From positions 1,527 to 65,526 of the forward strand of contig JAPLEF010000011.1 in NCBI GenBank assembly GCA_026391525.1: a stretch of 64,000 bases of DNA, in the 5' to 3' direction. Shown piece by piece: positions 1 to 64,000 of this stretch. Under the pieces are notes generated by a model, which did not search any database, had not been told where the DNA came from, and saw only the letters and a list, made by a program, of their open reading frames with translations. Numbering within the stretch: the stretch's first letter is position 1; the number at the start of each line of letters is the position of its first letter. Source of the DNA: Sphingobacteriales bacterium. Lineage in GTDB: Bacteria; Bacteroidota; Bacteroidia; Chitinophagales; Chitinophagaceae. A program made the position numbers and the translations under genes.

Positions 1-189
1 GATAATCCCGAAGGCCCCGCTGAAAGTTACGATCCTGCCGAACCCGGTGTAGCCAAGAAAGTACAACGCGGCGGATCGTTCTTATGCACCGATCAGTATT
101 GCACCCGGTACATGATGGGAACCAGAGGAAAGGGAGATTGGCGAACGGGTACTAATCATGTAGGTTTTCGTTGTGTGCGTTCTAAATAA
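1..189 (+). CDS. 3' end of a formylglycine-generating enzyme (SUMF1/FGE-sulfatase family) gene, truncated by the window edge
   Basis: Manual frame-1 translation: DNPEGPAESYDPAEPGVAKKVQRGGSFLCTDQYCTRYMMGTRGKGDWRTGTNHVGFRCVRSK*. It has the RGGSFLCxxxYC and GFRC motifs of FGE. Not in the ORF track. Confidence 0.85.
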   Translation, partial: DNPEGPAESYDPAEPGVAKKVQRGGSFLCTDQYCTRYMMGTRGKGDWRTGTNHVGFRCVRSK

Positions 190-327
190 ACCCGTTTATT
201 TTAACTATAATTTTACAAAAAAACTAACGTCAACGAATAGCCGAATTATAAATATCTCAGTAATATTGACCATCATTTTTATGAGATTAACTTTTTTCAT
301 ATTTCTTAAACCTTAAAATCTACACAA

Positions 328-798
328 ATGAAAAAAATCAGTATGCGAATCATGATGGTAATGGCCATCGCCGTTTTTTCAGTAACCAGTTGCAGTTCTG
401 GCGCAAGTATGCTCAGCAGCGGTTCTTCTTTACTCAGTTCAATGGGGGCTAATCCGAGTTTATCTTCCATGACCAGTTTGTTGCAAACCCCGGGCCTCGG
501 GAAAATAATGGGGCCGGCATTGAAAGGGCCTTTCACCATGCTTGCTCCCTCAAACAGTGCATTGAGCAGTTTGGGGCCCGATGCTATCAGCAGCCTTACC
601 AAGCCGGAAAACATCAATCAACTGGCTGATGTTTTGAAAAACCATATCGTTCCAGGTAAACTTGATGCCAACAGCCTGATGAAAGGCGGATTAAAAACTG
701 CCGGAGGAAAAGACCTCAATCTGGCTGGTGTCAATATGAGTGATGCCATCTCCGGTAAAAACTTCAATGTGATTCCGGTTGATAAGATCCTGAAATAA
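328..798 (+). CDS. Fasciclin (FAS1) domain lipoprotein
   Basis: Lipobox-like VTSC; FAS1 motifs GPFTMLAPSNSA and LADVLKNHIVPG. Confidence 0.75.
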   Translation: MKKISMRIMMVMAIAVFSVTSCSSGASMLSSGSSLLSSMGANPSLSSMTSLLQTPGLGKIMGPALKGPFTMLAPSNSALSSLGPDAISSLTKPENINQLADVLKNHIVPGKLDANSLMKGGLKTAGGKDLNLAGVNMSDAISGKNFNVIPVDKILK

Positions 799-847
799 TT
801 TTTCCCGTTAACAATTGATAAACATGCTATCCTGACTTATTTTTTTA

Positions 848-1909
848 GTGAGGGATAGCATGTTTCATTTTATGCAAACGCTCATGAACGGTAGAACTGT
901 TTTTTTTGTTTTGACGTTTTTTTGTTTATCCTCAATAGGTTTTGCACAAAAAAAAGATTCTGTTTTTTTAATAAATGGTTCAATCATCATTGGAGAATTA
1001 AAAGGGCTGAGCTATGGGAAGATTGAAATAGATGGAGATGGCATCGGTATTGTAAAAATCAAATATAATAAAGTCCGCACTATCCAAACCAAAAGTAATT
1101 TATACAAACTAAGTACTACCCGTAAAGAATTGTTGTTCGGCGTTATTGAAAGTTCCGATACTTCAGGCATGATCCTATTCAGATCTGATAAAGGTGTTAA
1201 GCACCTCAGATTAGAAGACATCTCTTCTCTGGCCTATTATGGTAAACGATGGAATACCAAGCTCACCGGAATAGTGGGGTTAGGATATTCCTATACCAAG
1301 TCGAGCGATATTGGAAGGATGAACTTCAATACCTCAGAAAAATATTTTTCCAGAAAATTTGAAGCCATTCTGGATGCAAGTATGATTGTAACCAAAGAAA
1401 GTACTAAAACCTATCGGGAAAGAGAAAACCTCGATATCTCCTGCAATTTCCTATTGGATAACAGTTGGTATGCCAGCACCGTTGCCGGTTATCAACGCAA
1501 TATTCAACTGGGGCTGCTTCGTCGTTTTCGCGAGGGTGGCGGTGTGGGTTACCGGCTCATTCAGAATCATAAAAATGCGGCCAATATCAGCAGCGGGTTT
1601 GTAGTCAACCAGGAAAAAAATTTCAGTGGTGTAAGCACCAATAATATAGAATGGCTACTAACCGGCAATTATCATTTTTTCTCTTTCAATAAACCGGAAA
1701 TCAGTTTTTCAACCACCCAATCGATGTTTACCAGCCTAACTCAAAAAGGAAGGATCCGTTTCGATGGGGAACTCAATGTAACATGGGTAATCATTACCGA
1801 TTTTTCATTTAATCTGAATTTTTACCATAATTACGACCGAAAATCACCCGGAACAAACCAGGCCAGAACAGACTTCGGATACTTGGCCGGAATTAATTAT
1901 AAATTCTAA
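848..1909 (+). CDS. DUF481-like outer-membrane beta-barrel protein (start may be the ATG at 859 or 882)
   Basis: Signal peptide, N-terminal KKDSVFLINGSIIIGELK domain, amphipathic strands, C-terminal GINYKF. Confidence 0.7.
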   Translation: MRDSMFHFMQTLMNGRTVFFVLTFFCLSSIGFAQKKDSVFLINGSIIIGELKGLSYGKIEIDGDGIGIVKIKYNKVRTIQTKSNLYKLSTTRKELLFGVIESSDTSGMILFRSDKGVKHLRLEDISSLAYYGKRWNTKLTGIVGLGYSYTKSSDIGRMNFNTSEKYFSRKFEAILDASMIVTKESTKTYRERENLDISCNFLLDNSWYASTVAGYQRNIQLGLLRRFREGGGVGYRLIQNHKNAANISSGFVVNQEKNFSGVSTNNIEWLLTGNYHFFSFNKPEISFSTTQSMFTSLTQKGRIRFDGELNVTWVIITDFSFNLNFYHNYDRKSPGTNQARTDFGYLAGINYKF

Positions 1910-1997
1910 TTTTTTATAATACAATAGAAATTATTCTACATTCTATTCATTGTAATGCCCTAAATTGCACTCTACTTTACCTTAGAAAGTTCAAAGT

Positions 1998-2819
1998 ATG
2001 AGATTATTCTTTTTCTTGTTAGCCGGATTTTTGTTTTCATTTGGCGGGAATGCCCAAACATTCACCATGGCAAAAAAATGCAATGAACTCAATACTGCCG
2101 CCAATGGATTGCTGAAAGAAAAAAAATACCAGGAGTCGTTGGATGCTTATACTGAAATGAGCAAATCCTGCACCACAAAAGATGCCAAAGAAGTGATTGC
2201 ACTTGGAAAAGCAGAAGCTTTGAACGGATTGGGCAAGTATGAAGAAGCCATTGAAGCTTCAAATGCCGCATTGAAAATTACGAAGAACAAAAGTTTGGGA
2301 GGTTATTTCCAAAAGGCAGTGGCGGAAAGTAAATTGAACCGTTCTGAAGATGCCCGAAACAGTTTTGCCAAAGTGATAGAACTTACAGAAAAAAATCAGG
2401 ATACCAAATCGCGGGCCTCGAATTATGCCTTGATGTCGGCCGGCCAATGGCGCCAATTAGGGAATAAAGACAGTGGTTATTATTATATTGATAAAGCCAT
2501 TGAGATGGATCCCACCAATAGCAATTTCCTGATCCAAAAAGGAGATATGTATATTGAAGAGAAAAAATACGATCAGGCATTTGTGCAATACGACAAGGCG
2601 GTTGAGATGGGAAGAACGGATTTGGATATGTATGTGATCAGGAGCAATGCGAGGATCAATATGGTTCAACAAAAATACAATACCACCAACACTCAGGAGT
2701 TGCGCAGCAAAATGACGCCCGATGAAACGGCGTTGGTTTGTAAAGAACTACGCAAAGCGCTTGACCTTGGTTTGAAAGATATGAAACAGGATATGTTTGC
2801 AGCCCTTGTGTGTAAATAA
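1998..2819 (+). CDS. Exported tetratricopeptide-repeat protein
   Basis: Signal peptide; TPR-like helices (ALNGLGKYEEAIEASNAALKI, KAIEMDPTNSNFLIQKGDMY). Confidence 0.8.
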   Translation: MRLFFFLLAGFLFSFGGNAQTFTMAKKCNELNTAANGLLKEKKYQESLDAYTEMSKSCTTKDAKEVIALGKAEALNGLGKYEEAIEASNAALKITKNKSLGGYFQKAVAESKLNRSEDARNSFAKVIELTEKNQDTKSRASNYALMSAGQWRQLGNKDSGYYYIDKAIEMDPTNSNFLIQKGDMYIEEKKYDQAFVQYDKAVEMGRTDLDMYVIRSNARINMVQQKYNTTNTQELRSKMTPDETALVCKELRKALDLGLKDMKQDMFAALVCK

Positions 2820-2846
2820 TCAAAAGTTTAGAGCTAAATAATCAAC

Positions 2847-3494
2847 ATGAAAAACTTTATCTTTGTTTTCGTTTCAGTTTTAGTTTTGGCTGGTTGCTCT
2901 TCAATGAATAAACAGCAAAAAGGCACTGCTATCGGAGCAGCAGGTGGTGCTGCACTAGGAGCTTTGGTGACCAAAGGAAGTGTATGGGGCATTTTAGCCG
3001 GAGCAGCAATTGGCGGCGCGGCTGGAAATTTGATTGGCAAAAAAATGGACGCTCAGGCTAAAGAATTAACTCAGGCAGTACCTACAGCTCAGGTAGAAAG
3101 AGTTGGAGAAGGGATCAATATGACTTTTGAATCGGGTTTGATGTTTAAAATCAATAGTGCTGATATAAACGAATCGTATAAGGATGATCTGGCAAGCGCT
3201 ACGGCAGTGTTCGCTAAATATCCCGAAACCAATCTCATCATCGAAGGGCATACCGATGATACCGGAAAAGACGAATTTAATATGGCATTATCCGAAAAAA
3301 GAGCAAAAGCTGTAGGTGATTTCCTCAAATCGAAAGGCATTGCTGCATCAAGGATCACTGAAAAATGGTATGGCGAAGCACAACCCAAATATCCAAATGA
3401 TACGGAAGAAAACAGGGTTAAGAACCGCAGGGTTGAAATTGCTGTGATAGCTAATGACGAAATGAAACAAAAAGCAAACGAAGGAAAATTATAA
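2847..3494 (+). CDS. OmpA-family lipoprotein with glycine zipper
   Basis: LAGC lipobox, GAAGGAALGA zipper, IEGHTD..G...N..LSEKRA and NRRVEI motifs of the OmpA C-domain. Confidence 0.92.
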   Translation: MKNFIFVFVSVLVLAGCSSMNKQQKGTAIGAAGGAALGALVTKGSVWGILAGAAIGGAAGNLIGKKMDAQAKELTQAVPTAQVERVGEGINMTFESGLMFKINSADINESYKDDLASATAVFAKYPETNLIIEGHTDDTGKDEFNMALSEKRAKAVGDFLKSKGIAASRITEKWYGEAQPKYPNDTEENRVKNRRVEIAVIANDEMKQKANEGKL

Positions 3495-3570
3495 CACAAA
3501 CTGCTTATTAAGAATAAACCAATAATTACTATAATCAATCATCAAATTTCATTAATAAAAACAAAAAAAA

Positions 3571-4242
3571 ATGAAAACACTTCTTACTGTATTGCTGCTT
3601 TCAATCACCATTTCCATCACTGCCCAAACGCAAACCAGAACAACTTCTGCAGCTTCTGCAACTAAGGGCATGAGATTCAACGCTTATGGCAATTATATTT
3701 TTGACGACAGGGTAGATTCTTATTATGATGCAAACAATTATTACAAAGGAAAAGTAAAGGCTGGTTTTCAATGGGGTTTGGGTTTTGAATATATGGTACA
3801 CCCTATGTATGGTATTGAACTTTCTTACTTAAGAGAAGATACCAAAGCACCTCTTAATAATCTTGCTTACCCTGTGAAGCCTTATGAGTATGATTTAGCC
3901 ATAAACTACATTTTCTTATCTGGAACCAGGTATTTCCGTAAGCCGGGTGGAAAGGTTGAAGGTTTCGGTGGGTTAGGTGCCGGAGTGGGTATCTTCAATG
4001 CAAAAGATAATGTACGTTCAAGTAACCTTACTAAATTTTCATGGCAGTTACGAGGTGGTGCTATAATCTGGGCCTCAGAAAATATCGGTATCAGGTTGCA
4101 AGCCCAATTGCAATCTGCAGTGCAGGCATTTGGTGGTGGATTGTATTTGGGTACAGGCGGGGTTGGTGCCGGTGTAAACAGTTATTCATCAATTATGCAA
4201 TTCGGTTTAGGTGGTGGATTGGTATTCAAGTTCGGTAAATAA
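3571..4242 (+). CDS. Outer-membrane beta-barrel protein
   Basis: Signal peptide, alternating Gly/aromatic strands, C-terminal GLVFKFGK. Confidence 0.7.
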   Translation: MKTLLTVLLLSITISITAQTQTRTTSAASATKGMRFNAYGNYIFDDRVDSYYDANNYYKGKVKAGFQWGLGFEYMVHPMYGIELSYLREDTKAPLNNLAYPVKPYEYDLAINYIFLSGTRYFRKPGGKVEGFGGLGAGVGIFNAKDNVRSSNLTKFSWQLRGGAIIWASENIGIRLQAQLQSAVQAFGGGLYLGTGGVGAGVNSYSSIMQFGLGGGLVFKFGK

Positions 4243-4307
4243 TCTAATCTTTAATGTATTTAGTATTGATTACTAATATTGCTTTTTTAACCAAATAAAA
4301 CAATTGT

Positions 4308-4814
4308 ATGAAAAAGTTTCTTACCACTGCAGTATTTGTTGCTTTCCTTTTTGGAGCTAATGCCCAAAAGAAAGTGGGTGGCGAATGGTCAATCGGACCA
4401 CGCTTAGGTGGTTCATCCGGTTTGAGTTTGAAAAAACATGGCGGTACATCAGCTTTTGAATTCATAGCAGCCAATTCATTCGATAAAGAAGTTGAAGGAT
4501 TTTCACTTACTGTATTGTTTGAAAAGCTGGCACCATTAAATGGTAACGGACAATTAAGCGCATTGTTTGGTGCAGGTATGAATCTTACTTTTGCCGATGT
4601 AACACAGGTTGGCGTAAGTGGGGTGCTTGGTTTCGACTGGCGTTTGAAAACAGTACCCATTACCATGCAGGTAGACTGGATGCCAACATTATATTTTGTT
4701 AATGGTACTTATTTCAGTGGCGTGAATGGGGCTTTCACCATCCGGTATATTTTGAACCATAAGAAATATGATGATAAAAGCAAAAGTAAAAAAAGTAAAA
4801 GCAACACAGACTAA
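4308..4814 (+). CDS. Small outer-membrane beta-barrel-like hypothetical protein
   Basis: Signal peptide; WSIGPRLG, GVLGFDW and VDWMP strands; basic C-terminal tail. Confidence 0.6.
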   Translation: MKKFLTTAVFVAFLFGANAQKKVGGEWSIGPRLGGSSGLSLKKHGGTSAFEFIAANSFDKEVEGFSLTVLFEKLAPLNGNGQLSALFGAGMNLTFADVTQVGVSGVLGFDWRLKTVPITMQVDWMPTLYFVNGTYFSGVNGAFTIRYILNHKKYDDKSKSKKSKSNTD

Positions 4815-4873
4815 TTTTTAGTATTGTAACTGGAATAAGTGCTATTTTTTGAATATTTAGATCTTTTGCCGAA

Positions 4874-5533
4874 ATGAAGAATTTAGTTTTAACGATAAAG
4901 CTGTTGTTTTTAATAATGGCTTTATCTATAGTTTCCTGCTCATCCTCAAAGGATACCACCGCTACCGGGGTATGGGTGAACAAAGAAAAAATGGAAGGAA
5001 AATCGTATAAGGCCATTTATTTTATTGTGGAAACCAAAGATATCCAGGCCAGGCAAAGGGTAGAAAGCGATTTGGCAAATGAAGCCATTTCAAAAGGGTA
5101 TAAAGCTGTGAAAAGTATTGATGTAATTCCGCCAACATTATCCGATCCTCAATTACCATCTAAGGAAGCCATTATTGAGAGTGTAAAATCAAGCGGATGC
5201 GATGCGGTTTTTGCAGTTTCCTTACTCAGCAAGGAAGAAAGCGTTCGGTACACACCGGGCGTCACCTCTTATACTCCAATGCCTTATTACGCATGGACGG
5301 GAACATTCGGTGGATATTACGATTATTGGTACCCTACAGTAAATTCTCCGGGTTATTATACTCAGGACAAAGAGTATTTTATACAAAGCAATTTATATGA
5401 TGCTGCTTCCGGCGAATTGATGCTATCCGTACAGTCGAAACTCTACAATCCTGAATCGCTCAACGATTTCAGTAAAGTGTATGTAAGTAATCTCGTAAAA
5501 AAATTGCAACAATCCGGCATCGGAAAAAAATAA
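4874..5533 (+). CDS. DUF4136-like lipoprotein
   Basis: IVSC lipobox, Tyr-rich central loop (GYYDYWYP), C-terminal SNLYDAASGELMLSVQS. Confidence 0.6.
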   Translation: MKNLVLTIKLLFLIMALSIVSCSSSKDTTATGVWVNKEKMEGKSYKAIYFIVETKDIQARQRVESDLANEAISKGYKAVKSIDVIPPTLSDPQLPSKEAIIESVKSSGCDAVFAVSLLSKEESVRYTPGVTSYTPMPYYAWTGTFGGYYDYWYPTVNSPGYYTQDKEYFIQSNLYDAASGELMLSVQSKLYNPESLNDFSKVYVSNLVKKLQQSGIGKK

Positions 5534-5587
5534 TTACCTAAAGGAAAGTTTTTTAGCTTTCCTTTTTTAAAAAGTCAATTTTCATCT

Positions 5588-7999
5588 ATGAAAAAGATTG
5601 TATCAGTTACGATGCTGTTGCTACTTACTGCATTCGTTAACTTCTGTTTTGCACAAACCGGTGCCGAATGGCCTAAAGAAATCCCACTTCAAACCAATGG
5701 CGGTAAGATCATCATTTATCAGCCACAGCCCGATGAACTTAATGGCAATACCCTAACTGGCAGAGCTGCTATAGCAGGGAAGGAAAATGCCAAAGACGAA
5801 CTCACCTTCGGGGCCATTTTTTTTGAGGCTAAACTTTCAACTGATAAGGCCACCAGAATGGCTACAATGGAATCTTTCAAAATTACCAATGCAAAGGTTA
5901 CAGGTCTCGATGACCAGGCTAAAATAACCAAGCTCATTTCAATCATCGAAACTGAAGTGCCTAAATGGAATTACGATTTATCGATTGATGATTTGGTAGC
6001 CACACTTAAAAAAGATCATCCTAATGCAGAAGTGTATAACAACACGCCTCCAAAAATCATCTACCGCGATAAGCCAACCACATTGGTTATTTTAGATGGT
6101 GAGCCTAAAGTAAAAAAAGACAAAGACCTCGATGCTGATCGTGTAATCAATTCGCCAAACCTTATTTTCAAGGAAGGCAGTCAGTGGAACATGTATGAAG
6201 GGGGTACCTGGTATAAATCCTCATCCATTCTCAGTGGATGGTCTGCCCAAAAATCCATGTCGAAAAAAGTAAGCAGCATCAATGATCAAATCAAAAAACA
6301 GGAAAAAGAAAATAACGACAATAAAGCCCCAACCGAAAAGCCTGAAGTAACCGATATCATCGTTAGCACCGTTCCAGCTGAAGTGATACAAACCAAAGGT
6401 GCACCTCAGTACAAAAAAATTGATAGTACCAACCTCGAATATGTAAGTAATACTACCAATGATATTTTCCGCGAGCCTACCGGTCAAATTTATATCCTCA
6501 TTGCAGGAAGATGGTTTAAGTCTGCCTCACTTAACGGCCCATGGGTTTTCAATGAATCTGATAAGATGCCTGCAGATTTTGCACGTATACCCGAAGGTTC
6601 CGAAAAAGATAGGGTGCTGGTGAGTATTTCGGGTACTAATGCCGCCGAGGAGGCCATCATTGATGCAGAAATTCCTCAAACCGCAAAGGTAGACCGTAAA
6701 ACGGCAACCGTAAAAGTGGAGTATGATGGTGAACCTAAATTTGAAGCCATCGAAGGTTGCAGCTTACAGCTAGGCATAAACGCTAATATCACGGTTCTTA
6801 AGGAAGCCAGTGGCAAATATTTCGCACTCGATAACGGCATTTGGTTTGTATCGGCTGCTGCAAAAGGCCCATGGAAAGTTGCAGATGTTCGCCCCGCTGA
6901 TGTAGAAAGTATTCCGGCTAAATCATCTGCCTACAATTCAAAATTCGTTCATATTTATGAAACAGCTTCCGATTATGTAGTGGTAGGTTACACCGGAGGT
7001 TATCTGGGCAATTATGTTCAGGGCGATCCGACGGTTGTATTCGGAACAGGATTTTATTATGCACCCTGGTATGGCAGTATATACTACCCAAGGCCTTGTA
7101 CCTGGGGCTTCAGCTTCTGCTACAATCCTTATACGGGTTGGAGTATGGGTTATGGCTTTAACGTAGGTTTCATGCATATCGGCATCGGTTTTGGTGGAGG
7201 TTATGGTTATGGTGGTTGGTTTGGTCCGCCAATGTATTACCCTCCTTATCGTCCGCCTTATTATGGAGGTGGTTATTACGGAGGAGGATATTATGGAAGG
7301 CCAGGTTATGGTGGAGGAGGATATCATGGTGGCAATAACAATATCAACATCAATAACAACATCAATATCAATAATAACCACAACAATATTTACCGTCCTA
7401 ATAATCGTCCTGGAAATACTGGAAATAATAACAATCGTCCAGGCGTTTCAACCCGTCCGGCTAATACAAAAGATAATCGGCCGGGGAATAATTACCGGCC
7501 TCAGGACCGCCAGGGAAATACCAATGCAGTGAACCGCCCTAATACCAAGCCTGCTTCAGCCGACAATCGCCTTCCATCCGTAAATAATCAAACCCGCCCT
7601 GCAGCCAAACCTGCAAACACCTCTAATGATGTTTTTGCTGATAAAGACGGAAATGTATTTCAACGCGATAAGCAAGGAAATGTAAACCAGCGTGATAATA
7701 AAAACAACAACTGGACAAAACCTGCCAATCCTGGTCCAACGAATATCGATCGTGAAGCAAACTCTCGCGACAGGAGCAATCAGCAACGGGATAATTTTAA
7801 TTCCATGCAGCGGCCAACGCCTTCAACAAGGCCAACACCGACTAACAGGCCATCCACGATGCCATCGCCGTCAACCCGACCTATGCCTTCAAACAGGCCT
7901 TCAACTATGCCGTCGCCATCAAGCAGGCCGGCACCATCATCAAGGCCCGCACCATCAAGCAGGCCGGCACCAAGTGGAATGGGAGGAAGAAGAGGGTAA
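5588..7999 (+). CDS. Large exported hypothetical protein with a Gly/Tyr-, Asn- and Pro/Ser/Arg-rich low-complexity C-terminal third
   Basis: 803-aa ORF; signal peptide; repeated W(Y/F)KS..L.GPW modules; disordered tail. Confidence 0.8.
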   Translation: MKKIVSVTMLLLLTAFVNFCFAQTGAEWPKEIPLQTNGGKIIIYQPQPDELNGNTLTGRAAIAGKENAKDELTFGAIFFEAKLSTDKATRMATMESFKITNAKVTGLDDQAKITKLISIIETEVPKWNYDLSIDDLVATLKKDHPNAEVYNNTPPKIIYRDKPTTLVILDGEPKVKKDKDLDADRVINSPNLIFKEGSQWNMYEGGTWYKSSSILSGWSAQKSMSKKVSSINDQIKKQEKENNDNKAPTEKPEVTDIIVSTVPAEVIQTKGAPQYKKIDSTNLEYVSNTTNDIFREPTGQIYILIAGRWFKSASLNGPWVFNESDKMPADFARIPEGSEKDRVLVSISGTNAAEEAIIDAEIPQTAKVDRKTATVKVEYDGEPKFEAIEGCSLQLGINANITVLKEASGKYFALDNGIWFVSAAAKGPWKVADVRPADVESIPAKSSAYNSKFVHIYETASDYVVVGYTGGYLGNYVQGDPTVVFGTGFYYAPWYGSIYYPRPCTWGFSFCYNPYTGWSMGYGFNVGFMHIGIGFGGGYGYGGWFGPPMYYPPYRPPYYGGGYYGGGYYGRPGYGGGGYHGGNNNININNNININNNHNNIYRPNNRPGNTGNNNNRPGVSTRPANTKDNRPGNNYRPQDRQGNTNAVNRPNTKPASADNRLPSVNNQTRPAAKPANTSNDVFADKDGNVFQRDKQGNVNQRDNKNNNWTKPANPGPTNIDREANSRDRSNQQRDNFNSMQRPTPSTRPTPTNRPSTMPSPSTRPMPSNRPSTMPSPSSRPAPSSRPAPSSRPAPSGMGGRRG
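7815..7975 (+). repeat. Coding tandem repeats encoding RPTPS/RPSTMPSPS/SSRPAP units
   Basis: Degenerate units such as ccatcaagcaggccggca occur repeatedly at the 3' end of the 803-aa gene. Confidence 0.75.
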
Positions 8000-8020
8000 A
8001 TAGTTTCAATTGTAATTTCT

Positions 8021-8054
8021 AAAGCTGCAACGATAAATTTGTTGCAGCTTTTTT
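8021..8054 (+). terminator. Intrinsic terminator after the 803-aa gene
   Basis: aaagctgcaac-gataaattt-gttgcagcttt followed by a T-run. Confidence 0.8.
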
Positions 8055-8291
8055 AGTGCCAGCTCTGAAGATAGCCGTTTAAAGATCAATGCATTTGGAT
8101 CACCTGTTATGCTGCAGGCGACTGGATTTAACGATCAAGGAATCGAATATCAATTTTGCCATGGATATGAGATGGGAAATAAAGGAAGGACCCGGATTTA
8201 TTTCCATTGGAGGAAATTTCCAGAAGAATTAATTCTACAAAAATTACCTCATAACAAGAGTTTATTTCCTTATTTTAGCAAAAAAATTATC

Positions 8292-8771
8292 ATGAAAAAA
8301 CAATTTATTCCATTCTTATTTTTAGTTCTTATTGGCCTGGCAGGTCAGGCACAAGACAAATCTGAAATTGCCATGATTCGCGAGATGTGGAAAGTAGAAA
8401 AAAAGGATCTTGTACGTGAATACATGGCTCTGGATGAGAAACAATCCGCAGGATTCTGGCCACTTTATGATTCTTATTCACAGGAAAGGGCTTCCTTAGC
8501 CACCAATCGTATGGAATCATTAGAGAATTATGCAAAAAACTATACCACACTCACAGATGAGCAATCTGATGATCTGGTGAAGGCTATCTTGAAAAATGAT
8601 AAAGAAAATGTTGATTTGCAGGAGAAGTATTACAAAAAAATGAAGAAGGTGATCGGTTCTACAAAAGCCGCTCAGTTCTTACAAATGGAATCTTATTTCC
8701 AAACACAAATAAGAGCAGAAGTACAGGAAGCGATTCCTTTCATTGGACAGATAGAACGTAAAAAGGGATAA
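8292..8771 (+). CDS. Exported all-helical hypothetical protein (start reassigned from 8109 to 8292)
   Basis: MKKQFIPFLFLVLIGLAGQAQ is a clear signal peptide; FWPLYDSY motif and helical heptads. Confidence 0.7.
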   Translation: MKKQFIPFLFLVLIGLAGQAQDKSEIAMIREMWKVEKKDLVREYMALDEKQSAGFWPLYDSYSQERASLATNRMESLENYAKNYTTLTDEQSDDLVKAILKNDKENVDLQEKYYKKMKKVIGSTKAAQFLQMESYFQTQIRAEVQEAIPFIGQIERKKG

Positions 8772-8792
8772 GATTTTTTTTCGATTGATTCT

Positions 8793-8832
8793 AAAACAGG
8801 CAAATCGTTCATCAGAATGGTTTGCCTGTTTT
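8793..8832. terminator. Bidirectional terminator between convergent genes
   Basis: aaaacaggcaaa ... tttgcctgtttt inverted repeat. Confidence 0.75.
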
Positions 8833-8843
8833 ATTTGAAATAG

Positions 8844-9219
8844 TCAAAACTTAAAATACACAAATAATACCAATGTGTTTTATATAATATGCCAATATTT
8901 TATAAATCTTAAATGCCGATGGTATCAAACAAATAGTACAATGAGGCGATAGCCGATATTGGACTATATTGTTTGTCCAATCGGTATATCTTCCAAAATT
9001 CTTGCAGTCGTTTTCAATGCGGTGATATAGAGGCTTGATATGTGGCATCTGTAAGAAACGTTCAACCTTTTTACGGAGTTGCCCGCTGCCTTTCCCCGGG
9101 ATGATTTCTACTTCTTTTATTTTTTTATCGATGGCATCTTCAAAAGCCTGTTGCAAGGCCTTGTCTATCGCTTTGCTGTTGTTGTAAATATCATGCAGGT
9201 CAACTTTTATTCTTGCCAT
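8844..9219 (-). pseudogene. Smr-domain (Smr/MutS2 C-terminal-like) small protein interrupted near its 3' end by a 121-bp element; currently reads as a 122-aa chimera (8851-9219)
   Basis: DLHDIY and EIIPGKGSGQLRKKV Smr motifs. Removing 8867-8987 restores an in-frame 84-aa ORF ending KNFGR-LFVYFKF* (TGA at 8844-8846). Confidence 0.8.
8867..8987. mobile_element. 121-bp non-autonomous MITE-like hairpin element, copy 1
   Basis: 119/121 identical to copy 2 once copy 2's extra pieces are removed; imperfect terminal inverted repeats ATACCAAT/ATCGGTAT; long internal stem. Confidence 0.8.
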
Positions 9220-9260
9220 ACTATTAATTTCTGATCAACAAAAATGGCTTGTATTTTTTC

Positions 9261-10103
9261 CTATGCCAGCGGATTGATGAGACGGATACCATCATCACCA
9301 AAGCTGATCTTCTTTTGTTTGTACAAATTTCCGGTGGTCATCTTAAAAGTCTTTTTGCTCATGGAAAAAAATTGATAAATCTGCTCGGGATCCGATTTGT
9401 CGTGGTAGGGCAGAAAGCCGTCATTTTCTTTTAACAGCCGAAGGATTTTTTCTGTTTCATCTTCAACACGCTGATAGCCGGGTTTGCCGATTGAAACATC
9501 AATCTTTTCGCCGTCGGGATATATTTTTTTGATAAAACCGCGGAATTGATCGCCTGCCGTTATTGCCCGGTAAATTTCATTGTGATGAAGCACCCCGGTA
9601 TGTTTATGGTTGATGATTACCACATAGCCGATATCTGTTCGGCGGTAAACCAAGAGATTTACTTCTTCCATTTCTTTCACCGATAAAGATTGATTGGTAA
9701 GGAAGGGTTCAATTTTTTCTGTTGCCGCAAGTCTGCCGGTTTGCTCATCCAATACCACTTTTACAATATATTCTCCTTTTGGCAACATCGGTTGTAGCTG
9801 GGCCGATTTCGGTACGAACAAGTCTTTCATCAAACCCCAATCTAAAAATGCGCCTTGTGGTGTTGTTGAAACCACCGCCATTTTTGCAATTTCTCCCAAT
9901 ATAGCTTTTGGTTTTTGGGTTGTTGCAATCAATCGTTCATCGCCATCGTGATAAATAAACACACTAATCGTATCGCCTGGTTTGAGATCCTTCGGAACAA
10001 ATCTGGTGGGCAGCAATACACCTTCTTTGCCATCATCCAGATATAAACCAAAATCAACTGCCCGTAATACCTTTAGGTTATTATATTCACCAACTTTGAT
10101 CAT
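9261..10103 (-). CDS. cvfB: CvfB/YitL family S1-domain RNA-binding protein
   Basis: MIKVGEYNNLKV..DFGLYLD, GAFLDWGLMKDLFVP, and C-terminal winged helix FFSMSKKTFKMTTGNLYK. Confidence 0.88.
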   Translation of the reverse strand: MIKVGEYNNLKVLRAVDFGLYLDDGKEGVLLPTRFVPKDLKPGDTISVFIYHDGDERLIATTQKPKAILGEIAKMAVVSTTPQGAFLDWGLMKDLFVPKSAQLQPMLPKGEYIVKVVLDEQTGRLAATEKIEPFLTNQSLSVKEMEEVNLLVYRRTDIGYVVIINHKHTGVLHHNEIYRAITAGDQFRGFIKKIYPDGEKIDVSIGKPGYQRVEDETEKILRLLKENDGFLPYHDKSDPEQIYQFFSMSKKTFKMTTGNLYKQKKISFGDDGIRLINPLA

Positions 10104-10227
10104 CTGTTGTTTTTATTTTCGAAATTCCAAAAACCTATCTAACCATAGAAATTCTTCTATCACTAAATATTTAGTAAAGATTAGTTTTATTTTTTATTTT
10201 TAATCTTAATTCATTAAATACAAAACT

Positions 10228-11694
10228 ATGCTGAAGAATGTATTATCATTTAACGCAAAAGGAAAAATCAGTTACTATTTGATTCTTATTTGTTTGCTAC
10301 TCGGATTTGTTGATCCGTTGTTTTCACAAGATACCCATTATAATACCAACCAGTTTGGTGCCCGTTCCGCTTTATTAGGAGGTGCTATTGTTGGCGATGT
10401 AAACGACAATACCGGTGTATTTTACAATCCTGCCGGTTTGGGATTTATGGATACAGCAACGCTTTCCATCAACGGAAATGCCTATCAGATTGAAAACATC
10501 AAGATTGAAAACGCTCTCGGCCAGAAGAAAGATTTCAAAAGCAGCCAGTTGGGGTCAGTTCCTTTGTTTGTGGGAGGCATGTTGCGCAAAGGGGAAAAAA
10601 GGCTTAAAATCGGATTCACTGTGATGTCTTCCGTAAACTTCCAGTTCAAGGCAACTGCCCGTATCGACGGCAATGAAGAAATTGTAGGCGACCTCGAAAG
10701 TCCCGGTAAAGAAGAATTCATTGGCCAATCGAGTGTAAATACAAAAGTGAGTGAACTGCTGTTCGGTTTGGGTGGAGGATACAAACTTAATGATAACTGG
10801 TCTGTTGGCTTATCAAATCTATTTACGGTTCGGTCGGTAAGTTACAACCGTACAACCATTGCCCGTTTTTTTCTGAACCAGCCTGATTTCCCATTGGTAA
10901 GTTCTAGTTTTTCGAGAAATGCAGATTATTTTAATGTGCGGTATGCAGCAAAAATTGGACTCAATTATCGAAAGAACCGTTTCTCTGCCGGACTTACAGT
11001 TACTTCTCCTTCACTCAACTTATTCGGAACCGGAACGGTGGCTGTTGATATTATTGGCAACAATATTTTATATGAAGGTTCCCGTACAGATATCCTTGCC
11101 AATGACCGCCAGGAGAAATTAAAATCTAAATTCAAATCACCGTTAGCGGCAGGTTTAGGGGCCAATTATTCTTTTGGACGATCACAAATTGGTGTGGCGG
11201 TGAATTATCATGGAAGTACAAAAATTTACGACATATTGCGTGCCAACCCATCCGATTTTATCCGCCCTGTAAGCCTTAATGCACAATTGGGCAGCGACGA
11301 ATTCCTGAGGGTGAAAACCGGAGCAAAGCAGGTATTCAATTTTGCAGTTGGCTACGAATATGCACTCAAACCAAACATGACTCTTAGTGGAAGTATCCGC
11401 ACCGATAATTCTTATTTTGATAAAAATCTGGATACAACATTGGGTATCCGTCCGGATGTTACTACCTGGAACATTTATCATATTGCCATGGGAACCACTT
11501 TCACCCGCGGCCGGTCGAAAATGAGTATTGGATTGGTGTACAGTACCGGTAAAGATGACCGTAAAAAATCAGATGGTAATTTAGATAACCCTTCTGAAAA
11601 TAATTTACTTCAGGGGAGCACAACAATTACCAAGGCAAAATACAATTCCATAGGATTCATTTTGGGCTATGCGTTTGTGTTTAAGAAATTTTAA
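10228..11694 (+). CDS. FadL/OmpP1-like outer-membrane channel
   Basis: GARSALLGGA and YNPAGL N-terminal hatch motifs; beta-strand pattern; C-terminal FILGYAFVFKKF. Confidence 0.7.
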   Translation: MLKNVLSFNAKGKISYYLILICLLLGFVDPLFSQDTHYNTNQFGARSALLGGAIVGDVNDNTGVFYNPAGLGFMDTATLSINGNAYQIENIKIENALGQKKDFKSSQLGSVPLFVGGMLRKGEKRLKIGFTVMSSVNFQFKATARIDGNEEIVGDLESPGKEEFIGQSSVNTKVSELLFGLGGGYKLNDNWSVGLSNLFTVRSVSYNRTTIARFFLNQPDFPLVSSSFSRNADYFNVRYAAKIGLNYRKNRFSAGLTVTSPSLNLFGTGTVAVDIIGNNILYEGSRTDILANDRQEKLKSKFKSPLAAGLGANYSFGRSQIGVAVNYHGSTKIYDILRANPSDFIRPVSLNAQLGSDEFLRVKTGAKQVFNFAVGYEYALKPNMTLSGSIRTDNSYFDKNLDTTLGIRPDVTTWNIYHIAMGTTFTRGRSKMSIGLVYSTGKDDRKKSDGNLDNPSENNLLQGSTTITKAKYNSIGFILGYAFVFKKF

Positions 11695-11733
11695 GTAATT
11701 TGTAATGACACTATCATTCACTTAACCTGTTGC

Positions 11734-11741
11734 TAACTTTG
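11734..11741 (+). promoter_or_regulatory. Bacteroidota sigma -7 box upstream of amidohydrolase 1
   Basis: Exact TAnnTTTG match (TAACTTTG) 64 bp before the ATG. Confidence 0.6.
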
Positions 11742-11804
11742 CAAAACCAGTCATCATTAGTAAAACTGATATTAACTCTTTAATAAAATATCAAATCATT
11801 TGAC

Positions 11805-13532
11805 ATGAGAAAGATTGCAGGAATTCTTCTGGTAATTTCTTTTATGGCTTTAGCAAGTTGTAATCAACCGGCAAAGCAAACTAACTCAAAAGATGCGGCT
11901 GATGCCATTTATTATGGTGGAGACATCATCACCATGGAAGGCGACAGCGCAAACTATGCCGAAGCTGTAGCAGTAAAAGATGGGAAAGTAGTTTTTGTAG
12001 GCAGCAAGGCTGATGCAGAAAAAATGAAGGGCGATAGTACGGTAATGAATGACCTGCAAGGCAAAACCTTATTGCCCGGTTTTTTAGATGCACACAGTCA
12101 TTATATCAATTCCTTACTCGTGGCCAATCAATGTAAATTGTATGCACCACCATCGGGCCCGGCAAAAGATGTGGAAAGCATTATTGCCGCTTTAAAGGCT
12201 TTTGCAGCAGAGCGTAAAATTCCAAAAGGTGAAATGATCATGGGTTATGGGTATGACGAAAACGTAATGCCCAACGGTAAGCTGCTGAATAGGGATGATT
12301 TAGATGCCGCTTTCCCCGACAATCCGGTGCGTATCGATCACGTATCGATGCATGGATGTGTACTTAACTCATTGGCAATGAAAAAATATGGATACGATGC
12401 AAATTTTGTTACACCTCCCGGAGGCGTTTGTGTACGTAAACCTGGCACCAATGAGCCCTATGGATTAATTATGGAAACGGCTTATATGCCTGTTGTTGAA
12501 AAAACAGCACCCATGACCAAAGAGCAGGAAATAGCTTTTACCAAGGCCGGGCAAATGTTGTATGCAGAAGCCGGCATAACAACCGCTCAGGATGGGGCTA
12601 CGCACAAATGGCAATTGGACATTATTAAACGTGCCACTGATGCCGAAGCAAACATGATTGATGTGGTAGCATACCCTTTTATCACCGATGTAGATAAAAT
12701 TCTTACAGATTACCCGGTGGATACCTGGCTTAAATACAATAAGGGATTTAAAATCGGTGGGGCAAAAATTACTATTGATGGCTCGCCACAAGGTAAAACC
12801 GCATATTTTTCCACACCTTATTTAACCGACGGCCCGGGTGGTGAAAAAAACTGGAAAGGGGAGTTAACCTTCCCGCAGGATATGGTAAACCAAATGGTGA
12901 AAAAAGTATATGATATGAATGTGCCCTTGTTGCTGCATTGCAATGGGGATGCTTCAATTGATGCCTTTCTTACAGCTTATGAAGCAGCCAATGTAACCAC
13001 GCCCTGGAACGTAACTACCATCCATTCTCAGTTTATGCGCAAAGACCAGATGCCAAAATTTGTGAAGTATAATGTACGTCCGTCTTTCTATACCTTACAT
13101 ACTTATTATTTCTATGAAGCACATTTAAAAAACCGTGGATTGGAACAGGCGCAATATATCAGTCCCATTCATGATGCAATCGCTGCAGGTATGAAACCTA
13201 CCAACCATACCGATTTTGTAGTAGCGCCGCTCGATCAGATGATGATGCTTTGGAGTGCGGTAAACCGCATTTCCAGAGGGGGCGCTCTTGTTGGTAAGGA
13301 TCAAAGAATAACGCCTTATCAAGCTTTGCAGGCCATGACTGTAAACGTAGCAGCACAATACGATGAGTCGGATAGAAAAGGCAGTTTAAAAGCCGGCAAA
13401 CTAGCCGATTTGGTGATACTCGATAAGAACCCTTTGAAGGTTGACCCCATGACTTTAAAAGACATCAAAGTGATGGAAACCATTAAAGCAGGAAAGTCGA
13501 TTTATACAAAAGTAAAAACAGTTTTATTTTAG
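11805..13532 (+). CDS. YtcJ-like (Amidohydro_3) metal-dependent amidohydrolase lipoprotein, paralog 1
   Basis: LASC lipobox; PGFLDAHSH, KITIDGSPQGKTA, HCNGDAS, IHSQ, NHTD, GSLKAGKLADLVILDKNPL. Confidence 0.9.
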   Translation: MRKIAGILLVISFMALASCNQPAKQTNSKDAADAIYYGGDIITMEGDSANYAEAVAVKDGKVVFVGSKADAEKMKGDSTVMNDLQGKTLLPGFLDAHSHYINSLLVANQCKLYAPPSGPAKDVESIIAALKAFAAERKIPKGEMIMGYGYDENVMPNGKLLNRDDLDAAFPDNPVRIDHVSMHGCVLNSLAMKKYGYDANFVTPPGGVCVRKPGTNEPYGLIMETAYMPVVEKTAPMTKEQEIAFTKAGQMLYAEAGITTAQDGATHKWQLDIIKRATDAEANMIDVVAYPFITDVDKILTDYPVDTWLKYNKGFKIGGAKITIDGSPQGKTAYFSTPYLTDGPGGEKNWKGELTFPQDMVNQMVKKVYDMNVPLLLHCNGDASIDAFLTAYEAANVTTPWNVTTIHSQFMRKDQMPKFVKYNVRPSFYTLHTYYFYEAHLKNRGLEQAQYISPIHDAIAAGMKPTNHTDFVVAPLDQMMMLWSAVNRISRGGALVGKDQRITPYQALQAMTVNVAAQYDESDRKGSLKAGKLADLVILDKNPLKVDPMTLKDIKVMETIKAGKSIYTKVKTVLF

Positions 13533-13573
13533 ATATTTTTAAACAAGCTATTATTCACCCACAATGTAAATTT

Positions 13574-14380
13574 ATGCAAAAACCATTATTTGGTTTATTA
13601 ATTCCAATGCTGTTCATTACTCAATTGAGTATTGCACAGGAAAAAAAGGCAGAAAGTGCCGAAGAACTGGCAAAAAAACTGGCCAACCCGGTGTCGTCGC
13701 TTATCAGTTTGCCGTTTCAGGTAAATACCGATTATGGCATTGGCAGGTTCAATGGCAGTCGCAATATTATTAATGTGCAGCCCGTTGTTCCTATAAGCAT
13801 TTCACCCAAATGGAACCTCATAACAAGGGTAGTTTTGCCCATTATATCGCAGTTTGACATTACCGGCGAAAAGACGCATCAGAGTGGTTTGAGTGATGTT
13901 CTTGCCACCGCATTTTTTTCGCCAAAAGAAGCAAAAAATGGGCTGACCTGGGGCGCAGGGCCGGCCATTCTAATACCTACTGCAACCAATAATTTTTTGG
14001 GCACAAAAAAATGGGCCGTTGGTCCTTCGGCCGTGGCACTAAAACAAGCCAACGGCTGGACCTATGGCGGATTGATTAACCAGTTATGGTCGTTTGCAGG
14101 CGACAAATCCCGGGCCGATGTGAGTCAATTATATTTACAGCCTTTTATAGCCTACAACTGGAAAAGCGGTGCAGGCATTGGCGGTAGCATGGAGCTTACC
14201 CAAAACTGGAAAACCAGCACTTTCTCAGGGATATTTGTGCCTACGGTATCGGGGGTTACCAAGTTGGGCAAGCAAACCGTTTCGCTGGCAGCCGGCCCCC
14301 GCATTCCAATTGCAGGCCCAAGCTCATCAAGACCCAATTTTGGCTGGCGGGCAGCGGTAGTTTTTGTTTTCCCTAAATAA
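13574..14380 (+). CDS. Putative outer-membrane beta-barrel 'transporter' (MetA-pathway-like hypothetical family)
   Basis: Signal peptide; ELAKKLANPVSSLISLPFQ, QPVVP, WGAGPAILIPTAT; C-terminal FVFPK. Confidence 0.7.
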   Translation: MQKPLFGLLIPMLFITQLSIAQEKKAESAEELAKKLANPVSSLISLPFQVNTDYGIGRFNGSRNIINVQPVVPISISPKWNLITRVVLPIISQFDITGEKTHQSGLSDVLATAFFSPKEAKNGLTWGAGPAILIPTATNNFLGTKKWAVGPSAVALKQANGWTYGGLINQLWSFAGDKSRADVSQLYLQPFIAYNWKSGAGIGGSMELTQNWKTSTFSGIFVPTVSGVTKLGKQTVSLAAGPRIPIAGPSSSRPNFGWRAAVVFVFPK

Positions 14381-14412
14381 TTAAACCTATTTTTTACCAA
14401 AAAATTATTTAT

Positions 14413-16143
14413 ATGCAACTAAAAAAATGGCTTTTTAATGGAGTGGTTTTGATATTTTTTGCAGCTTGCAACAATGCCACTCAAACCACTACAGCGACTA
14501 ATGATACTACCAAAGCCACCATGTACTACGGCGGCGACATCATTACCATGGAAGGCGACAATGCCACCTATGCAGAGAGCATTGTAGTAAAAGACGGGAA
14601 AATAATTTTTGTAGGCGGAAAGGATGAAGCGATGAAAGCTGCTGGTGATGGCCATAACATGATTGATTTGCAAGGCAAAACAATGTTGCCCGGTTTTATT
14701 GATGGCCACAGCCATTTATTGACGATTGCCGATGGTACCATGCAGGCAAACCTAAGCCCAGCACCTGTTGGCACAGTTGCATCCGTGCCCGATATAATTT
14801 CTGCCTTAAAAGAACTGAAAACAAAACAACAATTTAGCGATACGTCTTTACTGATTGGCTGGGGTTACGATCAGGATTTTTTAAGTGAAAAAAGACATCC
14901 CACTGCAGCAGAACTGGATGCTGCTTTTCCAACCAATCCCGTGGTATTGATTCATACATCGGGCCACATGTTGGTGGCCAATACGCTTGCTTTTAAACTG
15001 GCTGGTGTTTCAGCAGCAACAAAAGACCCTACCGGTGGTACATTTATTCGCAAAAAAGGAAGCAACGAATTGGAAGGGCTTGTGCAGGAAATGGCGATGG
15101 TATCTTTTATGCCCTTAACTAAAGCGGTGTTATCGGATGAACAGGAATTTAAAAAATTAAAAGCCGCACAGGAATATTATGCCAGTTGTGGCGTAACCAC
15201 CGCTGCAGAACATTTAGTGACTCTAGAAAAAATGCCTTTACTGGCAAAAGCTGCTGCTGCCAACCTGCTGTTCATCGATTTGGAGGCAGCCCCATCTTTT
15301 CAAATGGCGAAAGAATTATTGGGAACGGGAAAAATTACCTGGGGCGCATTTAATAATCATTTGAAATATTGTGGGTTAAAAATTGCAACTGATGGTTCGC
15401 CGCAGGGGAAAACGGCCTTTCTTACAAAGCCCTATTTAACTCCTGTACCGGGTTGCAGCCACGACTGTAAAGGCTTTCCCAATCTTACACAAGAACAGAT
15501 CAATGAACTGATGTTAGGTTGCTATAGCAACAAAGTGCAACTGTATTCGCATTGCAATGGCGACGCCTCCATTGATATGATGATTAGTGGCCATGAATAT
15601 GCGATGAGGAAACTGAATGACAGCACTTCGGATAGGCGCACAGTTATTATTCATTCGCAAATAATGCGGCCCGACCAACTCGCTACTTATAAGAAATATA
15701 AAATGTTGCCAAGCTTTTTTACCAACCACACTTTTTATTGGGGCGATGTGCATATTGCCAATTTGGGTATGGAAAGAGCGAGTTTTCTCAGCCCTATGAA
15801 GTCGGCAATGGATATGGGTATTATTGCTACCAACCATACCGATGCCAGTGTAACGCCAATGGATCAGTTGTTTTTATTATGGTCTTCGGTAAACCGGCTT
15901 TCCCGCAATGGGGTTGTAGTGGGCGAGGCACAGCGAATTGACGCCTATCATGGATTGAAAGCACTTACCATCAACGGCGCTTATCAGTATTTCGAAGAAA
16001 ATACTAAAGGCAGTTTAAAGGCGGGTAAACTGGCAGACCTGGTAATTCTCGATAAGAACCCATTAAAGGTTAATGCCATGACCATAAAAGACATTAAAGT
16101 GATGGAAACCATTAAAGAAGGAAAATCAATTTATAAAAAATAA
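14413..16143 (+). CDS. YtcJ-like amidohydrolase lipoprotein, paralog 2
   Basis: FAAC lipobox; DGHSH, KIATDGSPQGKTA, HCNGDAS, IHSQ, NHTD. Confidence 0.9.
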   Translation: MQLKKWLFNGVVLIFFAACNNATQTTTATNDTTKATMYYGGDIITMEGDNATYAESIVVKDGKIIFVGGKDEAMKAAGDGHNMIDLQGKTMLPGFIDGHSHLLTIADGTMQANLSPAPVGTVASVPDIISALKELKTKQQFSDTSLLIGWGYDQDFLSEKRHPTAAELDAAFPTNPVVLIHTSGHMLVANTLAFKLAGVSAATKDPTGGTFIRKKGSNELEGLVQEMAMVSFMPLTKAVLSDEQEFKKLKAAQEYYASCGVTTAAEHLVTLEKMPLLAKAAAANLLFIDLEAAPSFQMAKELLGTGKITWGAFNNHLKYCGLKIATDGSPQGKTAFLTKPYLTPVPGCSHDCKGFPNLTQEQINELMLGCYSNKVQLYSHCNGDASIDMMISGHEYAMRKLNDSTSDRRTVIIHSQIMRPDQLATYKKYKMLPSFFTNHTFYWGDVHIANLGMERASFLSPMKSAMDMGIIATNHTDASVTPMDQLFLLWSSVNRLSRNGVVVGEAQRIDAYHGLKALTINGAYQYFEENTKGSLKAGKLADLVILDKNPLKVNAMTIKDIKVMETIKEGKSIYKK

Positions 16144-16155
16144 AACCTATCATTT

Positions 16156-18042
16156 ATGAATTTAAAAAGAATCTCCCTTATTGCGGTAACTATCTTGGCT
16201 TTTGCGGCTTGCAAGAATGCAACGCAAACCACCACTGCAACCAACGATTCTACCAAGGCCACCATGTACTTCGGCGGCGATATCATCACAATGGAAGGCG
16301 ATAGTGCCAACTATGCCGAGAGTGTTGTTGTAAAAGATGGAAAAATAATTTTTGTAGGCAATAAAGATGAAGCCATGAAAGCTGCCGGTGATGGCCATAA
16401 CATGATTGATCTGCAAGGCAAAACAATGCTTCCCGGCTTTATTGATGCACATGGCCACATGGTTTATTACGGGAAAAACCTAATGGATCAATCCTTAACT
16501 GGTGTGAAAGATATTTCGGAAATCATTCAACGTATGAAATCACATATTGCTCAGATTCCCGGAGACGGATGGATTGTGGGTATGGGTTATGCCCCGCTCA
16601 AAATGAAAGAGCAACGACATCCAACTGCGGATGAATTAGATCAAATCTCCATGGATAGACCCGTACTGGTAGTTCATGCTTCAGGGCATGGCGGCTCTAT
16701 GAACCATGCGCTGATGAAACTTTTACATATAGACGAGAAAACAGTTGATCCTAACGGTGGCGAGTATGTTAGAGAGAAAGGCAGTAAAATGCCCGCAGGT
16801 CCTATGGAAGAAACAGCCCTTATTGATGTGAGAAACCAACGCCCCGCATTTACAGGAGAAGCTGCCGATAAAGTAATAAAAGAAGCCAGTAAAATATGGG
16901 CTAGCAATGGACAAACCACCGCTATGGAATGCGGATTGGGATTAGGGGCAGACGACATTTCTATTGTTGAAAATGCCATTGAAAAGAAAATATTGCCGAT
17001 AGATTTGGTGGTTTTTTCTAAAGAATCTGCAACGGATGATGTTGTAAATACAGCGTATGGAATAGGTGAAGCTTATTCGTCCAAATCAACTGGTAGTGCT
17101 AGCAAGCTACTGAGCGATCGGGTTGATTTAGATAAGCGATATATAAATCGGGTAAGATTGGGGGGAATAAAATTATGGTTAGATGGAAATCCGGTATTGG
17201 CCTGGATGTCGGAAGCATATGCCACTCCTCCGCCCGGAAGAGAGCCCGGCTTTAAAGGATATGGACAGATTCCGGATTCGGTAATTTTTTCGTTTTTTGA
17301 TAAGTATTGGAAAACCAATATGCAAATCAATATGCATGTGAATGGTGATGAGGCTATTGAGCAGGCGTTGAGGGCAACTGAAGCTGCCATTAAAAAACAT
17401 GGCATGAGCGACCACAGGCCGGTTTTTGTTCATTGTAGTTATGCAAGGCCCGATCAAATTGCCCGAATGAAAGCCGTGGGTGCAATCCCGTCTTTCTTAT
17501 CTTTTGGCTTATATGGGCAGGGAGATGAGGTAGAAATAATATGGGGAACAAAACGTGCCTCCAATGGGATGGCAGCACAGTCTATGCTAAAAGCCGGCGT
17601 TCCTTTCACGCTTTCTCATGATGCGCCAATTACTCCACCTATGATAATGCCCCAGATATGGGCAGCCGTGAATAGAGTAACCAGTTCCGGAAAAGTTTTA
17701 GGTGCCGATCAGCGTGTGTCTCCTTATCAGGCACTGCAAGCAGTTACTTCAGCCGCTGCCTATCAAATTAAGGAGGAAAAAAGTAAAGGAACAATTCAAG
17801 CCGGTAAATTGGCTGATTTGGTGATACTCGATAAGAACCCGTTAAAGGTTGACCCCATGACATTTAAGGACATTCAGGTGATGGAAACCATCAAAGAAGG
17901 AAATTCTATTTTTAAGCTAAGTTCCACTGTGGCCTATACCCCGGTTACCATAAGTGATCATAACCACGAAACCGGCCATCAAAAGCCATTAAGTGTGAGC
18001 CAACAAAAATTAATGGCCAGGCTGGTGCAAAGCGCCAAATAA
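16156..18042 (+). CDS. YtcJ-like amidohydrolase lipoprotein, paralog 3 (divergent core, C-terminal extension)
   Basis: FAAC lipobox; DAHGH, KLWLDGNP, HVNGDEA, VHCS, SHDAP; ~40-aa tail containing DHNHETGH. Confidence 0.88.
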   Translation: MNLKRISLIAVTILAFAACKNATQTTTATNDSTKATMYFGGDIITMEGDSANYAESVVVKDGKIIFVGNKDEAMKAAGDGHNMIDLQGKTMLPGFIDAHGHMVYYGKNLMDQSLTGVKDISEIIQRMKSHIAQIPGDGWIVGMGYAPLKMKEQRHPTADELDQISMDRPVLVVHASGHGGSMNHALMKLLHIDEKTVDPNGGEYVREKGSKMPAGPMEETALIDVRNQRPAFTGEAADKVIKEASKIWASNGQTTAMECGLGLGADDISIVENAIEKKILPIDLVVFSKESATDDVVNTAYGIGEAYSSKSTGSASKLLSDRVDLDKRYINRVRLGGIKLWLDGNPVLAWMSEAYATPPPGREPGFKGYGQIPDSVIFSFFDKYWKTNMQINMHVNGDEAIEQALRATEAAIKKHGMSDHRPVFVHCSYARPDQIARMKAVGAIPSFLSFGLYGQGDEVEIIWGTKRASNGMAAQSMLKAGVPFTLSHDAPITPPMIMPQIWAAVNRVTSSGKVLGADQRVSPYQALQAVTSAAAYQIKEEKSKGTIQAGKLADLVILDKNPLKVDPMTFKDIQVMETIKEGNSIFKLSSTVAYTPVTISDHNHETGHQKPLSVSQQKLMARLVQSAK

Positions 18043-18106
18043 CGAGTTCCGCTATGTTTTGTAACCATTAATATACTCAATCATTAATATTCATCCTAAC
18101 TCAGGT

Positions 18107-19315
18107 ATGAAAAAGTATATCATCAGTTGTTATTTCCTGATTATATGTTATGCAAATGTTTTTTCGCAAAGTCCAAAACATATCCTCAGTTTGGCAGATA
18201 GTTCGGTGCATGTTTTTTTTGGAGCCAACTTAAAAACTACGATGCTGCTTACCAATCGCAGACCGGCCCCCAGTACAGGAACGGCCTATTTGCTTTTGCC
18301 AAAAGATGCTACAGGGGTAGAGGGAACCTTTGATCTCAATGCCCGTGCCAGTACCATTTATCTGGCTGCCGACGGACCTCAATTGGGTTCTTTTAAGTTA
18401 GGTACTAAAATGGTTTTTTATGTTATACGTGATTTGGCTGATCCAGCGTATGGCTTGTTACCCGCTTTAATGTATGTGGACATGAAGAATAATCAGTGGA
18501 GGTTTGCAGTTGGGCAACAAGTAGATGTTTTTGCCGAGAGAATACCCAATATGATTGATGGTTACTTTGCCCTTGCCTCTTCCGGTTGCGTTGGCAATAG
18601 CTCAAGAGGTCAGCTGCGGGCTACCCGATATATTGAAACGGGAAAAAACAGTAAACTCTCTATTACACTTGCCGCATCTCAGCCGGTTTCAACTTACTTT
18701 TCTAAAGACCTCCGAAACAATTCCGAAAACAATGGCGTTCCTAATTTAGAATGGGCTGTTAAGTACGAAACCGGAAAAGACGTGAATGCCTGGGTGCCCT
18801 ACAACGCTGTTGAATTAGCTGTTTCGGGTATAACAGGCAGTTATCGGGTCTTTAAAAATGACACTCTAGGTGGGGTAATAGTGAACGCCCGCATCAATAA
18901 ACCCCATGTAAACGGGATATGCGGCGAGTATGCTTTTCGTTTAGGAAAGCGATTCGGAATTCAGGGAGAAGTATATGCAGGGCAGGCCCTTGGCAACTAT
19001 TTGGGAGCTATCCTGTAAACCACCAAAGGCCCGAACGACAAAGAAATCCGCAGTAAGGGCTTCTGGGCGGAGGCTTCATATTATTGGCAAAAAAATCTGC
19101 AAAGCCGGTTTGGGTATGGCCAGGATGAATGTAATAAGAAAGATATAATGGGAGCAGGCGTATGGAAAAATAGCACTTATTTTGGCAATGTTATTTGGGA
19201 GATTAATAAAACAGTATCAACCGGCATAGAGCTAACTCATAAGTCTACGCAGTATTTAGGGCTAAAAGATAATCAGGGGATGACGTTTATGTGGATGTTT
19301 CAATATTCTTTTTAG
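18107..19315 (+). pseudogene. Outer-membrane porin-like (DcaP-like) gene with an in-frame TAA at 19016-19018
   Basis: The frame stays open after the TAA for 98 more codons (TTKGPNDKEIRSKGFWAEASYYW...MWMFQYSF*), ending in a typical OMP C-terminal Phe at TAG 19313-19315. Confidence 0.8.
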
Positions 19316-19365
19316 CATTGGACTAGAAAGCTATATTTCAATAAGGTAGTAAATGGCGAGGCCCT

Positions 19366-19576
19366 CCGCCTCGGTTCGTGTCTCACGAACCGAAATAATC
19401 CGCCTCGGTTTGTGTCTCACGAACCGAAATAATCCGCCTCGGTTTGTGTCCTCACGAACCGAAATAACCCGCCTCGGTTTGTGTCCTCACGAACCGAAAT
19501 AATCCACCTCGTTCGTGTCCTCACGAACCGAAATAAACAAGTCCCTAAATGGTTCGTGAGCACTCGAACCGAGGCG
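19366..19576. repeat. REP/BIME-like array: five tandem 34-35-bp palindromic units plus one inverted unit
   Basis: Units CCGCCTCGGTT(C/T)GTGTC(C)TCACGAACCGAAATAA(T/C) start at 19366, 19400, 19434, 19469 and 19504; inverted copy at 19551-19576. Confidence 0.9.
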
Positions 19577-19580
19577 ATGA

Positions 19581-19928
19581 ACAGCCCTATATAAAGGATT
19601 ACGTGTTACCAGCCATACCGATGCGCCGGTAGCTTTTCCTAACCTGATGATGATTATGTAGACGACCGTAAACCGGGTTTCAAGAAGTGGTGCGGTAATT
19701 GGTACAGGAGAGAAATGGACACCTTATGAAGCCTTACAATCCATTACCATCAACGGCGCTTATCAGTATTTCGAAGAAAATACTAAAGGCAGTTTAAAGG
19801 CGGGTAAACTGGCAGGCCTGGTAATTCTCGATAAGAACCCGTTGAAGGTTGATCCTATGAAAATAAAAGATGTAGTTGTTTTGGAAACTACCAAAGAAGG
19901 AAATGCTGCTTATAAGAAAAGCTTGTAA
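19581..19928 (+). pseudogene. 3' remnant of a fourth amidohydrolase paralog
   Basis: Manual translation: TALYKGLRVTSHTDAPVAFPNLMMIM*TTVNRVSRSG...GSLKAGKLAGLVILDKNPLKVDPMKIKD...SL*. TAG at 19659-19661 where paralogs have Trp; no 5' part. Confidence 0.88.
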
Positions 19929-20013
19929 GTATTCATTGTGCAAACAAGATTGCAGCTAAGGCTATCCTGTCGGTATGCTGAATATCATTATCTTCGCTTA
20001 AACAGTTAAACCT

Positions 20014-21231
20014 TTGAATTTTACTCAATTTGGATTCGATGACCGGCTCATGGAAGCCATCGATGCTGCAGGTTACGAAAAAGCTACTCCCGTTCAGGAA
20101 CAGGTAATACCGCATATTCTTGCTGATAAAGATATCATCGCCTCCGCTCAAACCGGAACCGGCAAAACAGCAGCATTCCTGCTTCCACTCATCCATAAAC
20201 TGCTTACCAATAAACACGATCCGCATACCATCAATGCCCTGGTAATTGTACCCACACGCGAACTGGCCATTCAGATTGCCCAACATCTGGAAGGATTCTC
20301 CTATTTTGCCGGAATCAGTTCTATTGCTGTATTCGGTGGTGGCGACGGTAATGCCTTTGTTCAGGAGAAGAAAGCTTTGAGTTTAGGAGCTGAGATCGTT
20401 GTTTGTACCCCCGGTAAGATGATGGCGCATATCAAAATGGGTTATGTGAAATTAGGTGGATTGAAATATCTCGTACTGGATGAAGCCGACCGCATGCTGG
20501 ATATGGGCTTTTTCGATGATATCATGTTCATCATCAAGCATCTTCCTGCACAAAGGCAAAACCTCCTTTTTTCTGCAACGATGCCTCCCAAGATCAGGGA
20601 GCTGGCCCGTAAGATTCTTCATCATCCTGTTGAAGTGAATATCTCCATCAGCAAACCTAACGAAAAAATCATACAACAGGCTTTCATGGTATTTGATACC
20701 CAGAAAATTCCATTGGTGCAGTTTTTGCTGAAAACAAAAAAATTCAACAGCGTACTGATCTTTTGCAGCAGCAAGCTAAGTGTGAAGCAGCTAACGCGCG
20801 ACCTTAAACGCAATAAGGTAGATGCGGATGAAATTCACTCAGATTTGGAACAGGATAAAAGGGAAGAAGTGCTTTCTAATTTCAGAAGCGGGCGATTGCC
20901 TGTTTTGATTGCAACCGATATACTGAGCAGGGGTATCGATATCGACAGTATCGACCTGGTGATCAATTTCGATGCACCTCATGATGGCGAAGACTACGTG
21001 CATCGAATCGGAAGAACTGCCCGTGCTGCGGCTGACGGTACCGCTTATACGCTGATTAGTCCTAAAGAACAACGGAAATTTGCCGCCATTGAAAAATTAA
21101 TCGGAAAGCCGGTTCCAAGAGGGGAAGTTCCTGAATTTCTGGGCCCCGTACCGGAATATAATCCGATTGGCAACCGCACCGGTCAGTCTAACCGGAAAAA
21201 ATCTGGCCGCCAATCAAAAGGCCGTTCCTGA
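20014..21231 (+). CDS. DEAD-box RNA helicase (RhlE-like); TTG start
   Basis: Q motif, AQTGTGKT, PTRELA, DEAD, SAT, HRIGRTAR. Confidence 0.95.
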   Translation: MNFTQFGFDDRLMEAIDAAGYEKATPVQEQVIPHILADKDIIASAQTGTGKTAAFLLPLIHKLLTNKHDPHTINALVIVPTRELAIQIAQHLEGFSYFAGISSIAVFGGGDGNAFVQEKKALSLGAEIVVCTPGKMMAHIKMGYVKLGGLKYLVLDEADRMLDMGFFDDIMFIIKHLPAQRQNLLFSATMPPKIRELARKILHHPVEVNISISKPNEKIIQQAFMVFDTQKIPLVQFLLKTKKFNSVLIFCSSKLSVKQLTRDLKRNKVDADEIHSDLEQDKREEVLSNFRSGRLPVLIATDILSRGIDIDSIDLVINFDAPHDGEDYVHRIGRTARAAADGTAYTLISPKEQRKFAAIEKLIGKPVPRGEVPEFLGPVPEYNPIGNRTGQSNRKKSGRQSKGRS

Positions 21232-21308
21232 TTGATTTAACCAGAAATAACCAGGATAAAAACGGGATTGTTCAGTTATTGATTCCTTGCTGTTCGTACA
21301 CACTGGAA

Positions 21309-21316
21309 TATCTTTG
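21309..21316 (+). promoter_or_regulatory. -7 box upstream of recG
   Basis: TATCTTTG exact TAnnTTTG match. Confidence 0.6.
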
Positions 21317-21330
21317 TAAAAATTTTTCTT

Positions 21331-23442
21331 ATTTCCAACCTCACCGATATATGGCACACACCGGTAGCCTATCTTCCCGGCATAACCAGCATCAAAGCAG
21401 AATGGCTGCATAAAGAGCTGGGCATTTTTAGCTTTCTCCACTTGCTGGAACATTATCCGCTTCGCCATGTAGATAAAACACGGGTAGAAACTATTGCCAG
21501 TGTTAACCCGGGCAGCGATTATGTGCAAGTAGCCGGTAAGCTTTTAAGCTTGCAGTTGGCAGGTGAAGGAAGGGCAAAGAGATTGGTGGCTCACTTGCAA
21601 GATGCTACAGGGGTATTAGAATTGGTATGGTTTCAAGGCATCACATGGGTAGATAAATACCTGAAAGTTGGAGATACCTATCTTGTTTATGGAAAACCGG
21701 GATTCTTCATGTCGAAACCCCAGATGTCGCATCCGGAGATAGAAAAATTCAATACCAAAGAGGCTAATGCAAAATCTTTTCTTGAACCGGTTTATCCCTC
21801 TACCGAAAAGCTTAAGGCGAAAGGATTGCATGGAAGGGCTATTGCAAAATTTACACAGGAATTATTCAAAAGGATCACTGAAAAGGAGCTGCCTGAAATT
21901 CTTCCTGAAAATATACTCCAACAATACCGGCTGATGAACCGTTATGAAGCATATAAGCAAATTCATTTTCCGGCATCAATTGCTCATTACCAACAAGCCC
22001 TTCGTCGTTTGAAATTTGAGGAACTCTTTTTAGCACAATTAAAGATTCAAAAGTCCCGTATAGATCGTATCCGCCTCAGCCGCGGGCAGGTTTTCAGTAA
22101 GCTGGGCAACTTGTTCAATGATTTTTACGCACATCACCTGCCTTTTTCGCTAACGGGTGCTCAAAAAAGAGTGTTGAAGGAAATCAGGAAGGATACGGCG
22201 AGCGGCCATCAGATGAACCGCCTGCTTCAAGGGGATGTAGGCAGCGGTAAAACAATGGTAGCGTTGCTTTCGATGCTCATGGCTGCCGATAATGGCTTCC
22301 AGAGTGTATTGATGGCGCCAACAGAAATATTGGCAAGGCAACATTTCAATACCATCAGCGATTTACTGAAACAGTTACCCGTAACCGTTAAATTGCTTAC
22401 CGGTTCCACTGTTGCAAAAGAAAGAAAACAAATATTATCCGGATGTGCCGATGGTTCTGTTCATATTTTGATTGGAACCCATGCAGTAATTGAAGATAAA
22501 GTACAGTTTCAATCCCTTGGCTTTTCTGTTGTGGATGAGCAACATAAGTTTGGTGTGGCCCAACGTGCCAGTCTCTGGAAGAAAAGCACTATTCCTCCAC
22601 ACACCTTAGTGATGACGGCAACCCCGATACCCCGCACCATGGCAATGACCATTTACGGCGATTTGGATTATAGCGTGATTGATGAATTGCCTCCGGGCCG
22701 CAAACCGGTGAAAACCCTGCATCGCAATGAATCGCAAAGGATGCAGGTGATGGAATTCATCCGCGAGCAGATTAAACTGGGCCGTCAGGCTTATGTGATC
22801 TATCCATTGATTGAAGAAAGCAGTGCCCTCGATTACGAAAACCTGATGAAAGGCTTTGAAGAAGTAAAAGCCTTTTTCCCACCTCCGGAATATTATATCA
22901 GTATGGTGCACGGCAAACAAAATGCTGAACTTAAAGAAACCAATATGCAAAGGTTTGTATCGGGCGATACTCAGATTTTGGTAGGTACTACGGTGATTGA
23001 AGTTGGCGTTAATGTACCGAACGCAAGTGTTATGGTGATTGAAAGTGCCGAAAAATTCGGTTTATCACAACTTCATCAGCTCAGAGGAAGGGTGGGTAGG
23101 GGGGCTGATCAGAGTTTTTGCATTTTATTAACAGGAAATAAATGCACATCCGTTGCAAAACAACGTCTTAAAATTATGGTAGATACCAATGATGGTTTTG
23201 TAATTGCTGAGAAAGATTTGGAAATCAGAGGACCGGGCGAAATGGAAGGAACCAGGCAAAGTGGCGTATTGTTATTCAAACTTGCAAACCTGGTTGAAGA
23301 CAAAATCATGCTGGAAGCAGCAAAGAATGTTGTTGCCCATTTGTTTGCCACAGACCCGGTACTTGAGAAAGAGGAACACCAGGCATTGAAAAAACATCAG
23401 GATGCACAAAAGACTAAAATAAGATGGGGTAAAATTGCCTGA
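21331..23442 (+). CDS. recG: ATP-dependent DNA helicase RecG (probable ATT start at 21331; ORF track starts at 21442)
   Basis: LQGDVGSGKT, MAPTEILA, DEQHKFGV, MTATPIPRT, QLHQLRGRVGRG; the upstream in-frame segment TPVAYLPGITSIKAEWLHKELGIFS matches the RecG N-terminus. Confidence 0.95.
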   Translation: MSNLTDIWHTPVAYLPGITSIKAEWLHKELGIFSFLHLLEHYPLRHVDKTRVETIASVNPGSDYVQVAGKLLSLQLAGEGRAKRLVAHLQDATGVLELVWFQGITWVDKYLKVGDTYLVYGKPGFFMSKPQMSHPEIEKFNTKEANAKSFLEPVYPSTEKLKAKGLHGRAIAKFTQELFKRITEKELPEILPENILQQYRLMNRYEAYKQIHFPASIAHYQQALRRLKFEELFLAQLKIQKSRIDRIRLSRGQVFSKLGNLFNDFYAHHLPFSLTGAQKRVLKEIRKDTASGHQMNRLLQGDVGSGKTMVALLSMLMAADNGFQSVLMAPTEILARQHFNTISDLLKQLPVTVKLLTGSTVAKERKQILSGCADGSVHILIGTHAVIEDKVQFQSLGFSVVDEQHKFGVAQRASLWKKSTIPPHTLVMTATPIPRTMAMTIYGDLDYSVIDELPPGRKPVKTLHRNESQRMQVMEFIREQIKLGRQAYVIYPLIEESSALDYENLMKGFEEVKAFFPPPEYYISMVHGKQNAELKETNMQRFVSGDTQILVGTTVIEVGVNVPNASVMVIESAEKFGLSQLHQLRGRVGRGADQSFCILLTGNKCTSVAKQRLKIMVDTNDGFVIAEKDLEIRGPGEMEGTRQSGVLLFKLANLVEDKIMLEAAKNVVAHLFATDPVLEKEEHQALKKHQDAQKTKIRWGKIA

Positions 23443-23529
23443 TGCTGTTATCTGGTTTTGAGTTTTACTCAATTAGGCAACAAAACGGGGTTTATAGTGT
23501 TTTAATAAGTAAATTGTAAAAAAATATCC

Positions 23530-26500
23530 TTGCATCCGCGCAGGCAAATATCATCCTTAATATGCCTTTTTTTATTACTGGCTTTCTTACCGGGTAAGCT
23601 TTTGGCTCAGATGGAATTTATCGAGAATAAGGGCCAATGGGATGAACGCATAAAATATAAGGCCGAGTTTTCAACAGGAACTTTTCACCTCGAAAAGGAT
23701 GGCTATTCAGTATTGCTTCATGAACCTTCCGACCTCGATAAGTTCTTTTCTTATACTCATGGCCATGAGGTGGGTAAAACTCCTTTACCGGATTCATTTA
23801 CCCTCCACTCTTTCTTTTACCGCGTAAGTTTTTTGGGTGCAGGCAGGAATATGAAAACTGTTCCGGAAAAACTCTTGCCTCAGTATAACAATTATTTTAA
23901 TGGAACCGACAAGTCGAAGTGGGCTGCAGATTGCAAAATTTTTCAGGCAGTTACTTACAAGGAAGTTTACCCGAACATAGATGTAAGGTATTATATGGAA
24001 GGGGAAAGGCTCAAGTACGATTTCATTGTTCATCCCGGTGGCAATGTATCTCAGATTGCTTTACGCTTTGATGGCCCCGAAGAAATGAAAATTTCAGAAA
24101 GGCAACTGATTTTGAAAACCGCTGTCGGGGAAGTTAAGGAATTGGCGCCTTTCAGTTTTCAACCTTCCACAACCGGTGCCCGTGACGAAATAGATTGTAA
24201 ATATGTGTTAAAGAACAACATACTCACGTTTCAGGTTAAACGCTACGACCCTGCCAAAACGCTTGTCATAGATCCTACGATAATTTTCGCTTCATTTACC
24301 GGAAGTACGGCTGATAACTGGGGATATACGGCAACTCCAGGACCCGATGGAAGTTTTTTTGCCGGCGGAATCGTTTTCAAAGGGCTACCGGGTGAAACCT
24401 ACCTCGTTTCTCCCGGTGCTTTCCAAACAACTTTTCAGGGTGGTGAACCCGATGGTACAATCACTGGTGGGTATGATATTGCCATTTTCAAATTTTCTTC
24501 TAATGGTTCGGCAAGGTTATATGCCACTTATCTGGGTGGGAGTGGCAATGAACAACCACATAGTATGATCACCGATTCAAAAGGCAATCTTATAGTTGCC
24601 GGAAGAACCACATCAAACAATTACCCGGTTACCCGTTCTCTGATAGGGTCAGGCGGAAATGCAGATATTTTCATCACCAAATTCAATGCCACGGGTACCG
24701 CATTGCTTGGCTCCGTAAAAATTGGCGGCAGTGGTAATGATGGCGTAAACATCCGTTCAAAATATGTTGAACCTCAGGGCGCGGAAAGTCTCCGCCGCAA
24801 TTATGGAGATGATGCCCGCAGCGAAGTGATTCTTGATGGGGCTGGAAATATCATCCTGGCTTCCTGCAGCAGCTCACCCAACTTTCCAACTTTAGGCACT
24901 CCATTAAATATCACCGGGGGATACGGAGGTGGATCTCAGGATGGGGTTATCCTTAAATTCAACAATACTTTATCAACTTATCAATATGGCTCTTTCTTTG
25001 GGGGATCGGGTACGGATGCCTGTTTTGTAGCAAGCATCAATCCAGCCAACGGAAATCTTTTCGTTGCCGGAGGTACAACAAGCAGCAATATTCCGGGAAG
25101 AGATACTACAAGTTTGTATCCTAATTTCAAGGGTGGAGAAACAGATGGGTTTATCACTTCTCTTAAAATAGATGGAAGCGGTTTGATTAAAAGCTCCTAT
25201 CTGGGAACTGCCGGAATAGACATCGTATACGGATTGAAGTTCGACCGCATCGGCTTCCCTTATGTGATGGGTACAACAACTGGCAGCTGGCCCATTATAA
25301 ATGCAGCATTCAGCAATCCGGGCAGTTCTCAATTCATAGCCAAACTAAAACCTGATCTTTCTGGATTTGTTTACTCTACCATTTTCGGCACAGGTAGCCA
25401 GATTCCTAATCTTTCACCCATCGGGTTTTTAGTTGACCGATGTGAGAACGTATATTTTACCGGCTGGGGCGGTGGTGTAAACAAGACCCAGAACTATAAT
25501 ACCGGTAATACCAGAAATTTACCGGAAGTGAATCCACTCCCCGGTATCCCGGCTGCAGATGGTCAGGATTTCTTCTTCTTTGTATTGCGCCGGGATGCCC
25601 AAGCTCAGCTTTTTGGAACCCATTTCGGGCAATTTGGAGGTTATGGGGATCATGTGGATGGAGGTACCAGCAGATTTGATGAAAATGGCATCATTTACCA
25701 GGCAATTTGTGGCAACTGTGGTAGAGGAGTGTCCTTCCCAACCACACCGGGCGTATGGCGGAGTACCAATGGTAGCAGAATTTGTAACCAGATTGCCCTT
25801 AAAGTGGAAATGAATTTCGCAGGTGTTTCTGCCGGTGTACAGTCATCCATTAATGCTGTGATCAACGATACCCTTGGCTGTATTCCTTTCAGGGTAGATT
25901 TTATTGATACCTTACGAAAAGGAAAAACCATGTTTTGGGACTTTGGTAATGGCCTACGAGATACCAGTTTTGCACCAGATTTTTCCACTTTCACCACCTA
26001 CAACGCCGTTGGGTTTTACAGGGTAAGGGTAATTGCTGAAGATTCAGCAGCCTGTAATATCAGGGACACTTCATATGTCACTATTAAGGCGGGAAATAAT
26101 GAAGCCAACCTCAACTTCCGTGCGGTGAAAGATACCCCTTGTACCAGCCTGAATTATTCTTTCTTTAACCAGTCTGTACCCGATTTTGGCAGTTTCGGGC
26201 CGCAAAGTTTTGAGTGGGATTTTGGTGATGGTAGCCCACCAGTTATCTCTTTCAATGCTACCCATACATTCCCCGCTGTTGGTGATTATGTGGTGAAGCT
26301 AAAATTAATCGATACTTTATTTTGTAACTCCCCGGCAGAAAAAATTCTTAACCTGAGGGTAAATCCTCTAATCAAAGCCACTTTCACTACACCTGCGCTT
26401 GGATGTGCACCTTATCTTGCCCAGTTTACCAATACATCAGGTACTGCAGATGTAACCTGGGAATTTGATGATGGCACTACTTCCATTGTGGAGAACCCGG

Positions 26501-27126
26501 TAAAAAGTTATCCGGTTCCGGGAACTTACCGGGTACGGTTAATCGCCCGGGATCCCAACACCTGTAATAAAATTGATACTTCCGATTATTTCAGTATTCT
26601 CGTATCACCGCGTCCCGATGCAAGATTTACATGGGCACCCAATCCTCCGTTACGAAATACCCCTACAAATTTCACTAACCAATCTTTAGGAGCCGTGAGG
26701 TATTTATGGAATTTTGGCGACGGAGGGAGTTCAACCGAAGAAAATCCATCTTATCAATATAATGCTACAGGAAGCTATAGGGCAGAATTGATCGCCTTTA
26801 ATGCACAAAACTGTACAGATACTTTCACCCTTACTGTACGCGCACTGGTAGATCCATTGCTGGATGTACCTAATGCATTTACACCGGGTCGTTTCGGACA
26901 AAATGGAATTGTAAAAGTAACCGGTTTCGGAATCGGGAAAATGGATTGGAAAATTTATAACCGCTGGGGGCAGCTTATTTTTCAGTCTACTAATAAGCAA
27001 TCGGGCTGGGACGGCACATTCAAAGGTAAATTACAAGCGATGGACGTTTATGTTTATACGTTGGATGTGGAATTCACCGATGGGAAAAAATTACGCAAAA
27101 CAGGCGATATTACTTTATTAAGATAA
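23530..27126 (+). CDS. T9SS type-B CTD (gliding-motility-associated C-terminal domain) cargo with N-terminal FIENKGQW domain, beta-propeller-like repeats and ~4 PKD domains
   Basis: EFIENKGQW; YATYLGGSGNE repeats; WDFGDG motifs; C-terminal VPNAFTPG...IYNRWG...GWDGTFKG...GDITLLR. Confidence 0.9.
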   Translation: MHPRRQISSLICLFLLLAFLPGKLLAQMEFIENKGQWDERIKYKAEFSTGTFHLEKDGYSVLLHEPSDLDKFFSYTHGHEVGKTPLPDSFTLHSFFYRVSFLGAGRNMKTVPEKLLPQYNNYFNGTDKSKWAADCKIFQAVTYKEVYPNIDVRYYMEGERLKYDFIVHPGGNVSQIALRFDGPEEMKISERQLILKTAVGEVKELAPFSFQPSTTGARDEIDCKYVLKNNILTFQVKRYDPAKTLVIDPTIIFASFTGSTADNWGYTATPGPDGSFFAGGIVFKGLPGETYLVSPGAFQTTFQGGEPDGTITGGYDIAIFKFSSNGSARLYATYLGGSGNEQPHSMITDSKGNLIVAGRTTSNNYPVTRSLIGSGGNADIFITKFNATGTALLGSVKIGGSGNDGVNIRSKYVEPQGAESLRRNYGDDARSEVILDGAGNIILASCSSSPNFPTLGTPLNITGGYGGGSQDGVILKFNNTLSTYQYGSFFGGSGTDACFVASINPANGNLFVAGGTTSSNIPGRDTTSLYPNFKGGETDGFITSLKIDGSGLIKSSYLGTAGIDIVYGLKFDRIGFPYVMGTTTGSWPIINAAFSNPGSSQFIAKLKPDLSGFVYSTIFGTGSQIPNLSPIGFLVDRCENVYFTGWGGGVNKTQNYNTGNTRNLPEVNPLPGIPAADGQDFFFFVLRRDAQAQLFGTHFGQFGGYGDHVDGGTSRFDENGIIYQAICGNCGRGVSFPTTPGVWRSTNGSRICNQIALKVEMNFAGVSAGVQSSINAVINDTLGCIPFRVDFIDTLRKGKTMFWDFGNGLRDTSFAPDFSTFTTYNAVGFYRVRVIAEDSAACNIRDTSYVTIKAGNNEANLNFRAVKDTPCTSLNYSFFNQSVPDFGSFGPQSFEWDFGDGSPPVISFNATHTFPAVGDYVVKLKLIDTLFCNSPAEKILNLRVNPLIKATFTTPALGCAPYLAQFTNTSGTADVTWEFDDGTTSIVENPVKSYPVPGTYRVRLIARDPNTCNKIDTSDYFSILVSPRPDARFTWAPNPPLRNTPTNFTNQSLGAVRYLWNFGDGGSSTEENPSYQYNATGSYRAELIAFNAQNCTDTFTLTVRALVDPLLDVPNAFTPGRFGQNGIVKVTGFGIGKMDWKIYNRWGQLIFQSTNKQSGWDGTFKGKLQAMDVYVYTLDVEFTDGKKLRKTGDITLLR

Positions 27127-27137
27127 TAGTACAATCT

Positions 27138-28220
27138 TTGAGCAAAACAATTCACATAACTGTTAAGCATAGCCTAAGTAATAGGGTAATCAGGATTATG
27201 CCTGTATCGAATTGCCTTGCGATTTTTTTGCTGATCTTGGTTGTTTCATCCAAAAGCCTTTTTGCTCAAGATCTTCATTTCTCGCAGTTTTTTCATTCTC
27301 CGCTTTCAACCAATCCTGCAAATACGGGTTTTATTCCGGATGCTGATTATCGTATCGGTGCCCATTACCGCAATCAGTATAGCAGCATCATGGCAATTCC
27401 TTATAAAACCGTGAGCTTGTTTGGAGATGCTCAGGTTTTGCGTAATACTTTTCAAAACGGTTGGCTTGGCCTTGGCGGGCTCATCTTAAGTGATGTGGCC
27501 GGTAGTGGAAGCCTTCGTTCTACAAAAGTATACGGATCTATAGCCTATCATCAGATGTTGGGAAACAGCAGTTTACTGAGTGCCGGTTTTAACCTTGGAT
27601 GGGCAAATAAACGTATTGACCCTACCGTATTGAAATTTCCTGACCAGTTTGATGGTAAGTTTTTCGACAATACATTGCCCACTTCAGTGGTTTTAACCAA
27701 TACCAGTGTCAGTTATTTTGATATGCAAGCCGGAATCAATTACGCTTTTTTCCCTTCAGATGATGTTTATATCAATGCGGGTTATTCGATACATCATGTC
27801 AACAAGCCGAAGGAATCTTTTTTCAACGACCAAACGAATAACGGCATCATACCCATGCGCCATATCGGATTTTTGAATGCAATACTGAAAGTCAACTCTT
27901 CCGTAATCATCAGTCCTAATCTTTATTATAGCAATCAGGCCAATGCAGCTACATTGGTAGGTGGTGTTCTGATGAATTATAACCTGGCCCCTTCCGGTGA
28001 AAAGCAATTGATAGCAGGATTATATTACCGATACAAGGATGCCATCATACCCATGGCAGGGTTTCAATTGGGTACTGTAAAATTCACTTTCAGTTATGAT
28101 GCCACTGCTTCCTCACTGAGCCAATTCAATAACATGAGGGGTGCAGGTGAATTGAGTATTATCAAGAACGGTTTTTATGCAGATAACCAAGACAGGCAGT
28201 CGCTTTGTCCTACCTTTTAA
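27138..28220 (+). CDS. PorP/SprF family T9SS membrane protein
   Basis: QDLHFSQFFHSPLSTNPANTG, YRNQY, FSYD, terminal CPTF; directly follows a type-B CTD gene. Confidence 0.9.
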   Translation: MSKTIHITVKHSLSNRVIRIMPVSNCLAIFLLILVVSSKSLFAQDLHFSQFFHSPLSTNPANTGFIPDADYRIGAHYRNQYSSIMAIPYKTVSLFGDAQVLRNTFQNGWLGLGGLILSDVAGSGSLRSTKVYGSIAYHQMLGNSSLLSAGFNLGWANKRIDPTVLKFPDQFDGKFFDNTLPTSVVLTNTSVSYFDMQAGINYAFFPSDDVYINAGYSIHHVNKPKESFFNDQTNNGIIPMRHIGFLNAILKVNSSVIISPNLYYSNQANAATLVGGVLMNYNLAPSGEKQLIAGLYYRYKDAIIPMAGFQLGTVKFTFSYDATASSLSQFNNMRGAGELSIIKNGFYADNQDRQSLCPTF

Positions 28221-28229
28221 CCTTAGCCT

Positions 28230-28237
28230 TATCTTTG
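28230..28237 (+). promoter_or_regulatory. -7 box upstream of the FAD oxidoreductase gene
   Basis: TATCTTTG 40 bp before ATG 28277; supports this start over 28205. Confidence 0.55.
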
Positions 28238-28276
28238 TGCCCGAAAGAAATATTCAATTCTTACCAAAAGTATAAA

Positions 28277-29692
28277 ATGGCGGTTACTGAAAAAACAATC
28301 CTCCCGATTGCTGAACTTATCCAAACTTTTGCTTCAATTGTAGGTGCGCCATATGTAATCACCTCATCAGATCAGTTAGATCCGTTTGCTCATGATGAAA
28401 CTGAAAATCTTTATTTTCTTCCGGAGATGGTAATCCGGCCTCGTACTGCAACAGAAATAAGTGAAATCCTTAAGATATGCAATCACCATCATATTCCGGT
28501 AACGCCACGGGGTGCAGGAACAGGTCTGAGCGGCGGAGCTCTGGCTCATAAAGGAGGAGTTTTGCTTTGCTTCGACAGGATGAATGAAATACTCTTTATT
28601 GATGAGCAAAACCTTCAGGTAACCACTGAACCAGGTGTTATCACAGAAGTACTTCAGGATGCATTGAAAGCAAAGGGTCTTTTTTATCCACCTGATCCTT
28701 CTAGTAGGGGAAGCTGCTTTATAGGAGGAAACATTGCTGAAAACAGTGGCGGTCCAAAAGCAGTTAAATATGGGGTTGTGAAAGATTATGTCATCAATCT
28801 GGAACTGGTGTTGCCTTCTGGGGAAATCATATGGACGGGTGCCAATGTGTTGAAGAATGCAACAGGTTATAACCTCACTCAACTCATTGTAGGCAGTGAA
28901 GGCACCCTGGGTATTGTTACCAAGATCGTGTTGCGTTTAATTCCACATCCAACACATGACCTATTGATGCTCGTACCCTTCAACGACCTTGAAAAGGCAG
29001 GAGCGGCTGTAAGTGCTATTTTCAGGGCAGGATTTATTCCAAGCGTGATGGAATTAGTGGAGATAGACGCTCTGCAAATTGTAAGTGCAATGGTAGGTAG
29101 CAATGCAGTGAAAGTGGAAGATGGAACGGCTGCTCATCTGCTGATAGAAGTGGATGGTAATCATCCGGATCTTTTACTGCGTGATATGGAAGCTATGGCT
29201 GCATTACTGGAACAATTCGATTGCGGGGAGATTTATTTTGCAGAAGATGCTACACAAAAAGCCGAACTCTGGAAATTACGCCGGCGTGTAGCCGAAGCCG
29301 TTAAGTTGGCAGGTTACAGTATTGAAGAAGATACTGTAGTGCCCCGTGCAGCCTTACCTGCACTCATTCGTGGGGTGAAGGAACTTGGGAGGGAGTATAA
29401 CTTTAAAGCGGTTTGCTATGGTCATGCCGGCGATGGAAACCTTCATATCCGTATTAAAAAGGAAGGAAGTTTATACAGCCTTGATAATCCGGATGTCATT
29501 CCTGCGCTAAGGGCTTTATTCAACCTGGTGAAATCTTTAGGAGGAACCATAAGCGGCGAGCATGGCATTGGTTTGATCCAAAAGCCCTATATGGATATCG
29601 CTTTTGATGAAACCACTTTACAATTGATGAGGAGCATTAAAAAATGTTTTGACCCTAACAATATCCTGAATGCTGGAAAAATATTTGATTGA
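28277..29692 (+). CDS. FAD-binding oxidoreductase, GlcD/D-2-hydroxyacid dehydrogenase family
   Basis: TPRGAGTGLSGG, YPPDPSS, GSEGTLG, GHAGDGNLH, GTISGEHGIG, DPNNILNAGK. Confidence 0.92.
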   Translation: MAVTEKTILPIAELIQTFASIVGAPYVITSSDQLDPFAHDETENLYFLPEMVIRPRTATEISEILKICNHHHIPVTPRGAGTGLSGGALAHKGGVLLCFDRMNEILFIDEQNLQVTTEPGVITEVLQDALKAKGLFYPPDPSSRGSCFIGGNIAENSGGPKAVKYGVVKDYVINLELVLPSGEIIWTGANVLKNATGYNLTQLIVGSEGTLGIVTKIVLRLIPHPTHDLLMLVPFNDLEKAGAAVSAIFRAGFIPSVMELVEIDALQIVSAMVGSNAVKVEDGTAAHLLIEVDGNHPDLLLRDMEAMAALLEQFDCGEIYFAEDATQKAELWKLRRRVAEAVKLAGYSIEEDTVVPRAALPALIRGVKELGREYNFKAVCYGHAGDGNLHIRIKKEGSLYSLDNPDVIPALRALFNLVKSLGGTISGEHGIGLIQKPYMDIAFDETTLQLMRSIKKCFDPNNILNAGKIFD

Positions 29693-29705
29693 AAAATTAG
29701 TTGAT

Positions 29706-30329
29706 ATGAAAAAGTTATTGCTGGTTTTTGTGGTTTTTTTTACTTCCGCTCATGCATTTGCCCAATATGAAGAAACAGATGGAAAGAAACCATTATTCAA
29801 AAAAGAAAATTGTTTTACCGGGGGTACCGTTACTTTATCTTTCGGTAACCTTTTTACGGCACTTGGGGCCAGCCCATTTTTTGGATACAGCATCAATAAA
29901 TATGTTGATGTGGCTGCCGGTTTTGGTATCACTTATATTTCACAAAGGGATTATTTTTATATCGGCGACAAAGTAAGGCAAACGATATATGGCCCTACTG
30001 CATTCGTAAGATTATTTCCGGTTAAATTTCTTTTTGCTCAAGCTCAGTATGAATTCAATCTCCAACGGGTGAATTATATCGTGCCACCCAATTCCGGATT
30101 AATCAACGACAAATACAAGTTTGATGCCCATAGTCTGCTCATTGGTGGAGGTATTTCTGGAGGGCGCGATTTTCCCTTTAATAATTCCTACTATTACATT
30201 TCGATTTTATGGGATGTGGCCAATTCGCCTAATTCTCCTTATAAAGACAATCTCATGCGGGCCGTACCTATCTTCAGGGCAGGGTATAATATCGCATTAT
30301 TCCAGGGTAGGGGAAATCAAGAGAGGTAA
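29706..30329 (+). CDS. Outer-membrane beta-barrel hypothetical protein
   Basis: Signal peptide MKKLLLVFVVFF; strand pattern FTGGTVTLSFG...FRAGYNI. Confidence 0.65.
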   Translation: MKKLLLVFVVFFTSAHAFAQYEETDGKKPLFKKENCFTGGTVTLSFGNLFTALGASPFFGYSINKYVDVAAGFGITYISQRDYFYIGDKVRQTIYGPTAFVRLFPVKFLFAQAQYEFNLQRVNYIVPPNSGLINDKYKFDAHSLLIGGGISGGRDFPFNNSYYYISILWDVANSPNSPYKDNLMRAVPIFRAGYNIALFQGRGNQER

Positions 30330-30856
30330 TTGGTTAAATCAAGCGCCCTTTCAAGTACGGTGATTTTTTCATCAGGATGTGCATATAAAAGTTTCTCTTC
30401 ATGCATACGTATGATATGAGCAATCAGATTATCGTAAAAACCGCAGATGTTTAGGATGAAAATGGGTTTGTTATGAATATTCAACTGGTTCCAGGTAAGC
30501 ATTTCAAATACTTCATCGAGTGTTCCATATCCACCCGGAAGAATGATAGCGGCATCACATTTTTCATAGAGCATGAGTTTTCTCGTGTGCATGGTATCTA
30601 CCACCAATAATTCTGTAAGCCCGTTGTGCTGGTGTTCTAGGGAAGATAGCAGGGTAGGGATGATACCGGTTACCGTTCCATTTTTCTCCAGAACTGCATT
30701 GGCTACTGCACCCATCAAACCCTTGTTGCCTCCGCCATAAATAAGTTGTATGCCTTTCTCAGCAAGCAAATATCCAAGTTGTGTGGTTTCCGCTTCAAAT
30801 AATGGGTTCTCTCCACATTTGCTTCCGCAAAAAACAGCCATTGCTTTTATACCCAT
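30317..30856 (-). CDS. LOG family (TIGR00730) nucleotide phosphoribohydrolase
   Basis: AVFCGS, IYGGGNKGLMG, MHTRK, PGGYGTLDE. Confidence 0.93.
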   Translation of the reverse strand: MGIKAMAVFCGSKCGENPLFEAETTQLGYLLAEKGIQLIYGGGNKGLMGAVANAVLEKNGTVTGIIPTLLSSLEHQHNGLTELLVVDTMHTRKLMLYEKCDAAIILPGGYGTLDEVFEMLTWNQLNIHNKPIFILNICGFYDNLIAHIIRMHEEKLLYAHPDEKITVLERALDLTNYLS

Positions 30857-30939
30857 ATGAATTGATTTGATGCAAAGGGAAAACTTTTTTGTTTATCTTC
30901 AAAAATTATTACTTGCAGAAACACTAAACCACAACTCCC

Positions 30940-32448
30940 ATGTCGGCAGGACTCCTGTTTTCATTCGTCATTGGCTATTTCATCTTGTTGTTAATTGTTG
31001 CCTGGTACACTTCCAGAGGTTCTAACAATGAATCTTTTTTTATTGGCAACAAGAAGAGCAACTGGATGCTTGTTGCTTTTGGAATGATTGGTACTTCTTT
31101 AAGCGGCGTAACTTTTGTGAGCGTTCCGGGAGGGGTAGGGTCCGGTAGCTTCTTTTATTTACAAGTGGTGATCGGGTATTTTCTGGGTTATCTGGTTATC
31201 GCTTATGTACTCTTGCCCCTTTATTACCGGTTAAACCTAACCAGTATTTATACCTATCTCGAAAGGCGTTTCGGGGTGAATGCGCATAAAGCAGGAGCTT
31301 CCTTTTTCATTCTTTCCCGTGCAGTGGGGGCAACGGCAAGGCTATATCTTGTAATAAATATCCTTCAACTTTTTATCCTGAATAAACTGGGCGTTCCATT
31401 TGTGGTTACGGCAGCCATTATCTTGTTCATGATTTTGCTGTACACTTTTGAAGGTGGTGTAAAAACCATCATCTATACCGATACCCTGCAAACTACAGGA
31501 ATGTTATTGGGCCTTGTAATCTGCACGATTGTAATTGTAAAAGCATTGGGCACAGATATCAGCGGTGCCTGGCAACTCATGCAGGAAAAGGGTTATACTA
31601 AAGTATTCAATACCGATATCAAAGCAGGTTCTTTTTACCTGAAGCATATTGTTGGTGGCATGTTCATAGCTATCGCCATGACCGGTCTCGATCAGGAAAT
31701 GATGCAAAAAAATATCAGTGTAAAAACACTAAAGGATTCCCAGAAAAACATGATGACTTTCATGGTCATACTTATGGTGGTAAATTTTCTTTTTCTCTTT
31801 CTGGGAGGGATACTTCATCTCTATGCAACACAACATGCTATACAAGTGCCTCCTGATGATCTTTTTCCTACCATTGCACTCAGCGAAGCATTTAGTGGAA
31901 CCATCGGGGTGCTTTTTATAATCGCACTCATTTCTGCGTTATTCCCGAGTGTAGACGGAGCGATCACTTCACTCACTTCCTGTTTTTGTATAGATATTCT
32001 CGGCCTGAACAAAAGTACAGCTAGTGAAAAGCTGAAAAAAAGAACAAGGCTCAAAGTACATATCGGGTTTGCTATATTATTTTTCATCCTTGTGCTGATA
32101 TTCAAAGCCATTAATGATAAACTGATCATCGACTTCATCCTTAAGTTTGCCGGTATCACTTATGGCCCTCTTTTGGGTTTATTTGCATTCGGTATCTTAA
32201 CTAAACGAACCATCAATAACCGCTTCATTTGGACTGTTTGTGTGATCGCACCATTACTGGCATTGGGAATTGATATCATGAGCAGTCCGGAATGGTACGA
32301 GAAAAAGCTTCATGTACAATTGGGTTTAGAGCACATTTCAAAATCTATTTTTAATGGATATAAAATAGGCAATGAATTGATCCTGCTAAATGGGCTCCTC
32401 ACTTTTGCAGGCTTGTTAATCATTTCAAAAAAATCGGACAAAGTATAA
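30940..32448 (+). CDS. Sodium:solute symporter
   Basis: FFIGNK, GMIGTSLSGVTFVSVPG, GLDQEMMQK; many TM helices. Confidence 0.92.
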   Translation: MSAGLLFSFVIGYFILLLIVAWYTSRGSNNESFFIGNKKSNWMLVAFGMIGTSLSGVTFVSVPGGVGSGSFFYLQVVIGYFLGYLVIAYVLLPLYYRLNLTSIYTYLERRFGVNAHKAGASFFILSRAVGATARLYLVINILQLFILNKLGVPFVVTAAIILFMILLYTFEGGVKTIIYTDTLQTTGMLLGLVICTIVIVKALGTDISGAWQLMQEKGYTKVFNTDIKAGSFYLKHIVGGMFIAIAMTGLDQEMMQKNISVKTLKDSQKNMMTFMVILMVVNFLFLFLGGILHLYATQHAIQVPPDDLFPTIALSEAFSGTIGVLFIIALISALFPSVDGAITSLTSCFCIDILGLNKSTASEKLKKRTRLKVHIGFAILFFILVLIFKAINDKLIIDFILKFAGITYGPLLGLFAFGILTKRTINNRFIWTVCVIAPLLALGIDIMSSPEWYEKKLHVQLGLEHISKSIFNGYKIGNELILLNGLLTFAGLLIISKKSDKV

Positions 32449-32456
32449 ATTTTAAC

Positions 32457-33095
32457 ATGGAACTGATCAACCCTGATGCAGAAAAATATGCTTTACGTTA
32501 CAGCACCCAACTGGATGAAATCCTTTTAGAAGATCTCCACTTCACTGAACAGACACATGGCCATGCTCATCTTCATAGTGGGGCTTTACAAGGGAAGATT
32601 CTGGAAAGCATCAGCCGGATGATCAATCCTTTGAATATCCTTGAAATAGGCAGTTTTACAGGGTTTAGCGCATTGTGCCTCGAAAAAGGTATGCAGGAAG
32701 GCGGCCAACTCACTACTATCGAGCTCAGGCCAGATGATGCCGCTAAGGCTGAGGTTTTATTTCATAAAGCTGGTAAGGAACGTCGTATAAAAATGATCAT
32801 TGGGGATGCACGGATAATTATCCCCACCCTGTCAGTAACCTTCAATCTGGTATTCATTGATGCCGATAAGCTTAGTTATATTGATTATTACGAATTAACT
32901 TTGCCTAAGTTACAAGCCGGTGGTTGGATATTGGCCGATAATGTTTTATTTCATGGTCAGGTTTTAGATCACCCGGTAAAAGGGAAAAATGCAAAAGCCA
33001 TTCAGGCTTTCAACGAACATGTAGCCAAAGATTCCCGTGTAGAACAGGTAATGCTCACCGTTAGAGACGGGTTAATGTTAATCAGAAAAAAGTAG
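32457..33095 (+). CDS. O-methyltransferase (family 3)
   Basis: LEIGSFTGFS, FIDADK, ADNVLFHG, VRDGL. Confidence 0.92.
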   Translation: MELINPDAEKYALRYSTQLDEILLEDLHFTEQTHGHAHLHSGALQGKILESISRMINPLNILEIGSFTGFSALCLEKGMQEGGQLTTIELRPDDAAKAEVLFHKAGKERRIKMIIGDARIIIPTLSVTFNLVFIDADKLSYIDYYELTLPKLQAGGWILADNVLFHGQVLDHPVKGKNAKAIQAFNEHVAKDSRVEQVMLTVRDGLMLIRKK

Positions 33096-33098
33096 GAA

Positions 33099-34202
33099 AT
33101 GGGCATGAAACTGCTTTGCTGTATGTTGGTTTGCTTCACCCTCAAGGGCTATGGGCAGCAAATGTCCACTACCAGTTATATTGAAACCTATAAGGAAATG
33201 GCCATTCGTGAGATGAAACGTTCAGGAGTTCCTGCTGCTATCACCCTCGCTCAGGGGTTACTGGAAACGGAAAGCGGCAACAGCAACCTTGTAAAAAGAT
33301 CTAACAACCATTTCGGGATCAAATGCAAAAGCAACTGGACGGGCGAATATGTGTTCCACGATGATGATGAATTGGGAGAGTGTTTCAGGAAGTATGGCTC
33401 GGCTGAAGAAAGTTATCGTGATCACAGCGATTTTTTACGTTGTAATAAACGCTATGCATTTTTATTCGAGCTTAAACCTACCGATTACAAGGCCTGGGCA
33501 TATGGATTAAAAAAGGCTGGTTATGCCACTAATCCACGCTATCCCGATATCCTGATTCGACATATTGAACAATATGAGCTTTATCAGTATAATGAAGATT
33601 ATCTCGAAAAGAACAAAGATCTTGTTGATCATATTGGCAGCAATACGGATAGTATTCATCTCAACCAGGAATCCTCTTCACCAGTTACGGTATTGCAGAA
33701 AACAACTTACAACGGATTAAAAGCCTGTTATGCAGAAAAGGGTACTTCTTTACTGGCCATTGCCAACCGGTTTGATCTCGGGCTATCGAGGCTTCTAGGT
33801 TTTAACGACCTCAAAGCGGATGGATTATTGGCTTCCGATAGCTGGCTGTATCTGGAAAAAAAGCCTAAAGAGGCTAGTGCTGAAACGATTCTCATCAGCA
33901 AAGATGAAAGTATCCACAATATTGCACAACGTACCGGCGTTCAACTCAATAGCATACTTGCTTATAATGGGTTAAATGAAGATGCAAAGGTTTTAACAGG
34001 AACTAGGTTAAGGCTAAAGCCCATCAAGATTGCAAAAAATACGATACCCGTAGATGAGGGATGTATTCACAGGGTGCAAAAGGGTGAAGGCCTCTACGGG
34101 ATTGCAAGGAAATATGGCATCACAACAGACGAGTTGAAATCATGGAACAACCTGTCTGATAATAATTTGAGTATAGGGCAAGTGTTAATCATCTCTAAAT
34201 AA
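33099..34202 (+). CDS. GH73 glucosaminidase with LysM domains
   Basis: ITLAQGLLETESG, NNHFGIKC, GYATNPRY; C-terminal LysM HRVQKGEGLYGIARKYG. Confidence 0.92.
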   Translation: MGMKLLCCMLVCFTLKGYGQQMSTTSYIETYKEMAIREMKRSGVPAAITLAQGLLETESGNSNLVKRSNNHFGIKCKSNWTGEYVFHDDDELGECFRKYGSAEESYRDHSDFLRCNKRYAFLFELKPTDYKAWAYGLKKAGYATNPRYPDILIRHIEQYELYQYNEDYLEKNKDLVDHIGSNTDSIHLNQESSSPVTVLQKTTYNGLKACYAEKGTSLLAIANRFDLGLSRLLGFNDLKADGLLASDSWLYLEKKPKEASAETILISKDESIHNIAQRTGVQLNSILAYNGLNEDAKVLTGTRLRLKPIKIAKNTIPVDEGCIHRVQKGEGLYGIARKYGITTDELKSWNNLSDNNLSIGQVLIISK

Positions 34203-34208
34203 AATCAA

Positions 34209-34751
34209 ATGTCATCAGTACTGGTAAAGGATAAATTTTTTCGCCCATACCTTACTGTTAGTGAAATTTCCATCCAGGTGGAAAGAATTGCTGACGAAAT
34301 AAATGCCGATTTTAAAGGAATGCAGCCATTGTTTCTGGGGATATTGAATGGCTCGTTCATTTTTGCCGCCGACCTGTTCAGGCAACTCACTATTGATGCT
34401 GAAATCTGTTTTATCAAGCTTGTTTCTTATAAAGGAACGCAAAGTACTGGGCATGTGGTTACTTCAATCGGGCTCGATCAGTCTGTGAAAGGCCGTCATG
34501 TAATTATTGTGGAAGATATTGTTGATACCGGTAAAACCTTAAGTGAGTTTTTACCTCAATTGCTCGATCAGCAACCTGCATCATTGAAAATTGCCACTCT
34601 TTTGCACAAGCCCGACGCTTTGGTACATCCTTTGCACATAGATTACATCGGCTTTACCGTTCCCAATAAATTCCTCGTGGGTTATGGACTCGATTATGAT
34701 GGGAAGGGAAGGAATTTTAAGGAAATCTATCAGTTAACGGAAGAAGGCTAA
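34209..34751 (+). CDS. hpt: Hypoxanthine phosphoribosyltransferase
   Basis: LNGSFIFAADL, IIVEDIVDTGKT, FLVGYGLDY. Confidence 0.95.
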   Translation: MSSVLVKDKFFRPYLTVSEISIQVERIADEINADFKGMQPLFLGILNGSFIFAADLFRQLTIDAEICFIKLVSYKGTQSTGHVVTSIGLDQSVKGRHVIIVEDIVDTGKTLSEFLPQLLDQQPASLKIATLLHKPDALVHPLHIDYIGFTVPNKFLVGYGLDYDGKGRNFKEIYQLTEEG

Positions 34752-34807
34752 AGAGTGTTGAAATGCTTTTAGATCAAAAATAGTAAACCATTGATTTACG
34801 ATACTGC

Positions 34808-36580
34808 TTGAAGAAAATCATTACATACCTGTTCTTTATTTTTAATGCAATACCAGCGTTCAGCCAGTACTATCTGCGGGGTGAAGTAAAGGATGAAAAA
34901 AACCAGCCTCTTGCTAACGCAAGGATTTTTGTGCAATCGGCACGTGCTTATTACTTCTCCGGTGCTTCTTCCGGAAGTTTCGGTATCAATGTAAAACTGC
35001 TTTATGATTCTTTGACGGTAACCCTGGATGGATATGAATCGAAATCGCTGAAAGTAAAAACCGATGAATGGCAGACCATCATTTTGAAGGTATCGGCAGA
35101 GGCTGCAAGTAAAGGAAAGCCCAAGCTCATTTCTGTTACCAAAGACCTTAAGCAAACTTCCAGATATCAATTGTTCAACAATGATGAAACCTATTTCCAA
35201 CTTGTGGAAAATGAATTTGTAAATGCCACAACGTATCCAAACACAGGTTTTTCGCTTAATGTGAATAAGGCTTCCTACAGTAATGTGCGAAGGTTTCTAA
35301 ATATGAACAGCGAAGTACCTCCGGATGCAGTTAGAACAGAAGAACTCATTAATTATTTCAATCTTTATTATCATCAACCTGTTGGAGATAGTATATTCAA
35401 TATCGGTACTCAACTTACTTCATGCCCATGGAATAACAACAGGCAATTGCTTTATTTAAATATCAGTGCGAAGAAACTTGACCTTAATAAAGTGCCGCCA
35501 GGAAATTTTGTTTTTCTCATTGATGTATCTGGAAGTATGGACATGCCTAACCGGCTGCCACTCCTAAAAGCGGCATTTCAAATGTTTGTAAAAAACCTTC
35601 GTGCTATAGATACGGTTTCTATTGTAACTTATGGAGGCTATGTGCAGGTATGGTTAGCACCCACTTCCGGGAACGATAAAACGAAGATTCTTAAATCGAT
35701 TGAAGAGCTGGAAGCTGCCGGGGATACGCCAGGCGAATCTGCCATCCGAATGGCTTATCAGGTTGCACAGCGCAGCTTTATCAAAAAAGGCAATAACCGC
35801 ATTATCCTGGCTACGGACGGTGATTTTAATGTGGGTGAAAATTCTGAGAAAGCACTGGAAGAACTCATTACTAAAGAAAGGCAAACAGGGGTTTATCTTA
35901 CCTGTTTGGGAGTAGGGATGGGGAATTTTAAAGATTCTAAACTGCAATCGCTGGCAAAAAAAGGGAATGGCAATTATGCTTACCTTGATGACATCGGTGA
36001 GGCTGAACGGGTGTTGGTAAAAGAACTTACCCAAACCTTTTATGCTGTGGCAGATGATGTTTATTTAACCGTGAATTTCAATCCCGAAATGGTGAAAGAG
36101 TATCGCTTGATAGGGTTCGATAATAAGAAGGAAGCACTTGCCGATAATTCAACCGATCTTGAAGGTGGCGAAATTGGCAGTGGTAGCAGTACCTTGGCTG
36201 TTTTTGAAATTTTACCTACTTCAAAAAATTCGTCTCTTGCTCATTCAGATCGTTCAGATCTTATCGCTCATATGAAATTACAATACAGTTTATGTAATGA
36301 TACTGCAAATCATCATTTGGTTTATCAGGTACCAGCTAATTTCTGCAAAATAGATAGTGTAAACCGTGACTTAAAATTTGCAAGCGCTGTTACGATGTTT
36401 GGATTAAAACTTAAACATTCGAAGTTCATAGAAGGAACAGACTGGGATTATATTGCAACCTTTTCAAAGTCTGCTGCAGACCGGGCAAATTATTTACAAA
36501 ATGAGTTTGTAGGTTTGGTGGATAAAGCCCAAAAATTATATGGACCAAAAACTAAGAAAAAGAAGAAAAAGAAATCTTGA
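34808..36580 (+). CDS. vWA-domain protein (YfbK-like) with N-terminal carboxypeptidase-like regulatory domain; TTG start
   Basis: ASYSNVRRFLN, FLIDVSGSM MIDAS motif, LATDGDFNVG, GNGNYAYLD, EYRLIGFDN. Confidence 0.88.
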   Translation: MKKIITYLFFIFNAIPAFSQYYLRGEVKDEKNQPLANARIFVQSARAYYFSGASSGSFGINVKLLYDSLTVTLDGYESKSLKVKTDEWQTIILKVSAEAASKGKPKLISVTKDLKQTSRYQLFNNDETYFQLVENEFVNATTYPNTGFSLNVNKASYSNVRRFLNMNSEVPPDAVRTEELINYFNLYYHQPVGDSIFNIGTQLTSCPWNNNRQLLYLNISAKKLDLNKVPPGNFVFLIDVSGSMDMPNRLPLLKAAFQMFVKNLRAIDTVSIVTYGGYVQVWLAPTSGNDKTKILKSIEELEAAGDTPGESAIRMAYQVAQRSFIKKGNNRIILATDGDFNVGENSEKALEELITKERQTGVYLTCLGVGMGNFKDSKLQSLAKKGNGNYAYLDDIGEAERVLVKELTQTFYAVADDVYLTVNFNPEMVKEYRLIGFDNKKEALADNSTDLEGGEIGSGSSTLAVFEILPTSKNSSLAHSDRSDLIAHMKLQYSLCNDTANHHLVYQVPANFCKIDSVNRDLKFASAVTMFGLKLKHSKFIEGTDWDYIATFSKSAADRANYLQNEFVGLVDKAQKLYGPKTKKKKKKKS

Positions 36581-36581
36581 T

Positions 36582-37736
36582 TTAGTTGAACATCTCCCGT
36601 ACTTTATCAAAAAATGACTTGTCGTTTTTTTCCGGCTTAGGTTCAAAATTAGCAGAGCGGCTCAATCTCTCCAGTATGGTTTTTTCTTCAGACGATATAT
36701 TTTGGGGTGTCCACACATTGATATGGATCAATTGATCTCCTTTTTCATAACTGTTGATCTGAGGAAACCCTTTTCCTTTTAATCTGAATATCTTGCCGCT
36801 TTGTGTTCCGGGTGGTATTTTTATTTTAGCCCTTCCATCAATGGTTGGAACTTCAATTTGGGTGCCAAAAACAGCATCCGGAAAAGAAATATGCAGATCG
36901 AAAGCTACATTGAGCCCGTCGCGGTGCAACTGTGGATGCGTTTCTTCTTCAATCAATACAATCAGATCACCATTGCCTCCGCCTCTTTCTCCGGCATTTC
37001 CTTTTCCACTGATACTCAATTGCATTCCTTCCTGAACACCTGCAGGAATATCAATACTAACCGTTTCTTCTCCATATACCCTGCCTTCTCCTTTACAGGA
37101 AATACACTTATTGGTTACCGTTGTGCCTTCTCCGCTGCAGGTAGGGCAGGTGGTAACCGTTTGCATCTGACCCAGGAATGTGTTCTGCACGCGCTTTACT
37201 TGCCCGCTACCATTACAGGTTGCACAGGTTTGCATACTGTTCTTATCTTTTGCTCCGTTGCCCTGGCAAGTGCTACATCGTACGTATTTCTTTATCTTGA
37301 TGGTTTTATTAGCACCTTTGGCAACTTCCTCATAATTCATTTTGATTTTTACCCTAAGGTTACTGCCTCTTGTACCTCTGGCTTGCCCACGTCCTCTTCC
37401 TCCACCAAAAAAACTGCCAAAAGAATCCTCACCGAAAATATCACCAAACTGGCTGAAGATATCATCCATATTCATACCGCCGCCATTGAATCCTCCACTT
37501 CTTCCCTGGCCAAATGCATTATGTCCAAAACGGTCGTACTGGGCTTTTTTATCAGCATCGTTCAATACTTCATAAGCTTCTGCTGCTTCTTTGAATTTTT
37601 CTTCAGCCGCTTTATCACCGGGATTCCGATCGGGATGAAACTGCATCGCTACCTTCCTGTATGCTTTTTTTATCTCCTCCTGCGAAGCAGATTTTGAAAC
37701 CCCCAATATCTCGTAATAATCTCTTTTAGTTGACAT
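36582..37736 (-). CDS. dnaJ: Chaperone DnaJ
   Basis: J domain with HPD, G/F region, four CxxCxGxG repeats. Confidence 0.98.
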
Positions 37737-37787
37737 GCTATATTTCGGTTGTCCTTAGCAGTTAGTAATATTTTTAACGAAATGAAC

Positions 37788-38345
37788 TTATTTGCCTACC
37801 ACAACACGGGCGAAACGGATGATCTTATCGTTGAGGTAATAGCCTTTCTCGAGTTCATCTACCACTTTGCCTATCAGTTCTTCTCCCGCTTCAACTTCAG
37901 AAATGGCTTCATGTTTCTCCACATCAAATGCGTTTCCTATACTACTCTCACTGTTGAGCCCTTTTTGTTGCAAGATGGTACGCAGCTTATGAAATACCAA
38001 CCGGTTTCCTTCCCTGATCAACTTGAGGTCGTTAGAAGTGTCCATCTGTTTTTCAGCGCGATCACAATCATCAAGTACATCAAGAAGCGATACGATGATT
38101 TCTTTACCCGCGGTTTGTATGAGTTCGATTCTTTCTTTTGCAGTCCTTCGTTTGTAGTTATCAAATTCTGCAAATAATCTCATGTATTTGTCTTTTTGAT
38201 CCTGTAAGGCTGATGTCAGCAGCTCGTTTTCAGTTTCTGCATCCGAAGCTGGGTTGCTTAGATGGTTGTTTCCCGGCACATCTGCATCTGAATTGATGTC
38301 CATCGGCATTTCTGCATCTTCAAAAGTTGATCTGTTATCTTCCAT
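37788..38345 (-). CDS. grpE: Nucleotide exchange factor GrpE (start reassigned to MEDNRS at 38345)
   Basis: RLFAEFDNYKRRT, FDVEKHEAI, GYYLNDKIIRFARVVV. Confidence 0.95.
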   Translation of the reverse strand: MEDNRSTFEDAEMPMDINSDADVPGNNHLSNPASDAETENELLTSALQDQKDKYMRLFAEFDNYKRRTAKERIELIQTAGKEIIVSLLDVLDDCDRAEKQMDTSNDLKLIREGNRLVFHKLRTILQQKGLNSESSIGNAFDVEKHEAISEVEAGEELIGKVVDELEKGYYLNDKIIRFARVVVGK

Positions 38346-38370
38346 AGTTCTGGTTGCGTTAAAATGTTTG

Positions 38371-38378
38371 CAAAAGTA
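38371..38378 (-). promoter_or_regulatory. -7 box upstream of grpE
   Basis: TACTTTTG on the minus strand, 26 bp before the ATG at 38345. Confidence 0.6.
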
Positions 38379-38445
38379 CAATAGACAAACAGTTTGCCAA
38401 TCAATCAAAGCAGCCAAAATGACATTAAAAAATAAAAAAGGGAGA

Positions 38446-38790
38446 TTATTTTACCACCTGAAATTTGCCAGTCTCTAGAATGAGGCCATTTTTATCGCGA
38501 AGCTGAAAAACATAAATTCCACGATAGAAGTCATCAAGATTGATATTGATACGTGGAGCTGTATTCTTTACTTCATAAACTTTTTTACCCATAAAGTTGA
38601 AGATAAGTAGAGAAAAGTTGCTTTCATAGTTACGTTGAAAGTCGAAACTGATAGCAGATGTAGCCGGATTCGGGTAAAACTTCATGAATCTGTTGCTGTT
38701 CAAAACCTGATCTACGCCAAGTCCATTTTGAGCAACAGTGCCAAAACTCATACCAGCCAGAATAAATAATATGAAGCAGAATTTTTTCAA
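38446..38790 (-). CDS. Small protein made almost entirely of a signal peptide plus a T9SS type-A CTD
   Basis: Signal peptide, then KFYPNPAT...IFNFMGKKV...GIYVFQL...KFQVVK. Confidence 0.85.
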   Translation of the reverse strand: MKKFCFILFILAGMSFGTVAQNGLGVDQVLNSNRFMKFYPNPATSAISFDFQRNYESNFSLLIFNFMGKKVYEVKNTAPRININLDDFYRGIYVFQLRDKNGLILETGKFQVVK

Positions 38791-38898
38791 GTAAGTAAAA
38801 ATATTACTTTATGCGTACAAATATGCATAAACTTAGCTAAAATAATGCAAAGAACCAAAATTAAGCTCCTGTATTTTTTCTATCAACTTGTTTATGAG

Positions 38899-39378
38899 TT
38901 ACTTATCTAAACGCTCAAGAGCTTCATTTATTGCATTGAAATCAGGCAGCTCTCCGGCATTTTCCAGAATTTCCATATACTGTATAACTCCTTGTTTATC
39001 AATTACAAATGCCGATCTTTTACTAACGCCTTTTTCATTCACATCCGTTAGAGAAGGATAGATGCTTTCATAAGCTTCTGAAGTGACTTTGTGTGAATCA
39101 CTAAGAAGCTGAAAATTGAGTTGAAGTTCTTCTTTGTATTTCTCCAAAATCGTTACAGCATCCACTGAAATTCCCAAAACTGCTGCATCAGCATGGTTGT
39201 ACCTTGCTATATCATCCCGAACAGCACAAAACTCTTTTGTACAAACTTCTGTAAATGCTTTTGGAAAAAAAAGAACTAGTACATGCTGTTTTCCGTAAAA
39301 ATCGGTTAAACTCACTTTTTGATTTTCCGTATTGTAAAGAGTAAAATCCGGGGCTATTTGTCCAACTTGAATTTTCAT
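38899..39378 (-). CDS. Peroxiredoxin (AhpC/TSA, BCP-like)
   Basis: APDFTL, FFPKAFTEVCTKEFC, RSAFVIDKQG. Confidence 0.92.
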   Translation of the reverse strand: MKIQVGQIAPDFTLYNTENQKVSLTDFYGKQHVLVLFFPKAFTEVCTKEFCAVRDDIARYNHADAAVLGISVDAVTILEKYKEELQLNFQLLSDSHKVTSEAYESIYPSLTDVNEKGVSKRSAFVIDKQGVIQYMEILENAGELPDFNAINEALERLDK

Positions 39379-39436
39379 GAAATTTTTTTGTCAAAGTTTA
39401 AACAATTTTTTTTACCAAAGGTTCAATCATTTTCTT

Positions 39437-39473
39437 AAAACAGCGAACCCCACCTTTCGGCGGGGTTTCTGTT
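39437..39473 (-). terminator. Probable terminator after the PorP/SprF gene
   Basis: aacagcgaacccc...ggggtttctgtt imperfect stem with minus-strand T-run. Confidence 0.6.
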
Positions 39474-39543
39474 ATCCAAACAATCCATAAAAACAAAAAT
39501 CTTCGCTTGTTGGTACAGGACTTTTATTTTCTTATGGTGCGGA

Positions 39544-40572
39544 TTAGAATTTGGGGCAACGAACAGCATCACGGCTGCTATTTTGCTTTGTAAAACATTG
39601 ATAGGTTAGGGCTACTTCAAATCCACCTTGTCCATTACTGCTCGATTTGAGTTCAGAAATATTGGCATCATAACTCACCGAGACGGCAATAGGGCGGCAT
39701 TCGATTTTTGCAACCGGAATCAATGCATCTTTCCACCGGATGTAGGCACCAGCATGGAGTATGTATTTTGGATTTTCACTCTCATCCAGTTTCCAGGAGT
39801 AAAGAGCTCCGCCAACCACTTCCTGATAACTGCCTTGTTTGGAATAATCGGCCTGGAGCGTGAAGAACGACTTATCGGTCATGCTCATCCTTAAGCCTCC
39901 TGAAAATACCCATTTTGGTGTCATCGATTGATCATTGGCGCTATAGAAAGAAATCTTCTTCGCTTTATTGAAATGATGATAAGCAACACCGGCAAAAAAA
40001 TTATTTTGAACATTCTCGCCAATTTGAGAATTGAAACTCATTCCCACAGTTCCATCGAAAAAGGAATAGGATGGCTTTGAAAAGTTTTCCCCATCAGCTA
40101 AACCCGGGTTATACGCAGTTCCATCATATTGAGAATTGGTTGTTATCTTGCTGCGGTCGATTCTTCGTTGCACAATACCACCCATAAAACCCAATGATAG
40201 ATACGTGTTTCTTTCATCACTAAGTGATTTGTGAAAATTGATGGCAGGTAGTACATGGGTAGAGGTAAGTACCGCCGCACCTGCACGGTCGTAGAGGATC
40301 TGGCCGCCAAATGTCATGTAGTCGTCGCCGTAACCAAATGATTTTTTCACTTCTCCACTTAGTGAAGTGGTTTGATAGGGGTCTGTAACACTGTTCCATT
40401 GGGTACGGTAAACCGACTGGATCCGGATATCACCGGAGAAAATACCTGCCAGTGATGGGTTCCTTAAAATAGGTGTTTCAAAAATTTGTGAGAAGTGGAT
40501 ATCCTGTGCCTCTGCTCCAATTGAACTTAGCAGCATGAGTAAGCCACTAATGAGGGGAATGTTTTTTTTCAT
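39544..40572 (-). CDS. PorP/SprF family T9SS membrane protein
   Basis: QDIHFSQIFETPILRNPSLAG, YRTQW, VSYD, terminal CPKF. Confidence 0.9.
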   Translation of the reverse strand: MKKNIPLISGLLMLLSSIGAEAQDIHFSQIFETPILRNPSLAGIFSGDIRIQSVYRTQWNSVTDPYQTTSLSGEVKKSFGYGDDYMTFGGQILYDRAGAAVLTSTHVLPAINFHKSLSDERNTYLSLGFMGGIVQRRIDRSKITTNSQYDGTAYNPGLADGENFSKPSYSFFDGTVGMSFNSQIGENVQNNFFAGVAYHHFNKAKKISFYSANDQSMTPKWVFSGGLRMSMTDKSFFTLQADYSKQGSYQEVVGGALYSWKLDESENPKYILHAGAYIRWKDALIPVAKIECRPIAVSVSYDANISELKSSSNGQGGFEVALTYQCFTKQNSSRDAVRCPKF

Positions 40573-40687
40573 GGGATTGGATGGTGTTTTCAGCGTTGTC
40601 GCTTGTTAAACGGATATTGTTTGTTTTTAGTATCCTGTTGATCTGTGGTTACTAACATCAACGGATAATGATTTTTTTCTTGATTTT

Positions 40688-40721
40688 AAAAAGAACAGGG
40701 CTTGCGATTAGGCAAACCCTG
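40688..40721 (-). terminator. Hairpin between the PKD gene and its PorP partner
   Basis: cagggcttgc-gattag-gcaaaccctg with an A-run on + (T-run on -). Confidence 0.5.
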
Positions 40722-40753
40722 CCTTATTCCATAAAAACAAAAGCTACTTTATG

Positions 40754-43700
40754 TTATTTTAAAAGCGCCACATTTCCTTTGAATTGCAGCATTTCATTAC
40801 TTTCACATACAACATCAATCCTGTACACATACACATCCGGGTTAAGCGTTCGGCCTTTGAAAGTACCGTCCCATGCTTTGGATATGTCATTGGCATTGAA
40901 ATTGCTTTTTTCAAATACCACTTCACCCCATCTGGTAAAAATTTTCATCGAACTTATCCTGAAAACACCACTTCCTCTTGGCAAGAAAAGATCATTGTTG
41001 CCGTCTCCATTAGGTGAAAAGGTATTAGGTATAAAGATGTTTGCATTATTACATATCACATTCACTGTAAGCTGGTCTGTTGCAGTACACCCGCCCTGGT
41101 TGCTCACTTCTACCCTATAAGTGGTTGTTTCTCTGGGTTTCACGCTAATACCTGGGAAGATATTGCGGAAAATGGAACCAGTTGGCGTCCATTTTGCATC
41201 AATAACATCCGAAGAAATACTTGGTATCAAATCGATGGTCTTTCCAACATTTATGATGCGGTCGATACCTGCTTCCACTGTTGGTATGTTGTACACAACA
41301 ACCGGAATGAAAGCGGTATCCCTGAAGCAGTTGCGGTCATCCCAGCCAATCACGCGGTAAAGAGTTGTGATCGATGGTGAGGCAATTGGTGTAGGTGAGG
41401 CCGGATTATCAAGACCCGCAGTTGGCGTCCAGGAATAGGCGTATGCTCCGGAAGCCGACATCCTCAATGATTCGCCTAAGCATAAGGTATCTCCATTGCT
41501 GTTGCGCATGCTGAATGGGTATTTAACACTCACTTTAACAGTATCTCTGCTGATGCAGCCATGGATACTGGTTCCTATTACCGTATAAAGGGTCAGCGAA
41601 TCAGGATTAGCTATAGGATTGAAGCAGTTATTGCAACTGAGCCCTGTTGATGGCGACCAATCGTATGTGACAGCACCTGATGCACTCAATCTTGTTCCAC
41701 TGCCCATACAGATCATCGTGTCGAGCCCTGCATCTAATATTGGTATCGCATAGGCTTCAACGGTAGTTGAGGATGATCCTGAACAACCCGAACTGTTTGT
41801 AACGTTAAGGCTGATCGGATAATTGCCTGCTACAGTATAGTTTTGTACTGGTGGATTTTGTTGTGTTGAACTTACGCCTCCACCCAGATCCCAGTTCCAT
41901 TGGATTGCTGAAGTATCCGGCACTGCAGTGTTTCCTGTTAAAGTCACCGTTAGGTCTACACATCCGTTAGCCGTTTGGCTAATAACACTGATAGGTGATA
42001 CTACCACTTTTACTGGTATTGTACTGGTTACAGAATCTCTGCAGCCGAGTTGTGATTGCATGATCAGTTGAGGGTAATAGGTGCCAGGAGTGTTGTAAAG
42101 ATGGCTGGGATTGATTGATGTTGACGTTCCGCCGTCTCCAAAATTCCAATTATAACTGGTTATGCTGTCATTTGCTGAACTGTTATTGTTGAATTGAACT
42201 GTTCCCTGATCACAGATAGGCTGTGCATTGAAGCTAAAGTCTGGAATGATTCCAGAAACACGTATAGTGTCCGTTCCAATGATCGGAACCAGGCATCCTG
42301 CTGCATCTCTGAGAATCATTTTTGGGAGGTATTCGCCCGGTATTGTATAGGTATGTGATACGATTGAATCGTTAGTGGCATTGGTATTGCCATCATTAAA
42401 ATCCCAGATGAAAGAGGCACGGTCACGGGTAGTCGCCCTGAAATTGACGGTCAATGGCTGGCAACCCGATAATCCACCATAGGTGAATGAACCATAAGGT
42501 CCCCTTACAATGATTGTTTGTATTTTTTCTGCTGTACATCCACCTGGGCCTGTTACTGTTAATTTTGAAATATAGGTACCAGGTATGGAATAGAAGTGAG
42601 AAGGATTGGCAGTAGTAGATGTTGTACCGTCGCCAAAATCCCATAATTGTGAAGTGAAGTTTGAAGAGTTATTGGAAAAATCTACAACTAAAGGTGGACA
42701 AGTTCCAATACTGTCACTCACAGTGAAACTTGCGTTAGGTGTACGTATGGTAACATAATTGTTTCTGGTAATGGTATCCGAACAACCATACAGATCGTAT
42801 ATGATCAGCTTAACTGTAAAGTTCCCATTGGTTAGATAGTTATGAACCGGGTTCTGTAATGTTGACGTATTGCCATCTCCAAAATCCCATGCATAGCTAA
42901 GGGATGGCCCTGTGGAACTGTTGATGAAACTTACGTTTCGGTTCGGACAAGTTGAAGTATCCGCAGTAGAGAAATTTGCTACCGGCTGCGAAATAACCAG
43001 TAGGTTGGGGCGAATTAACCGGTGCGAACAGCCGCTATTGTCGATAACGGTAAGGGATACCCCATATATTCCTGAAGTGGAATAAGTATGTTGGAAAGGT
43101 CCCGATGATAAAGTGTCGATATTTCCATCGCCGTAATTCCATATCCAGCTTACGATCGGATGACGACCATCTGTGGTGGAACTATCGGTAAAGGCTACAC
43201 TGTTTAAAAGGCAGGTGCCTGCTATGGAAGTGCCAAAGTTGGATGTAGGCCCATTCACCGTAATATAATCTGTTTTTGTCAAAGTATCTCTGCATCCATA
43301 TATATCGGTTATTACAAGGCTTATCGTATAAAATCCGGATACATTGAAACGCTTGATACTAGTTGGATTGCTGGCGAAAGTACCATCCCCGAAAGTCCAT
43401 CTGTATGAGGCCACATTGGCAAGGTTATTTCCTGTTGCAGTAAAAGTAACTGTATTGGTGCGGCAGATCACCGTATCTGATGCGGTGAATGCAGCCCGTT
43501 CATCAACTACGTTCACATTAGCGGTTCTGGTATAGCTGCAGCCCGTAATATCATTGAATACAGTAAGTGAAACAGCGTAAATGCCCGTTGTTGCATATAC
43601 GTGAACCGGATTTCTGGCAGTGTCTGAAGTTCCGTCTCCAAAATTCCAGGAATAGCTGTCGGCACCAATCGATCGGTTGGTAAAGCTCTTCATCAGTTTG

Positions 43701-45553
43701 TTGTTGCAATTTGATACTACGGAGAAATTGGCAATCGGTGGAAGTACCTGGATATAATCCTCTACGATTAAGGTGTCTGGGCATCCATTATTAAATACAA
43801 TGAGCATGATCGGAAAGTATCCTGTATCGTTATAGGTATGTTCAGGGTTTTGGAGTGTTGAACTGCCGCCATCTCCGAAATCCCAAAACCAGCCGGTAAT
43901 TTGTCCGGCAGGGGTGGAAAGATCAGTGAAAATGACTGCTGTTTCTGCACATACATTCCTTGGGGTACCACTAAATGCGGCCTGAGGTTTAAACCCGGCA
44001 CGTACACCAGATGTTACTGTAACTGTATCTGAACATCCGCTTGCAGTGATTATGATCAGTTGGATATCGAATGTGCCTTGTCCGAAAGTATGTGTAGGTA
44101 CCGAGTCTGTAGAGGTAGTACCATCCCCGAAATCCCAGAAATAACTAACTACAGGATCCGGTGAAGTTACGGTTGAAGTGAATGTCCAGGTCAAGGGCGC
44201 ACAACCCTGCCTGGGAAGGTCGTTGATACTGGCACGAGGCAATTCTATACTGATGTAATTACTGCGAACAATGGTATCCGAACAACCCGCATTATTGGTT
44301 ACAATCAAGGTAACAGAATAAGTGCCCTCTGAAGTATAGCTGTGAGAAGGTAAAACCTGTGTAGATGTGGTACCATCGCCAAAATCCCAGGTATAACTAG
44401 TTGCACCGGTACTCGTATTGTTGAAGTTTACAATTAACGGAGCCTGACAGGAAGATAATGGGTTAGCATTGAATGCTGCTCTTGGGGCTGGCAAAATTGA
44501 AATATTTTGCGAAAGCGAATCACTGCATGAGCCAAAATTATTTACCAGTTTAATGGTATAGTTCCCAGGCGCAGTATATGATTTCAAAGGGTTTACAGCT
44601 GATGAAAATGTACCGTCACCAAAATCCCAACTGGTTGAAACAGCCGTAGTAGAAGTATTGTTAATGGCAATGCCGGTATTTACGCATGCGGTTGAAGGAA
44701 TAGTGAAGGAAGATTGTGAACTGCCTATCACTACTGCATTGGGAACCCTCATGGTATCGCGGCAACCATTTACATTGGTTACGATAAGCTGTAAGGTATA
44801 GGTTCCGGAAGTAGTATAGGTATGCGATGGATTGGTTTGGGTGGAGGTTCCTCCATCACCGAAATTCCATTGGTAACTCAATACACCTGTTCCTATGGAA
44901 AGATTCTGCAGGTTGATGTTCACCGGTGGAGCACAACTTGAAGGAGTGCTAAACGTAAAATTAGCAGTGGCTCCGTTGATGACATTGATCAACTGGGTTC
45001 TCGTAAGGTTTTGGAAACATCCATTGTTATTTCTTACCCTCAGCGAAACATTGAAATTACCCGCTGATGTATAAATATGTGAAGGGTTTTGAAGGGTACT
45101 GAAAGTTCCATCGCCAAAATCCCATTGCCAGTTATCGATACTACCGCTTCCGGCTACACTAAGATCAGTAAAGGTCACTTCCATCGGGAAGCAACCTGCA
45201 TTGCTAGATACTGAAAAGTTTACTGTGGGCTTAGCGAAAATGCTGATGTACTGCGTGCGTATCAGTGAATCTCTCCCTGTGGCATTCTGTACCACCAGCT
45301 TGATGGTATACTGACCGGGATTAAAATATGTTACTGAAGGGTTTCTCAGCGATGAGGTTGTTCCATTTCCCAGATCCCATCTCCAGGTGGTTGGGCTTCC
45401 GGTTGAAAGATCGGAGAAATTAACAACCAATGGAGCACATCCTGTAAGTGGTGTTGCGGAGAAATTTGCACGTAATTGTGCTTTACTCGAATAGCTGGTT
45501 AAGGTTAATAGTGCAGCTAAACAACTGGCTTTAACCAAGTTGGTAGTACGCAT
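40754..45553 (-). CDS. 1599-aa PKD-repeat T9SS type-B CTD cargo protein
   Basis: About 15 W(D/N)FGDG-type PKD motifs; C-terminal IPNTFSPNGDGNND...IFTRWG...WDGTFKG...GNVALLK. Confidence 0.92.
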   Translation of the reverse strand: MRTTNLVKASCLAALLTLTSYSSKAQLRANFSATPLTGCAPLVVNFSDLSTGSPTTWRWDLGNGTTSSLRNPSVTYFNPGQYTIKLVVQNATGRDSLIRTQYISIFAKPTVNFSVSSNAGCFPMEVTFTDLSVAGSGSIDNWQWDFGDGTFSTLQNPSHIYTSAGNFNVSLRVRNNNGCFQNLTRTQLINVINGATANFTFSTPSSCAPPVNINLQNLSIGTGVLSYQWNFGDGGTSTQTNPSHTYTTSGTYTLQLIVTNVNGCRDTMRVPNAVVIGSSQSSFTIPSTACVNTGIAINNTSTTAVSTSWDFGDGTFSSAVNPLKSYTAPGNYTIKLVNNFGSCSDSLSQNISILPAPRAAFNANPLSSCQAPLIVNFNNTSTGATSYTWDFGDGTTSTQVLPSHSYTSEGTYSVTLIVTNNAGCSDTIVRSNYISIELPRASINDLPRQGCAPLTWTFTSTVTSPDPVVSYFWDFGDGTTSTDSVPTHTFGQGTFDIQLIIITASGCSDTVTVTSGVRAGFKPQAAFSGTPRNVCAETAVIFTDLSTPAGQITGWFWDFGDGGSSTLQNPEHTYNDTGYFPIMLIVFNNGCPDTLIVEDYIQVLPPIANFSVVSNCNNKLMKSFTNRSIGADSYSWNFGDGTSDTARNPVHVYATTGIYAVSLTVFNDITGCSYTRTANVNVVDERAAFTASDTVICRTNTVTFTATGNNLANVASYRWTFGDGTFASNPTSIKRFNVSGFYTISLVITDIYGCRDTLTKTDYITVNGPTSNFGTSIAGTCLLNSVAFTDSSTTDGRHPIVSWIWNYGDGNIDTLSSGPFQHTYSTSGIYGVSLTVIDNSGCSHRLIRPNLLVISQPVANFSTADTSTCPNRNVSFINSSTGPSLSYAWDFGDGNTSTLQNPVHNYLTNGNFTVKLIIYDLYGCSDTITRNNYVTIRTPNASFTVSDSIGTCPPLVVDFSNNSSNFTSQLWDFGDGTTSTTANPSHFYSIPGTYISKLTVTGPGGCTAEKIQTIIVRGPYGSFTYGGLSGCQPLTVNFRATTRDRASFIWDFNDGNTNATNDSIVSHTYTIPGEYLPKMILRDAAGCLVPIIGTDTIRVSGIIPDFSFNAQPICDQGTVQFNNNSSANDSITSYNWNFGDGGTSTSINPSHLYNTPGTYYPQLIMQSQLGCRDSVTSTIPVKVVVSPISVISQTANGCVDLTVTLTGNTAVPDTSAIQWNWDLGGGVSSTQQNPPVQNYTVAGNYPISLNVTNSSGCSGSSSTTVEAYAIPILDAGLDTMICMGSGTRLSASGAVTYDWSPSTGLSCNNCFNPIANPDSLTLYTVIGTSIHGCISRDTVKVSVKYPFSMRNSNGDTLCLGESLRMSASGAYAYSWTPTAGLDNPASPTPIASPSITTLYRVIGWDDRNCFRDTAFIPVVVYNIPTVEAGIDRIINVGKTIDLIPSISSDVIDAKWTPTGSIFRNIFPGISVKPRETTTYRVEVSNQGGCTATDQLTVNVICNNANIFIPNTFSPNGDGNNDLFLPRGSGVFRISSMKIFTRWGEVVFEKSNFNANDISKAWDGTFKGRTLNPDVYVYRIDVVCESNEMLQFKGNVALLK

Positions 45554-45653
45554 AGGGATTGGCTTTTGCTTTTATGAATAGACTGTTTATAATCCAGTCT
45601 GTCATAATAAACTCCGATTTCCCTTAAAAATTGTTCAAATGTTAAAAAAAATC

Positions 45654-46106
45654 TTAAAGCCTTTGCATATGCACTTCCTTGGGATCAGAAGTTCCCCAAG
45701 GTGCCAGTTTCATTATGGGGATGGCTTTTGAGGTAAAACGCCATTGCCTGTTCAGAAAATTGAATTCTGAGGGTATATTCGGTTGTGTGAGATTGATCAC
45801 CAGTTTTCCGAAATCTTCATTGCTCGTCCAGGTACCCGTAATTACCGTTCCGTTCTTTGTTGCTGTCATCGGACCGTCGTAGAAAGTATTTTTTAGTAGC
45901 CGAAATACCCAGCCGTCATATTGAGAAGTAATATTGATGCTGTCGTTCGACGCATAGTTTACAATAAAATCGCGGTTGAGAATGTTCGTTTCAAAATATT
46001 GCTCCAAAACATTGGTTACATAAGTATCCTTTGCTTTTTCACAACTGGTGGCCAGTAAAATTGTGGCAGTAAGTAATGCAATAATGAAACGGGATTTATA
46101 AATCAT
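45654..46106 (-). CDS. Hypothetical lipoprotein (start probably 46106 or 46115)
   Basis: MIYKSRFIIALLTATILLATSC lipobox; lipocalin-like GTWT and LNRQWRF. Confidence 0.65.
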   Translation of the reverse strand: MIYKSRFIIALLTATILLATSCEKAKDTYVTNVLEQYFETNILNRDFIVNYASNDSINITSQYDGWVFRLLKNTFYDGPMTATKNGTVITGTWTSNEDFGKLVINLTQPNIPSEFNFLNRQWRFTSKAIPIMKLAPWGTSDPKEVHMQRL

Positions 46107-46116
46107 TGAAGGCATG

Positions 46117-47625
46117 TTAGTTGATATTTTTTTGATAAATATCGGAAAATTTCCTGGAAGCATAGTTAATAAAATATCGGCTGTTTAAGATTTCGCCTGT
46201 TGCACGGCTACAGAGTTCTGCCGCAGTATAATAACGCCCAAATGGATAAATATGTTGTTGCAACCATTGATGTACGGTTTTCGAATTACCCAATTTGAGT
46301 TCTTGATCTAAAAAAGGATATTGCCTTGAGATATGCTCAAAGAACTGGGCTGCGTAGATGCTACCGGTGCTGTAAGTAGCAAAATATCCAAAACTCCCAT
46401 GGCTCCAGTGTACATCTTGCAAGCATCCATGTATGTCGTCGGGCACTGATATGCCAAGATATTTTTGGTACAAATCTTCCCAGGCCAGAGGAATTTCTTT
46501 GGCCTTCAAACTGCCTTCTATGAGTGCTTTTTCCAGTTCATAACGGATCATGATATGAAAATGGTAGGTAAGCTCATCGGCTTCCGTACGGATTAACGAG
46601 GGACTAACCTTATTGATACCTGCATAAAATTGCTCCACACTTGTGCCTCCCAACTGTTTTGGAAATTGTTGCTGTAAACCGGGATAATGATAAATCCAGA
46701 ATGGCAAACTTCTCCCTACATTATTTTCCCATAGGCGGCTCTGGCTTTCATGTATACTTAAACTGCAATATTCCCCTAATGGCAATCCATATTGATCTGC
46801 AGGAAGGCCCTGCTCATACAGCGCATGACCGCCTTCATGAAGGCAACTCCAGGTCATATTGCCAAAATCATTTTCATCTATCCTGGTAGTTACCCGAACA
46901 TCATGACTATTGAAATTGGTAGTAAAGGGATGTTCACTGATATCCTGCCTTCCGGCTTCAAAATCAAAATGCATTTCTTTCAGCAAACGGATGCCGTATT
47001 TCCATTGCGTATCTTTATCGAAATGCTGGCGCAAAAAGCGATTATCCGGATCCGGTAGTTCAGCAATCTGATCCAACAAATTCCGTAGAGAGGGTTTCAA
47101 CTCCTCAAATAAGGCGTCGTTACTTGCTACGGTCATGCTTTTATCAAACTCATTCATCAATGCATCATAAGGATGGGTAACATAACCAATCAGGTCTGCT
47201 TCCTTTCTTTTCAGTGTAATCACCTGCTCCAGTTCAGGAAGGAAAATGCTGAACTTGTTCAATTTTCTGGCTTTGATCCAGGCATGGAAACTTTTATTTA
47301 CGGTTTCGCTGAGTTGCTTTACGAAAGCGGCCGGTATTTTTTTGGCTTTCTGATAATCTTCAAAACTTAGGGAAATGTTGCGTTTTTCAGCATCAGTAAG
47401 TTTATCATTTTGCAGGAGCTCCTTCAATTGATTCCCGGTTTTTTCATCAATAAAAAGTTCATGTGAAAGTTCGGTTAGGGTGGCTATTTGTCTGCCCCGG
47501 AAATCATTTCCTTTGGGAGGTAAATAGGTTTCCTGATCCCACTGCAACAGGGCAGAAGCGTATTTTAGGTCAGCAATTTGTTGCATCTTTGTTTGATAAG
47601 CCTGGTAATCAATTATCTCCTTCAT
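46117..47625 (-). CDS. Carboxypeptidase, family M32
   Basis: LLQWDQETYLPPKG, HPF, DVRVTTR, HEGGH, HESQS, GCLQDVHWS. Confidence 0.95.
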   Translation of the reverse strand: MKEIIDYQAYQTKMQQIADLKYASALLQWDQETYLPPKGNDFRGRQIATLTELSHELFIDEKTGNQLKELLQNDKLTDAEKRNISLSFEDYQKAKKIPAAFVKQLSETVNKSFHAWIKARKLNKFSIFLPELEQVITLKRKEADLIGYVTHPYDALMNEFDKSMTVASNDALFEELKPSLRNLLDQIAELPDPDNRFLRQHFDKDTQWKYGIRLLKEMHFDFEAGRQDISEHPFTTNFNSHDVRVTTRIDENDFGNMTWSCLHEGGHALYEQGLPADQYGLPLGEYCSLSIHESQSRLWENNVGRSLPFWIYHYPGLQQQFPKQLGGTSVEQFYAGINKVSPSLIRTEADELTYHFHIMIRYELEKALIEGSLKAKEIPLAWEDLYQKYLGISVPDDIHGCLQDVHWSHGSFGYFATYSTGSIYAAQFFEHISRQYPFLDQELKLGNSKTVHQWLQQHIYPFGRYYTAAELCSRATGEILNSRYFINYASRKFSDIYQKNIN

Positions 47626-47639
47626 CGAAAGCTGTTGAA

Positions 47640-48743
47640 ATGAAAATACAAGATATCATAGATTCATTAGAAAAAATGGCACCCCTGTTTTTACAGGAAG
47701 ATTATGACAATTCAGGCCTCATTACCGGAAACCCTCAGGAAACCTGCACTGGCATAATGATATCTCTGGATGCCACTCCGGAAGTTATTGAAGATGCGAT
47801 ATCCAACAATTGTAATTTACTGGTAAGCCATCATCCCATCTTATTTCGGGGTTTAAAAAAGATAACCGGTAAAAATTATGTGGAAGAAGCCATTATCAAA
47901 GCCATCAAAGCAGGCCTGTCAATTTATGCCATCCATACCAATCTTGATCATGTGATCAACGGGGTTAATGGAAAAATTGCCGATATACTCGAATTGAGTA
48001 ACCGGCGAATATTACTTCCAAAGGAAGGAAATCTATATAAACTTGTGGTTTATGTTCCTATGGCCTATCTCGAACAGGTAAGATCGGCTGTTTTTGCTGC
48101 AGGTGCAGGCGAAATTGGAAATTATAGCGAAAGCAGTTTCACAACGGAGGGAAGTGGAACTTTCAAAGCAAATGATGGCGCAAAACCCTTTATCGGAGAA
48201 ATTGGCCTCCGTCATCAGGAAAGCGAATGCCGGTTTGAAGTGATTTTGCCTTACTGGTTAAAAAGCAAGGCGCTGAATGCCATGCAGTTAGCACATCCTT
48301 ACGAAGAAGTGGCTTATGATTTGATTCCCCTGGCGAACCCAAACCAAACAGTAGGTTCCGGTATTATTGGCACTTTACCGGAAGTTTTAAGTGCTGAGGA
48401 TTTACTTCAAAAACTCGCTGACCTGTTTAAAATCCCCTGTATTCGTCATACTGTTACAACAAACAGGAAAATAGAAAAAGTAGCTGTTTGCGGAGGGGCG
48501 GGAAGCTTTTTAATTCCGAATGCCATAGCAATGGCGGCTGATGCCTTTATCACTGCCGACCTCAAATATCATGAGTTTTTTGATGCCGAAGGGAGGATGT
48601 TATTGGCAGATATCGGGCATTTTGAAAGTGAACAGTTTACCATTGACTTATTGGCTGAATTTTTAAGCCAAAATTTCCCTAACTTTGCCGTCCTTAAAAC
48701 AGGGGTGCATACCAACCCCGTCCGTTATTTTGTGGCTCAATAG
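47640..48743 (+). CDS. Nif3-like (YbgI) dinuclear metal-centre protein (start reassigned to 47640)
   Basis: QEDYDNSGL, SHHPILF, HTNLD, HPYEEVAYD, VCGGAGS, GHFESE. Confidence 0.93.
   Translation: MKIQDIIDSLEKMAPLFLQEDYDNSGLITGNPQETCTGIMISLDATPEVIEDAISNNCNLLVSHHPILFRGLKKITGKNYVEEAIIKAIKAGLSIYAIHTNLDHVINGVNGKIADILELSNRRILLPKEGNLYKLVVYVPMAYLEQVRSAVFAAGAGEIGNYSESSFTTEGSGTFKANDGAKPFIGEIGLRHQESECRFEVILPYWLKSKALNAMQLAHPYEEVAYDLIPLANPNQTVGSGIIGTLPEVLSAEDLLQKLADLFKIPCIRHTVTTNRKIEKVAVCGGAGSFLIPNAIAMAADAFITADLKYHEFFDAEGRMLLADIGHFESEQFTIDLLAEFLSQNFPNFAVLKTGVHTNPVRYFVAQ
48680..48687 (+). promoter_or_regulatory. Possible -7 box for the zinc-ribbon gene, inside the 3' end of the Nif3 gene
   Basis: TAACTTTG exact match. 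Confidence 0.4.
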
Positions 48744-48819
48744 AGTGATGCGGTTGAAGGGAGTGACACAACGATGGCGGGAAAAGCACCAATGCCGGCA
48801 AAAAAATAAAAATCACCAT

Positions 48820-49575
48820 ATGGCTTCAGTCAAAGAATTTTCAGTGGAAGAGAAATTGTCTTCATTGGTTCGTTTACAAAAAATCGACAGCAAACTGGAT
48901 GAAATCCAGATCCTGAAAGGGGAATTGCCGATGGAAGTAAAAGATCTTGAGGACGAAATTGAAGGGTTACATGCCCGTCAAACCCGTGTAGAAGAAGAGA
49001 TAAACGGGATCCAGGAATTCATTGAGCAAAAGAAAGAAGGTATTAAAGAAGCTCAGGCATTGATCAAGAAGTATGAGAAGCAGAGCGAGAATGTGAAGAA
49101 CAACCGTGAGTTTGAAGCCATCAACAAGGAGATTGAAATGCAGCAGTTGGAAGAGAAGCTTTGTGAAAAACATATCAAAGACGCAACTGAAGAGATTGCC
49201 GATAAAGCGCGCCAGTTAGATTTGGCGAAGAAAGCAGTAGCTACCAAAGAAGGAAATCTGAACGGGAAAAAGTCGGAGTTGGAAAAAATCATCGGTGAAA
49301 CCGAGAAGGAAGAAACTCATTATAAAAAAGGTGCATCGGAAGCCCGGAGCCATGCCGATGAGCGCCTGCTTTCGAGTTACGACAGGATACGGAAAAATTA
49401 TCGCAACGGTCTTGCTGTAGTTCCTGTAGAGCGTGATAGCTGCGGAGGTTGCTTTCATGCCATTCCGCCGCAAAAGCAGAGTGAAATCAAATTGCGTAAG
49501 AAAATCATGGTTTGCGAAAACTGCGGAAGGATTCTGGTTGATGCAGATTTGAATGATAGTGTAGAAGTAAAATAA
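48820..49575 (+). CDS. Coiled-coil protein with C4 zinc ribbon (DUF164-like)
   Basis: Long coiled coil; CGGCFHAIPPQ...CENCGRILV; usual neighbour of Nif3 genes. Confidence 0.9.
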   Translation: MASVKEFSVEEKLSSLVRLQKIDSKLDEIQILKGELPMEVKDLEDEIEGLHARQTRVEEEINGIQEFIEQKKEGIKEAQALIKKYEKQSENVKNNREFEAINKEIEMQQLEEKLCEKHIKDATEEIADKARQLDLAKKAVATKEGNLNGKKSELEKIIGETEKEETHYKKGASEARSHADERLLSSYDRIRKNYRNGLAVVPVERDSCGGCFHAIPPQKQSEIKLRKKIMVCENCGRILVDADLNDSVEVK

Positions 49576-49594
49576 AAGTATTGTACCGGTAATG

Positions 49595-49620
49595 AGGCCA
49601 CCTTTCAGGGTGGCTTTTTT
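49595..49620 (+). terminator. Intrinsic terminator after the zinc-ribbon gene
   Basis: gccacc-tttcag-ggtggc followed by T6. Confidence 0.8.
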
Positions 49621-49674
49621 ATTGATTGAATGGAATAGCCTTTGCTGATGAATATTCAGGGACACTAAAAAGTT

Positions 49675-49893
49675 ATACCAATGTGATTTATATAATATGC
49701 CAATATTTTATAAATCTTATCCCGAATGCTTTCGGGAGTAAATGCCGATGGTATCAAACAAATAGTACAATGAGGCGACAGCCGATATTGGACTATATTG
49801 TTTGTCCAATCGGTATAAATGCCGATGGTATCAAACAAATAGTACAATGAGGCGACAGCCGATATTGGACTATATTGTTTGTCCAATCGGTAT
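49675..49893. mobile_element. Copy 2 of the MITE-like element, expanded to 219 bp by a nested 19-bp hairpin and a 77-bp tandem duplication
   Basis: Same termini and body as 8867-8987; insert at 49720-49738 flanked by TA; duplicated unit 49740-49816 / 49817-49893. Confidence 0.8.
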
Positions 49894-49968
49894 TATTATC
49901 AACAAAGTGATTGTACCAGTGTTTTCATCAAACTTCTTTCCTTCGATTTTCCTAATTTGCAGTTCTAC

Positions 49969-51624
49969 ATGTTAACGAAGCTTTATATCAGTAATTATGC
50001 CATCATCGATGAATTGCAGGTTGATTTTGAGCAGGGGTTGAATATCATCACCGGTGAAACGGGTGCGGGTAAAAGTATCCTCATGGGTGCACTGGGCCTG
50101 ATACTTGGCGACCGTGCCGACAGCAGCATAGTGAAGGGAAATGATTTAAAATGTGTAGTGGAAGGTTATTTCAAAATGGAACCTAATGCTGCTATCCAAA
50201 CCTTTTTTCATGATAACGATCTTGATGAAGAACCTCTGATTGTGATTCGCAGAGAAGTTACCCCAAATGGTAAAACCAGAAGTTTCATCAATGATACTCC
50301 GGTGGCACTAAGCCAGGTGAAAGCTTTGGGACTGTTACTCGTTGACTTACATCAGCAATTTGATACCCTTGAAATCAATACCGGGAATTTTCAACGGGAA
50401 GTGCTGGATGCTTTTGCCGGTAACACGGCCGATCAACTGAAATTGCGTAACCAGTTTGAGCAATTCACCATCAGGAATAAAAAGCTGGAACAGCTCATCG
50501 CTGCTGAACAGGCAGCTAATAAAGAGAAAGATTATCTGCAGTTTTTGCTTCAGGAATTAGAAGAGCTGGCGTTGCAAGAAGATGAGATGGAATCGTTAGA
50601 ATCGGAAATACAACTGTTGCAAAATGCAGAACAAATCAAAGAGCAGTTGAATAGTTTGTTGATGGAGCTGAAAGACGGAGAACAACCTTTAGTTGCCCAA
50701 ATGAAATCTATCACCAACCGGAGTAAATCGCTGGCCGTTTACCAAACAGATATGGCAGATTTGTTTTCCCGATTGCAGGCAGCAACCATAGAAATTAATG
50801 ATATTGCTGATGAGGTGGAAAAAATTGCAGACAAAGTTCATCACGATCCGGAAAGAATTTCTATAGTGAACGATCGTTTATCGGCAGGTTATACCCTTTA
50901 CAAAAAGCATAGTGTAAATAGTACTTTACAATTGAAGGTATTGCAACGAGAATTGCAGCAGAAATTGGAGGAGCATCAATCTATTTCTGACGGAAAAGTA
51001 ATCCTTGAAAAAGAAGTGGCCGAATGGAATGCTGAGTGCATGATTACAGCATCACAATTGACAGAGCGCAGGAAAAAATTTGCTCCGGCATTTTCTCAAC
51101 AGGTAAACCATTTGCTTTCCAGGGTAGGTATGCCCAATGCAGTGTTGCAGGTTAATATCAAACCGACAGCATTAAGTTCATCCGGCATTGATGAGATATC
51201 ATTTCTGTTTGATGCCAATAAAAGTAACCAATTTGAACCGCTTTCTAAAGTGGCAAGTGGTGGTGAGCTGAGCCGATTGATGCTAAGTATGAAATCACTG
51301 GTAGCCCAAAAACTTCAGCTGCCTACATTGATTTTTGATGAGATTGATACGGGCATCAGTGGCGAAGCAGCGAGGCAGGTAGGGCAGATCATGAAAGAGC
51401 TTGCCCTCAATCATCAGTTGGTTGCTATCACTCATCAGCCGCAAATTGCTGCCAGAGCTGATGCCCATTTTTTTGTGTATAAAGATATCAGGGCAGATAA
51501 GATAGTCACCCGCATTAAACGTTTGGAACAGGATGAAAAAATTTTAGCAATCGCTCAAATGCTGAGTGGCGAGAAACCTACAGCTGCCGCTATGAAGAAT
51601 GCACAGGAAATGGTTGGCAATTAA
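49969..51624 (+). CDS. recN: DNA repair protein RecN (start reassigned to 49969)
   Basis: MLTKLYISNYAIID, TGETGAGKS, SGGELSR, IFDEIDTG, ITHQPQIAA. Confidence 0.96.
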   Translation: MLTKLYISNYAIIDELQVDFEQGLNIITGETGAGKSILMGALGLILGDRADSSIVKGNDLKCVVEGYFKMEPNAAIQTFFHDNDLDEEPLIVIRREVTPNGKTRSFINDTPVALSQVKALGLLLVDLHQQFDTLEINTGNFQREVLDAFAGNTADQLKLRNQFEQFTIRNKKLEQLIAAEQAANKEKDYLQFLLQELEELALQEDEMESLESEIQLLQNAEQIKEQLNSLLMELKDGEQPLVAQMKSITNRSKSLAVYQTDMADLFSRLQAATIEINDIADEVEKIADKVHHDPERISIVNDRLSAGYTLYKKHSVNSTLQLKVLQRELQQKLEEHQSISDGKVILEKEVAEWNAECMITASQLTERRKKFAPAFSQQVNHLLSRVGMPNAVLQVNIKPTALSSSGIDEISFLFDANKSNQFEPLSKVASGGELSRLMLSMKSLVAQKLQLPTLIFDEIDTGISGEAARQVGQIMKELALNHQLVAITHQPQIAARADAHFFVYKDIRADKIVTRIKRLEQDEKILAIAQMLSGEKPTAAAMKNAQEMVGN

Positions 51625-51642
51625 AAAAGGAAATTTAGGTTT

Positions 51643-51840
51643 ATGAAGATTTTCCTCATTGTTTTATTAATTGCCGCTTTGGCATTCGGTTCTCATAAAC
51701 TCATAAGAAGGTTGATTGATCCAAAGCAATCTGCCGCTCATCTTTTTCTTTATTTTCTGGCCCATTTTCTGGCCATTTTTTTATGTTCTTTTCTGGTGAA
51801 TTATGTGATCCTTCGATTTTCGGGTGTACTGTTTCGTTGA
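51643..51840 (+). CDS. Small two-TM hypothetical membrane protein
   Basis: 65 aa, two hydrophobic segments, fills the recN-fabI gap on the same strand. Confidence 0.55.
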   Translation: MKIFLIVLLIAALAFGSHKLIRRLIDPKQSAAHLFLYFLAHFLAIFLCSFLVNYVILRFSGVLFR

Positions 51841-51872
51841 TAAAGTTTATTTTTACTCCTAAACCGATTAAT

Positions 51873-52685
51873 ATGAGCCATCAGCTGCTAAAGGGAAAAA
51901 AGGGAATTATATTTGGCGCCCTCGATGAAAAATCAATTGCATGGATCACCGCCATCCGTTGCTTTGAAGAAGGCGCTGAGCTCTTGCTCACCAACGCTCC
52001 GGTTGCGATGCGCATGGGCGAAATCAACAAGCTGGCAGAAAAGGTATCAGCTCCGGTTGTGCCCTGCGATGTAAGTAATGCAGCAGATGTTGAACAGTTG
52101 ATTGATAAAGCCCTTGAACACTTTAATGGTGGTTTTGATTTCATCCTGCACTCTATCGGAATGAGTGTAAATGTGCGTAAAGGGAAACATTATACTGAAA
52201 TAGATTATCCTAATAATCAAAAGACGTTGGATATTTCTTCCATGAGCCTTCACCGGGTACTCGCAACCTGCATGAAAAAAAATGCAATCAACGAATGGGG
52301 AAGTGTGGTGGCGCTAACTTATATCGCTGCACAGCGTGTGTTTCCCGATTACAATGAAATGGCAGATGCAAAGGCCTTGCTTGAAAGTGTCGCCCGCAGT
52401 TTTGGTTATCATTATGGAGTGAACAAACAGGTTCGGATTAACACCGTTTCCCAATCTCCAACACGCACCACAGCAGGCAGCGGGGTAAAAGGGTTTGACG
52501 GTTTCATCAGCTATGCCGAAAAAATGAGTCCCCTCGGAAATGCCAGTGCACAAGATTGCGCCAACTATTGTGTTACCCTTTTCAGCGATTATACCCGGAT
52601 GGTAACCATGCAAAACCTGTTTCACGACGGAGGATTTTCTTTCACGGGAGTTACCCAGGCTGTAATTGAACAGATGGAAAAATAG
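51873..52685 (+). CDS. fabI: Enoyl-ACP reductase
   Basis: KGKKGIIFGALDEKSIAW, YNEMADAKALLES, VTMQNLFHDGGFS (Bacteroidota FabI type). Confidence 0.88.
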   Translation: MSHQLLKGKKGIIFGALDEKSIAWITAIRCFEEGAELLLTNAPVAMRMGEINKLAEKVSAPVVPCDVSNAADVEQLIDKALEHFNGGFDFILHSIGMSVNVRKGKHYTEIDYPNNQKTLDISSMSLHRVLATCMKKNAINEWGSVVALTYIAAQRVFPDYNEMADAKALLESVARSFGYHYGVNKQVRINTVSQSPTRTTAGSGVKGFDGFISYAEKMSPLGNASAQDCANYCVTLFSDYTRMVTMQNLFHDGGFSFTGVTQAVIEQMEK

Positions 52686-52703
52686 CGTATTAATTTTTGT
52701 AAT

Positions 52704-52976
52704 ATGGATTGGACGGAATTCATCGGGCATCTGGGATCAGCACTAAGCAGTGTAACGTTTATGCCTCAGGTTTATCAAACCTGGAAAACGAAAAGTGTAA
52801 AGGATCTCAATCTTACCATGATGCTTATCGTATTTATAAGCACACTTATTTGGATCGCTTATGGCATTGGCAGGGGATTATTGCCAGTGATTATTTGTAA
52901 TTCAATCATAGCCGTCTTATCATTGGTGCTGATCTTTTTTAAATTCAGGTACGGCGCCAAAAAAGAAGTGATATAA
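52704..52976 (+). CDS. SemiSWEET/PQ-loop family transporter
   Basis: FMPQVYQTWKTKSVKDL, three TM helices. Confidence 0.88.
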   Translation: MDWTEFIGHLGSALSSVTFMPQVYQTWKTKSVKDLNLTMMLIVFISTLIWIAYGIGRGLLPVIICNSIIAVLSLVLIFFKFRYGAKKEVI

Positions 52977-53006
52977 AAAAAACCGCCCGGAAAACAGGCG
53001 GTTAAT
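52975..53006. terminator. Terminator between convergent genes
   Basis: A-run plus aaccgcc ... ggcggtt. Confidence 0.7.
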
Positions 53007-53032
53007 AATATTAATTACAGCGGGTTGAAATA

Positions 53033-53254
53033 TCAATACTCATCTTCATTGAAGAAGAAATCTTCCTGGCTGGGATAATCGGGCCAGATATCATCAAGGC
53101 CTTCATAAATTTCTCCTTCGTCTTCCAGTTCCTGGAGGTTTTCAATCACTTCTAAAGGAGCACCACTACGGATACTATAGTCAATCAGTTCGTCTTTTGT
53201 GGCCGGCCATGGAGCGTCTTCGAGGTGAGAGGCTAATTCTAGTGTCCAAAACAT
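53033..53254 (-). CDS. DUF2795 family protein
   Basis: MFWTLELASHLEDAPWPATKDELIDYSIRSGAP...WPDYP. Confidence 0.9.
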   Translation of the reverse strand: MFWTLELASHLEDAPWPATKDELIDYSIRSGAPLEVIENLQELEDEGEIYEGLDDIWPDYPSQEDFFFNEDEY

Positions 53255-53279
53255 TTTAGGTAGATGGGTTTATTTTTTG

Positions 53280-53287
53280 CAAATGTA
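53280..53287 (-). promoter_or_regulatory. -7 box upstream of the DUF2795 gene
   Basis: TACATTTG on the minus strand. Confidence 0.55.
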
Positions 53288-53382
53288 GAGGTTACTGTGA
53301 AATAACCAAAAGTGTTTTACTAACGGAATCTTAAAGTGGATATTATTCATCGTTCATTGTAATAAAAAACTAATTTTAGGTT

Positions 53383-54039
53383 ATGTTAATAGCCAAATCG
53401 GTTGAGAAAAAATATGGCAACCTTCAAGTACTCAAGGGTGTGGATATTGAGGTTTCTAAAGGGGAAATTGTAAGCATTGTAGGCTCTTCCGGTGCAGGGA
53501 AAAGTACTTTTTTACATATACTGGGCACGCTCGATAAAGCGGATAAAGGTGAAATAACACTTAACAACCAACGGGTTGATCGTTTGAAAGGAAAATCTCT
53601 TTCCAGTTTCCGAAATAAGCATATCGGATTTATTTTTCAGTTTCATCACTTGTTGCCCGAATTCACAGCGATTGAAAATGTGTGTATCCCGGGTTGGATT
53701 GCCGGAAATAAAAAAAAGGAAGTTGAGGCGAGGGCAGGGGAATGGTTATCGATACTTGGTCTTGCCAACCGCCTTAATCATAAACCCGCAGCGCTTTCTG
53801 GTGGCGAACAGCAAAGGGTGGCCGTAGCCCGTGCATTGATCAACAAGCCTTCCATTATTATGGCTGATGAACCTACCGGAAATCTTGATTCTGAAAATGC
53901 ACAGGATCTTCAACAATTATTCATCCGGCTTCGGGATGAATTTCAACAGAGTTTCCTCATTGTAACACACAATAGTGAACTTGCCCGAATGGGTAACCGG
54001 GTATTGCATATGAAAGATGGGCTAATGATGGCTCAATAA
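53383..54039 (+). CDS. ABC transporter ATP-binding protein, LolD-like
   Basis: [40 protein letters not shown]. Confidence 0.9.
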
Positions 54040-54063
54040 TTTTGTAATAACCCCGATGCTATT

Positions 54064-56133
54064 TTATTCTGCTAAAAGCCTTTCGATGCGGAGTCTTAAT
54101 TTTTCCGCATTGGGTAACATGGCCTGTTCCAGCAACATATTCATCGGTACAGCGGGCAGGTCGAGGGCACCTAAAACTTCCACCGGTGCATCAAGATGCC
54201 TGAAACAAGCCTTCGAAATCCTTCCGGCCAATGCTTCTGCAAAGGAATTGGTTTGTTGTTCTTCGGTAAGCAGCAAACATTTACCATGCCTTTTTACGGT
54301 TTCAAAAACCAGGGTTTCATCTAAAGGATATAAACTGCGTAAATCAATGATCTCTATTTGTTCGTCGAAATGTTTTGAGGCGGCTTGTGCCCAATAAACA
54401 CCCATTCCATAGCTAATAACACAGCAACTTGAACCAAGCTCTATAGCATCTTGAGAGGCTTCCTGTACAATCCTTCCTTTACCAAGTGGAATAATATAGC
54501 CGCGATCGGGTTCGATGGTTTTGGCCTCTTCCGTTCCGGGAACCTTGCTCCAGTAAAGGCCTTTATGTTCGAGCATCACAACAGGATTGGGGTCGAGGAA
54601 AGCCGCTTTCATTAAGCCTTTCATATCGGCAGCATTAGAAGGGTAAATCACTTTGATGCCCTTTATGGTAAGCAAAGTGCTTTCAACACTTCCACTATGA
54701 TAAGGCCCGCCTCCGCCATAAGCTCCGATGGGCACCCTGATGAGGGTTTGTATCGGGAATTTTCCGCAGCTCAGGTAACAGCTTTTTGAAATCTCTGTAA
54801 CCAGTTGGTTGAATCCGGGGTAGATATAATCTGCAAACTGTACTTCAACGATGGGCTTTAATCCTACAGCAGCCATTCCAACGGTGCTTCCAATAATATA
54901 TGCTTCCTGGATGGCTGTATTGAATACCCTGTGATCGCCAAATTGCTCTGCCAGGGTTGCCGCTTCGCGAAACACACCTCCTAGCCTGCGGCCCACATCC
55001 TGGCCGTATAACAAGGCTTCAGGATAAGCTTCCATGATTTCCCGGATGGCGAATAATGCCGCATCCACCATCATTATTTTTTCTTTTCCTGCAGGGCATC
55101 GCTCTCCTTTTTCAATGGTAATTGGAGTGTCTGCAAAAACATGATTGGTTACAGTAGTGGCATCAGGCTCAGCTGAACTTGATGCCTGGCGAAACGCTTC
55201 CTGTATGGCGGTATTTTCTTGTAGATAGATTTCTTCCAGCGTTTCTTTGCTGATTCCTTTTTCTATAAGCTGATTGAACAATAAAGTACCCGGATCTAAC
55301 TTCTCCGCTTCAGCTAGTTCAGCAGCTTCGCGATAAAAGTCTTTCCGAACTCCGCTGGTATGGTGTCCAAGTAAGGGTACTTTTGCATGAACAAGCCATG
55401 GATGCCGGTTTCGTCTTACATCTGCTATTACTTTTCCCATATGGGTATAACAGGATTCGAAGTTGCTACCGTTGAGGCTTAAACGCTGAATACCGGTAAA
55501 GCCGGCAATAAAATCATAGGCATTGGCCGTTCGGGCTTCAGATGCTGTGACACTGATGCCCCAATTGTTGTCCTGTACCAGAAAAATGATGGGCAGCTGA
55601 TGTAGCGCAGCAAATTGAAAAGCTTCACTCACTTCCCCTTCGGTTACAGAGGCATCTCCAAGTGAGCAAATCACAACCGGGTGTTCCCCATTTTGAGAAA
55701 GGATAAGTTTATCGGACTTTATTTTCTCCAGGTATTTTATCCCTTGTGCAATGCCGGTTGTAGGTATGGCCTGCATTCCGGTAGCACTGCTCTGATGGAT
55801 AATGGTAGGTTTTCCTTCGCCTCTAAAATTGGGATGATTGTAATATTCGCGGCCTCCTGTGAAGGGATCATCCGCTTTGGCCAGCAATTGCAACATAAGG
55901 TCGGTGGGCTTGAAACCCAGTCCGAGCATGATGCTTTCATCCCGATAATAAGGACTTACAAAATCACAGGGCAATAAATGATAGGCTGTGGCAAGTTGAA
56001 TGGCTTCATGCCCTCTTGAGGTACTATGCACATATTTACAAATGCTGCGATTGGCTTCATAAGTTTCAGCCATGGCCCTTGCGGTACACATCTGCCTGTA
56101 GGCCTGAATAAGAATTTCAGTAGAAACTGACAT
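54064..56133 (-). CDS. Fused E1 alpha/beta 2-oxoacid (likely branched-chain) dehydrogenase
   Basis: TSRGHEAIQL, GDASVTEG...QDN ThDP motif, GQDVG, FADYIYPG, GPYHSGS. Confidence 0.92.
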   Translation of the reverse strand: MSVSTEILIQAYRQMCTARAMAETYEANRSICKYVHSTSRGHEAIQLATAYHLLPCDFVSPYYRDESIMLGLGFKPTDLMLQLLAKADDPFTGGREYYNHPNFRGEGKPTIIHQSSATGMQAIPTTGIAQGIKYLEKIKSDKLILSQNGEHPVVICSLGDASVTEGEVSEAFQFAALHQLPIIFLVQDNNWGISVTASEARTANAYDFIAGFTGIQRLSLNGSNFESCYTHMGKVIADVRRNRHPWLVHAKVPLLGHHTSGVRKDFYREAAELAEAEKLDPGTLLFNQLIEKGISKETLEEIYLQENTAIQEAFRQASSSAEPDATTVTNHVFADTPITIEKGERCPAGKEKIMMVDAALFAIREIMEAYPEALLYGQDVGRRLGGVFREAATLAEQFGDHRVFNTAIQEAYIIGSTVGMAAVGLKPIVEVQFADYIYPGFNQLVTEISKSCYLSCGKFPIQTLIRVPIGAYGGGGPYHSGSVESTLLTIKGIKVIYPSNAADMKGLMKAAFLDPNPVVMLEHKGLYWSKVPGTEEAKTIEPDRGYIIPLGKGRIVQEASQDAIELGSSCCVISYGMGVYWAQAASKHFDEQIEIIDLRSLYPLDETLVFETVKRHGKCLLLTEEQQTNSFAEALAGRISKACFRHLDAPVEVLGALDLPAVPMNMLLEQAMLPNAEKLRLRIERLLAE

Positions 56134-56230
56134 AAAAATTGATGAAATGGCAGCATGGCTAAAATTACAGCTGCTGAATATTTTTGGTATTTGATGCGAA
56201 GAACTGTTTTATTATCGGTTTGATTCCCGG

Positions 56231-57568
56231 TTATTTTAATGTGAATGTTTCCAGGAATTTGGTGGTGAAATTTCCTTTCCTAAAATCTTCATTTTTCATC
56301 AGTTGCAGATGGAAGGGAATGGTTGTTTTAACGCCTTCAATAACATATTCACTGAGTGCCCGGTGCATGGTATCAATGGCTTCGTCGCGGGTTTGGGCAA
56401 CGGCAATTAGTTTGGCAATCATACTATCGTAATAGGGCGGAATCACATAACCGGCATAAACATGGCTATCAACCCTAACTCCATGACCACCCGGTGTGTG
56501 CAATACGGTAATTTTTCCCGGACTGGGCCTGAAATCATTATAAGGATCTTCTGCATTGATGCGGCATTCTATAGCGTGCATCTGTGGGAAATATTCTTTT
56601 CCAACAATCTTTTCTCCGGCGGCAATTTTTATCTGTTCTTTGATCAGGTCGTAATTGATCACTTCTTCGGTTACACAATGTTCTACCTGTATCCGGGTAT
56701 TCATTTCCATGAAATAGAAATTGCGGTGCTTGTCTACCAGAAACTCGATGGTACCCACACTTTCATAATTGATGGCCTGTGCAGCTTTGATGGCCGCATC
56801 GCCCATACGCTGGCGCAATTCATCTGTCATGAACGGGGATGGAGATTCTTCTACCAGTTTTTGGTGGCGGCGTTGAATGGAACAATCTCTTTCGCTGAGG
56901 TGACAAATATTGCCATATTGGTCACCGGCAATCTGTATTTCGATATGACGTGGCTCTTCTACAAATTTTTCCATGTAGATGCCATCGTTTTTAAAAGAAG
57001 CAGCAGCTTCTGTTTTGGCATTTTCGAAAGCTTTTTCAATATCAGCTTCCTGTGAAACAACCCGCATTCCTTTTCCTCCTCCACCGGCGGTGGCTTTCAG
57101 GATAACCGGGTAACCGATTTCTGAGGCTGAACGAATGGCATGGGCAACGTCCTGCAACAACCCTTCAACACCGGGTACTACAGGCACGCCAGCTTTGATC
57201 ATCGTTTCTTTTGCGGTAACCTTATCGCCCATTGCATTGATCATATCAGGGGTAGGCCCTATAAATTTTATGCCATGATCGGAACAAATCTTAGCGAACT
57301 TGCTGTTTTCAGCAAGAAATCCGTAACCCGGATGAATGGCATCTGCATTGGTAATTTCGGCTGCTGCCATGATATGTGCCATATTCAGGTAACTGTCGGC
57401 ACTGGCAGGTTTCCCGATACAAACAGCTTCATCTGCAAATTTTACATGCAAACTATCTTTATCGGCGGTAGAATAAACGGCTACAGTTTTAATGCCCATT
57501 TCGCGGCAGGTTCTTATTACACGCAGGGCAATTTCACCTCGGTTGGCTATAAGTATTTTCTTAAACAT
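56231..57568 (-). CDS. accC: Biotin carboxylase
   Basis: [52 protein letters not shown]. Confidence 0.97.
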
Positions 57569-57636
57569 GCGCTTGATTTGTACTTAAAAAAGACGGTAAA
57601 ATCTTTTTTGTTGATATTGTTTTGAAGCAAAAAAAA

Positions 57637-58119
57637 CTAACTGGGGTCAACTAAAAACAGGGGTTGATCGTATTCAACCGGACTAGCATCTTCCACCAGT
57701 ACTTTTACAATCTTACCCGTTATTTCGCTTTCAATTTCATTGAAGAGTTTCATCGCTTCAATAATACAAACCACTTTTCCGGGTGTTACTTCATCGTCAA
57801 CATTGATGAAAATTGGTTTTCCCGGACCTGCCTGACGGTAAAATGTACCGATCATTGGGCTTTTTATGGTTATCAGGTTATCAGCTTTCGGGCTTTCTGC
57901 TTTTGGTGTTGGAGGAGGTGCAGTAACAGCAGTAGTAGCAGCCGGGGCCATACTTGGTGCTGATTGGGGATAGGTTTGGGTATTAGTGGTTACAATATGC
58001 TGGGCGGGATCTTTTTTCTGTTTGATGGTTATTTTTCTTCCATCTTCTTCAATGGTAATTTCTCCGATAGAGGTTTTGTTGATGAGTTTAACCAATTCCT
58101 GAATTTGCTTGATGTCCAT
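57637..58119 (-). CDS. accB: Biotin carboxyl carrier protein
   Basis: SPMIGTFY, IEAMKLFNEI. Confidence 0.97.
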   Translation of the reverse strand: MDIKQIQELVKLINKTSIGEITIEEDGRKITIKQKKDPAQHIVTTNTQTYPQSAPSMAPAATTAVTAPPPTPKAESPKADNLITIKSPMIGTFYRQAGPGKPIFINVDDEVTPGKVVCIIEAMKLFNEIESEITGKIVKVLVEDASPVEYDQPLFLVDPS

Positions 58120-58283
58120 GTTTTAAAATTGATGATGAATGGATAAATTGGAAACGGGCTGCTAAGATAGGGAATGATTATTCATACCGTTTAGAAATGT
58201 GACTAAATTGGGCCGTTTCGCCCGAAAATCAGTCCAATTTGAGGAAAAATGCTGAAAAAGGGGTTGTTTTTCTTGATAAAAGG

Positions 58284-58309
58284 AAAAAATAAAGCCGGAT
58301 TAATCCGGC
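58284..58309 (-). terminator. Probable terminator after efp
   Basis: Palindrome gccggattaatccggc next to an A-run on +. Confidence 0.6.
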
Positions 58310-58334
58310 CCCTTGTATCATTTAAAATGAAAGA

Positions 58335-58898
58335 TTATTTCACTCTTTCTACGTATTCGCCCGTTTTGCTATTGATCCGGATCAACTCTCCTTCATTTAC
58401 AAATAAAGGCACATTTACGGTAGCACCTGTTTCCACGGTAGCAGGTTTTAGGGTACGCGTAGCAGTGTCGCCCTTCATACCAGGCTCGCTATAGGTAACC
58501 AGCAGTACAATTTTATCGGGTAATTCAACTCCCATTGGTTGGTCGGTTTCGCCATTGATCAAAACGGAAACTTCCTGCCCATCTTTTAAAAATGCGGGTG
58601 CGTCAATCATGGTTTCAGCAACGGTGATCTGTTCAAATGTTTCATTATCCATGAAACTGTATCCGGTATCATCTTTATACAGATATTGGTAAGTTTTCCT
58701 TTCTACCCTTACCGGGAAAATGGTTTCGCCACTGTTCCAGGTTACTTCAATGGTACGGCTGTTGTCTACCCCTTTCAATTTAGCCCAAACCTTTGCCGCT
58801 GCCCGGGCTGTTTTGTTTTGTCCGAATTCAATAACACTGTATAAACTGTTGTCGATTTTGAGAATCAACCCTGAACGCATATCTGCTGTAGTTGCCAT
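58335..58898 (-). CDS. efp: Elongation factor P with atypical loop KTARAAAK (Arg32)
   Basis: YQYLYKD, FMDNETFEQ, SEPGMKGDT, KPATVETG, VPLFVNEGE; upstream of accB. Confidence 0.93.
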   Translation of the reverse strand: MATTADMRSGLILKIDNSLYSVIEFGQNKTARAAAKVWAKLKGVDNSRTIEVTWNSGETIFPVRVERKTYQYLYKDDTGYSFMDNETFEQITVAETMIDAPAFLKDGQEVSVLINGETDQPMGVELPDKIVLLVTYSEPGMKGDTATRTLKPATVETGATVNVPLFVNEGELIRINSKTGEYVERVK

Positions 58899-58928
58899 AA
58901 AAAATGATTGTACTGTTTAAGTTCGAAG

Positions 58929-58936
58929 CAAAAGTA
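58929..58936 (-). promoter_or_regulatory. -7 box upstream of efp
   Basis: TACTTTTG on the minus strand. Confidence 0.6.
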
Positions 58937-59131
58937 GCAAACCTGAGCTAAATGCCGAAAATAAGGTTCAAAACAATTCGCATGATACTCTTCTTTCAAG
59001 TAAACATCAATGAGGCCTATTATAATTGAAACAAAAGATTTTGTTGACAAATGAAAACACAAGTAAAATAAACACTTTCAAAAAACATCAAATTAATTCT
59101 GAAACACATGATTCAATAAGGCTATTCCGGT

Positions 59132-59139
59132 TAACTTTG
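59132..59139 (+). promoter_or_regulatory. -7 box upstream of mdh
   Basis: TAACTTTG exact match. Confidence 0.6.
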
Positions 59140-59177
59140 CGCGCGTAATATAATTTTTCCAACGATAAAATATTTAT

Positions 59178-60113
59178 ATGAAAGTTACTGTAGTAGGCGC
59201 CGGGGCTGTAGGAGCAACCTGTGCCGACAATATCGCCCGCAGAGAAATTTGCGACGAACTGGTTTTATTAGACATCAAAGAAGGGGTTGCTGAAGGCAAA
59301 GCGATGGACCTTATGCAAACTGCACAATTAGAAGGTTTTGATACCCGTATCACCGGCAGCACCAATGATTATTCTAAAACTGCTGGCAGTACGGTTGCCG
59401 TGATCACTTCCGGTATACCCCGTAAACCCGGAATGACTCGTGAAGAATTGATTGGTATCAATGCCGGTATTGTAAAAACAGTAACTGAAAACCTCTTGAA
59501 ACATTCACCTGAAGTGATTATTGTGGTGATCAGTAATCCGATGGACACGATGACTTATCTCGCACTCAAATCGAGTGGTATTCCTAAAAACCGGATTATC
59601 GGAATGGGGGGTATTCTGGATAGTGCCCGTTTCCGTTTCTACCTCAGCCAGGCATTGCATTGTTCTCCAAATGATTTACAGGCTACTGTTGTGGGTGGCC
59701 ATGGAGATACAACCATGATTCCTTTAACCCGCCTGGCCACTTATTGCGGAACACCGGTTAGCCAGCACCTTGATGAAGCCCGTTTGAAAAAAGTGGCTGC
59801 CGATACGATGGTAGGTGGAGCTACTTTAACAGGTTTACTGGGTACTTCTGCATGGTACGCTCCCGGATCAGCCGGTGCCACACTGGTTGAAGCGATTATT
59901 CGGGATGAGAAAAAGTTGATGCCCTGCTGTGTTTATCATGAAGGAGAATATGGTTTGAGTGATATATGTATTGGGGTGCCTGTAATTATCGGGCGTAATG
60001 GCTGGGAGAAAATTGTTGATTTTCAATTAGATGAAACAGAAAAAGCGGCATTGGTAAAAAGTGCGGATGCCGTAAATAGCATGAACAGCGTTTTAAGTAC
60101 ATTAAGTATTTAA
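59178..60113 (+). CDS. mdh: Malate dehydrogenase (LDH-like)
   Basis: VVGAGAVG, ITSGIPRKPGMTREEL, SNPMD, LDSARF, GGHGD. Confidence 0.95.
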   Translation: MKVTVVGAGAVGATCADNIARREICDELVLLDIKEGVAEGKAMDLMQTAQLEGFDTRITGSTNDYSKTAGSTVAVITSGIPRKPGMTREELIGINAGIVKTVTENLLKHSPEVIIVVISNPMDTMTYLALKSSGIPKNRIIGMGGILDSARFRFYLSQALHCSPNDLQATVVGGHGDTTMIPLTRLATYCGTPVSQHLDEARLKKVAADTMVGGATLTGLLGTSAWYAPGSAGATLVEAIIRDEKKLMPCCVYHEGEYGLSDICIGVPVIIGRNGWEKIVDFQLDETEKAALVKSADAVNSMNSVLSTLSI

Positions 60114-60140
60114 ATCATTTCAATATTATTAATTGGATAG

Positions 60141-60166
60141 AAAGCCGGGCATTTGTCCGGCTTTTT
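60141..60166 (+). terminator. Intrinsic terminator after mdh
   Basis: aaagccgggc-attt-gtccggcttt followed by a T-run. Confidence 0.75.
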
Positions 60167-60227
60167 GGTTGTTTTTGATTTTTTTTGTAACTTTAGAGCC
60201 CCCTTATTTTATTTTCAAGTTTTTACT

Positions 60228-63089
60228 ATGAAGATCAGTGTATTCATTATTGCTCTGTTTTGCAGTTTGTTAGCACTTTCTGCGAAAAGCCAGTTGGTGG
60301 TTACGAATGCTGCTAATGCCTCTTCATTAGCTCAAAAGCTGGTAGGTGAGGGCATCAGCATCAGCAATGTAACTTTCACAGGCAATCTGTTGATGACCGG
60401 ATTCTTTAAGAATCAGGGGAACACAAATATCAATTTGGATAGCGGAATTGTGCTTACATCAGGAAGAGCAAAAACGGTTGTGTCATCATTTGAAAATGGT
60501 GTAGATGGGAATGGAACTTCCTTTGCCAGCTCCGTCAATGCAAGTAACGACTGGTCACTACCGGGCGACCTTGACCTTGCCACTGCTATAGGGTCAGATG
60601 TACTTGATATGAATGACGCCTGTGTTCTGGAATTTGATTTTATCCCATCCGGGGATTCTGTAAAATTCAGGTATGTTTTTTCTTCTGAAGAATATGTGCC
60701 GGCATTTGCTTGCGAACTATTCAATGACGCTTTTGCTTTTTTTATTTCTGGACCGGGTATTACAGGACAAAGAAATATAGCTTTGGTACCCAATACCAAC
60801 CTGCCTGTATCCATTGAAAACATCAATAATGTACTCGATTTTGGCAGTATCCCATTATGCCCGGCTAATCCCGGCTACTATGTTTCCAATTCGAATAACA
60901 CCCGGTTTACCCATGATGGTCATACAATAGTGCTTACTGCTCTTTCAAGAGTAACACCCTGTGTATCTTATCACCTTAAATTGGTAATCGCTGATAACTT
61001 CGATGACGTATACGATAGTGGTGTTTTTTTAGAAGCCCGCAGTTTGAGTTCCAACCAGTTAACATTGATTAACAATACGCAATTGGATAGTTTAAACAAT
61101 ACCAGTTATCTGGTTGAGGGATGTGTAAACGGAGGGTTCAAGGTAAAACGCCCGCTTCCATCGCCAACTCCGCTGAGCATCTCATTATCCTATTCCGGAA
61201 CCGCTGTAAATGGGGTAGATGTGCAATTATTACCTTTAACGGTTACCATACCTGCCAATGACACTGTTGTATTGGTAAATGTGGTTCCTATCGTAGATAA
61301 TCTACCTGAAGGAATTGAAACCCTCAAAATTTATGGCTTTGCCAATTGTAATAGTGTAACCCCTACAGATAGTACAACCATTCAGATCAGGGATTACGAC
61401 ATTCTATCACTTGTGCCCGATTCAACGATCATTTGCAGGGGAAGTTCTATACAGTTAACTGCATCAGCTGGTTACAATACCTATCAGTGGAGCAGCACGC
61501 CCGGATTAAGCAGTTATACCGTAAATGCGCCATTTGCAACTCCATCATCCGACAGTACTACATTTATTTGTACGGCAACGATAGGAAACTGCAATGCCAG
61601 AGATTCTGTGTTTCTTTCCTGGAAAAGTATCAGGCTCGATTCTGTGAAACAGGTGAATTGCCGGAATGCTTCTACAGGCCAGATTCATGTATCCGGTTCC
61701 GGGCCATGGATTGCGCCGGTAAGGTTTTCTATCAATGGCGGAGCATTACAATCCAGTGGGCATTTCACCAACTTACCTGTTGGTAATTATCTTATCCGTA
61801 TAAGTGATGCCGGCAATTGTATTGATAGCCTGTTTGCAAATATCACTCAGGCGTACCCTGATTTGAATATTCTTGATACAGCAGTAACCGCTTCATCCTG
61901 TACTGCTGCTGCAACCGGAACAATAACCATCACCGCAGGAGGAGGCAAGCCACCTTATCGTTATGCCCTTGATAACGGTGCTTTTCAAACAAATAATGTG
62001 TTGAATGTAGCCACTGGTATTCATACCATCAGTGTGAAAGACAGTAATGCCTGTGTGGTTTCATTAACGAATATTTTTGTGCCATTCATCAATACAGTGA
62101 CCCTTGCTACCGGAGCCAACCCCGTTATTTGCGAAAGCGAAAGCACAACATTACCCGCCAGCACTAATGCAGTTTCGGTAAGATGGACACCGGTTGCTAC
62201 GCTGAATAATGCCGCATTGCTTAACCCGATTGCCAATCCGGTTGTTACTACTAAATACTACATTACCGCAACAACAGGTGTTTGTACCCAACGCGATTCG
62301 GTAACTGTAATAGTGAATCCTGCGCCTATGGCCAATGCCGGTATCGATACCACAGTTTGTTATGGTGGCGATATCACTTTGCTGGGTAGCGGAGGAACAG
62401 ATTACAGTTGGTCTCCGGCAACTTTACTCATTAATCCAACCAGCGCAAACCCGATCGCTTCCGGTTTTACCGGCCCCCAAAAAATTAAATTCTGGTTGTC
62501 TGTTAAAGATGCCAATGGTTGCACTTCTTTATCTCAGGATACGATGACTCTTTACATCCCCCCTCCGGCAAAACTTTTTGCCGGAAGAGATACCTTTGTA
62601 GCCATCAGGCAGCCGCTTCAATTGATGGCAACAGATATCAATAATATCGGCTTTGTGAATTATGCCTGGGAACCTTCTGCTCCGTTGAATGATGCAGACA
62701 TCAGAAATCCTGTTGCTACGCTTACTGCTGCTATCACCAATTTTGTAGTTACCGCAACTACCAGTGCCAACTGCAGTGGAAAGGATACCGTTATTGTAAA
62801 AACCTACCGTGGTCCTGAAATTTATGTTGCAGGTGTATTTACACCAAATGCTGACGGAACGAACGACTTGTTGAAAGCCATCCCTGTTGGAATGAAATCT
62901 TTCAGTTATTTCAATATTTATAACCGTTACGGACAACAGGTATTCAGTACAACCAATCAGAACAAAGGGTGGGATGGCCGTTTCAAGGGATCTATGCAAT
63001 CCATGGGCACTTATGTTTGGATTGCTGCCGGTATCGACTACAAGGGAAACCTGGTGCAACGAAAAGGAACAACCATGATCATGCCTTAG
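60228..63089 (+). CDS. Choice-of-anchor L domain protein with SprB-like repeats and a T9SS type-B CTD (start reassigned to 60228)
   Basis: LEFDF..FRYVFSSEEY..NDAFAFFISGPGI..NIALVP; C-terminal FTPNADGTND...IYNRYG...GWDGRFKG. Confidence 0.88.
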   Translation: MKISVFIIALFCSLLALSAKSQLVVTNAANASSLAQKLVGEGISISNVTFTGNLLMTGFFKNQGNTNINLDSGIVLTSGRAKTVVSSFENGVDGNGTSFASSVNASNDWSLPGDLDLATAIGSDVLDMNDACVLEFDFIPSGDSVKFRYVFSSEEYVPAFACELFNDAFAFFISGPGITGQRNIALVPNTNLPVSIENINNVLDFGSIPLCPANPGYYVSNSNNTRFTHDGHTIVLTALSRVTPCVSYHLKLVIADNFDDVYDSGVFLEARSLSSNQLTLINNTQLDSLNNTSYLVEGCVNGGFKVKRPLPSPTPLSISLSYSGTAVNGVDVQLLPLTVTIPANDTVVLVNVVPIVDNLPEGIETLKIYGFANCNSVTPTDSTTIQIRDYDILSLVPDSTIICRGSSIQLTASAGYNTYQWSSTPGLSSYTVNAPFATPSSDSTTFICTATIGNCNARDSVFLSWKSIRLDSVKQVNCRNASTGQIHVSGSGPWIAPVRFSINGGALQSSGHFTNLPVGNYLIRISDAGNCIDSLFANITQAYPDLNILDTAVTASSCTAAATGTITITAGGGKPPYRYALDNGAFQTNNVLNVATGIHTISVKDSNACVVSLTNIFVPFINTVTLATGANPVICESESTTLPASTNAVSVRWTPVATLNNAALLNPIANPVVTTKYYITATTGVCTQRDSVTVIVNPAPMANAGIDTTVCYGGDITLLGSGGTDYSWSPATLLINPTSANPIASGFTGPQKIKFWLSVKDANGCTSLSQDTMTLYIPPPAKLFAGRDTFVAIRQPLQLMATDINNIGFVNYAWEPSAPLNDADIRNPVATLTAAITNFVVTATTSANCSGKDTVIVKTYRGPEIYVAGVFTPNADGTNDLLKAIPVGMKSFSYFNIYNRYGQQVFSTTNQNKGWDGRFKGSMQSMGTYVWIAAGIDYKGNLVQRKGTTMIMP

Positions 63090-63092
63090 TGT

Positions 63093-63983
63093 TTAACTGA
63101 TTCCATTTACAACTGCTTCTTTGTATATTTTTTGAACAAGGCCCTGTAATACTTTTCCGGGTCCTGCTTCTGTAAAATGCGTAGCGCCATCATTTACCAT
63201 CGATTGGATGGTTTGCGTCCATTTTACAGCTCCCGTTAATTGAGCAACCAGATTTTTTTTGATGATTTCCGGGTCTGTTTCCGGAGCGGCATTTACGTTC
63301 TGGTAAACCGGACAAATGGGATTATGGAAAGTTTTTTTAGCGATGGCGGCTTCAAGTTCTGTTCGGGCTGAATTCATCAATGGCGAATGAAATGCGCCAC
63401 TCACGGGAAGCAATAACGCTCTTTTTGCTCCGGCAGCTTTCATGGCTTCGCAAGCAAGTTCAATGCCTTTTGTGGTGCCGCTGATCACGAGTTGACCGGG
63501 ACAGTTATAATTTGCAGGCACAACAATTTGATGATGTTCAGCAGCGATTTTCAAACAAATTTCTTCCACTTTTTCATCTTCTAATGCAAGGATTGCAGCC
63601 ATAGCTGAGGGTTGTAAGGAACAAGCTTTTTGCATGGCGTTCGCCCTCAGTGCTACAAGAGGTAATGCATCTTCAAAAAGCAGGGTTTCATTGGCAACTA
63701 ATGCGGAGAATTCTCCAAGAGAGTGGCCTGCAACCATATCTGGGATGGCCTGATTCAGGCTTCGGTAAGCCGCAATCGAATGAATAAATACGGCAGGCTG
63801 GGTGATGGCTGTTTGTTTCAATTGTTCATCCGAACCCGTAAACATGATAGCTGAAATGTTGAATCCCAGTATTTCATTGGCCTGTTCAAAAATAAGTTTT
63901 GCTGCCGGGTTTTGTTCATAAAGCGTTTTACCCATACCGCTGAATTGCGACCCCTGTCCGGGGAAAAGGAAAGCCTGTTTCAT
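63093..63983 (-). CDS. fabD: Malonyl-CoA:ACP transacylase
   Basis: FPGQGSQ, TQPA, GHSLGE, NYNCPGQLVISG, VSGAFHS, GPGKVLQGL. Confidence 0.97.
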   Translation of the reverse strand: MKQAFLFPGQGSQFSGMGKTLYEQNPAAKLIFEQANEILGFNISAIMFTGSDEQLKQTAITQPAVFIHSIAAYRSLNQAIPDMVAGHSLGEFSALVANETLLFEDALPLVALRANAMQKACSLQPSAMAAILALEDEKVEEICLKIAAEHHQIVVPANYNCPGQLVISGTTKGIELACEAMKAAGAKRALLLPVSGAFHSPLMNSARTELEAAIAKKTFHNPICPVYQNVNAAPETDPEIIKKNLVAQLTGAVKWTQTIQSMVNDGATHFTEAGPGKVLQGLVQKIYKEAVVNGIS

Positions 63984-64000
63984 ATAGCAAGTTTACCCTG

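What the first reader, a model, noticed from the sequence alone, without database searches (positions are those of the whole stretch)
8844..9219. A 121-bp hairpin element inserted in an Smr gene replaces its last strand with a new 45-aa tail
Seen: deleting 8867-8987 joins GGA AGA to TTA TTT GTG TAT TTT AAG TTT TGA, giving an 84-aa Smr protein ending KNFGRLFVYFKF*. With the element, the frame stays open and reads ...FGR-YTDWTNNIVQYRLSPHCTICLIPSAFKIYKILAYYIKHIGIICVF*. The element has imperfect terminal inverted repeats (ATACCAAT / ATCGGTAT). Its 3' part folds into a ~27-bp stem (ccgatggtatcaaacaaatagtacaat with attggactatattgtttgtccaatcgg). Established: MITE-like palindromes such as ERIC, Correia, RUP and Rickettsia RPE can enter coding sequences. 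Inference: this is an active, possibly undescribed Bacteroidota element that is open in one frame and can remodel protein C-termini.
Basis: partly seen in the sequence, partly recalled or inferred. Interest (0 to 1): 0.75.

Follow-up and report, generated by a model that had tools for sequence, protein, structure and literature searches.

The report
Small mobile repeat inserted in smr gene
A 119-base non-coding mobile repeat (a MITE found in dozens of copies in freshwater Ferruginibacter-like bacteria) has landed in the last codons of a small Smr nuclease gene and replaced its end with repeat-encoded amino acids; this is real but an ordinary kind of event.

Summary
The minus-strand smr ORF (8851-9219, 122 aa) is interrupted after codon 77 by a repeat. 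Hundreds of orthologues are 84 aa and end KNFGRLFVYFKF*, exactly the predicted empty-site product.

The element is a genuine MITE. It spans 8868-8986 (119 nt), with imperfect terminal inverted repeats of about 31 nt and a 75-nt hairpin module. It has a 3-bp target-site duplication, TAA or TTA, in 54 of 69 independent copies. At least 76 loci carry it in Ferruginibacter, Segetibacter and other Chitinophagaceae MAGs. A second, 217-nt copy lies at 49676-49892.

Two corrections. The insert is 119 nt plus a TAA duplication (122 nt). The window lacks one base of the right-hand duplicate, and only that 1-nt deletion opens the frame to give the 45-aa tail. Six other metagenome contigs keep the intact duplicate and encode a 26-aa tail (103 aa). 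A third allele carries the 140-nt form (110 aa). Independent contigs from three runs reproduce the deletion, so it is real.

"Active" is not shown. Both window insertions are present in all related strains, and no same-species empty site or partner transposase was found.

Verdict: a new, apparently undescribed MITE family of a well-known kind, probably mobilised by an IS5/PIF-Harbinger-type transposase. Moderate-to-low interest.

The parts
8851..9219 (-). smr::MITE open reading frame, 122 aa. The stop TAA at 8851-8853 lies out of frame within the orphaned smr 3' end.
   Evidence: P0001
8989..9219 (-). Codons 1-77 of smr (Smr domain, DLH and GKG motifs), ending ...KNFGR.
   Evidence: Pfam PF01713 at E = 1.6e-10. 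87-100% identical to hundreds of orthologues.
8868..8986 (.). MITE copy 1, 119 nt (TACCAATGTG...CCAATCGGTA). It is the only copy seen in which the left module is joined directly to the hairpin module.
8865..8867 (.). Left target-site duplicate, TAA. On the gene strand this is TTA, originally Leu78 of smr.
8987..8988 (.). Right target-site duplicate reduced to TA. One A is missing compared with six other contigs that read GGTA-TAA-TCTTCC. This 1-nt deletion creates the 45-aa tail.
   Evidence: Reproduced with 0 mismatches and 0 gaps by 7036-nt Logan contigs in runs X1-X3.
8868..8898 (.). Left terminal inverted repeat, about 31 nt.
   Evidence: 19/31 identical to the reverse complement of the right end in this copy, 20/31 in the consensus.
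8956..8986 (.). Right terminal inverted repeat, about 31 nt. It is also the 3' arm of the long hairpin.
8912..8986 (.). Hairpin module, 75 nt. An inner TIR-like arm (8914-8947) pairs with the right TIR.
   Evidence: DNA fold z = -5.15. Across 26 variants 96.8% of cells stay paired and 4 pairs show compensatory changes, reached by 0 of 500 shuffles.
8844..8864 (-). Orphaned 3' end of smr: TTT GTG TAT TTT AAG TTT TGA = FVYFKF*.
   Evidence: Matches the orthologue C-termini.
8792..8833 (.). 19-bp-arm inverted repeat between the convergent genes orf220 and smr. Probably the native bidirectional terminator; not part of the MITE.
   Evidence: I2, 89% complementary. Not called by the simple terminator scan.
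49676..49892 (.). MITE copy 2, 217 nt. Layout: left module 49676-49719, 19-nt GC mini-hairpin 49720-49738, and two tandem hairpin modules at 49741-49815 and 49818-49892. TTA duplicates lie at 49673-49675 and 49893-49895. It is intergenic, between a Zn-ribbon/CT398-like gene and recN.

Best explanation
The feature is one copy of a non-autonomous DNA transposon (a MITE) that is abundant in freshwater Ferruginibacter-like Chitinophagaceae.

Structure. The element is 119-146 nt. It has imperfect terminal inverted repeats of about 31 bp (TACCAATGTGATTT... / ...CCAATCGGTA). A third, inner TIR-like copy pairs with the right end to form a roughly 30-bp hairpin. A variable linker separates the left and hairpin modules: absent, CAGTGGTA, or a 19-nt GC mini-hairpin.

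Insertion mechanism. Insertion duplicates a 3-bp T-W-A target. This points to cut-and-paste by a DDE transposase supplied in trans, of the IS5 / PIF-Harbinger type. The transposase type is inferred; no partner was found.

The smr event. One insertion hit the TTA codon for Leu78 of an 84-aa stand-alone Smr-domain gene, seven codons before its stop. The final beta-strand codons (FVYFKF*) were pushed 122 nt downstream, and translation now continues into the element.

Allele series. In the ancestral insertion allele the frame reads LYRLDKQYSPISAIASLYYLFDTIGI and stops at a TAA inside the element (103 aa). A related allele holds the 140-nt form (110 aa). In the window's population one base of the right-hand TAA duplicate was later lost. 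That shifts the frame into the only fully open frame of the element and gives the 45-aa tail (122 aa).

Shown versus inferred. Shown: the insertion, the TSD, the copy number, the allele series and the reality of the 1-nt deletion. Inferred: the transposase type, and whether the remodelled Smr still works.
For: - Orthologues are 84 aa and end KNFGRLFVYFKF*. The restored protein covers the full Smr profile.
- Empty-site DNA reads GGAAG[A/G]-TTA-TT[T/C]GTG in L007 and L084-86, against the filled site GGAAGA-TTA-[119 nt]-TTA-TTTGTG in L001-L006.
Most hits are in one Ferruginibacter MAG; others are in further Ferruginibacter, Segetibacter and Chitinophagaceae MAGs.
- 74 full copies were extracted. 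Of 69 independent copies, 55 have identical 3-bp flanks, 54 of them TAA or TTA. The target logo is T-W-A in AT-rich surroundings.
- Copies are 96-97.5% alike.
- More than 100 Logan contigs per metagenome run break in the element.
- The window's 1-nt-shorter junction is reproduced exactly by contigs of three runs, while a fourth run carries the other allele.
- Hairpin pairing is conserved with compensatory changes.
- A TWA duplication is the hallmark of PIF/Harbinger elements, which are related to bacterial IS5 (PMC4482050).
Against: - No autonomous element with matching ends was found in the window, in 83 fetched loci or in one scan of JGI metagenome contigs. The transposase family is therefore inferred from the TSD alone.
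- No empty site was found within the same species, so recent mobility at this locus is not demonstrated.
- There is no evidence that either tail is translated or functional. Metatranscriptome contigs covered other copies of the element but not smr.
- AlphaFold2 gives pLDDT below 50 for both tails.
Confidence: 0.9

Rival explanations
1. The long tail is the native C-terminus of this Smr lineage and nothing was inserted.
For: None, apart from the ORF being uninterrupted.
Against: Hundreds of orthologues at 87-99% identity are 84 aa and end LFVYFKF*. The orphaned FVYFKF* codons still sit right after the element. The tail is encoded by a repeat present at 76 or more other loci.
Confidence: 0.01
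2. This is an assembly artefact: either contigs were mis-joined at a repeat, or the missing base at 8987-8989 (which alone produces the 45-aa tail) is a sequencing error.
For: Short-read contigs break inside the element because it is highly repeated. P0001 is known from a single contig, whereas about 50 contigs encode the 103-aa alleles.
Against: Six contigs from six different JGI samples show the same gene order across the element. Logan contigs of runs X1-X3 (7036 nt, depth 11-15) cover 8959-9300, including the junction, with 0 mismatches and 0 gaps. A 28-kb contig covers the other junction. These runs may include the data the window was assembled from, so the independence is of assembler rather than necessarily of sample.
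Confidence: 0.04
3. The element is a REP/REPIN-type palindrome mobilised by a RAYT (Y1) transposase, or an IS200/IS605-derived palindromic element, rather than a MITE derived from a DDE transposon.
For: It has a long near-perfect hairpin, high copy number, tandem hairpin units, and no partner DDE transposase has been found.
Against: Those elements insert without target-site duplication. Here 55 of 69 copies have matching 3-bp flanks whose middle base co-varies between the two sides. Distinct outer TIRs also bound the element.
Confidence: 0.03
4. The insertion has been exapted. The smr::MITE fusion is kept by selection because the new tail, or the 3' hairpin in the mRNA, provides a function. 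This is compatible with the MITE origin and adds to it.
For: The insertion allele is fixed across lineages 92-98% identical. Among insertion-bearing alleles, the 77 Smr codons differ by 9 synonymous and 0 non-synonymous changes (window vs L002-6), or 7 and 1 (vs L087). The N-terminal domain is intact in all alleles.
Against: The region is a recombination mosaic. The element and downstream DNA are 100% identical between the window and L002-L006, while the smr 5' part is identical to L001 instead. The synonymous differences may therefore predate the insertion. Three different tails (26, 33 and 45 aa) coexist, which looks like drift rather than constraint. Both tails are predicted with low confidence. 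No transcript or peptide evidence was found.
Confidence: 0.1

Closest known systems
MITEs derived from the IS5 / PIF-Harbinger (PHIS) superfamily, such as Tourist-like MITEs, and the bacterial IS5-family subgroups with 2-4-bp TNA/TWA duplications (IS1031, ISL2, IS427; the subgroup TSD sizes are from my own knowledge of ISfinder)
   Same: 3-bp T-W-A target-site duplication, AT-rich targets, short TIR-bounded non-coding elements, high copy number (the TWA hallmark is from PMC4482050). IS5-family ISL2 and IS1031 elements are common in Bacteroidota (PMC3196728).
   Different: No partner transposase was identified. The TACC...GGTA termini were not compared with ISfinder, which is not available here. 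The third, inner TIR copy and the tandem hairpin modules are not typical.
Correia (Neisseria), ERIC (enterobacteria) and RUP/BOX (pneumococcus) elements
   Same: Repeats of about 100-150 bp that are TIR-bounded and hairpin-forming. They are mostly intergenic and co-transcribed, and occasionally lie inside or at the ends of ORFs, producing fusions or truncations (review PMC10969869).
   Different: From my own knowledge, those families duplicate TA or show no clear TSD, and they belong to Proteobacteria or Firmicutes. No sequence similarity was detected: there were no Rfam hits and no plasmid hits.
Rickettsia palindromic elements (RPE)
   Same: A palindromic repeat that contributes amino acids to host proteins (PMC10969869).
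   Different: RPEs are typically inserted in frame and the host ORF continues beyond them. Here the insert is 122 nt, not a multiple of 3, the downstream codons are lost, and only about 9% of copies touch a coding sequence, nearly all at the extreme 3' end.
Porphyromonas gingivalis MITEs, e.g. the minisatellite-containing MITE of PMC4596501
   Same: Same phylum, and a MITE with internal tandemly repeated units (abstract seen).
   Different: Different order and habitat. The sequence, size and TSD were not compared in detail.
REPIN / RAYT systems
   Same: Hairpin-forming inverted doublets dispersed in many copies.
   Different: A target-site duplication is present here, and outer TIRs are distinct from the hairpin.

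Membership tests
Prokaryotic MITE (non-autonomous DDE-transposon derivative) | Small size with no transposase coding capacity | tested here: met
   119-146 nt (217-270 nt for composite or tandem copies). The longest open frame is 46 codons or fewer.
Prokaryotic MITE (non-autonomous DDE-transposon derivative) | Terminal inverted repeats | tested here: met
   20/31 identical in the consensus and 19/31 in the smr copy. The first 4 and positions 6-7 match.
Prokaryotic MITE (non-autonomous DDE-transposon derivative) | Target-site duplication of fixed length | tested here: met
   3-bp flanks are identical in 55 of 69 independent copies: 29 TAA, 25 TTA, 1 TCA.
Prokaryotic MITE (non-autonomous DDE-transposon derivative) | Dispersed, multi-copy | tested here: met
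Two copies in the window. More than 100 contigs per metagenome run end in it.
Prokaryotic MITE (non-autonomous DDE-transposon derivative) | Empty sites (orthologous loci without the element) | tested here: met
   smr orthologues from other species carry GGAAG(A/G)TTATT(T/C)GTG uninterrupted. No same-species empty site was found.
Prokaryotic MITE (non-autonomous DDE-transposon derivative) | Autonomous partner IS sharing the TIRs | tested here: inconclusive
   No extra TIR pairs and no multi-copy ORF in the window or the 83 loci. One metagenome scan for a right end not followed by MITE sequence gave 0 hits. Complete genomes were not available.
IS5 / PIF-Harbinger-type origin | 3-bp TNA/TWA duplication at AT-rich targets | tested here: met
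   PMC4482050
IS5 / PIF-Harbinger-type origin | DDE transposase of that family bounded by the same ends | not testable with these tools
   No partner found, and there is no ISfinder access.
REPIN / RAYT or IS200/IS605-derived palindromic elements | Insertion without target-site duplication, with an associated Y1 transposase | tested here: not met
   Co-varying 3-bp duplications flank the copies.
Correia / ERIC / RUP-type (TA-duplicating) MITEs | TA dinucleotide duplication | tested here: not met
   The middle base (A or T) of the 3-bp flank co-varies between the left and right sides, so the duplication is 3 bp, not TA.
RPE-like in-frame coding insertions | Insert length is a multiple of 3 and the host ORF resumes after the element | tested here: not met
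   The insert is 119 + 3 = 122 nt (121 in the window). The host's last 6 codons are out of frame and unused.
Smr domain (PF01713), the host gene | Significant match to the Smr profile over its full length | tested here: met
   Restored protein: E = 8.6e-13, profile positions 1-77 of 77. Interrupted protein: positions 1-68 of 77 only. There is weak similarity to the Smr domains of MutS2 structures 8qpp and 4och.
Known structured RNA family (Rfam) | Match at or above the gathering score | tested here: not met
   Only chance-level hits in 8000-10000.

The most novel reading that the evidence does not exclude
The family is mobilised by a bacterial transposase that makes PIF/Harbinger-like TWA duplications and has not yet been described. 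In addition, the smr::MITE fusion is not a crippled gene but an exapted one. It has been kept through speciation-level divergence, with the element supplying a replacement C-terminal segment or an mRNA 3' hairpin, and with frame-switching single-base indels at the junction generating alternative tails.
Probability: 0.08. Interest if true: 0.55.

Novelty: new member of a known kind. Interest (0 to 1): 0.33.

Why it matters
It adds a well-defined MITE family to a phylum and habitat (freshwater Chitinophagaceae) where such elements are barely catalogued. Its ends, modules and TWA target are now mapped.

It explains why short-read assemblies of these abundant lake bacteria fragment: more than 100 contigs per run end in the element.

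It also gives a clean natural allele series of one small nuclease gene, with 84-, 103-, 110- and 122-aa products. That series could be used to test how much of the Smr fold's last strand is needed.

For annotation, it flags that the odd C-termini of P0001, P0002 and P0004-type proteins are repeat-derived. Conceptually it does not change what is known about MITEs.

Tried and rejected
- Rfam scan of 8000-10000: only chance-level hits.
- Promoter/terminator scan: the hairpin is not an intrinsic terminator.
- blastn of the 140-nt consensus against PLSDB plasmids: no match.
- 21-nt probe against IMG/VR viral contigs: no match.
- Same-species empty site: an exact 33-mer across the restored junction found 0 hits in JGI metagenome contigs. 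No deletion joints appeared in Logan contigs at either window locus.
- Partner IS: none of three searches found one. They were a search for extra TIR-like ends, all-against-all ORF comparison for multi-copy ORFs in 83 loci plus the window, and a metagenome scan for the right end followed by non-MITE bases (0 hits).
- Expression: metatranscriptome contigs contained other copies of the element, including the 127-nt form and hairpin tandems, but not smr.
- AlphaFold2 of the 122-aa and 103-aa alleles: the core scored only pLDDT 63-82 and the tails below 50, so it was not informative on whether a tail segment replaces the lost strand. MAFFT aligned LFVYFKF to the tail segment LAYYIKH; I treat that as coincidence.
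- PDB sequence search: no hit with the single sequence, and only weak MutS2 Smr hits with a profile.
- dN/dS as a test of post-insertion constraint: rejected as inconclusive because the locus is a recombination mosaic.
- Literature: no paper combines MITE with Chitinophagaceae. General MITE literature shows that intragenic fusions are already known.

Full report
**1. Observation**

Its first 74 residues match the Pfam Smr domain, but only to profile position 68 of 77 (41.4 bits). Removing 8867-8987 gives an 84-aa protein that matches the whole profile (positions 1-77 of 77, 48.7 bits).

The stretch 8912-8986 folds into a long imperfect hairpin. Folded as DNA it gives -23.9 kcal/mol with z = -5.15, and none of 200 shuffles folds as well. 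The description is therefore accurate.

**2. The element is a repeat**

A low-stringency blastn of the region against the window found a second copy at 49676-49892. That copy consists of:
- the same 44-nt left module;
- a 19-nt GC mini-hairpin (TCCCGAATGCTTTCGGGAG);
- two tandem copies of the 75-nt hairpin module.

It lies between the terminator of a Zn-ribbon/CT398-like gene and recN.

A 21-nt probe from the right end (ATATTGTTTGTCCAATCGGTA) was scanned against one genome per GTDB species. Most were in one Lake Mendota Ferruginibacter MAG (JBIIPY01). The rest were in other MAGs labelled Ferruginibacter, Segetibacter or Chitinophagaceae.

**3. Anatomy and target**

I extracted 74 full copies with flanks. 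All begin TACCAATGTG and end CCAATCGGTA. The two ends are imperfect inverted repeats over about 31 nt, with 20/31 identical.

Length classes seen:
- 140 nt, with the GC mini-hairpin: 32 copies;
- 125-127 nt, with a CAGTGGTA-type linker: 23 copies;
- 146 nt, with an extra 20-nt insert;
- 119 nt, with no linker: seen only in smr.

Target-site duplication: of 69 independent copies, 55 have identical trinucleotides on both sides (29 TAA, 25 TTA, 1 TCA). The middle base co-varies between the two sides, so the duplication is 3 bp (T-W-A) and not TA. The surrounding target is merely AT-rich.

Copies of one length class are 96-97.5% identical to each other.

The hairpin is the right TIR paired with an inner, third TIR-like copy. 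Across 26 sequence variants 96.8% of base-pair cells are kept, and four pairs show compensatory double changes (for example TAGTACAAT/ATTGGACTA becoming TAGCCCAAT/ATTGGGCTA). No shuffle out of 500 reaches this, and it exceeds all slid controls. The 3' arm was partly fixed by my probe, so variation there is censored.

Rare hairpin-only copies have their own TAA flanks, for example L069. Adjacent copies can share one TTA, as in L053. Both fit a minimal TIR-TIR unit that can move or multiply on its own.

**4. The smr insertion**

The protein search returned 969 hits.

At the DNA level:
- empty sites read GGAAG(A/G)-TTA-TT(T/C)GTGTATTTTAA... (L007, L084-86);
- six JGI contigs from six samples (L001-L006) read GGAAGA-TTA-[119-nt element]-TTA-TTTGTGTATTTTAAGTTTTGA.

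The element therefore inserted at the TTA codon of Leu78 and duplicated it. The six orphaned codons plus stop still follow the element at window 8844-8864.

Those six contigs encode a 103-aa protein (P0002; P0003, P0005 and P0009 are near-identical). Its tail LYRLDKQYSPISAIASLYYLFDTIGI stops at a TAA inside the element.

The window differs from all six by one missing base in the right-hand duplicate: GGTA-TA-TCTTCC instead of GGTA-TAA-TCTTCC. That single deletion shifts translation into the only stop-free frame of the element and yields the 45-aa tail.

The deletion is real. Logan contigs of three freshwater runs (7036 nt, depth 11-15) cover 8959-9300 with no mismatch and no gap. A fourth run carries the other allele, with 1 gap and 10 mismatches.

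A third allele (L087, P0004, 110 aa) carries the 140-nt form at the same site.

**5. Age and activity**

Insertion-bearing contigs are 93-98% identical to the window over 4-6 kb. All empty alleles I could retrieve belong to more distant species, with smr 82-85% and the neighbouring cvfB about 69% identical.

No evidence of a recent event was found:
- an exact same-species empty-site 33-mer had no hit in JGI metagenome contigs;
- no deletion joints appeared in Logan contigs at either window locus, and related strains also run into the element at locus 2.

Both window insertions are thus old enough to be fixed. High similarity among copies suggests fairly recent family expansion, but current activity is not shown.

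The locus is a recombination mosaic:
- the element and the downstream orf220 are 100% identical to L002-L006;
- smr codons 1-77 are identical to L001 and differ from L002-L006 by 9 synonymous and 0 non-synonymous codon changes.

Because of the mosaic, this cannot be read as proof of purifying selection after the insertion.

**6. Consequence for the protein**

The DLH and GKG motifs are intact. The last beta-strand, LFVYF, is gone. AlphaFold2 with a shallow alignment gave pLDDT 63-82 for residues 1-60 and below 50 for both tails. There is therefore no support for a structured replacement, though the models are too weak to exclude one.

Three different tails coexist in nature (26, 33 and 45 aa), which looks like drift.

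An open frame is not special either: 20% of composition-matched shuffles have at least one open frame.

**7. Generality**

Of 67 independent copies, 61 are intergenic. The remaining six are:
- three exactly at a TAA stop codon, which the duplication preserves: ATP synthase delta (OSCP), DUF6122 and a 560-aa ORF;
- two in the last 7-11 codons of real genes, replacing their ends: ORF6N (RRNGDED becomes IPIGQTI) and DUF2237 (the last 11 aa become IPM);
- one interrupting a 192-aa ORF of unknown status.

Remodelling of 3' ends is therefore a recurrent but minor outcome. It is what selection would leave from insertions into TWA sites.

**8. Mechanism and relatives**

Fixed 3-bp TWA duplications with TIRs indicate a DDE cut-and-paste transposase acting in trans. 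TWA is the hallmark of PIF/Harbinger elements, which are related to bacterial IS5 (PMC4482050). IS5-family ISL2 and IS1031 elements are common in Bacteroidota (PMC3196728).

No partner was found in the data I could reach.

REPIN/RAYT and IS200/IS605-type elements are excluded by the duplication. Correia, ERIC and RUP-type elements are excluded by its length. RPE-type in-frame insertion is excluded by the 122-nt insert.

Intragenic MITE fusions are already documented for ERIC, RUP, QMITE1, Anabaena MITEs and RPEs (PMC10969869). I found no description of this family and no copies in plasmids or viral contigs.

**9. Verdict**

This is a real and cleanly resolved MITE insertion in smr. It belongs to a new family of a known kind. 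The striking 45-aa tail is a secondary 1-nt frameshift in one population. The finding is useful for annotation and as a natural allele series, but it is not conceptually new. Interest 0.33.

Noticed in passing
window 49676-49892: Second MITE copy with the hairpin module duplicated in tandem (77-nt period) and a 19-nt GC mini-hairpin. It lies between a Zn-ribbon/CT398-like gene and recN. Related strains in other runs also carry an element at this site.
   Followed up: yes
L087:780-1033 (ENA ERZ27271712 k141_59137): The smr copy here is the 140-nt form. The DNA after it is not the orphaned smr 3' end or orf220, and the flanking trinucleotides differ (TTA vs TAA). This suggests a rearrangement by recombination between two MITE copies.
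   Followed up: partly
window 8300-10103 compared with L001-L006: Recombination mosaic. orf220 and the element are 100% identical to L002-L006, smr codons 1-77 are identical to L001 instead, and cvfB differs from all of them by 2-8%. The 1-nt deletion sits at the boundary between the two ancestry tracts.
   Followed up: partly
L013:755-900 vs L052:1408-1533: The same orthologous insertion occurs in two MAG species (flanks about 96% identical) but differs by a 20-nt internal segment (ACCTGTGCCGGTACTACGGT). Like the 119- and 140-nt forms in smr, this shows internal modules are gained or lost in place after insertion.
   Followed up: yes
L053:4157-4426: Two complete MITEs sit head-to-tail and share a single TTA, as expected if a new copy inserts into the TWA duplicate of an older one.
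   Followed up: partly
L069:6956-7030; L079:7813-7885: Hairpin-module-only copies without a left module. The L069 copy has TAA on both sides, which suggests the 75-nt TIR-TIR unit can transpose on its own.
   Followed up: partly
L068:1600-1830: A solitary, truncated left module abuts what looks like a tRNA gene (GGGACGTAGCGCAGCCCGGTAGCGCAC...).
   Followed up: no
runs X23, X24, X42 laid on window 8700-9300: Lake metatranscriptome contigs contain MITE sequence, including the 127-nt form and hairpin-hairpin tandems. Some copies are therefore transcribed, or DNA carried over. smr itself was not covered.
   Followed up: partly
window 5588-7999 (+): An 803-aa secreted-looking protein whose C-terminal third is extreme low complexity, rich in G, Y, N and P with PSxRP-type repeats. 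Its length varies among related contigs.
   Followed up: no
window 8109-8771 (+): orf220, convergent with smr, has no Pfam match. Homologues lie in the same 8-kb MITE-containing loci L032 and L053 of another Ferruginibacter MAG.
   Followed up: no
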